Positions 1-10,653 of a DNA stretch of 10,653 nucleotides are shown here, piece after piece; positions within the stretch are counted from its first letter, which is position 1; every line of letters starts with the position of its first letter. The translations under genes were made by a program, and so were the position numbers. The notes beneath the pieces were generated by a model. The model saw nothing but the letters and a program-made list of their open reading frames with translations, did no database searches and had not been told where the DNA came from. Location of the stretch: positions 1-10,653 of the IMG/VR virus record IMGVR_UViG_3300036770_002544; one strand, given 5' to 3'. This DNA is from a virus. Taxonomy: Duplodnaviria > Heunggongvirae > Uroviricota > Caudoviricetes.

Positions 1-17
1 TTGTTCAAGGAAAAACA

Positions 18-167
18 ATGAACGACCAACTGACAAACCAAGAACTTATTAAGACATTGAGAATTGCAAGTGAGTCTGTTCAAGACAATATTGCACTGTC
101 GATGTTATTGATTATTGCAGCAGAGCGCATTGAACGACAGCACGCCGCATTGTATGGGGATCGATAA
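18..167 (+). CDS. small hypothetical protein (49 aa)
   Basis: ATG at 18 after AAGGA, reads MNDQLTNQELIKTLRIASES...YGDR. The TAA at 165-167 overlaps the next ATG (TAATG). Confidence 0.7.
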   Translation: MNDQLTNQELIKTLRIASESVQDNIALSMLLIIAAERIERQHAALYGDR

Positions 168-385
168 TGAACCAACGAATTCGAGAACTTGCTGAACAGG
201 CATCAAAGGAAGCGTTTCCAGTTGGTAGTATGGCTTGGATGGAAGTGTTTGCCAAGTTGCTTGTCAAGAAAACACTTGACGAAGTTGCTGAACGTGCATA
301 CTACTCTGGTGATCGTGCCTGGAGTGATGAATTAGATCGCCCTTGGATTGAACTGGAATTTGGATTTGGAGAATTAGCAAAATGA
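167..385 (+). CDS. hypothetical phage protein (72 aa)
   Basis: ORF track; coupled on both sides (TAATG, ATGA). Confidence 0.8.
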   Translation: MNQRIRELAEQASKEAFPVGSMAWMEVFAKLLVKKTLDEVAERAYYSGDRAWSDELDRPWIELEFGFGELAK

Positions 386-552
386 CTTGGATACTAACAA
401 TTTGCACCGCAGGCTGGCTCATGTGCGGAAGTGTGCTGGTTCAAGAATATCCAACCGAAGCACATTGCTACAAGGCACTAGATACCCTGTACAAAACGCA
501 GGGCCGGGACCGATTTAACTATGTAGTTTGCTCTCCCGGGAGGGCTCAATGA
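382..552 (+). CDS. small Cys-containing hypothetical protein (56 aa), hydrophobic N-terminus
   Basis: MTWILTICTAGWLMCGSVLVQEYPTEAHCYKAL...CSPGRAQ; ATGA overlaps at both ends. Confidence 0.7.
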   Translation: MTWILTICTAGWLMCGSVLVQEYPTEAHCYKALDTLYKTQGRDRFNYVVCSPGRAQ

Positions 553-662
553 CCTACATTGCCAACTACAATAACACTATTCAGTTGCCGTGGGAACCGG
601 GTTTGTTAGAATGGTTGCAAGCACAATATCCATATTCTCGTTATAGGATTGTAACACAATGA
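549..662 (+). CDS. small hypothetical protein (37 aa)
   Basis: MTYIANYNNTIQLPWEPGLLEWLQAQYPYSRYRIVTQ; ATGA overlaps with both neighbours. Confidence 0.6.
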   Translation: MTYIANYNNTIQLPWEPGLLEWLQAQYPYSRYRIVTQ

Positions 663-928
663 GCCTTGCCTATTACAAAATCCGTAAAAAGAGCGACCCC
701 ACTCAGTTTCGCATGGCCAATGGCACCTGGAACACATCGGGTAAAGTGTATGACACGCTGGGCAAACTTCGTGCTATAATCACAATGCACATGAACAGCC
801 ACAGCGAGTACCATCGGAACCAGATTCAAGACTGGGAAATTGTTGAATTTGAAGTGCGTGTTAAGGAAGTCAAGCAATTGATTGACATTGTTAAACCCGA
901 GAAGGTCTGGAACCTGTTGAAAAAATGA
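659..928 (+). CDS. hypothetical phage protein (89 aa)
   Basis: ORF track; ATGA coupling on both sides. Confidence 0.8.
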   Translation: MSLAYYKIRKKSDPTQFRMANGTWNTSGKVYDTLGKLRAIITMHMNSHSEYHRNQIQDWEIVEFEVRVKEVKQLIDIVKPEKVWNLLKK

Positions 929-1287
929 ATGAAACACTGATACTAATCACCTTGCTGTTTACCAAGCATTTTGTTGTAGACTTTCCGCTACAAACAAAAT
1001 ACCAGTGGAGCAACAAAGGCACATACTTTCACCCTGGTGGAATGTTGCATGCAGGCCTGCATGGCATTGGTACTTGGTTATGCTTTGTGTGGGTAGCGCC
1101 GCTGGCGTCAGTTTACCTTGCACTGTGGGATATGTTTATTCACTACCACGTTGACTGGGCTAAGACAAATATTAATAGTAAAATGGGCTGGGGGGCTAAT
1201 ACACATGAGCAGTTTTGGTGGCTGTTGGGTCTGGACCAGTTCCTGCATGCACTGACATATATTGGTCTTGTTTACATGGTGGTATAA
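925..1287 (+). CDS. DUF3307-like membrane protein
   Basis: Hydrophobic helices with the His/Asp motifs KHFVVDFPLQ, HAGLHG, HYHVDWAK and LGLDQFLH, as I recall for DUF3307. Confidence 0.75.
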   Translation: MNETLILITLLFTKHFVVDFPLQTKYQWSNKGTYFHPGGMLHAGLHGIGTWLCFVWVAPLASVYLALWDMFIHYHVDWAKTNINSKMGWGANTHEQFWWLLGLDQFLHALTYIGLVYMVV

Positions 1288-1514
1288 TGTCTTACTATGT
1301 TGATGGCGTAAAATATCAAGCGATGCATTTGCCTTGCGGCGGGACTGCATACTTCGACGAAGGCGCTGGGTATGGTTATCGTTGCGAAGATTGCATGGCA
1401 GTAGTAGGCAGCATTGGTCAACCTCGACATTGCAAGGACGAAGCTGACAAATACAAGAACTGGCAAAAGCTAGGTGGCCAGGGTTGGAACTATGAAAAAG
1501 GTGAACCAGCATGA
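1287..1514 (+). CDS. small Cys-rich, possibly Zn-binding protein (75 aa)
   Basis: The true start is probably ATG 1287 (TAATG overlap) rather than 1215; contains CGG, CEDC and HC. Confidence 0.7.
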   Translation: MSYYVDGVKYQAMHLPCGGTAYFDEGAGYGYRCEDCMAVVGSIGQPRHCKDEADKYKNWQKLGGQGWNYEKGEPA

Positions 1515-1813
1515 ATAAGTTTAGACCACAAGATACTCCTAAGTCGTTTATAATCAAAGACCGATTGAAGTACGGGCAAACTGACAATTATAACTGGCAA
1601 ACTCGTGCAAAATGGTATCCTGCAGGCTGGCGGCTCAACAAGCAAGTAATTGGCAACCAGCACAGTCGTCTGCATTACCTTGCGTGTCATGCACCTGCTC
1701 CTATCAAAAAGAAATGGCAGCAAGCATACAAGGTGTTCTACAAAAAACATTTTGGCACACTCAACGGCAGCATGCGATATCTAAACAAATGGAGTACTCA
1801 TTCATGGCTGTGA
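1511..1813 (+). CDS. basic hypothetical protein (100 aa)
   Basis: ORF track; ATGA overlap with the upstream gene. Confidence 0.75.
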   Translation: MNKFRPQDTPKSFIIKDRLKYGQTDNYNWQTRAKWYPAGWRLNKQVIGNQHSRLHYLACHAPAPIKKKWQQAYKVFYKKHFGTLNGSMRYLNKWSTHSWL

Positions 1814-2046
1814 CAGCAGTGCCAGATCACCGTGATATTATAGGACAGCCGTTGGCTGTGGGGGATTGTGTTGTTTTTCCCTCCAGCAATACCATGTACG
1901 TGGGCACTATCGTTAAACTCAACCCCAAGATGATCAAGGTTCGACGTGTGGGCAGATCCAAATGGGAACAAAACAAATACCCCCAAGATCTTGTCCGGGT
2001 GTCGGGCGCGGAGGTAACTATGTATTTGCTGAAAAACCAAGGATAA
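1804..2046 (+). CDS. hypothetical phage protein (~80 aa), possible SH3/KOW-like barrel
   Basis: 3' part of track ORF 1612-2046. Start is ATG 1804 or GTG 1810 (GTGA overlap); pattern LAVGDCVVF...YVGTIVKLNPKMIKV. Confidence 0.65.
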   Translation: MAVTAVPDHRDIIGQPLAVGDCVVFPSSNTMYVGTIVKLNPKMIKVRRVGRSKWEQNKYPQDLVRVSGAEVTMYLLKNQG

Positions 2047-2049
2047 ACT

Positions 2050-2304
2050 ATGACAAATATTGAACAACGAGTAATTGCAATTATTAAACAAGAGCTAAAG
2101 CTAGGCACCAGTCCTGAACTTACAGATGAACTAGCCAAGTTCGACGCTGATAGTTTGGACCGTGCTGAAATCATCTTTGGCTTAGAAGATGAGTTTGGCA
2201 TTTCTTTCAACATCCCAGATAAAGAAACAGCCCGCAAAATCTTTACCACAGTACAAGGTGTAGCGGATTGGGTCACTGAGCAAGTGACAGCTCAAAAAGG
2301 ATAA
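2050..2304 (+). CDS. acpP: acyl carrier protein
   Basis: 84-aa acidic protein with the DADSLD phosphopantetheine-serine motif followed by EIIFGLEDEFGI and TVQGVADWV. Confidence 0.85.
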   Translation: MTNIEQRVIAIIKQELKLGTSPELTDELAKFDADSLDRAEIIFGLEDEFGISFNIPDKETARKIFTTVQGVADWVTEQVTAQKG

Positions 2305-2305
2305 T

Positions 2306-2719
2306 ATGAAATATCTTCCCGAACTTGAACTTATCGATCGCTTGTGTATTGCTCGCATTAAATTTGAACGCACCACCGGTGGCAATCAAGACGAACTGGA
2401 TTGGTATGAAGCACAGTATCAACAGTTGATCTTGGATCTCAGTCCCGACCAGCTGACTCAACTGCAAAGCGACATTGCTGAAATTACTCGAATCCATAAC
2501 AAGATTTGGGACCTTGAGTGGCAACTCAAAAGCGGTGTTGAGCACTTGTTGGAACTGGACGAAATTGGTCGTCGTGCTATTGCTATCCGTGACTGGAACA
2601 ACAAGCGTATTACATTCAAGAACTCGATTGCCCAACTGTTTGGTTTAAAACTGCGCGAGATCAAAACAGATCACCTAAGCGACCCCGAACAGTTGTTTAA
2701 AACTGTCGACACTAAATAA
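2306..2719 (+). CDS. helical hypothetical protein, DUF6165/DUF4254-like
   Basis: Motifs ELIDRLCIARIKFER, HNKIWDLE and WNNKRITFKNSI resemble that family as I recall it; AAGGA SD present. Confidence 0.6.
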   Translation: MKYLPELELIDRLCIARIKFERTTGGNQDELDWYEAQYQQLILDLSPDQLTQLQSDIAEITRIHNKIWDLEWQLKSGVEHLLELDEIGRRAIAIRDWNNKRITFKNSIAQLFGLKLREIKTDHLSDPEQLFKTVDTK

Positions 2720-2734
2720 TTTTTCTGCTATAAT
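2706..2734 (+). promoter_or_regulatory. sigma70-type promoter for tRNA-CAT
   Basis: TCGACA (2706-2711), 17-nt spacer, TATAAT (2729-2734) with upstream TG; the tRNA starts 10 nt later. Confidence 0.65.
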
Positions 2735-2743
2735 AGCAGTATT

Positions 2744-2818
2744 GCGACTATAGCTCAAAGGTAGAGCAGGAAACTCATAATTTCTTGGTTACAGGTTCGA
2801 ATCCTGTTGGTCGCACCA
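2744..2818 (+). tRNA. tRNA with CAT anticodon (Ile2-like or elongator Met)
   Basis: Cloverleaf: acceptor GCGACTA/TGGTCGC, loop CT-CAT-AA, T-loop TTCGAAT, encoded CCA. The G27:U43 pair resembles Ile2. Confidence 0.9.
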
Positions 2819-2832
2819 AATTAAATAACTGT

Positions 2833-3207
2833 ATGAAAGTCACTGAAGATCAGTTTCGTTTTGAATGGTTCTCCGGCACAGGCAAAGGGGGACAGCATCG
2901 CAACAAACATCAAAATTGTTGCCGCTGTATTCACGAGCCCACTGGAATCACTGCCAACGGAACCAACAGTCGCAGTCGTGAAGACAATCGTGCAGCCGCA
3001 TATACAACTTGCCGCAGCCGAGTAGAAGCACACTTTCACACAGACACTGAGCGTTATCTCGCCGGCACTGAACGTATTCGAACATATCACGAAGCTGATA
3101 ACCGTGTGGTAGATCATGCATCGGGATTGACTGATAGTTGGACCAATGTTATAATCAAAGGTGACTTTGAGCCTGTGATAACAGCTCGGGCCAAAGCAGT
3201 TAGGTAA
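2833..3207 (+). CDS. stand-alone GGQ peptidyl-tRNA hydrolase domain protein (RF-1 domain, 124 aa)
   Basis: SGTGKGGQHRNK catalytic loop, IHEPTGITA strand, and ERIRTY...NRVVDH motif of class I release factors. Track start 2785 lies inside the tRNA, so ATG 2833 is used. Confidence 0.85.
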   Translation: MKVTEDQFRFEWFSGTGKGGQHRNKHQNCCRCIHEPTGITANGTNSRSREDNRAAAYTTCRSRVEAHFHTDTERYLAGTERIRTYHEADNRVVDHASGLTDSWTNVIIKGDFEPVITARAKAVR

Positions 3208-3214
3208 ACAATTT

Positions 3215-3289
3215 CTGGCGTTAGTATAATGGATAATACAAAGAGCTTCTACCTCTTGAATGTGGGTTCGATTCCTGCACGCCGGACCA
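3215..3289 (+). tRNA. tRNA-Arg(TCT)
   Basis: CTGGCGT/ACGCCGG acceptor, AAGAG-CT TCT AC-CTCTT anticodon arm, TTCGATT T-loop, CCA. Confidence 0.92.
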
Positions 3290-3295
3290 AATAAT

Positions 3296-3493
3296 ATGTC
3301 CTACGAATTTCACAAACCCGAAACCAATAGCATTGTGCTAAACAATGGCACAGACGAAATGCTACGTATTGCACCTGATGGGTTTTATGTTCGCGGCGAA
3401 AAAGTCCCTGCTGATCAGCAAGAAGCAGCAGCAATATATCATGCATTTAAACAATGGTTGATGTGGGCTAACTTGCAAAGAGATAATCAATGA
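3296..3493 (+). CDS. hypothetical phage protein (65 aa)
   Basis: ATG 3296 just after tRNA-Arg (track start 3260 is inside the tRNA); ATGA overlap with the next gene. Confidence 0.7.
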   Translation: MSYEFHKPETNSIVLNNGTDEMLRIAPDGFYVRGEKVPADQQEAAAIYHAFKQWLMWANLQRDNQ

Positions 3494-4029
3494 TTAGTTC
3501 AAGTCCAAAACGCGGTCACTTTCAGCGAGACTGCTACATCCAACGTTGCCAAGATGAGGGCGAAGAACCTGATCCCTTGATGCTCGGTATCTACGAGTAC
3601 AAGGATAGTTTAGATCCCGCAGCAGATAACAGCAACAACATGGAGTGGGATCTGCGCACCACTGATTGGATATTGGCCAAGGTCCGTACCAGCGAAGCAT
3701 ACGCTCAAAACTTGTATGCAGCCATGTGCAATAATGACTTTCAACGAAATGAAGTTTGGCCACAGTTAAAAAATCAAACTTGGTCATGCTCCTGGCGCTA
3801 TGCAGGAGGCATTGTTGCAGACATGCGTCAAGAAGGTGACTACATTGATTGGTACTGCTCGGGTATTAGAGGTAGTGCTAGTGAAGAACAACTAGCAGAA
3901 TACTCAGAAGAAGACCGCGAACGGTATCATTGGATGGACCAAAACTTTGTAAGTGAAATGACTGTAACCGATGAAATACGTGCAGATTTGTTTCGTTTAG
4001 GATGGATTGTGATTGACAATTCAGAATAA
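3490..4029 (+). CDS. acidic hypothetical phage protein (179 aa)
   Basis: ORF track; Trp/Tyr-rich segment YAQNLYAAMCNN...WSCSWRYAGGIVAD...YIDWYCSG; function not recognised. Confidence 0.85.
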   Translation: MISSSPKRGHFQRDCYIQRCQDEGEEPDPLMLGIYEYKDSLDPAADNSNNMEWDLRTTDWILAKVRTSEAYAQNLYAAMCNNDFQRNEVWPQLKNQTWSCSWRYAGGIVADMRQEGDYIDWYCSGIRGSASEEQLAEYSEEDRERYHWMDQNFVSEMTVTDEIRADLFRLGWIVIDNSE

Positions 4030-4045
4030 TAAATATATAATATAA

Positions 4046-4335
4046 GTTATTGCTGTATGAAGCAAAGAGAAAAGTGTTCTGGACGAGGGTTCGATTCCCT
4101 CCATCTCCACCAAAAGCATTCTATCCCCACCTGACGAGGAAGGATCAAAAGAACTAAAAAGAATGCTTCTGATGGGGATGATCTGGTTTCGACAGGGCAA
4201 AGAGTAACAGAGTGGACAGCACAAGAGCAACCTTGTAAAAAGAAGAAAATCTATAACTGCAAACGCAGCCAATGATGAGGTATTTGCCTTAGCGGCATGA
4301 TCTCTGGGGCAACTATGCCTTATTACCCAAAATAG
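4046..4335 (+). ncRNA. ssrA: circularly permuted (two-piece) tmRNA
   Basis: The acceptor piece comes first (T-arm GAGGG-TTCGATT-CCCTC, CATCTCC-A-CCA ending 4112), then an intervening segment (4113-4173). The coding piece starts GGGGATG at 4174 (G3:U70 pair) with GGTTTCGAC. The tag ORF 4259-4300 encodes ANAANDEVFALAA*. Outer ends are approximate. Confidence 0.9.
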
Positions 4336-4336
4336 T

Positions 4337-4359
4337 GGAACCTGCTTCGGCAGGTTTCC
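4337..4359 (+). terminator. UUCG hairpin after the tmRNA coding piece (terminator or 3' processing/stability hairpin)
   Basis: AACCTGC-TTCG-GCAGGTT; weak U-tract. Confidence 0.55.
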
Positions 4360-4384
4360 TGCTGAAATTTAACTCAAGGAAATT

Positions 4385-4984
4385 ATGAAAAAACTTTTAA
4401 CCACACTTATCGTAGCCGCTGCTGGTGCAGCATCTGCTCAAACCGTTGACAACTGGACAGCCAGCGGCGCACCTGTGCGCAATGGTACCCAAGAACTGTG
4501 CTGGCGTGATGCTAGCTGGACTCCTGCCACTGCTCATCCCGACTGCGATGGCGCACTAAAGAAACCACGTGTTACTGCAACTGTTCCTGCACCAGTGGCG
4601 CCTGTGGCCAAACCTGCACCACAGCCTGTGGCAGTCAAGCAATCCTATGCTGCCGATGCATTTTTTGACTTTGATAAAACTGTGATCAAGCCCGAAGGCC
4701 GTGCCAAATTGAATACGTTGATTGCAAACATCAACAACATCACTCTTGAAGTTGTGATTGCTGTGGGACACACCGATTCAGTCGGCACCGACACTTACAA
4801 TCAAAAACTAGGTCAGCGTCGAGCAGATGCAGTCCGTGCTTACCTAGTAAGTCAAGGTATTGATCCAAAACGAGTATATACCGAATCCCGAGGTGAGCTA
4901 AAACCGATAGCAGATAATCGAACTGCTGTGGGCCGTGCTCGAAACCGTAGAGTAGAAATTGAAGTAATTGGTACTCGGCGTTAA
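4385..4984 (+). CDS. ompA: OmpA-family outer membrane / peptidoglycan-binding protein
   Basis: Signal peptide, N-terminal CWRDASWTPATAHPDCDG, Pro/Ala linker, and OmpA C-domain (FDFDK, GHTDSVG...YNQKLGQRRADAV, RARNRRVEI); AAGGA SD. Confidence 0.92.
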   Translation: MKKLLTTLIVAAAGAASAQTVDNWTASGAPVRNGTQELCWRDASWTPATAHPDCDGALKKPRVTATVPAPVAPVAKPAPQPVAVKQSYAADAFFDFDKTVIKPEGRAKLNTLIANINNITLEVVIAVGHTDSVGTDTYNQKLGQRRADAVRAYLVSQGIDPKRVYTESRGELKPIADNRTAVGRARNRRVEIEVIGTRR

Positions 4985-4987
4985 CAT

Positions 4988-5019
4988 AAAACAAAAGCAC
5001 CCTAGGGTGCTTTTGTTTT
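4988..5019. terminator. bidirectional intrinsic terminator (perfect 32-bp palindrome)
   Basis: AAAACAAAAGCACCCT|AGGGTGCTTTTGTTTT directly after the ompA stop. Confidence 0.85.
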
Positions 5020-5032
5020 GGTAAATATTTTT

Positions 5033-5596
5033 ATGAAAAATTGGTGTCGAATTGATTTGCCTGGATGGCAAAAACATCAAACTCAGTTTCAAGAGTTTGT
5101 GATGGGCAAAGTTAGCAACAGCGACCAGGTATACAATTATATTCTGCCTGAAGATTTTAAGAAAAGTTGTTACGACCTAGCACAACTATTAGAAACTCAA
5201 ATTGGACTATTAGAACGATTGATAATCTTCAAAATGGATCAGCACAAGATGCAAAAACTAGGCCCTCAATTTATTCACGTGGACAGTGGTATCCAGACCG
5301 GCAGACTAAACTGGCCAATTTTGAATCCTGCTAGTGTTATCACACGCACATTTGAACCCACCGAACAAAGTTACCAACCTAGAAGACATTTTATCAATCC
5401 GCCCTACAAAGATTACGTAGACATCTACGATCCTGCACACTGTAGAGAAATTGATGCAGTATGCTTTGATCAGCCCACAGTGTTCAACATACTAAAACCA
5501 CACAGCATGTTTGTGAATGGGGACCAGTGGCCTAGAGTCATGGCCAGCTTTAATTTTCGTGATCCTAAAGTTTTGGCAAAATATCTTGAAGAATAG
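5033..5596 (+). CDS. putative 2OG-Fe(II) oxygenase-like (DSBH) protein
   Basis: HxD (FIHVDS), distal His (NILKPHSM) and RVMASFNF; start ATG 5033 follows TAAATA. Confidence 0.55.
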   Translation: MKNWCRIDLPGWQKHQTQFQEFVMGKVSNSDQVYNYILPEDFKKSCYDLAQLLETQIGLLERLIIFKMDQHKMQKLGPQFIHVDSGIQTGRLNWPILNPASVITRTFEPTEQSYQPRRHFINPPYKDYVDIYDPAHCREIDAVCFDQPTVFNILKPHSMFVNGDQWPRVMASFNFRDPKVLAKYLEE

Positions 5597-5607
5597 ACTA
5601 GAAAAAC

Positions 5608-5637
5608 TAGACTTTCTTGTTCGTAGGCATATATACT
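5608..5637 (+). promoter_or_regulatory. sigma70-type promoter for a leaderless leader peptide
   Basis: TAGACT (5608-5613), 18-nt spacer, TATACT (5632-5637); ATG at 5644. Confidence 0.5.
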
Positions 5638-5643
5638 AACACT

Positions 5644-5739
5644 ATGATGCAAAACATCCTATCCGCGCTGAACAGCATACAGTCATTAAACAATGACCTC
5701 TCGGCCTATGAGCGCGAAGATCAGCGAGGTCTTTGTTAA
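5644..5739 (+). CDS. putative attenuator leader peptide (31 aa)
   Basis: MMQNILSALNSIQSLNNDLSAYEREDQRGLC*; its stop lies in the antiterminator arm. Confidence 0.45.
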   Translation: MMQNILSALNSIQSLNNDLSAYEREDQRGLC

Positions 5740-5768
5740 AGTAGTACTCAAGTGTTACCTTAACAAAG

Positions 5769-5798
5769 ACCCTGCAACAAGCAGGGTTTTTTCTTTTT
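5769..5798 (+). terminator. intrinsic terminator / attenuator 3:4 hairpin
   Basis: ACCCTGC-AACAA-GCAGGGT followed by a long U-tract. Confidence 0.85.
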
Positions 5799-5802
5799 GT
5801 AG

Positions 5803-5831
5803 TTGACGAATAATTCAAGGTTTGCTACAAT
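5803..5831 (+). promoter_or_regulatory. sigma70 promoter P1 of the RNA array
   Basis: TTGACG, 17-nt spacer, TACAAT with extended TG; AT-rich upstream. Confidence 0.8.
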
Positions 5832-5875
5832 AGAAGCTTAGTTAGTTAAACAGTTGATCGCAACAGTTTAGCCAA

Positions 5876-5887
5876 GTTCTTTAAAAA
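5876..5887 (+). promoter_or_regulatory. rrn-type boxA-like antitermination site 1
   Basis: GTTCTTTAAAAA, versus rrn boxA TGCTCTTTAACA; ~45 nt after the P1 -10. Confidence 0.6.
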
Positions 5888-6096
5888 TTTGCAGTGTTGT
5901 TTAGGCTGATGGGCGGCAACTCGCCAGCAGTCTGTTACTTCTCCCTGATTAGTGTAGCTTTGCCGAGCGAAATAGGACGGAGTTGATATGATGAAAACTG
6001 GTAGACATGGGGTCGATATTAGACCCTGCGGGAAACTGCGTGTGGGTTCAAGTCCCACTATCATTTAAGAAGCATCAGCCTAAACAACATTGCAAA
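5888..6096. repeat. 24-bp inverted repeat (5888-5911 / 6073-6096)
   Basis: TTTGCAGTGTTGTTTAGGCTGATG pairs with CATCAGCCTAAACAACATTGCAAA, with a single G:U. Confidence 0.9.
5982..6066 (+). pseudogene. degenerate class II (Leu-type body) tRNA-like element, loop GATATTA, no CCA
   Basis: D-arm ATG-AAAACTGGTAGA-CAT, stem GGGTC/GACCC, variable arm GCGG-GAAA-CTGC, T-arm GTGGG-TTCAAGT-CCCAC; mismatched acceptor. Confidence 0.7.
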
Positions 6097-6102
6097 AAGT
6101 AG

Positions 6103-6131
6103 TTGACAATAAATTCATTGTTTGCTACAAT
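6103..6131 (+). promoter_or_regulatory. sigma70 promoter P2 of the RNA array
   Basis: TTGACA, 17-nt spacer, TACAAT with extended TG; near-duplicate of P1 (shared TTTGCTACAATA..AGCTTAGTTAG). Confidence 0.85.
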
Positions 6132-6160
6132 ACGAGCTTAGTTAGACAACTAACTAACTT

Positions 6161-6172
6161 GTTCTTTAAAAA
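6161..6172 (+). promoter_or_regulatory. rrn-type boxA-like site 2
   Basis: GTTCTTTAAAAA, identical to site 1 and preceded by the hairpin TTAGTTAG-ACAA-CTAACTAA (6138-6157). Confidence 0.6.
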
Positions 6173-6307
6173 GTTATCTTCATATAGTAGTTCCGGGCTT
6201 GTTCCCGGATACTATATGTAAATGCTCTAAACGCCCACCCTACGTGGTTGTAGGCAGGTAGTTGCGTCTCTAACCAAGCCGCCCTGTAGTGCATTTTCAT
6301 ATAGTAT

Positions 6308-6391
6308 GCGAGAGTGGAGAAATGGTATACTCTGGAGACTTAAAATCTCCCGTCGAAAGGCATGCGGGTTCGAGTCCCGCCTCTCGCACCA
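6308..6391 (+). tRNA. tRNA-Leu(TAA)
   Basis: GCGAGAG/CTCTCGC acceptor, GGAGA-CT TAA AA-TCTCC, long variable arm, CCA. Confidence 0.93.
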
Positions 6392-6397
6392 TGTATT

Positions 6398-6482
6398 GCC
6401 CCTTTGGCGGAATTGGTAGACGCACTGGATTTAGGTTCCAGCGCCGCAAGGTGTGGGAGTTCGAGTCTCCCAGGGGGCACCA
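6398..6482 (+). tRNA. tRNA-Leu(TAG)
   Basis: GCCCCTT/AGGGGGC acceptor, CTGGA-TT TAG GT-TCCAG, long variable arm, CCA. Confidence 0.93.
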
Positions 6483-6648
6483 AAGTTTTTAGGAGAATCG
6501 CTGCGAAGCGTATTCTTAAACGACCCGTAGAACTCCCGGGCGTCCTGACATTAGTATAAGTTTTGAAAACCATTAGAGGTGAAAAGCTATAGGGAAGTTA
6601 CAGGTAGAACCTATCCCTGGCGAGTAGCGGGCTTTCAAATTTTTTATT

Positions 6649-6724
6649 GCTCGGTTCGTCTATCGGTTTAGGACACTAGCCTTTCACGTTAGTAAGACGG
6701 GTTCGATTCCCGTACCGAGTACCA
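6649..6724 (+). tRNA. tRNA-Glu(TTC), copy 1
   Basis: GCTCGGT/ACCGAGT acceptor, CTAGC-CT TTC AC-GTTAG, TTCGATT, CCA. Confidence 0.92.
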
Positions 6725-6729
6725 TTTTT

Positions 6730-6850
6730 GGAGACAGAAACTTATCACTTGTTTGTCCACCAACCTAGAGTATGGTGATCGTGCCAACAAAGATAAGCGG
6801 ATAACGTGGACGGTGTATGGGTCATGCCTGTACATAGGCGGTCTCCACCA
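6730..6850 (+). ncRNA. CCA-ended tRNA-like RNA with a non-tRNA body
   Basis: GGAGAC/GTCTCC stem plus A-CCA, closing internal hairpins. Confidence 0.55.
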
Positions 6851-7136
6851 TATAAAAACACATTAGCGAATGCTCGTTGCTGCTGAAAGACAACGTGGGG
6901 ATGATGCAGCCATAAAGTCCTCTGAACGCTTCTAGTGTGTTTCTATATAGTTTTGAAATCAGAGGAAAGACAGAGTGGCGACTGTTCACTGCCTATTAGT
7001 GCAGTGCAAGCACAAATGAGCTAACATGTGTACTGGTTTCGATTTTTTGAAATGTATTGAAGGACGCTGGCAGACCGGCGGGGACTTTAATAGAGTGCGT
7101 AGTTTAATAGTAGAACATCAATACATTCATTTTTAT

Positions 7137-7216
7137 GTGCGTTTGGTCTAAATGTTAGGGCATCATGACATGGGGCTAGAAACCTCAAGATGCGGGTTCG
7201 AATCCCGTAACGCACA
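7137..7216 (+). tRNA. atypical tRNA, apparent anticodon AGA, with an insertion between the D and anticodon arms
   Basis: Perfect GTGCGTT/AACGCAC acceptor, T-arm GCGGG-TTCGAAT-CCCGT, TGGGG-CTAGAAA-CCTCA arm; followed by CCG, not CCA. Confidence 0.6.
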
Positions 7217-7225
7217 CCGTTTTTT

Positions 7226-7312
7226 GGAGATGTAGGAAAATTGGTAACCCCAGTGGACTGTAAATCCGCCGCCCGAAAGGCACTACTGGTTCGACTCCAG
7301 TCGTCTCCACCA
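7226..7312 (+). tRNA. tRNA-Tyr(GTA)
   Basis: GGAGATG/CGTCTCC acceptor, GTGGA-CT GTA AA-TCCGC, long variable arm, CCA. Confidence 0.92.
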
Positions 7313-7401
7313 AGTTTTGATAGTTGCTTGAATCGTGGTTAACTCCACCAGACCGACACGTCTCGATCGTATCGAAGTAAGATTCCAACTATCAATTTAT
7401 T

Positions 7402-7436
7402 GGGCCTCAAAGTGTTCATGGACGCACGTAGAGCCT
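7402..7436 (+). pseudogene. tRNA 5'-half remnant ending at C32-U33
   Basis: GGCCTCA-AA-GTGT-TCATGGAC-GCAC-GT-AGAGC-CT, then unrelated sequence; no matching 3' half in the window. Confidence 0.5.
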
Positions 7437-7484
7437 ATTACCCATGTACGCCGCACATTTGATAAATAAATGTAGGAGAACAAA

Positions 7485-8093
7485 ATGTTTTACTACATGT
7501 ATCAAATCAAAAACAAAGTGAATGACAAAATTTATGTCGGAGTCCATAAAACTTCTGACATGAATGATGGTTACATGGGTTCAGGTAAAGTAATACGTGC
7601 CGCTATCAATAAGCATGGCATTGACAACTTCGAGAAGACTATTCTTGAAACTTTTGAGAGTAGCGAAGAAATGTTCAAGCGTGAAAAAGAAGTTGTAACA
7701 GAAGACTTCCTATCACGTGATGATGTGTATAATTTGCGTCGAGGCGGCTCGGGCGGTTTTGATTACCTAAACAAAACGAGACAAAACAACAAAGCCAAGC
7801 AATACCTCAAAGGCGGACAAACATACGCATCAAGATTAGAAAATGACGAAGAATTTCGCAATGCTGAGTCAGAGAGAAAATCTGCTCTAAACAGACAGCA
7901 ATACGCAAATGGTAGAGTCAGCGTATTCAAAGATTCTGTTTTACAGCAAGAACTTTCTAATAGAGCAAAGCAAGTAAATTTAGGTTCGATGTGGGTTAAC
8001 AACAATACACACGAACGCAAGATCAAAAAGACTGAACCAATCCCAGATGGTTGGGTCAAAGGAAGATTACGCACCGTTGGCGCAGTTGGTTAG
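7485..8093 (+). CDS. free-standing GIY-YIG (Seg-like) homing endonuclease
   Basis: YYMYQIKNKVNDKIYVG, DGYMGSG, catalytic-type E in KREKEV, VYNLRRGGSGG, and C-terminal MWVNN...IPDGWVKGR; AGGAG SD. Confidence 0.9.
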   Translation: MFYYMYQIKNKVNDKIYVGVHKTSDMNDGYMGSGKVIRAAINKHGIDNFEKTILETFESSEEMFKREKEVVTEDFLSRDDVYNLRRGGSGGFDYLNKTRQNNKAKQYLKGGQTYASRLENDEEFRNAESERKSALNRQQYANGRVSVFKDSVLQQELSNRAKQVNLGSMWVNNNTHERKIKKTEPIPDGWVKGRLRTVGAVG

Positions 8094-8147
8094 CGCACTT
8101 GCCTGTCACGCAAGGGGTCACCGGTTCGAGCCCGGTACGGTGCGCCA
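8071..8147 (+). tRNA. tRNA-Asp(GTC), copy 1 (overlaps the last 23 nt of the endonuclease ORF)
   Basis: GCACCGT/ACGGTGC acceptor, G73, CTTGC-CT GTC AC-GCAAG, CCA. Confidence 0.93.
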
Positions 8148-8153
8148 AGTTTA

Positions 8154-8228
8154 GGCTCGTTCATATAATGGTCATTATCCCGGATTGTCTATCCGGAGAC
8201 GGGAGTTCGATTCTCCCACGAGTCGCCA
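8154..8228 (+). tRNA. tRNA-Asp(GTC), copy 2, atypical U37
   Basis: GGCTCGT/ACGAGTC acceptor, G73, CCGGA-TT GTC TA-TCCGG, CCA. Confidence 0.9.
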
Positions 8229-8231
8229 AGT

Positions 8232-8660
8232 TTTGTTGTAGTGTTAGCAAGAGAAAGTCACGCTAGGGCGGCTTCTTCGAAGGGCCAAACTAGTAGAAGG
8301 TTACGGGTTCGATGCCCGACGGATCGGAAGATCCGGGTGCATGGTGGCGCACAGACTGGACAAGTATCCCAAGTGGCGTACCGAGTCCTGCCCGGGCTAG
8401 TGCATACAGGTGAATGGTGTCAATAACGATGGTGACACGTCTGCAACAAATCCTACGTTCTGCCTAATCAGCAGATACTGTGACCCACAGGATGAGAAGT
8501 ACAGTGATATGTACGGGTGGTAGTCTTTGAACCAAAAGGCCGCTAGCAATGCGAGAACGGTCCCGGTCGTGGAGCGGGTGGAGGGCATATTCAAATCAAA
8601 GGCAATCACCGTGGTGCCCAAGAGATGATGTGCTATAATTACCGCCGCGGGATGCAGAGC
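8232..8660 (+). ncRNA. large (~430 nt) highly structured ncRNA, GOLLD-like candidate
   Basis: GC-richer than its surroundings, with no credible ORF, many hairpins and a closing helix 8232-8240/8442-8450; flanked by tRNAs. Confidence 0.6.
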
Positions 8661-8665
8661 ATTAT

Positions 8666-8740
8666 GTCGCATTGGACTTCTGGTGAGGTCATTACCCTTT
8701 CAAGGTAACCAGACGGGATCGTAACCCGTATGCGACTCCA
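8666..8740 (+). tRNA. tRNA-Glu(TTC), copy 2, atypical T-loop
   Basis: GTCGCAT/ATGCGAC acceptor, TTACC-CT TTC AA-GGTAA, T-loop ATCGTAA, CCA. Confidence 0.85.
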
Positions 8741-8774
8741 TTGACAAACATTTTTCACAAGAGTGTTTTTCAAT

Positions 8775-8806
8775 GGGAATATAGTTTAGTGGCAAAATTC
8801 CAGCCT
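8775..8806 (+). pseudogene. tRNA 5'-half remnant (Gly-TCC-like) ending exactly at U33
   Basis: GGGAATA-TA-GTTT-AGTGGCA-AAAT-T-CCAGC-CT is a perfect canonical spacing of positions 1-33 and resembles the TAGTTTAGTGGTAAAACCTCAGCCT segment of tRNA-Gly(TCC). Confidence 0.7.
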
Positions 8807-8813
8807 ATAAATA
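8806..8813 (+). promoter_or_regulatory. T4-type late promoter
   Basis: TATAAATA, 4 nt before the radical SAM ATG; its first T is U33 of the tRNA remnant. Confidence 0.6.
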
Positions 8814-8817
8814 CCAA

Positions 8818-9879
8818 ATGAAATTATCAGATGTTAGATCTCTGGCACTAGAAGTCACTTCGCACTGCAACATTAGATGCCCGCAATGCTCAAGAATTAA
8901 TTGGGACGGGGAACTTGCTGAGTTTATTCAACTTCAGCATTGGGATATTAACAAAATATTACCAAACTTGCAGGTAGAATCAATGCCACAGTTGAGTTTT
9001 GTTCGAATCGAAGGTGACAACGGCGATGCACTCATGCATCCTGACATTGTGGAAATTGTTGAACATTTTTACAATGCTCCGACCAAACCACGAATTTTGA
9101 TATTGACCAATGGCTCGATGAGATCTGCTAAGTGGTGGAAAGAATTTGGCCAAAGATTTAGTGGCCGTTTGCGTGTGCAGTTCAGCATAGATGGTCTAGA
9201 AGACACGCATGCGTTGTACCGTGTGGGTGCAGACTATAACAAAACAATAGAAAATGCGCGAGCATTTATTGCAGGTGGTGGCGAAGCCACGCAACGATGC
9301 TTGATTTTTGATCACAACAAACACCAACTTGATGATATACGAGCAACAAGTTTAGACATAGGTTTTGTAGGATTGAGAATTACTCCTGGAGATCTGTTTA
9401 GATTCCAGGGAGAAAAAACATGGAAGGTATTCTGGAAGGGCAAAAATACACATGATATTGCCCCAATACCGAATTTTGATTTTGATTTCTCGCCGTGGGA
9501 ATACAATAAGACTGATGTACAAATGAGCCCAATACTCGGGTCTGATGAAATACACAAAGATGGGCTAAACCATCTTTGTCCTGTGTTTAATAAAAGAGAA
9601 ATTACTATTACGTACAAAGGACATTTAATACCTTGTTGTATATATCAAGCAGATTTGTATTTCATGCGGGACTTCAATGTAGATTATCAAAATTTAGTCG
9701 GAGATATGAATTTAATGAATTTAAATCTACGAACGCTACACGACATTCTCAGTGATCCGTTGTATTATGGTAATCGATGGGAAAGCATGCTGGCAAGCAA
9801 TAATAGATTTCCAAAGTGTCAAGCCACATGCGGATCACAACTAGATCGCAGAATCATACAAATTCAGGAGCGTTGCTAA
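8818..9879 (+). CDS. radical SAM protein with SPASM/twitch-like C-terminus
   Basis: CNIRCPQC (CxxxCxxC), GDNGDAL, LTNGS, FSIDGL...H..YR, and C-terminal CPV...HLIPCC...CQATC. Confidence 0.92.
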   Translation: MKLSDVRSLALEVTSHCNIRCPQCSRINWDGELAEFIQLQHWDINKILPNLQVESMPQLSFVRIEGDNGDALMHPDIVEIVEHFYNAPTKPRILILTNGSMRSAKWWKEFGQRFSGRLRVQFSIDGLEDTHALYRVGADYNKTIENARAFIAGGGEATQRCLIFDHNKHQLDDIRATSLDIGFVGLRITPGDLFRFQGEKTWKVFWKGKNTHDIAPIPNFDFDFSPWEYNKTDVQMSPILGSDEIHKDGLNHLCPVFNKREITITYKGHLIPCCIYQADLYFMRDFNVDYQNLVGDMNLMNLNLRTLHDILSDPLYYGNRWESMLASNNRFPKCQATCGSQLDRRIIQIQERC

Positions 9880-9966
9880 TATTGGCCTTAGGGCGACCCT
9901 TATAAAGTCGTAAGCACTGTCCAGATAAGGCAGTTAATGTGGGTTCGATTCCCACCGCTCCTACCA
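9866..9966 (+). tRNA. atypical tRNA-Ile(GAT) with a large D-loop insertion (overlaps the last 14 nt of the radical SAM ORF)
   Basis: AGGAGCG/CGCTCCT acceptor plus A-CCA, CTGTC-CA GAT AA-GGCAG (A33), GTGGG-TTCGATT-CCCAC; 101 nt. Confidence 0.75.
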
Positions 9967-9970
9967 AGTT

Positions 9971-10151
9971 TAACAATGTGTTAGAAAGGTGTTGACCACA
10001 CGCCCAACTGCAAGGGAGCCATGTTGATCCAGGGCCGCTAATCGGAGTCATTGACTCGCGTGGGCTGCTCGTCACAGCCGATATTATGTACTTGGAAGGA
10101 AGCCAGCGTAGCAATATGTTGGGTACCTTTAAACGCAATGCAGTATTGTTA
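9971..10151 (+). ncRNA. unidentified structured ncRNA (~180 nt)
   Basis: Closing helix TAACAAT/ATTGTTA, inner GCCCAAC/GTTGGGT and internal hairpins; no credible ORF. Confidence 0.4.
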
Positions 10152-10154
10152 CCT

Positions 10155-10162
10155 TATAAATA
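10155..10162 (+). promoter_or_regulatory. T4-type late promoter
   Basis: TATAAATA, 16 nt before ATG 10179. Confidence 0.6.
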
Positions 10163-10178
10163 TTCCAATAGATTTACA

Positions 10179-10653
10179 ATGGCCCATGCAATAATTTTTA
10201 CAGATCGTGCACCTGTGACCAGGATGTTTGACGACATCAAATTCACCAGTGCATTTTACAGTTATCCAGCAGGCGCATACAAAATTGCATCAGTTCTTCG
10301 CGAGCAAGGACTAGATGTATTGGTAGTTCCAAACTGTTTGAGTTTGAGTTTTGCAGGTGTAAAACATATCATTGAACAAAACAGTAACAATTTACTTTGG
10401 GTAGGTATTAGTACCACATTTTTGACCATTGATTCTTCTCACATACAAGTATATAGAGATCTATGGACCACAACTGATAAACATTATGTCGATACCGACA
10501 TAATGTTTGACAAAGTTGATTCTTACGGAGGAGTTCAAGAACTTGCCTGGTTCACCAAAGAAATTGGTAGAATAAGTTTTTGGTTAGATCGAAATTATCA
10601 TGTGCCGCTGGTATTAGGCGGCAGTTGGGTCACCCGCGTCAAAGACGGTAACT
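10179..10653 (+). CDS. cobalamin-binding-domain protein, probably the N-terminus of a B12-dependent radical SAM enzyme (runs off the window; not in the ORF track)
   Basis: MAHAIIFTD...YPAGAYKIASVLREQGLDVLVV...WVGISTTF...PLVLGGSW, open to the end of the window. Confidence 0.75.
   Translation, partial: MAHAIIFTDRAPVTRMFDDIKFTSAFYSYPAGAYKIASVLREQGLDVLVVPNCLSLSFAGVKHIIEQNSNNLLWVGISTTFLTIDSSHIQVYRDLWTTTDKHYVDTDIMFDKVDSYGGVQELAWFTKEIGRISFWLDRNYHVPLVLGGSWVTRVKDGN

What the first reader, a model, noticed from the sequence alone, without database searches (positions are those of the whole stretch)
4046..4335. Circularly permuted two-piece tmRNA in a phage
The sequence shows the tRNA-like 3' piece (T-arm plus ACCA, ending 4112) lying upstream of the 5' piece (GGGGATG, 4174). 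The pieces pair as an Ala acceptor stem with G3:U70, and also via 4075-4080/4194-4199 and 4051-4056/4216-4221. The tag reads ANAANDEVFALAA after the ATAACT resume context. Two-piece tmRNAs are established in Alphaproteobacteria, some cyanobacteria and some Betaproteobacteria, and the phage tmRNAs I know are one-piece. This compact version seems to have lost most pseudoknots and would be missed by routine annotation.
Basis: partly seen in the sequence, partly recalled or inferred. Interest (0 to 1): 0.85.

Follow-up and report, generated by a model that had tools for sequence, protein, structure and literature searches.

The report
Two-piece tmRNA gene in jumbo phage
A fragment of an uncultured giant bacteriophage carries a complete, rearranged ("two-piece") gene for tmRNA, the RNA that rescues stalled ribosomes; it is real and looks functional, but phage genes of this type are already published and standard tools detect them, so it is a good new example and not a new kind of thing.

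Summary
ARAGORN calls a permuted tmRNA (tag ANAANDEVFALAA). Rfam matches tmRNA_permuted (128.7 bits, cut-off 47) and beta_tmRNA (119.6 bits, cut-off 84). In 69 related sequences every helix of the tRNA-like domain covaries and G3:U70 is invariant. The replicon is a phage: an IMG/VR virus record of 74.6 kb, about 21% complete, with 35 tRNAs. Its 343-525 kb relatives all have a large terminase, and 4 of 5 carry a permuted tmRNA. No SmpB gene was found in the contig or in the five relatives, so the RNA must use host SmpB.

The novelty claims do not hold.
- Two-piece tmRNAs in phages are published (Buchholz 2022: 53 of 133 unique phage tmRNAs).
- Some Stenotrophomonas phage GenBank records annotate them.
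- They occur in more than 70 IMG/VR contigs I fetched.
- This scan has noted them many times on other DNA.
- The low pseudoknot count is the normal state of the two-piece class, and this gene covers the whole beta-type model.
- Routine tools find it easily, although deposited phage records often omit it.

Verdict: a new member of a known kind, of low interest.

The parts
4013..4041 (+). Sigma-70-type promoter: TTGACA (4013-4018), 17-nt spacer, TATAAT (4036-4041). The predicted transcript start is near 4048.
   Evidence: 12 of 12 consensus matches. The beta_tmRNA model also aligns its promoter-like 5' region here. The start site is inferred.
4048..4112 (+). Acceptor piece (3' tRNA-like piece, about 62-65 nt). 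It holds P2 5' strands 4051-4056 and 4075-4080, T-arm 4085-4101, acceptor 3' strand 4102-4108, discriminator A4109 and encoded CCA 4110-4112.
   Evidence: covariation. The 5' end is inferred from the promoter.
4113..4173 (+). Intervening segment (61 nt) removed on maturation. It is closed by a 9-bp stem, 4114-4122/4160-4168, that stacks on the acceptor stem. It contains no reading frame.
   Evidence: The stem covaries in 8 of 9 pairs, with 92% standard pairs. The MFE fold recovers it. No ORF longer than 3 codons lies inside it. Removal is inferred.
4174..4221 (+). 5' end of the coding piece. It holds acceptor 5' strand GGGGATG 4174-4180 (G3 = 4176), the conserved GGTTTCGAC 4185-4193, and P2 3' strands 4194-4199 and 4216-4221.
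   Evidence: G3:U70 is present in 69 of 69 sequences.
4222..4235 (+). PK1-position hairpin, stem 4222-4225/4232-4235 with loop AGCAAC. I could not identify a second pseudoknot stem in this sequence.
   Evidence: All 4 pairs covary on both sides. The absence of a second stem is by inspection only.
4253..4300 (+). Resume context ATAACT (4253-4258), resume codon GCA 4259-4261, tag frame 4259-4297 encoding ANAANDEVFALAA, stop TGA 4298-4300.
   Evidence: ARAGORN. The Rfam alignment puts GCA at the consensus resume position.
4305..4336 (+). Post-tag H-type pseudoknot (PK2 position). Stem 1 is TGGGG 4305-4309 with CCTTA 4318-4322. Stem 2 is ACTAT 4312-4316 with ATAGT 4332-4336. The conserved loop is TTACCCAAA.
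   Evidence: Alignment-free search, mean 9.2 paired bases in 63 relatives against 6.7 in shuffles; the same layout is found in bacterial L022. Limited covariation. Moderately supported.
4337..4358 (+). 3'-terminal 9-bp hairpin with a UUCG loop (4337-4345/4350-4358) and no U-tract after it. It is the probable 3' end or stabiliser of the coding piece.
   Evidence: It matches the terminal hairpin of the beta_tmRNA model and appears in the MFE and centroid folds. Its role is inferred.

Best explanation
This is a complete, beta-type, circularly permuted ssrA gene carried in the tRNA array of an uncultured jumbo phage.

Likely mechanism:
1. Host RNA polymerase transcribes it from a perfect sigma-70 promoter as one precursor of about 310 nt, roughly 4048 to 4358.
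2. The precursor folds so that the acceptor stem is closed by the spacer stem-loop.
3. RNase P cuts 5' of G4174. Cleavage and trimming in the spacer expose the encoded CCA at 4112.
4. This gives an acceptor piece of about 65 nt and a coding piece of about 185 nt, held together by the acceptor stem and the two P2 helices.
5. Host AlaRS charges it through G3:U70. Host SmpB and EF-Tu deliver it to ribosomes stalled on broken mRNAs.
6. Translation resumes at GCA 4259, and the nascent chain receives (A)ANAANDEVFALAA, whose ALAA end targets it to host proteases.

For the phage this keeps ribosomes available while host and phage mRNAs are being degraded, alongside its 35 tRNAs.

Shown: the gene's identity, architecture, conservation and phage location. 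Inferred: transcription start, two-piece processing, charging, dependence on host SmpB, and the benefit to the phage.
For: - ARAGORN calls tmRNA* with an ALAA-ending tag.
- RF04321 scores 128.7 bits and RF01850 119.6 bits, both over the full model length.
- The promoter matches 12 of 12 consensus positions.
- In 69 unique relatives, the acceptor, T, P2 and spacer helices form 92-100% standard pairs with compensatory changes, and G3:U70 is invariant.
- The PK1 hairpin covaries, and a PK2 like that of a bacterial beta-type gene is present.
- The precursor fold has z = -3.4 and recovers the T-arm, acceptor stem, spacer stem and 3' hairpin.
- Phage location: the window lies in an IMG/VR virus record that is 21% complete and has 35 tRNAs in 21 kb. 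PHROG families and a GIY-YIG homing endonuclease lie beside it. Near-complete 343-525 kb relatives are syntenic, all have a large terminase, and 4 of 5 have a permuted tmRNA.
- No SmpB was found in the contig or in five relatives that are 97-100% complete.
- The two-piece mechanism and its processing are established for Caulobacter and reviewed in PMC3985003.
Against: - There is no expression, end-mapping, charging or tagging datum for this or any close relative.
- The contig is only about 21% of the genome, so an SmpB gene elsewhere in this particular phage is not excluded.
- The tag has a 3-residue N-terminal extension (ANA) relative to the usual ANDxxxALAA, and its effect is unknown.
- I found no second stem for PK1.
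- The 3' hairpin lacks a U-tract, so the 3' end is uncertain.
- The nearest tmRNA sequence found is only about 67-69% identical.
Confidence: 0.85

Rival explanations
1. It is a decoy or modulator and not a rescuer. The phage RNA competes with host tmRNA for SmpB, or retags stalled products with a variant tag, in order to damp or redirect host trans-translation.
For: No phage SmpB was found, so the RNA must compete for the host protein. The tag carries an unusual ANA extension. A phage tRNA-like-domain-only tmRNA (DS6A) is reported, and a similar molecule inhibits tmRNA, perhaps by titrating SmpB (PMC4131195; PMC11915505).
Against: Unlike DS6A, this gene keeps the full message domain, the resume context and a canonical ALAA end. 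Relatives keep standard ANDxxxALAA tags, as expected for genuine tagging.
Confidence: 0.08
2. It is an inactive relic: a captured host ssrA that is decaying and no longer used.
For: Its Rfam beta_tmRNA score (119.6 bits) is well below those of typical bacterial members (169-296 bits). I could not find a second PK1 stem.
Against: Every functional element is intact, and the promoter is a perfect consensus. Helices are maintained by compensatory changes across 69 sequences. The gene is kept in 4 of 5 distant near-complete relatives.
Confidence: 0.04
3. It is the host's own ssrA, either on a bacterial contig or as host DNA at a prophage integration site.
For: tmRNA genes are common integration sites for islands and prophages (PMC11915505). 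Some IMG/VR contigs with high beta_tmRNA scores (164 bits) could be of that kind.
Against: The gene lies inside a 35-tRNA array between phage-family genes on a virus record. Syntenic relatives are 343-525 kb phage genomes with a terminase. GC content is 43.6%. Only 4 of 151 sampled genomes of the order holding Herbaspirillum score above the RF01850 cut-off.
Confidence: 0.02

Closest known systems
Betaproteobacterial two-piece tmRNA (Rfam RF01850 beta_tmRNA; Sharkady and Williams 2004, cited from memory and through PMC3985003 and PMC9004378)
   Same: Same gene order: acceptor piece, spacer, coding piece. Same tRNA-like domain, P2 helices and PK1-position hairpin. Same post-tag pseudoknot with a TTACC-type loop, terminal hairpin and promoter-like 5' region. 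The match covers the full model at 119.6 bits, and the tag core is ANDExFALAA.
   Different: It is carried by a phage. The score is lower than for bacterial members (169-296 bits). The spacer is longer (61 nt; the model consensus shows a shorter spacer, with 16 unshown consensus positions aligned to 50 window bases). The tag has an ANA extension. I saw no second PK1 stem.
Phage-encoded two-piece tmRNAs: Methylophilales phage Melnitz, pelagimyophages and others (Buchholz et al. 2022, PMC9004378)
   Same: A permuted ssrA carried by a large lytic-type phage and placed behind an early-type promoter. The paper counts 53 two-piece forms among 133 unique phage tmRNAs.
   Different: By that paper's phylogeny, Melnitz's gene is of the alphaproteobacterial type and has a glutamine riboswitch in its 3' domain. 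No riboswitch family reached Rfam's gathering score anywhere in this window.
Permuted tmRNA of Stenotrophomonas Menderavirus phages (e.g. Marzo MZ326868, annotated 'tmRNA') and of phages DLP_6, Rb1, BUDD and JGB6
   Same: Permuted genes inside phage tRNA clusters. All five tested match RF04321 (77-137 bits), and Marzo, DLP_6 and JGB6 also pass RF01850 (94-104 bits); Rb1 and BUDD do not. The spacer stem shows compensatory changes relative to the window.
   Different: Overall identity is only about 58%. Tags differ (VAANDDSYTVRIAA and others). From general knowledge, the Xanthomonadales hosts have one-piece tmRNA. Four of these five records leave the gene unannotated.
One-piece phage tmRNAs (mycobacteriophage Bxz1 group, Bacillus phage G, Cellulophaga phage Calle_1)
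   Same: Phage-borne ssrA with no SmpB reported beside it. The presumed role in ribosome rescue is the same.
   Different: Standard gene order, matching RF00023 (Calle_1). These were the only phage tmRNAs listed in 2014 (PMC4131195).

Membership tests
Circularly permuted (two-piece) tmRNA, Rfam RF04321 / RF01850 | Permuted gene order: the T-arm, acceptor 3' strand and CCA lie upstream of the acceptor 5' strand and the tag frame | tested here: met
   CCA ends at 4112 and G1 is at 4174. ARAGORN calls tmRNA*.
Circularly permuted (two-piece) tmRNA, Rfam RF04321 / RF01850 | Covariance-model score above the curated gathering threshold | tested here: met
   RF04321 scores 128.7 against 47, and RF01850 scores 119.6 against 84, both over the full model length.
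Circularly permuted (two-piece) tmRNA, Rfam RF04321 / RF01850 | tRNA-Ala identity: a 7-bp acceptor stem with G3:U70, discriminator A and a CCA end | tested here: met
   G4176:T4106, A4109, CCA 4110-4112. G:U is present in 69 of 69 relatives.
Circularly permuted (two-piece) tmRNA, Rfam RF04321 / RF01850 | Inter-piece helices (P2) that hold the two RNAs together, maintained by compensatory change | tested here: met
   4051-4056/4216-4221 and 4075-4080/4194-4199 form 93% and 98% standard pairs. Double-sided covariation is seen in 5/6 and 6/6 pairs.
Circularly permuted (two-piece) tmRNA, Rfam RF04321 / RF01850 | Tag reading frame with a GCA resume codon in the consensus context and a hydrophobic proteolysis end (ALAA) | tested here: met
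   Frame 4259-4300 encodes ANAANDEVFALAA plus stop.
Circularly permuted (two-piece) tmRNA, Rfam RF04321 / RF01850 | Two pseudoknots (PK1 and PK2) flanking the tag frame, as is typical of two-piece forms (PMC3985003) | tested here: inconclusive
   The PK1-position hairpin covaries, but I found no second stem. The PK2 H-type fold is present and resembles bacterial L022, with modest statistical support.
Circularly permuted (two-piece) tmRNA, Rfam RF04321 / RF01850 | The precursor is processed into two stable RNAs | not testable with these tools
Only the covarying spacer stem suggests a processed precursor.
Circularly permuted (two-piece) tmRNA, Rfam RF04321 / RF01850 | Alanylation, SmpB binding and trans-translation activity | not testable with these tools
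   These need biochemistry. No phage SmpB was found in the contig or in five near-complete relatives, so the host protein would be used.
Phage-encoded tmRNA (as opposed to host chromosomal ssrA) | The gene lies on a viral replicon | tested here: met
   IMG/VR virus record, a 35-tRNA array and PHROG families next to it. Syntenic 343-525 kb relatives have a large terminase.

The most novel reading that the evidence does not exclude
The beta-like two-piece tmRNA may be mainly a phage-borne gene lineage that moves among large phages regardless of the host's own tmRNA type.

Observations in favour:
- It occurs in phages of Xanthomonadales, whose own tmRNA I take from general knowledge to be one-piece.
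- It occurs as a second copy in Herbaspirillum next to a lower-GC, possibly phage-derived stretch.
- Only 4 of 151 sampled genomes of the order holding Herbaspirillum carry it.
- Bacterial copies nest among phage copies in an unresolved tree.

On this reading the window's extended tag (ANA + ANDEVFALAA, also seen as ANASNDEVYALAA in L134) would re-route tagged proteins in the phage's favour. It could also mean that the bacterial beta lineage acquired its permuted gene from phages.
Probability: 0.12. Interest if true: 0.5.

Novelty: new member of a known kind. Interest (0 to 1): 0.17.

Why it matters
It adds one more well-formed example of large phages carrying their own ribosome-rescue RNA alongside a near-complete tRNA set while relying on host SmpB. 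This fits the view that jumbo phages buffer translation during infection.

The practical point is annotation. ARAGORN and Rfam find these genes easily, yet many deposited phage records omit them or overlay them with hypothetical proteins. Only 4 of 16 Stenotrophomonas phage records list a tmRNA under the match, and Rb1, BUDD, DLP_6 and JGB6 list none.

The beta-type sequence and the ANDExFALAA tag core are a weak pointer to a betaproteobacterial-type host. It does not open a new question by itself.

Tried and rejected
- Phage SmpB. PF01668 was not found in the contig or in five relatives that are 97-100% complete.
- Bacterial counterparts by exact pattern. This returned only three Herbaspirillum genomes, because the pattern's spacer range excludes typical bacterial genes. 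An RF01850 search of 151 genomes of that order gave 4 above the cut-off.
- Sharkady and Williams 2004 (PMC516066) is not held. The supplements of the tmRNA database paper contain no phage breakdown.
- A second stem for PK1. I found no convincing partner for the loop AGCAAC by inspection or by a covariation scan.
- MAFFT alignment of the 3' third is poor, so column-based counts for PK2 stem 2 and for the terminal hairpin are uninformative. I used an alignment-free search instead.
- My first terminator pairing was mis-indexed and is discarded.
- The tree of 73 tmRNA genes is unresolved at depth. The window pairs with L144 only (SH-aLRT 91), so no donor or host can be inferred from it.
- A gene inside the spacer, as earlier scan notes report for other phages, is not present here. 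The spacer is 61 nt with no ORF.

Full report
**Observation.**
- The T stem is 4085-4089/4097-4101 around the loop TTCGATT.
- The acceptor 3' strand is 4102-4108, followed by discriminator A4109 and CCA 4110-4112.
- The 5' piece begins with GGGGATG at 4174-4180 and forms a 7-bp acceptor stem with G4176:T4106, the alanine G3:U70 pair.
- The cross-piece helices 4075-4080/4194-4199 (six pairs, two of them G-U) and 4051-4056/4216-4221 (six Watson-Crick pairs) are present.
- The context ATAACT (4253-4258) precedes GCA 4259. The frame reads ANAANDEVFALAA and stops at TGA 4298-4300.

ARAGORN independently calls a permuted tmRNA (tmRNA*) at 4020-4391 with this tag. Rfam matches tmRNA_permuted RF04321 at 128.7 bits (cut-off 47) and beta_tmRNA RF01850 at 119.6 bits (cut-off 84). 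Both matches run from the first to the last model position.

**Full anatomy.** The unit is wider than the reported span.
- A perfect sigma-70 promoter (TTGACA, 17 nt, TATAAT; 12 of 12) lies at 4013-4041. The transcript should therefore start near 4048, just before the first P2 strand.
- The 61-nt intervening segment (4113-4173) is closed by a 9-bp stem, 4114-4122/4160-4168, that extends the acceptor stem.
- After the P2 3' strands comes a hairpin at the PK1 position (4222-4225/4232-4235).
- After the stop codon comes an H-type pseudoknot: 4305-4309 pairs with 4318-4322 and 4312-4316 pairs with 4332-4336, with the loop TTACCCAAA.
- The unit ends in a 9-bp UUCG hairpin, 4337-4358, with no U-tract after it.

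The minimum-energy fold of 4048-4362 recovers the T-arm, the acceptor stem, the spacer stem and the terminal hairpin (z = -3.4).

**Comparative support.** I collected 69 unique permuted tmRNA genes.
- Two exact-pattern scans of IMG/VR returned 10 and 62 viral contigs, a few of them in both lists.
- Loci around relatives of the upstream protein, and whole-record searches of relatives, added more.
- ARAGORN calls a permuted tmRNA in 64 of the 67 pattern-scan loci, almost all with ANDxxxALAA-type tags.
- A few bacterial genes were included as well.

In a MAFFT alignment of the 69 sequences:

| Helix | Standard pairs | Pairs changed on both sides |
|---|---|---|
| P2 distal | 93% | 5 of 6 |
| P2 proximal | 98% | 6 of 6 |
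| T stem | 100% | 1 of 5 |
| Acceptor stem | 99.6% | 2 of 7 |
| Spacer stem | 92% | 8 of 9 |

- Sliding the 3' partner by one or two columns drops the paired fraction to 22-81%.
- G3:U70 is present in all 69 sequences.
- The four pairs of the PK1-position hairpin all covary.
- An alignment-free search finds the post-tag pseudoknot at a mean of 9.2 paired bases against 6.7 in shuffles. A high-scoring bacterial beta-type gene (L022) has the same layout.

**Is it a phage?** Yes.
- The window is the first 10.6 kb of a single 74,653-bp IMG/VR virus record. CheckV estimates it at 21% complete, which implies a genome of roughly 350 kb.
- GC content is 43.6%, and the record has 35 tRNA genes plus the tmRNA in its first 21 kb.
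- Neighbouring genes hit PHROG families, including a GIY-YIG homing endonuclease and radical SAM proteins.
- The protein just upstream has at least 599 relatives on viral contigs.
- Five relatives are 343-525 kb records that are 97-100% complete. All five have a large terminase and share pieces of the tRNA array with the window. Four of the five carry a permuted tmRNA at 90-136 bits.
- SmpB (PF01668) was found neither in the contig nor in any of the five near-complete relatives. The positive controls for that search worked.

The RNA therefore has to work with host SmpB. Because the window's own genome is incomplete, this is an inference from its relatives.

**Mechanism.** The steps below follow the established pathway for two-piece tmRNA (reviewed in PMC3985003).
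1. Host RNA polymerase transcribes one precursor from the consensus promoter.
2. RNase P cuts 5' of G4174, and the spacer is cleaved and trimmed back to the encoded CCA at 4112.
3. The acceptor piece (about 65 nt) and the coding piece (about 185 nt) stay paired through the acceptor stem and P2.
4. AlaRS charges the RNA through G3:U70.
5. SmpB and EF-Tu bring it to stalled ribosomes.
6. Translation resumes at GCA 4259, and the stalled chain receives (A)ANAANDEVFALAA, whose ALAA end targets it to host proteases.

Identity, architecture and conservation are shown here. Processing, charging, tagging and the benefit to the phage are inferred.

**Comparison with what is known.** The gene is a member of the beta-type permuted family. 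I found the same type in cultured phages.
- Stenotrophomonas phage Marzo carries an annotated tmRNA that ARAGORN calls permuted. It matches RF04321 at 119 bits and RF01850 at 94.6 bits.
- Phages DLP_6, Rb1, BUDD and JGB6 carry permuted genes (RF04321 at 77-137 bits) that their records do not annotate. In BUDD and JGB6 a hypothetical protein is drawn over the gene.
- Of the 16 Stenotrophomonas phage records with the matching locus, only 4 list a tmRNA feature under the match.

The literature covers the phenomenon.
- Buchholz et al. 2022 describe the two-piece tmRNA of phage Melnitz. They count 53 two-piece forms among 133 unique phage tmRNAs, 50 of them from aquatic phages (PMC9004378).
- Al-Shayeb et al. 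2020 report tmRNAs and SmpB in huge phages (PMC7162821).
- The tmRNA database paper lists 79 phage sequences and is the source of RF04321 (PMC11915505).
- This scan has also recorded such genes many times on other DNA. 856 notes in at least 681 genomes share the search words, and several follow-ups reached the same verdict.

**The 'compact, pseudoknot-poor' claim.** Two-piece tmRNAs typically keep only PK1 and PK2 (PMC3985003). This gene spans the whole beta_tmRNA model in 361 nt. Its post-tag pseudoknot and terminal hairpin are like those of bacterial members. It is not a specially reduced version. The one possible reduction is that I could not find a second stem for PK1, and that is by inspection only.

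**What is individual about this copy.**
- It is divergent. The nearest sequence found is about 67-69% identical (L144, on a 102-kb viral contig). It does not group with the tmRNAs of its own genomic relatives in a poorly resolved tree.
- Its tag has a three-residue extension before the usual ANDEVFALAA. One other contig, L134, has a similar ANASNDEVYALAA.
- Its spacer is short and empty. In the near-complete relatives G152-G154 the spacer holds a Shine-Dalgarno sequence and a small reading frame of 26-54 codons. Earlier notes of this scan reported that layout for other phages. I did not test whether those frames are under selection.

**Rivals.**
- A decoy or modulator of host trans-translation is possible, because the RNA must share host SmpB and the tag is altered. 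The intact message domain and ALAA end argue for real tagging.
- A decaying relic is contradicted by the consensus promoter, the compensatory changes and retention in distant relatives.
- Host chromosomal DNA is contradicted by the viral context.

**Verdict.** I class it as a new member of a known kind, of low interest.

The most novel reading still open is that this beta-like permuted gene is mainly a phage-borne lineage that circulates independently of the host's tmRNA type.
- It occurs in phages of hosts that I take from general knowledge to have one-piece tmRNA.
- It occurs as a second copy in Herbaspirillum beside a standard gene. That copy sits at the edge of a lower-GC stretch with one DNA-packaging-like hit.
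- Only 4 of 151 sampled genomes of the order holding Herbaspirillum score above the RF01850 cut-off.

The tree cannot decide the direction of transfer. I put this reading at about 0.12.

Noticed in passing
L188 (G153), L189 (G152), L190 (G154): spacer of their permuted tmRNA genes: In three near-complete jumbo relatives the tmRNA intervening segment is much longer than in the window. Directly after the CCA it holds a Shine-Dalgarno-like AAGGA and a small ORF of 54, 37 or 26 codons (two of them hydrophobic), ending just before G1. The window's 61-nt spacer has an SD-like GAGGAAGGA (about 4136-4144) but no ORF, which could be a remnant.
   Followed up: partly
L018/L020/L196 (Herbaspirillum genome G001) and L021: Herbaspirillum carries both a standard one-piece tmRNA (tag ANDNSYALAA) and a permuted beta-like copy with an odd tag (ANDSQFLAYGT, no ALAA end). 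The permuted copy sits between ordinary sugar-transport genes and a lower-GC stretch of unknown proteins, one with a weak DNA-packaging-protein hit. The position suggests an island or prophage edge.
   Followed up: partly
L192-L195 (Xanthomonas phages Rb1, BUDD, JGB6; Stenotrophomonas phage DLP_6) and the Menderavirus records: Permuted tmRNA genes are present but unannotated in these GenBank records. In BUDD and JGB6 a hypothetical-protein CDS overlaps the gene. In several Menderavirus records the locus has no feature, or only 'tRNA-Leu' or 'tRNA-OTHER'.
   Followed up: yes
window 4385-4984 (+): The gene directly downstream of the tmRNA encodes a 199-aa OmpA-family (peptidoglycan-binding) protein. 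Its N-terminus looks like a signal peptide by eye. The tmRNA's 3' hairpin has no U-tract, so read-through into this gene is possible.
   Followed up: no
window 7137-7216 and 9866-9963 (+): Rfam's tRNA model matches two further elements (51.3 and 41.4 bits) that ARAGORN does not call. The second is 98 nt long, which is unusual for a tRNA.
   Followed up: no
L134 against window 4259-4297: A second viral contig has a similarly extended tag (ANASNDEVYALAA) although its tmRNA is not sister to the window's in the tree. The extension may have arisen twice, or the tag region may have been exchanged.
   Followed up: no

What the first reader, a model, noticed from the sequence alone, without database searches (positions are those of the whole stretch)
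6730..6850. 121-nt RNA with an acceptor stem and encoded ACCA but a non-tRNA, possibly pseudoknotted, body
GGAGAC/GTCTCC-A-CCA mimics the acceptor end of the nearby tRNA-Tyr (GGAGATG/CGTCTCC-A-CCA). Inside are CTTATC/GATAAG, a 3' hairpin TGTATGG/CCTGTACA in the T-arm position, and GTCCAC (6755-6760) complementary to GTGGAC (6806-6811), a possible pseudoknot. There is no anticodon arm or TTCGA loop. It may be an aminoacylatable or CCA-bearing mimic with a new function.
Basis: partly seen in the sequence, partly recalled or inferred. Interest (0 to 1): 0.72.

Follow-up and report, generated by a model that had tools for sequence, protein, structure and literature searches.

The report
Phage three-way RNA with tRNA-like end
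Large freshwater phages carry, among their tRNA genes, a conserved 100-160-base RNA with a tRNA-like end and an invariant three-way junction that matches no catalogued family; it is probably cut out like a tRNA but not charged with an amino acid, and its partner is unknown.

Summary
The element is real. It belongs to a family of 51 distinct sequences (102-161 nt), nearly all inside tRNA arrays of large, uncultured, mostly freshwater phages. It has no Rfam match and I found no paper describing it. The fold is a three-way junction: a 6-bp acceptor-like stem, two arms with compensatory changes and swappable tips, and near-invariant unpaired junction bases. The proposed pseudoknot is not conserved: an exact complement occurs in 2 of 51, and it competes with a covarying helix. 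CCA is encoded in only 25 of 51, against 530 of 555 neighbouring tRNAs, and the stem does not track tRNA-Tyr, so charging is unlikely to be its job. It is accessory: absent from 43 related phage records. It is enriched with T4-type RNA ligase 1 (12/29 vs 2/43), but that link is loose. Best reading: a stable, tRNA-pathway-processed, uncharged RNA whose junction binds a protein, probably in tRNA-centred phage-host conflict.

The parts
6730..6850 (+). Whole RNA gene (121 nt), member of a 51-sequence phage family; single copy in this record
6725..6729 (+). U-rich 5-nt spacer after tRNA-Glu; probable 5' leader. In the family, -1 is a pyrimidine in 51/51, and -3 and -4 are each U in 47/51
6730..6735 (+). 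P1 5' strand (acceptor-like, 6 bp, near-invariant sequence; one C-G to G-C swap in the family)
6736..6740 (+). J1/2, WGAAA in 51/51; T-loop-motif-like (inference). First base is coupled to pair 6805-6840
6741..6746 (+). P2 5' strand; pairs with 6792-6797; compensatory changes at three pairs
6747..6791 (+). Hypervariable P2 arm (26-47 nt in the family, folds as an irregular hairpin); holds the non-conserved hexamer 6755-6760
6792..6797 (+). P2 3' strand
6798..6804 (+). J2/3, near-invariant unpaired CGRAUAA
6805..6812 (+). P3 proximal 5' strand: three pairs with 6838-6840 (first pair A-U in 31, C-G in 19), a 3-nt G-K-A bulge (6808-6810), then C-G and G.A with 6837/6836
6813..6835 (+). P3 distal hairpin, 9 bp, six pairs covary; tip variable, extended by about 25-45-nt modules in 13 of 51 members
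6836..6840 (+). P3 proximal 3' strand; runs into P1 with no linker
6841..6846 (+). P1 3' strand
6847..6850 (+). Discriminator A (48/51) and CCA (encoded in only 25/51)
6649..6724 (+). tRNA-Glu(UUC) immediately upstream (context, probably the same transcript)
6103..6131 (+). sigma70-like promoter (11/12), duplicated at 5803-5831; probable driver of this part of the array

Best explanation
A standalone phage non-coding RNA gene inside the tRNA operon. Shown: the family, the three-way-junction fold, its place in tRNA arrays on the tRNA strand, and its patchy distribution. Inferred step 1: it is co-transcribed with the tRNAs and released by the host tRNA-maturation enzymes (RNase P at 6730, 3' trimming, CCA repair where needed), so the end stem is mainly a processing and stability handle. 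Inferred step 2: it is not aminoacylated and does not decode. Inferred step 3: the near-invariant surface (P1 sequence, WGAAA, CGRAUAA and the G-K-A bulge) folds into a compact tertiary core that binds one conserved protein, while the arm tips are free scaffolds. Weakly inferred step 4: that protein is a host tRNA-handling or tRNA-attacking factor that the RNA occupies as a decoy.
For: 51 distinct members with covariation in P2, P3 and once in P1. Unpaired junction bases are 49-51/51 identical, and scans that freed P1/P2 or the J2/3-P3 half found no further divergent members. All 620 tRNA calls in these loci are on the same strand; the leaders are tRNA-like; a tRNA follows within 15 nt in 21/43 cases. 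CCA 25/51 vs 530/555. Arms are shared between the two junction classes (4 P2-arm and 3 P3 clusters hold both), yet bases 7, 76 and 111 stay coupled as U/A/U (31) or A/C/G (19), one exception; swapping base 7 in silico collapses the junction helix. Absent from 43 related records, 5 of them near-complete with 23-53 tRNAs, but present in a distant 163-kb phage. Enriched with T4-type RNA ligase 1, 12/29 vs 2/43, an enzyme that repairs PrrC-cut tRNA in T4 (PMC10264068).
Against: No partner protein identified; no protein gene is fixed next to it. The ligase link is one-directional: 0 of 12 ligase loci hold the RNA within 10 kb, this 75-kb record has no ligase, and G006 and G008 lack it for 25-35 kb on each side; the records are not phylogenetically independent. 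P1 has 6 bp, whereas a 7-bp acceptor stem is a main RNase P determinant (PMC4201824). Part of the measured invariance is forced by the search patterns.
Confidence: 0.45

Rival explanations
1. An aminoacylated tRNA mimic. CCA is added by the host where it is not encoded, and a synthetase that ignores the anticodon (SerRS or LeuRS) charges it for EF-Tu binding, ribosome rescue or aminoacyl donation.
For: The P1 sequence is fixed rather than freely covarying, like an identity set; the discriminator is A in 48/51. The first five bases match phage tRNA-Ser and some tRNA-Tyr. The non-CCA tails look like decayed CCA. tmRNA and an RF-1-domain protein lie in the same window.
Against: CCA lost in 26/51 against 5% of neighbouring tRNAs. 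No D/T elbow, which LeuRS uses (PMC4810234) and SerRS also needs (own knowledge). A3-U70 instead of the Ala G3.U70; A73 instead of the usual Ser G73 (own knowledge). No constant anticodon-like loop.
Confidence: 0.15
2. The junction is an RNA-only device: a double-T-loop clamp that stacks on tRNA elbows, or an aptamer or ribozyme core.
For: The helix-loop order (stem, WGAAA, variable helix, purine-rich strand, helix) recalls the RNase P specificity domain and L1 stalk (own knowledge; motif described in PMC4810234). Very high conservation of unpaired bases.
Against: A second T-loop pentamer cannot be placed without breaking a conserved pair or the consensus. Hammerhead and SRP motifs are 0/51. 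No Rfam ribozyme or riboswitch hit in 8 members. No downstream gene to regulate.
Confidence: 0.17
3. A partner RNA of a phage protein (Ro60/Y-RNA-like particle, or a substrate or cofactor of the phage RNA ligase 1/kinase pair).
For: Ligase in all four RNA-positive records over 125 kb, and within 17 kb of the RNA in all 12 that have it. DUF2828 in 5/29.
Against: TROVE 0/14. DUF2828 is absent from the record with terminal repeats and from the two largest. The YrlA motif and the ACAGCAA handle are 0/51. Reverse test 0/12.
Confidence: 0.13
4. Only a processing or punctuation signal, or a decayed tRNA/tmRNA relic, with no role as a free RNA.
For: tRNA-like ends, variable neighbours, CCA decay, dispensable in most related phages.
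Against: Unpaired core bases are near-invariant; the 7/76/111 coupling holds across swapped arms; single copy; real tRNAs already punctuate both sides.
Confidence: 0.08

Closest known systems
Phage T4 species 1 and 2 RNAs (rnaC 139 nt, rnaD 119 nt; NC_000866)
   Same: Small stable non-tRNA RNAs inside a phage tRNA cluster, tRNA-sized spacers, paired ends, function unknown.
   Different: No match to the model (best E 2.4). rnaC keeps a true T arm, which this RNA lacks. Different junction sequences.
Phage T5 stable RNAs I, III, IV, RNA1 and RNA2 (NC_005859)
   Same: 103-144-nt RNAs annotated as of unknown function among tRNA genes; RNA I has a G-initiated end stem and encoded CCA with a non-cloverleaf body.
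   Different: No match to the model (best E 1.1, not on those RNAs). None shows the WGAAA/CGRAUAA junction.
Bacterial and phage Y RNAs, YrlA (Rfam RF02553; PMC4201824)
   Same: About 110-nt phage or bacterial tRNA mimics; the M. smegmatis RNA is cut by RNase P and gets CCA, yet charging is not thought general.
   Different: No GNCGAA motif, no D/T arms, no Rfam hit, no Ro60 gene.
tmRNA tRNA-like domain and 4.5S SRP RNA
   Same: Non-tRNA RNAs with paired ends matured by RNase P (own knowledge). The last nine bases equal those of the acceptor piece of this phage's own permuted tmRNA.
   Different: No G3.U70, T arm, tag frame or SRP domain IV motif.
Interdigitated T-loop modules of RNase P, T-box and L1 stalk (PMC4810234)
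   Same: WGAAA strand between helices, opposite a conserved purine-rich strand.
   Different: Only one pentamer fits well; spacing is shorter; no structural test was possible.

Membership tests
tRNA (RF00005) | Cloverleaf with D, anticodon and T arms | tested here: not met
tRNA (RF00005) | 7-bp acceptor stem, discriminator, CCA | tested here: not met
   6 bp; pair 7 is always a mismatch; CCA 25/51
YrlA / Y RNA (RF02553) | GNCGAAN0-1G motif and D/T-like arms | tested here: not met
   0/51; no Rfam hit
YrlA / Y RNA (RF02553) | Ro60 (TROVE) gene within about 4 kb | tested here: not met
   0/14 records, controls positive; most records are fragments
ACAGCAA-handle / DUF2828 RNAs (earlier scan notes, unpublished) | Closing helix followed by ACAGCAA, with a DUF2828 gene | tested here: not met
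   motif 0/51; DUF2828 5/29, 7-16 kb away
T4 rnaC/rnaD and T5 stable RNAs | Sequence or structure homology | tested here: not met
T4 rnaC/rnaD and T5 stable RNAs | Non-tRNA gene with paired ends inside a phage tRNA cluster | tested here: met
T4 rnaC/rnaD and T5 stable RNAs | Accumulates as a stable processed RNA | not testable with these tools
tmRNA / SRP 4.5S | G3.U70 plus T arm and tag frame; SRP domain IV motif | tested here: not met
Hammerhead and other Rfam ribozymes or riboswitches | Catalytic-core or aptamer consensus | tested here: not met
   hammerhead core 0/51; no Rfam hit in 8 members
Double T-loop elbow clamps | Two pentaloop motifs that interdigitate | tested here: inconclusive
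   WGAAA 51/51 fits one loop; second not placed; 3D not testable
Fremin et al. 2023 candidate viral structured RNAs (PMC10690425) | Presence among 8,495 IMG/VR models | not testable with these tools
   supplement not held

The most novel reading that the evidence does not exclude
A protein-free phage counter-defence RNA: a processed, uncharged acceptor-stem mimic whose invariant junction occupies a host tRNA-attacking enzyme or clamps tRNA elbows, working beside the phage's tRNA supply and its RNA ligase repair pair.
Probability: 0.18. Interest if true: 0.85.

Novelty: new variant of a known kind. Interest (0 to 1): 0.57.

Why it matters
T4 and T5 have long been annotated with small stable RNAs of unknown function in their tRNA clusters. 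This family gives such an RNA with a deep alignment, a covariation-supported fold, an invariant core and natural variants (with or without CCA, short or long arms). That allows pull-down and structure work to be aimed at specific bases. If it proves a decoy for tRNA-directed defence, or a free-standing tRNA-elbow binder, it would be a new RNA-based phage strategy. At the least it is a new candidate Rfam family that tRNA finders skip.

Tried and rejected
Pseudoknot: a pattern scan built on it returned only chance hits and tRNA-Tyr genes; in the alignment 63% of cells pair and none change on both sides; ensemble probability of those pairs is about 0.1 in the window copy. Intron idea: the longer 3' arms of L236 and L241 are nested hairpin extensions, not introns. 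Anticodon mimicry by the P3 loop: the window's U-CAU-G loop is a 5-nt loop and loops differ across the family. BLAST of two members against 50,697 cultured-phage records found nothing. One exact-pattern scan of GTDB genomes gave a single hit, a 3-kb MAG contig with tRNAs that is probably binned phage. RtcB 0/72. A small ORF family (G000:20456-20671) is only weakly enriched, 12/29 vs 7/43. Literature searches, including exact core sequences, found no description.

Full report
Observation. The window is the start of a 74.7-kb virus record (21% complete) with 35 tRNAs and a permuted, betaproteobacterial-type tmRNA. The element starts 5 nt after tRNA-Glu and downstream of two sigma70-like promoters. 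Neither ARAGORN nor Rfam (E<=5) matches it. Its single-sequence fold is no better than shuffles (z -1.0), so homologues were needed.

Family. A loose pattern scan exposed about ten true relatives. Core patterns then collected 51 distinct full-length members of 102-161 nt from IMG/VR and JGI contigs. Nearly all lie among tRNA genes (one short contig shows none), always on the tRNA strand (620 tRNA calls same strand, 0 opposite). Each of 28 records searched whole has one copy; one contig has two (L287). Two further scans freed either both stems or the whole J2/3-P3 half and found no more divergent members, so the tight core is not only a search artefact, though each scan still needed part of it. 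Seven other members also have no Rfam hit. None is in cultured-phage records.

Structure. RNAalifold and pair counts give a three-way junction: 96% of cells paired, 7 pairs with two-sided change, 0/500 shuffles reaching the score, and slid controls far lower (these shuffles do not correct for relatedness). P1 has 6 bp and a near-fixed sequence, with one C-G to G-C swap. P2 has 6 bp with compensatory changes at three pairs and carries a hypervariable hairpin (arm folding below shuffles in 47/51). P3 joins P1 with no linker and starts with a pair that is A-U in 31 members and C-G in 19; then come a 3-nt G-K-A bulge, C-G and G.A pairs and a 9-bp covarying hairpin whose tip is extended by modules in 13 members. 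The unpaired strands WGAAA and CGRAUAA are 50-51/51 identical apart from W. Base 7 is coupled to pair 76-111 (U with A-U, A with C-G) although the same arms occur in both classes. Swapping base 7 in silico extends P1 and abolishes the first P3 pairs, so either a base triple or selection against that mispairing keeps the junction open.

Pseudoknot. An exact complement is in 2 of 51 members; with G-U pairs it is in 9, against 6.5 expected; there is no compensatory change; and it would displace the covarying first P3 pair. I reject it as a family feature. A local alternative fold in this copy and in L257 is not excluded.

The 3' end. The discriminator is A in 48/51, but CCA is encoded in only 25/51, against 530 of 555 tRNAs in the same loci. 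tRNA-Tyr ends in these arrays come in 18 forms, only one beginning like this RNA, so the match to the neighbouring tRNA-Tyr is not co-evolution. With no anticodon, no elbow and A3-U70, no synthetase has its usual determinants (own knowledge; PMC4810234). The host could add CCA, so charging is unlikely, not excluded. The leader looks tRNA-like: pyrimidine at -1 in 51/51, U-rich upstream, G at +1 in 49/51. The stem is one pair shorter than the 7 bp that favours RNase P (PMC4201824), though P3 could stack on it (inference).

Distribution and context. In 43 related records chosen by a neighbouring protein, five near-complete with 23-53 tRNAs, the RNA is absent. Yet it occurs in a distant 163-kb phage (G003) whose shared proteins with the large RNA-positive records average about 40% identity, and this record is closer to an RNA-negative phage (66%) than to RNA-positive ones (53-57%). 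So it is an accessory, mobile gene. No protein gene is fixed beside it. TROVE and RtcB are absent; DUF2828 is in 5/29. Genome comparison pointed to a T4-type RNA ligase 1: 12/29 RNA-positive vs 2/43 RNA-negative records (p 2e-4 raw, 8e-4 after merging duplicates), within 17 kb of the RNA in all 12. In T4 this enzyme repairs PrrC-cleaved tRNA (PMC10264068). The reverse test failed: none of 12 ligase loci holds the RNA within 10 kb, although arrays were only partly covered, and this record has no ligase. I treat it as a hint of shared ecology, not a system.

Mechanism. Most likely the RNA is excised from the tRNA transcript by host enzymes, stays uncharged, and presents the fixed P1-plus-junction surface to one conserved protein, with the arms as free scaffolds; a decoy role in tRNA-centred conflict is the leading guess (0.45 overall; about 0.93 that it is a real structured RNA gene). 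Rivals: RNA-only clamp, aptamer or ribozyme (0.17); charged mimic (0.15); partner of a phage protein (0.13); processing signal or relic (0.08). WGAAA fits a T-loop pentamer, but I could not place a second loop, so the elbow-clamp idea stays open.

Comparison and novelty. It works like T4 species 1/2 and T5 RNA I in setting and ends but is not homologous to them. It fails the tests for tRNA, YrlA, tmRNA, SRP, hammerhead and the ACAGCAA-handle RNAs. I found no paper on it (and others). Earlier scan notes hold no look-alike on other DNA; one mentions an unnamed 158-nt RNA in a related array that I could not compare. Verdict: a new RNA family of a loosely known kind, function open; interest 0.57.

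Noticed in passing
window 5888-6096: A 24-bp near-perfect inverted repeat encloses a tRNA-like unit (about 5988-6064) with D-like, 6-bp anticodon-like, variable and T arms, missed by ARAGORN and by the Rfam tRNA model; it has its own promoter at 5803.
   Followed up: partly
window 7137-7216 and 9866-9963: Two atypical tRNA-like genes found by Rfam (51 and 41 bits) but not by ARAGORN.
   Followed up: partly
window 6856-6942, 7051-7127, 7317-7395: Further stem-closed non-tRNA units; the last two fold well (z -3.9 and -3.3). They have few or no BLAST matches in the loci holding the GGAGAC RNA, so they do not travel with it.
   Followed up: partly
window 8240-8450: Non-coding stretch after tRNA-Asp shared with 7-17 of the homologous loci, containing a T-arm-like hairpin; no Rfam match above noise. 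Probably another conserved RNA.
   Followed up: no
window 2833-3207, 4020-4391, 4385-4984, 2050-2304: RF-1-domain (GGQ) protein, permuted beta-type tmRNA, OmpA-family protein and an acyl-carrier-like protein cluster upstream of the array.
   Followed up: partly
window 7485-8093: GIY-YIG endonuclease gene whose 3' end overlaps tRNA-Asp.
   Followed up: no
L236:5140-5195, L241:7805-7850, L300, L307, L315: Two kinds of module extend the P3 tip; one holds a second UGAAA/UGAUA bulge, T-loop-like, and recurs in 10 members.
   Followed up: partly
L287:729-1680: Two divergent copies of the RNA in a run of at least four other CCA-ended non-canonical RNAs.
   Followed up: no
L243:5167-5219 and L257:2684-2739: Sub-threshold hits to Dictyostelium Class I RNA (36 and 31 bits), perhaps the ACAGCAA-handle RNAs of earlier notes.
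   Followed up: no
G000:C1:20456-20671 (outside the window): 71-aa ORF of a family with no Pfam or PHROG match, found near tRNA arrays in 19 of 72 records.
   Followed up: partly

Follow-up and report, generated by a model that had tools for sequence, protein, structure and literature searches.

Why do two tRNA genes of a giant phage break off in the anticodon loop, each in front of a protein-coding gene whose end overlaps a complete tRNA? The question arises from positions 1-10,653 of IMG/VR record IMGVR_UViG_3300036770_002544, which form the 10,653-nt stretch analysed here (the window) and derive from an uncultured giant phage of the Caudoviricetes. The original prediction had placed two half-tRNAs, ending at 7436 and 8806, each followed by cargo and then by an overlapping intact tRNA, and this placement was confirmed. 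The first half is the dead front part of a tRNA gene that has been overwritten by a mobile cassette, and the second, a tRNA-like fragment, is read in the same way. In this anatomy a resident tRNA gene (T1) survives as its 5′ half and is replaced by the cassette from the anticodon onward. The cassette consists, in order, of a late-promoter-like box, a gene coding for a homing endonuclease or a passenger, and a complete, sequence-divergent tRNA (T2). Each cassette thus closes with an intact substitute tRNA, and wherever T1 could be identified T2 reads the same codons. In related phages the same disrupt-and-replace layout is associated with three nuclease families. The contig of the window (G000) is 74.6 kb long and represents about 21 % of the genome, and the contigs that were compared are fragments (21 % and 35 % complete).

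The broken tRNA-Asp gene and its nuclease cassette

The first half (7402..7436, + strand) comprises positions 1-33 of an unusual phage tRNA-Asp(GUC), here called type A, and ends with C32-U33. It did not match the generic Rfam tRNA model, either in a scan of the whole window or as a truncated stretch, and its origin is therefore derived from homology to intact genes, with which it shares a 21-nt core. The core is present in at least 119 IMG/VR contigs. In about 113 places it is the 5′ part of an intact tRNA, represented by 51 unique sequences which ARAGORN all calls tRNA-Asp(GTC) and which include 16 fully paired, covarying variants of the anticodon stem. In 14 places, the window among them, type A ends exactly after U33 and is followed by a conserved leader, a GIY-YIG gene and a complete, different tRNA-Asp(GUC). 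Identity between nuclease-bearing and intact alleles extends through position 33 (33/33 in L188) and is lost at the first anticodon base. Type A, the candidate target, is broken in every nuclease-carrying allele, and neither an intact type A gene nor a type A 3′ half was found in any cassette-carrying contig examined, all of these being fragments.

The leader of the nuclease cassette (7437..7484, + strand) contains a late-promoter-like GATAAATA (7461-7468) and the Shine-Dalgarno sequence AGGAG (7474-7478). Two arms (7457-7467 and 7497-7507) form a hairpin which encloses both the Shine-Dalgarno sequence and the start codon; the fold has a z of -3.4, and none of 200 shuffled sequences was as stable. 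All 13 remaining alleles with the nuclease have this leader at 93-98 % identity. The gene that follows (7485..8093, + strand) encodes a GIY-YIG homing endonuclease of 202 aa, which reached 26.5 bits with Pfam GIY-YIG PF01541 (cut-off 22.6) and also gave a weak SegE_GIY-YIG match. Its closest annotated relative is SegB of phage T4, with 41.9 % identity to the T4 gene over 96 % of the length (tblastn, E 5e-45), and homologues in metagenomes are 76-92 % identical. The reading frame overlaps the next tRNA by 23 nt, its stop codon TAG lying within the D-loop of that tRNA. This is an intact tRNA-Asp(GUC) of another type, B (8071..8147, + strand; ARAGORN; Rfam 66.3 bits), the replacement isoacceptor of the cassette. 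A type B or B′ tRNA is present 3′ of the nuclease in every allele that reaches far enough, and type B also occurs without the nuclease in G001. A second intact tRNA-Asp(GUC), type C (8154..8228, + strand; ARAGORN and Rfam), forms the right flank.

If the cassette had been inserted into type A, relatives without cargo should carry an intact tRNA at the junction, and such relatives were found. Cassette-bearing and cassette-less alleles share flanks at the type A tRNA-Asp. The syntenic pair L126 (intact type A) and L065 (cassette) has 105 nt on the left and more than 1.3 kb on the right in common, and the sole difference is that type A positions 34-76 in the one correspond to leader, nuclease and T2 in the other. 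For a second pair, L115 and L067, the common sequence is limited to the left flank. In L133 and L185 an intact type A tRNA stands directly before a type C tRNA. The truncated type A alleles occur in at least seven left and four right contexts. Their remnants have four different 5′ strands of the anticodon stem, three of which are identical to variants of intact alleles, and the junction U33|ATTACCC is common to all four and to many flanks. The four stem variants and the varied flanks fit repeated invasion of different type A alleles. Orphan 3′ parts of type B tRNA-Asp were also observed, in L144 and L168.

The radical SAM cassette

The left flank of cassette 2 (8666..8774, + strand) is composed of a tRNA-Glu(UUC) called by ARAGORN (8666-8740) and a spacer hairpin (8741-8774, inverted repeat I5). 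It is followed by the second half (8775..8806, + strand), a tRNA-like 5′ fragment with acceptor strand, D-arm, 5′ strand of the anticodon stem and C32-U33. This half is a 3′-truncated match to positions 1-32 of the Rfam tRNA model (17.7 bits, E 0.052 in a small search), it agrees with real tRNAs of unrelated phages at each of its first 23 nt, and it is conserved in three contigs (the window, L045 and L206). Its ancestor is ambiguous and, judged from sequence, may have been tRNA-Gly(UCC)-like or tRNA-Ile(UAU)-like. Assignment as an Ile(UAU) isoacceptor by best-match ranking was not established, Gly(UCC) being an equally good fit. No intact counterpart was found with exact and degenerate patterns in IMG/VR or in a fuzzy search of 1.6 Mb of related loci, and the searches for an ancestor matched just generic tRNA-Trp and tRNA-Gly genes of unrelated phages. 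An HMM built from the sequences of tRNA 5′ halves alone was dropped because real tRNAs scored at most 10.6 bits with it and were inseparable from the background.

The left end of the radical SAM cassette, as defined by the start of homology, is a TATAAATA box (8806..8813, + strand) located 4 nt 5′ of the ATG, and its first T is indistinguishable from U33 of the half. Homology between the window and L204, which has no half-tRNA, begins at this box, and L057 has the same box 5 nt before the ATG. The motif is weakly enriched, with five occurrences on the + strand and none on the - strand, about three being expected per strand. Reading the L204 spacer as a decayed copy of the half was rejected, the alignment being without support. 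The cargo (8818..9879, + strand) is a gene for a radical SAM/SPASM enzyme of 353 aa (Pfam Radical_SAM and SPASM; CxxxCxxC motif), and no nuclease gene is present in cassette 2. Its homologues are 42-91 % identical and occur in varied contexts, and the gene is absent in the relatives G001 and G002. Relatives in an IMG/VR search were at most 38 % identical and had no adjoining tRNAs. The metagenome contig scan yielded five loci only. When positions 7200-10653 of the window were compared with GenBank phages (megablast, blastn), just weak GIY-YIG matches were obtained.

The radical SAM reading frame overlaps the following tRNA by 14 nt, and its stop codon TAA lies inside it. This tRNA (9866..9966, + strand; Rfam 41.4 bits) is an intact 101-nt tRNA-Ile(UAU), type beta, with a long variable arm and a terminal CCA; ARAGORN did not call it. 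The consensus cloverleaf of type beta is supported by four compensatory, covarying pairs in six sequences. Six distinct type beta sequences are found in relatives, in some with the radical SAM gene upstream and in others without. The cargo-less alleles L194 and L201 have the same tRNA-Glu and hairpin, followed directly by the tRNA(UAU), with no tRNA between them. The intact tRNA which the original prediction expected at each junction of cargo-less relatives is thus present in the first case and, in L194 and L201, absent in the second.

It had also been suggested that the halves are functional tRNA fragments. They could have a regulatory role, or could act in processing or stabilising the cargo mRNA at its 5′ end. 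A transcription or processing unit begins at both. Among the other 13 nuclease-bearing alleles, 96-100 % conservation was observed over the first 25 nt of half 1, and half 2 persists in three contigs, among which a G-U pair of the D-stem has changed to G-C. However, the conservation of half 1 is not above that of the adjacent leader and gene (93-98 %), and the acceptor strand is altered in the window, whose copy begins GGGCCTC where the other 13 begin GGTCTC. The same radical SAM layout occurs without half 2 in L204, L057 and L046-49, and half 2 with the start region has an unremarkable fold (z = -0.1). We consider a function of the halves improbable, and the suggestion gained no support.

An insertion mediated by an integrase, as with prophages and genomic islands, is hardly credible. 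Integrative elements of this kind use tRNA genes as targets and rebuild them with a 3′ part of their own. Crossover by integrases classically takes place in anticodon loops, as Williams is said to have reported in 2002, and the cassettes resemble such elements in the tRNA target, in the anticodon-loop breakpoint and in the restoration of function by the sequence of the element. Integration is, however, driven by a recombinase and leaves an orphan, duplicated 3′ part, whereas here the relic is the 5′ part, a whole divergent tRNA is supplied and the genes found are nuclease genes. No integrase is encoded in or beside either cassette, the reading frames being those of the GIY-YIG and radical SAM genes.

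Further cassettes and the origin of the layout

The same layout was recognised in four further cassette types, one in tRNA-Ile(GAU), one in tRNA-Tyr and two in tRNA-Phe. The tRNA-Ile(GAU) type carries an HNH gene and is present in the genome of the window (G000 13969-14491) and in L065. A NUMOD3/endonuclease-I gene is found with tRNA-Tyr in L089 and with tRNA-Phe in L119, and the second tRNA-Phe type (L098) has a reading frame of no Pfam family. Nuclease genes of three unrelated families (GIY-YIG, HNH, NUMOD3/endonuclease-I) are thus present in four of the six cassette types, and the 5′ remnants of all six break at positions 31-33. T1 and T2 have the same anticodon in the Asp, Ile(GAU), Tyr and both Phe types. 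The original prediction had overlooked this regularity, namely that the intact tRNA downstream is part of the cassette and is isoaccepting with the tRNA that was broken. Its suggestion of a possibly endonuclease-driven capture is supported by association, through the SegB homologue of the first case and the HNH or NUMOD3/endonuclease-I genes in three of the four further types. In the tRNA-Ile(GAU) cassette of L065 the 3′ part of T1 persists after T2, so that both parts of T1 flank the HNH gene and T2, which places T2 within the insertion.

Group I introns with homing endonuclease genes occur in bacterial tRNA anticodon loops, e.g. in tRNA-Leu(UAA), and, as in the cassettes, harm to the host is avoided. 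The introns avoid it by splicing, whereas here neither a ribozyme nor a 3′ exon was found and a second tRNA gene is supplied. Degenerate or unconventional introns, with the cargo in an intron at 33/34 and the 3′ exon elsewhere, or split tRNAs would account for the anticodon-loop position, and one likely true intron is known among the relatives, a tRNA-Leu(UAA) of L190 split 1-35/36-74 by about 213 nt. Such an explanation is nevertheless very improbable. The window gave no match to group I or II introns at E<=10, in agreement with the earlier remark that no intron core or 3′ half was visible. As had been proposed, matching 3′ halves were sought for type A and for half 2, the latter for example with a TATTCCC-N-CCA end. 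The 74.6-kb contig, about 21 % of the genome, contained none, nor did a 138-kb relative (G002) or, for type A, 1.6 Mb of related loci. A split tRNA of the Nanoarchaeum type needs a separate 3′ half with a complementary joining sequence, and none is present in the 74.6-kb contig. The 3′ part of T1 retained in L065 begins near position 44 and lacks the anticodon and the 3′ strand of the stem.

The halves could, on the other hand, be passive debris. Recombination at conserved tRNA motifs is constant in the tRNA arrays of these phages, and the halves would have been left by accident through illegitimate recombination or deletion. They would persist only if a nearby redundant isoacceptor compensated for the loss, with no targeting by a nuclease. 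Other debris is indeed present, including a chimeric tRNA joined at the T-loop (L047), the orphan 3′ parts described above and many orphan tRNA 3′ fragments that start near position 46-53. Cassette 2 and L098 lack a recognisable nuclease, and selection alone could yield the isoacceptor rule. The clustering of the breakpoints at 31-33 in six cassette types and the presence of three nuclease families in four of them speak against this explanation, and the U33|ATTACCC junction, shared by four type A alleles and many flanks, is not explained by one accident. We therefore regard passive debris as unlikely. Judged from these sequence comparisons, cassettes of homing endonucleases that disrupt a tRNA gene and replace it are probably the best account of the layout.

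Proposed mechanism and relation to known elements

T4 SegB cleaves tRNA genes, drives the inheritance of the tRNA region and causes rearrangements there (PMC2330249, PMC13096335), and its gene has a late promoter and a hairpin over the ribosome binding site, as in the leader of the window (PMC2988022). The SegB-like enzyme of the window would probably also be made late in infection, from a promoter inside the hairpin that masks the ribosome binding site. In a mixed infection it may cut the type A tRNA-Asp gene of phages without the cassette, and repair by recombination with the donor would bring in leader, nuclease and type B tRNA-Asp. The retained 33-nt half would then serve as a built-in left homology arm, so that the cassette could home into type A anywhere in the mosaic arrays. 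The target would be destroyed by the insertion and the lost tRNA supplied by T2. Immunity of type B to the nuclease is an assumption, since its anticodon loop is identical to that of type A. T4 SegB itself cleaves tRNA genes at the T-loop/CCA end (PMC2330249) and not at the anticodon loop. The D-arm of type A contains a T-loop-like motif that could bring a SegB-type cut near the anticodon loop, but it agreed by eye at only 7 of 11 positions and was set aside as speculation. As the junction falls on an RNA cleavage site, capture at the RNA level by an anticodon nuclease, an RNA ligase and then reverse transcription was also weighed. It was rejected for want of support, and nothing in the material pointed to a reverse transcriptase. 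The radical SAM gene of cassette 2 is most simply seen as a passenger, captured by the same kind of break and repair or derived from a nuclease cassette.

No published description of a broken tRNA 5′ half combined with a gene and a substitute tRNA was found. The route had been predicted to be undescribed, which overstates its novelty, as it is a variant of a known idea: a nuclease gene with a replacement is known from fungal mitochondrial mORFs, and SegB is known in the T4 tRNA clusters. SegB of T4 and T6 shares with the cassette the homologous protein (41.9 %), the location inside a phage tRNA array, the late-promoter-like box and the hairpin at the ribosome binding site. It carries neighbouring tRNA genes along, and rearrangements have joined the 3′ end of segB with a tRNA (PMC2330249, PMC13096335, PMC2988022). 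T4 segB, however, lies between intact tRNA genes, whereas the gene of the window lies within a broken tRNA-Asp, joined exactly at U33, and runs at its 3′ end into a complete substitute tRNA-Asp. In the mORFs (Allomyces atp6; Glomus atp6, atp9, cox2 and nad3) the inserted element brings a foreign replacement gene end (PMC3630166). They resemble the cassettes in the nuclease gene inserted in a gene, in the divergent functional replacement, in the native part persisting as a dead relic and in the occurrence of alleles with and without the element. They differ in that protein genes are the targets and the C-terminal part alone is replaced in frame, whereas here a tRNA is the target, the whole tRNA is new, the relic is 5′ and the hosts are phages.

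As a tentative extension, which we regard as possible rather than probable, phage tRNA arrays may harbour natural cleave-and-rescue drives as a general class. Unrelated nucleases (GIY-YIG, HNH, NUMOD3/endonuclease-I) would cut the resident tRNA at the 5′ side of the anticodon loop, insert together with a resistant isoacceptor and keep the 5′ half as a portable homology arm, and non-nuclease genes such as that for the radical SAM enzyme would be mobilised in trans. Synthetic cleave-and-rescue and home-and-rescue drives follow the same logic, in that they cleave a necessary gene and bring a rescue copy which resists the cut. These are engineered, use Cas9 and act in animals, and the cassettes of the window would be their natural analogue by logic only.

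A selfish nuclease gene inside a needed gene would thus have a third way to persist: introns and inteins splice, and these cassettes would bring a spare copy. This would explain why several divergent isoacceptors occur together in large phage tRNA arrays, along with pieces of dead tRNAs and unusual embedded genes. The three nuclease families and their presumed targets in tRNA anticodon arms provide testable nuclease-target pairs. In annotation, half tRNAs beside small nuclease genes should be taken as relics and not as split or intron-bearing tRNAs. The cassettes also offer a possible way for metabolic passengers, of which the radical SAM genes are an example, to enter tRNA arrays. If the general class of cleave-and-rescue drives is real, it would rank among the main forces behind tRNA gene turnover and gene gain in the tRNA arrays of jumbo phages.

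The truncated tRNA-Asp and the GIY-YIG cassette

The architecture proposed in the original prediction was found in place at both sites of the window. Two tRNA-like 5' fragments ending in C32-U33 (half 1, 7402-7436; half 2, 8775-8806) are followed on the plus strand by the cargo genes of cassettes 1 and 2, respectively: a GIY-YIG gene for a protein of 202 aa (7485-8093) and a gene for a radical SAM/SPASM enzyme (8818-9879). Both ORFs also end inside the next tRNA, as had been claimed: the GIY-YIG stop codon TAG lies within the D-loop of a tRNA-Asp (8071-8147), and the radical SAM stop codon TAA 14 nt into a 101-nt tRNA(UAU) (9866-9966). Since both stops are inside tRNAs, 5' processing of those tRNAs would take the stops away. 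Among the other genes of the window are a permuted tmRNA and a protein with an RF-1 domain, ArfB-like (2785-3207 and 4000-4391), and a connection between these and the embedded stop codons through ribosome rescue is possible.

A whole-window Rfam scan gave no tRNA score for either half, and half 1 as an isolated stretch ending at U33 did not align to the Rfam tRNA model. The GIY-YIG protein has close homologues in metagenomes (76-92 % identity), and about 85 nt 5' of the ATG are common to all nine fetched contigs with a homologue, while the left-hand contexts differ. The 21-nt core of this stretch has matches in at least 119 IMG/VR contigs, and at 113 places it is the 5' portion of a gene of 75 nt with a GCCA end (type A), called as tRNA-Asp(GTC) by ARAGORN in 51 of 51 unique sequences. 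The anticodon stems of type A occur in 16 variants, each with all five pairs preserved. In 14 places, including the window, type A is broken after C32-U33, where the nuclease leader (ATTACCC...) begins. The remnant in the related locus L188 is identical to an intact type A allele at 33 of 33 positions and diverges from the first anticodon base. Judged from these alignments, half 1 is certainly the relic of a tRNA gene. None of the nuclease-carrying loci had an intact type A gene, and the type A 3' half was absent from the 74.6-kb contig, from the closest relative's 138-kb contig and from the orphans in 1.6 Mb of related loci.

An intact tRNA had been expected at the junction in relatives lacking the cargo, and for cassette 1 this was borne out. 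Type A is intact in L126 and the cassette is present in L065, in common flanks (left 105 nt 94 % identical, more than 1.3 kb collinear to the right); the two differ in having type A positions 34-76 or the leader, nuclease and tRNA-Asp of type B', respectively. L115 and L067 form a second such pair with a common left flank.

The tRNA-Asp(GUC) 3' of the nuclease ORF is complete and strongly divergent, being of type B in the window, L062-64 and L188 and of type B' in L065-70. The fusion point is common to both types, 1-2 nt past the ORF's conserved ...GGAAGATTA end, and type B is present without the nuclease in G001, one of the nearest relatives with long contigs. In L133 and L185, type A lies directly 5' of a further tRNA-Asp (type C, window 8154-8228), which in the window and L188 is preceded by type B. 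The type A remnants carry four anticodon-stem 5' strands, three of them equal to variants of intact alleles, and at least seven left contexts. Such variation is the trace that would be expected if invasion had occurred repeatedly, in different alleles of type A. The window's arrangement is mirrored in L144 (about 890-931) and L168: 4 nt beyond an intact type A gene, the 3' part of a type B tRNA-Asp stands as an orphan, beginning right behind the anticodon.

The radical SAM unit

Given as a stretch ending at U33, half 2 aligned to positions 1-32 of the Rfam tRNA model with 17.7 bits. Relatives of the radical SAM gene are 42-91 % identical to it, and L045 (77 %) and L206 (91 %) share the layout of the window, i.e. 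tRNA-Glu, spacer hairpin, 5' fragment, TATAAATA, gene and tRNA(UAU) over the stop. Half 2 is missing in L204 and L205, which have a different spacer ahead of an identical TATAAATACCAA-ATG. As the homology between the window and L204 starts at TATAAATA, half 2 ends at position 32 or 33. It is also missing in L046-49, with a 273-283-aa ORF in place, and in L057 and L042-44, where radical SAM relatives occur in other contexts. The radical SAM gene is absent from both of the nearest long-contig relatives.

The expectation of an intact junction tRNA failed for this unit: the cargo-less alleles L194 and L201 have a matching tRNA-Glu and hairpin and then tRNA(UAU) directly, and thus no intact junction tRNA exists in the relatives found. 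Pattern and fuzzy searches did not find an intact counterpart of half 2, the positions 8-33 of which fit tRNA-Gly(UCC) and the long-armed tRNA-Ile(UAU) genes of the phage group about equally well. Half 2 is probably the relic of a tRNA gene. The radical SAM unit is the weak case, sharing the anatomy but having neither a nuclease nor an ancestor that could be found. In L209 (G001, about 1700-2700), a further CxxxCxxC (radical SAM-like) ORF, with TATAAATA ahead of it, separates a type B from a type A tRNA-Asp, and such embedding of radical SAM genes seems common in the tRNA arrays.

The tRNA(UAU) at 9866-9966 is taken as a real tRNA from its Rfam score (41.4 bits) and from its cloverleaf, long in the variable arm, for which the comparison of six relatives gives four compensatory pairs. 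Among the fetched loci, ARAGORN called 32 unique tRNA-Ile(UAU)-like relatives with a long variable arm, which have 89-95 nt compared to 101 nt in the window (type beta). In bacteria such an arm is normally confined to the tRNAs for Leu, Ser and Tyr, and together with A73 it raises the question of which synthetase does the charging. L047 (2396-2508), like L046, L048 and L049, has a chimeric tRNA joined in the T-loop: up to the T-stem it is the tRNA(UAU) body, and beyond the join the T-stem and acceptor 3' strand come from the adjacent tRNA-Asp; the acceptor stem of the chimera is unpairable.

The tRNA array and further cassettes

The window makes up positions 1 to 10,653 of the 74.6-kb IMG/VR viral contig, which CheckV estimated as 21 % complete, and the phage is therefore a jumbo phage. 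ARAGORN found 36 tRNA genes and the tmRNA between 2.7 and 21 kb, all on the plus strand, and Rfam two further tRNAs (7137-7216 and 9866-9963). The former (51.3 bits, no ARAGORN call) has an odd, extended anticodon region, and its equivalent in L161 and L188 lies directly 5' of the nuclease cassette. After the CCA end, most array tRNAs have AGTTT or a spacer like it. The gaps between tRNAs at 6847-6951, 7317-7395 and 8741-8774 and at equivalent sites in relatives contain stem-closed spacer units, with the stems preserved and the inner sequence and length varying. The 161 nt enclosed by a 24-nt inverted repeat (5888-6096), kept in L161 and L172, include a degenerate sequence resembling tRNA-Leu (5981-6067), in which a T-arm is present and CCA is missing. 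The G+C-rich structured non-coding region at 8229-8665, with a T-loop-like GGTTCGATGCCC inside, gave nothing in an Rfam scan at E<=10. It is kept among relatives (L045 1-130, L047 2590-2820, L063, L122, G001 and G002), and in L063 and L122 it lies immediately upstream of tRNA(UAU).

Further cassettes were sought as orphan pieces of the related loci's own tRNAs, and four more types were found. One is a third cassette in the window's own genome (contig positions 13969-14491), also present in L065: a 5' part of tRNA-Ile(GAU), of which 27 nt are identical to intact tRNA-Ile(GAU) genes, is followed by ATAAATA, a hairpin, an HNH gene (14036-14416 in the window's genome) and a different, intact tRNA-Ile(GAU). 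The broken tRNA-Ile of L065 also retains its 3' part (from about position 44), downstream of the intact one, and the HNH gene and the new tRNA are therefore inside the old gene. In L089, a broken tRNA-Tyr, identical to an intact allele through U33, is followed by TATAAATA, a NUMOD3/phage endonuclease I gene and a different tRNA-Tyr. The other two types have a broken and an intact tRNA-Phe, around a nuclease of the L089 family in L119 and around a 206-aa ORF of no Pfam family in L098, where the break follows position 31.

The breakpoints are at positions 31-33 in all cassettes, and four of the six units have nuclease genes, from three families. The broken and the intact tRNA have the same anticodon in five cassette types (these four and tRNA-Asp), which is far from chance given the roughly 35 tRNA species in each array. 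In L190 (6414-6700), a tRNA-Leu(UAA) is in two parts (1-35 and 36-74) with about 213 nt between them, probably a group I intron in its classic position, here in a member of the window's phage group.

Known systems and a possible route of insertion

The best-characterised relative of the GIY-YIG protein among annotated phages is T4 SegB (41.9 % identical over 96 % of the length), a free-standing homing endonuclease of the T4 tRNA cluster that recognises a T-loop motif, cuts many tRNA genes after CCAR and is inherited nearly 100 % in crosses with T2L (PMC2330249). T6 SegB rearranges the tRNA region, the segB 3' end recombining with tRNA-Tyr (PMC13096335). The cassette 1 leader has GATAAATA and AGGAG in a hairpin enclosing the start codon (fold z = -3.4), a late-promoter-in-hairpin design described for segB and I-TevI (PMC2988022). 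With protein family and habitat in common with cassette 1, SegB is among the nearest known systems. The other is the mORFs of fungal mitochondria, endonuclease ORFs bringing a foreign replacement C-terminus and leaving the native one dead (PMC3630166). A literature search found no published account of phage tRNA genes with nuclease-plus-isoacceptor cassettes inside them.

A complete substitute tRNA is part of the inserted unit, and alleles with and without the unit coexist among related phages. We suggest that the cassette nucleases would cut the resident tRNA gene and that repair would copy the cassette in, the 5' relic possibly being the homology arm in arrays with mosaic flanks. The U33 junction across unrelated nucleases may come from the anticodon arm being an inverted repeat with an invariant loop. 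The substitute tRNA would make up for the tRNA broken by the insertion.

Follow-up and report, generated by a model that had tools for sequence, protein, structure and literature searches.

Two protein-coding genes of a jumbo phage, one for a SegB-like GIY-YIG nuclease and one for a radical SAM protein, end inside tRNA genes. The best reading of this arrangement, with a probability of about 0.65, is a SegB-family cassette to which a replacement tRNA is welded, accompanied by a cargo cassette of like layout. Both genes most likely arrived as cassettes made of a mobile gene and a replacement tRNA, and the overlaps would be the right-hand joints of these mobile cassettes in the tRNA array of the phage. 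Loss of the stop codons through tRNA maturation is a plausible effect that has already been proposed in the literature, and a dedicated circuit coupled to ribosome rescue is unsupported.

The DNA analysed here (10,653 nt, referred to as the window) comes from the beginning of a virus contig of 74.7 kb with an estimated completeness of 21%. It is the tRNA region of a jumbo phage, and 36 tRNA or tmRNA genes were called in the first 21 kb of the contig.

Two stop codons inside tRNA genes

The original prediction placed the stop codons of both genes inside tRNAs, and both proved to be real tRNA genes, tRNA-Asp by ARAGORN and Rfam and tRNA-Ile by Rfam. The TAG at 8091-8093 occupies nt 21-23 of tRNA-Asp(GUC) 8071-8147, two of its bases being in the D-loop and the third opening the 3' strand of the D-stem. 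The nuclease ORF (7485-8093, 202 aa) thus has its final seven codons and its stop within tRNA-Asp. In the same way, the final four codons and the stop of the radical SAM ORF lie within tRNA-Ile 9866-9966, where the TAA at 9877-9879 forms nt 12-14 of the 101-nt tRNA, in the D-arm. Recoding of TAG was considered unlikely, as ordinary genes here end in TAG.

It had further been claimed that RNase P cleavage at the tRNA 5' ends would remove the stops and send the mRNAs to tmRNA tagging or GGQ rescue. Judging from tRNA structure, cuts at 8070/8071 and 9865/9866 would indeed do so. From what is established for RNase P and tmRNA, tagging would be the expected fate wherever cutting meets translation, as the pieces 5' of the tRNA starts, which encode 195 and 349 aa, keep all conserved residues and motifs of both proteins. 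Rescue by the GGQ protein is not established, the protein being RF1-like and not ArfB. Maturation by RNase P would probably yield some non-stop transcripts that tmRNA and SmpB would tag and clear, and the cutting probably damps expression of the overlapping genes as a side effect. For the nuclease, the non-stop route may act as an extra brake beside a hairpin at the start codon, as proposed for T4 segB. This would be one-way damping with no feedback circuit, and it would depend on neither of the phage's own tmRNA and GGQ genes.

The non-stop idea has precedents. Loss of the stop by tRNA maturation was already proposed for T4 segB (PMC2330249), and Hudson et al. 2014 surveyed non-stop mRNAs that arise from CDS-tRNA overlap, citing arfA (PMC4131195). 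Both loci belong to the class covered by that survey, namely a Pfam-positive CDS overlapping a valid same-strand tRNA downstream. Literature searches returned nothing specific on phage overlaps combined with tmRNA.

The probable nuclease cassette and its tRNA-Asp alleles

The features of the nuclease locus are as follows.

7403..7436, + strand: 5' half of type A tRNA-Asp(GUC), a widespread phage tRNA, interrupted directly after U33 (allele comparison)
7437..7461, + strand: left end of the element, constant among alleles; a decayed stretch resembling a T-loop and acceptor 3' strand precedes ACATTTG at the CCA position
7462..7468, + strand: T4-type late-promoter-like ATAAATA (sequence; similar motif upstream of T4 segB)
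7470..7498, + strand: hairpin over the Shine-Dalgarno sequence and ATG of the nuclease (-9.9 kcal/mol, z -3.7)
7485..8093, + strand: SegB-family free-standing GIY-YIG homing endonuclease gene (PF01541, phrog_314, T4 segB match)
8071..8147, + strand: putative replacement tRNA-Asp(GUC) with encoded CCA, supplying TAG at nt 21-23 (ARAGORN, Rfam, covariation)
8154..8228, + strand: second tRNA-Asp(GUC), outside the cassette (ARAGORN; follows the intact type A tRNA in L148)

By homology, the nuclease is a SegB-type homing endonuclease. It shares 41.9% identity with T4 SegB over residues 1-194 (96% of the query, E 5e-45), and Y6, Y17, G19, E67 and N83 are invariant across 60 sequences. The ATAAATA motif would serve as a late promoter. 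The start hairpin is kept in five relatives (z -1.1 to -3.7), its conservation being partly forced by the coding sequence. Members of the SegB family mostly live among tRNAs, which were found near 101 of 115 distinct loci, and in 61 of the 115 at most 60 nt separate the gene start from the 3' end of a tRNA, as in T4 segB.

Conservation of the overlap in homologues had been named as a check, and it holds for the close clade of the nuclease: all 16 clusters (76-92% identity) end in tRNA-derived tails, as checked on DNA for five clusters and five further loci. It does not hold for the wider family, in which 72 of 115 loci are without a full overlap. Among relatives, the stop lies at nt 8-10, 21-23 or 22-24 of the tRNA and all three frames are used, with several different tRNA-Asp sequences, which supports the cassette reading. 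The frame runs into the tRNA because the latter starts 1-3 nt after the final conserved residue of the nuclease, and from there it continues to the first TAG, TAA or TGA in the conserved 5' motifs of the tRNA. Against the cassette reading stands the finding that none of the 16 close-clade clusters has regained a stop of its own.

In 97 distinct contexts the type A 5' half is part of an intact tRNA-Asp, and in 12 it leads into the element; L148 represents an empty allele, with an intact type A tRNA and the same downstream tRNA neighbour. The left end of the element (7437-7461), possibly the remnant of a tRNA 3' part, is near-identical in 12/12 filled alleles, whereas the 5' half varies. Filled alleles show eight anticodon-stem variants, five of them identical to variants of intact genes. 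Such a variety of stems on a near-constant element end suggests repeated homing into different recipients, and the varied recipient 5' halves would be an indirect sign that the nuclease cleaves tRNA genes and drives its own inheritance. At the other end, the replacement tRNA-Asp differs in sequence among nuclease relatives. The seven linked alleles keep 98.6% of their pairs, with two-sided changes in 14 of 21 pairs, and because the nuclease-linked alleles covary so strongly, this tRNA looks functional and under structural selection.

SegB is known to cleave tRNA genes at their 3' ends and to home with its tRNA region (PMC2330249). By analogy, the most likely target of the nuclease would be the common type A tRNA-Asp gene in the genome of a co-infecting phage. 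Repair would then join the 5' half of the recipient tRNA to the element and install the nuclease-linked tRNA-Asp, a sequence of events suggested by the observed allele pattern. Unlike the GGTTCRANTCC motif of SegB, however, the presumed target here has an atypical T-loop. A group I intron in the anticodon loop was also considered and rejected: no Rfam intron matched up to E 1, and what follows is a complete, different tRNA that does not match a 3' exon.

A tRNA-Glu at 8666-8740, with a 3' end in ...CTCCA, has the phage-type T-loop GGATCGT common to type A tRNA-Asp. As a speculation, T-loops of this type, which are without the SegB recognition motif, may represent an escape from tRNA-gene cutters.

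The radical SAM gene and its tRNA-Ile

A matching layout was found a short distance downstream.

8775..8810, + strand: 5' half of a tRNA-Ile(UAU) of a different subtype, extending as far as its anticodon loop (similar remnant in L339 and L345)
8818..9879, + strand: radical SAM/SPASM gene (PF04055, weak; PF13186; 353 aa)
9866..9966, + strand: 101-nt tRNA-Ile supplying TAA at nt 12-14 (Rfam RF00005, 41.4 bits; missed by ARAGORN)

As in the nuclease cassette, a tRNA-Ile half is followed by a gene and then by a different tRNA-Ile. The anticodon loop of the half merges into TATAAATA (8806-8813), and intact long-arm tRNA-Ile(UAU) genes with a D-arm similar to that of the remnant occur in L429-L432. 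The layout suggests a similar swap of tRNA-Ile in which the radical SAM gene travels as cargo, its mobility being read from this arrangement. No exact empty allele of the cassette was found, no mobilising enzyme is known for it, and no close radical SAM relatives were found in viral_contigs. Exact-pattern searches gave 0 matches for the start of tRNA-Ile and one unrelated match for the remnant. No family reached its cut-off in an NCBIfam search of the protein.

The downstream tRNA-Ile looks functional from its fold (z -2.9) and from the covariation of its arms in a small set of five. Two of its arms resemble an anticodon arm, and both covary: one carries a TAT loop in the canonical place, the other has 5 bp and a GAT loop. 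It can alternatively be drawn as a tRNA-Ile(GAU) with a D-loop hairpin; the L429-L432 subtype favours UAU with a long extra arm.

A tail derived from this same tRNA was found in eight radical SAM homologues (53-91% identity), one of them in another frame. Two divergent alleles (53-54%) sit on nearly identical tRNAs; this may reflect a functional link and, like the lack of a known mobilising enzyme, counts against the cassette reading. The association is looser elsewhere: the tRNA-Ile occurs alone, without the radical SAM gene, in L178, and a 57% homologue stops 17 nt before a tRNA-Cys. In L340 (3031-3131) and L341, the 5' part comes from the long tRNA-Ile and the 3' end from another tRNA, the two meeting in the T-arm, and the radical SAM stop still lies inside the chimera; such a chimeric tRNA should not be a normal RNase P substrate. 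The original prediction had named stops upstream of the tRNA in homologues, with no change in behaviour, as an observation that would refute it, and the homologues partly bear this out. T4 segB stops 5 nt before tRNA-Arg, 72 of the 115 family loci have no full overlap, no tRNA follows a radical SAM homologue of 73% identity, and a 72% homologue overlaps a chimeric tRNA in which four of seven acceptor pairs fail.

Frequency of genes running into tRNAs

In bacteria, coding sequences that enter a tRNA are rare, about 1 in 15,000 mRNAs, with 250 cases of a CDS upstream of the tRNA that include Carsonella smpB-ssrA (PMC4131195). By contrast, genes entering tRNAs are common in these phage arrays. 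When entering reading frames were followed over 2,386 phage tRNAs, 46% stopped within 25 nt and 61% within 45 nt, with a peak at nt 8-10. Once a frame has entered a tRNA, a stop inside it is thus to be expected, and one in the D-arm is nothing out of the ordinary.

When genes of these arrays that end no more than 30 nt from a tRNA were compared, overlap was observed in 48/82 nuclease groups versus 14/67 groups of other genes (p=5e-6), these groups being defined at 60% identity, hence not fully independent, and resting on heuristic ORF calls and labels. The overlapping nucleases belong to several unrelated folds. In the SegB family, overlap was present in 21/24 cases with a spacer of at most 14 nt and in 1/16 above. 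The 22 overlaps observed show no excess over the 25.9 expected from spacing, a null that was built from the tail lengths of family members far from tRNAs and that takes the short spacer as given, so that selection keeping the spacer short would escape it. Moreover, 9/10 independent elements overlap after a same-isotype half tRNA versus 18/61 after a whole tRNA (p=5e-4), and overlap therefore marks cassettes that carry their tRNA.

The cassette-like layout was found two further times in the same genome, on the contig outside the window. At 14813-15199, a PD-(D/E)XK nuclease gene extends 39 nt into tRNA-Ser(GCU), and at 14035-14415 an HNH gene lies between what looks like the 5' half of a tRNA-Ile and an intact-looking neighbour, tRNA-Ile(GAU), 1 nt ahead of which it stops.

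The tmRNA and the GGQ gene

The rescue functions invoked by the original prediction are encoded as follows.

2833..3207, + strand: truncated RF1-like GGQ protein, catalytic domain and ERIRTY segment (PF00472; 124 aa)
4051..4300, + strand: phage two-piece tmRNA (RF04321, 128.7 bits; tag ANAANDEVFALAA)

The tmRNA is real and of the two-piece type. A search with RF00023 matched only tRNAs, below the cut-off, and no SmpB was found on the contig (21% complete). The GGQ gene is also real, PF00472 scoring above its cut-off, but it encodes a fragment like release factor 1, without the codon-reading domain. Its C-terminus aligns with RF1, RF1 proteins are its best matches, and four K/R among the final 30 residues contrast with the long basic tail of ArfB, which is absent. 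ArfB identity was rejected, there being no ArfB match in NCBIfam or the PDB. PF00472 was found in 10 of 50 related contigs, and genes of this GGQ family end 0-7 nt before a tRNA without overlapping it. An OmpA-family protein with a signal-peptide-like start is encoded at 4385-4984, immediately 3' of the tmRNA.

Overlap was compared with the presence of these genes on contigs that are mostly fragmentary, which makes for a weak test. Phage tmRNA was present in 10/22 contigs with overlap versus 9/28 without (p=0.39, odds ratio 1.8), and the GGQ gene in 6/22 versus 4/28 (p=0.30, odds ratio 2.3). In near-complete relatives, tmRNA was found in 4/4, with or without a nuclease overlap, and the GGQ gene in 2/4.

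Alternative explanations

That toxic, tRNA-gene-cutting nucleases are kept stop-less by selection, with tRNA maturation leading to SsrA tagging and destruction of the complete enzyme, seems unlikely. Nucleases are enriched among the overlaps, the overlap persists over three frames and several tRNA swaps, and the predicted cut lies directly after the last conserved motif, all as this explanation would have it; SegB itself, which is hardly expressed, cleaves the genome that encodes it, and a processing event that separates the stop from the final codon has been proposed as a control. However, the overlaps do not exceed the spacing null, the 72 family loci noted above do without a full one, the start hairpin already gives possible repression, and the radical SAM gene is left unexplained. 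It is similarly doubtful that homing nucleases of unrelated folds were selected to weld their 3' ends into the replacement tRNA that they carry. If true, a single RNase P cut would both mature the rescuing tRNA and send the complete nuclease to SsrA tagging, and a self-limiting cut-and-replace element would fill an RNA gene without splicing.

Far less probable is the circuit of the original prediction, in which the phage tmRNA and the GGQ factor set both protein levels by rescue capacity, like arfA. Both genes do lie within the window, the tmRNA tag ends in LAA, and overlap is slightly commoner on contigs that have them; the odds ratios given above are not significant, so that the proposed coupling finds no significant link to either gene. 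No loop closes, because neither product acts in ribosome rescue, one being a DNA endonuclease and the other a radical SAM enzyme. In addition, the GGQ protein is not ArfB, tmRNA is present in the near-complete relatives regardless of overlap and the GGQ gene in half of them, and the chimeric tRNA of L340/L341 and the radical SAM homologues without a tRNA fit such control poorly. A modification of the overlapped tRNA-Ile(UAU) by the radical SAM enzyme, for example at the wobble U, with the overlap keeping enzyme and substrate together, is improbable. It agrees with the eight homologues that end in tRNA-Ile in two frames and with the richness of the gene in AUA (12 of 29 Ile codons). Yet L178 has the tRNA but not the enzyme, L342 and L347 have the enzyme but not the tRNA, no tRNA-modifying family is among the best 25 NCBIfam matches, and only 5 of 120 distant radical SAM relatives have any tRNA nearby.

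Relation to known systems

The nuclease locus resembles T4/T6 SegB (PMC2330249, PMC13096335, PMC2988022) as a free-standing GIY-YIG gene in a tRNA cluster. As in T4, the gene comes after a tRNA end without CCA, with a late-promoter-like motif and a start hairpin, which has been described for T4 segB (PMC2330249). Unlike here, T4 segB has its own stop ahead of tRNA-Arg and its upstream tRNA-Ile is whole, whereas the present upstream tRNA is broken, a same-isotype replacement is carried and the stop lies inside it. T4 SegF and SegG, known for intronless homing and marker exclusion (PMC2988022), are likewise free-standing nucleases that spread with an adjoining allele replacing the cut one; the replaced gene here differs in being a tRNA of which a dead 5' half remains.

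As in other CDS-t(m)RNA overlaps (PMC4131195), the coding sequence enters a same-strand tRNA whose maturation should remove the stop. Unlike the rare bacterial cases, overlaps are common for nucleases in these phage arrays and there is no self-feedback of the smpB type. In E. coli arfA, the product itself is the rescue factor (PMC3989581). There too an endonucleolytic cut leaves a non-stop mRNA and the truncated product could stay active, but the cut is made by RNase III in a stem-loop and not by RNase P at a tRNA.

The 2008 proposal for T4 segB could be tested cleanly at this locus, since its stop is internal to the tRNA and a single added stop codon would separate the hypotheses. The cassette layout would account for the presence of homing nucleases in tRNA genes that have no introns as well as for the swapping of tRNA variants in phage arrays, and bears on the escape from tRNA-cutting defences (PMC13096335). 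No description of this layout, in which a dead tRNA 5' half is followed by the nuclease and by a replacement tRNA of the same isotype, was found in the literature searched, whose coverage was incomplete.

Other features of the array

Several smaller features were observed upstream of the two cassettes. At 5642-5791, a short leader-like ORF is followed by two strong hairpins, the second of which is terminator-like, immediately ahead of the tRNA-array promoters, and this resembles an attenuator-like arrangement. A sigma-70-like promoter (5803-5831) lies ahead of a degenerate tRNA-like sequence at 5981-6067, which has a TAT loop and a long arm, is without CCA, and sits within a 24-nt inverted repeat (window 5888-6096). 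Finally, an atypical tRNA at 7137-7219 (Rfam 51 bits), to which ARAGORN gave no assignment, is kept in L001, L002 and L008.
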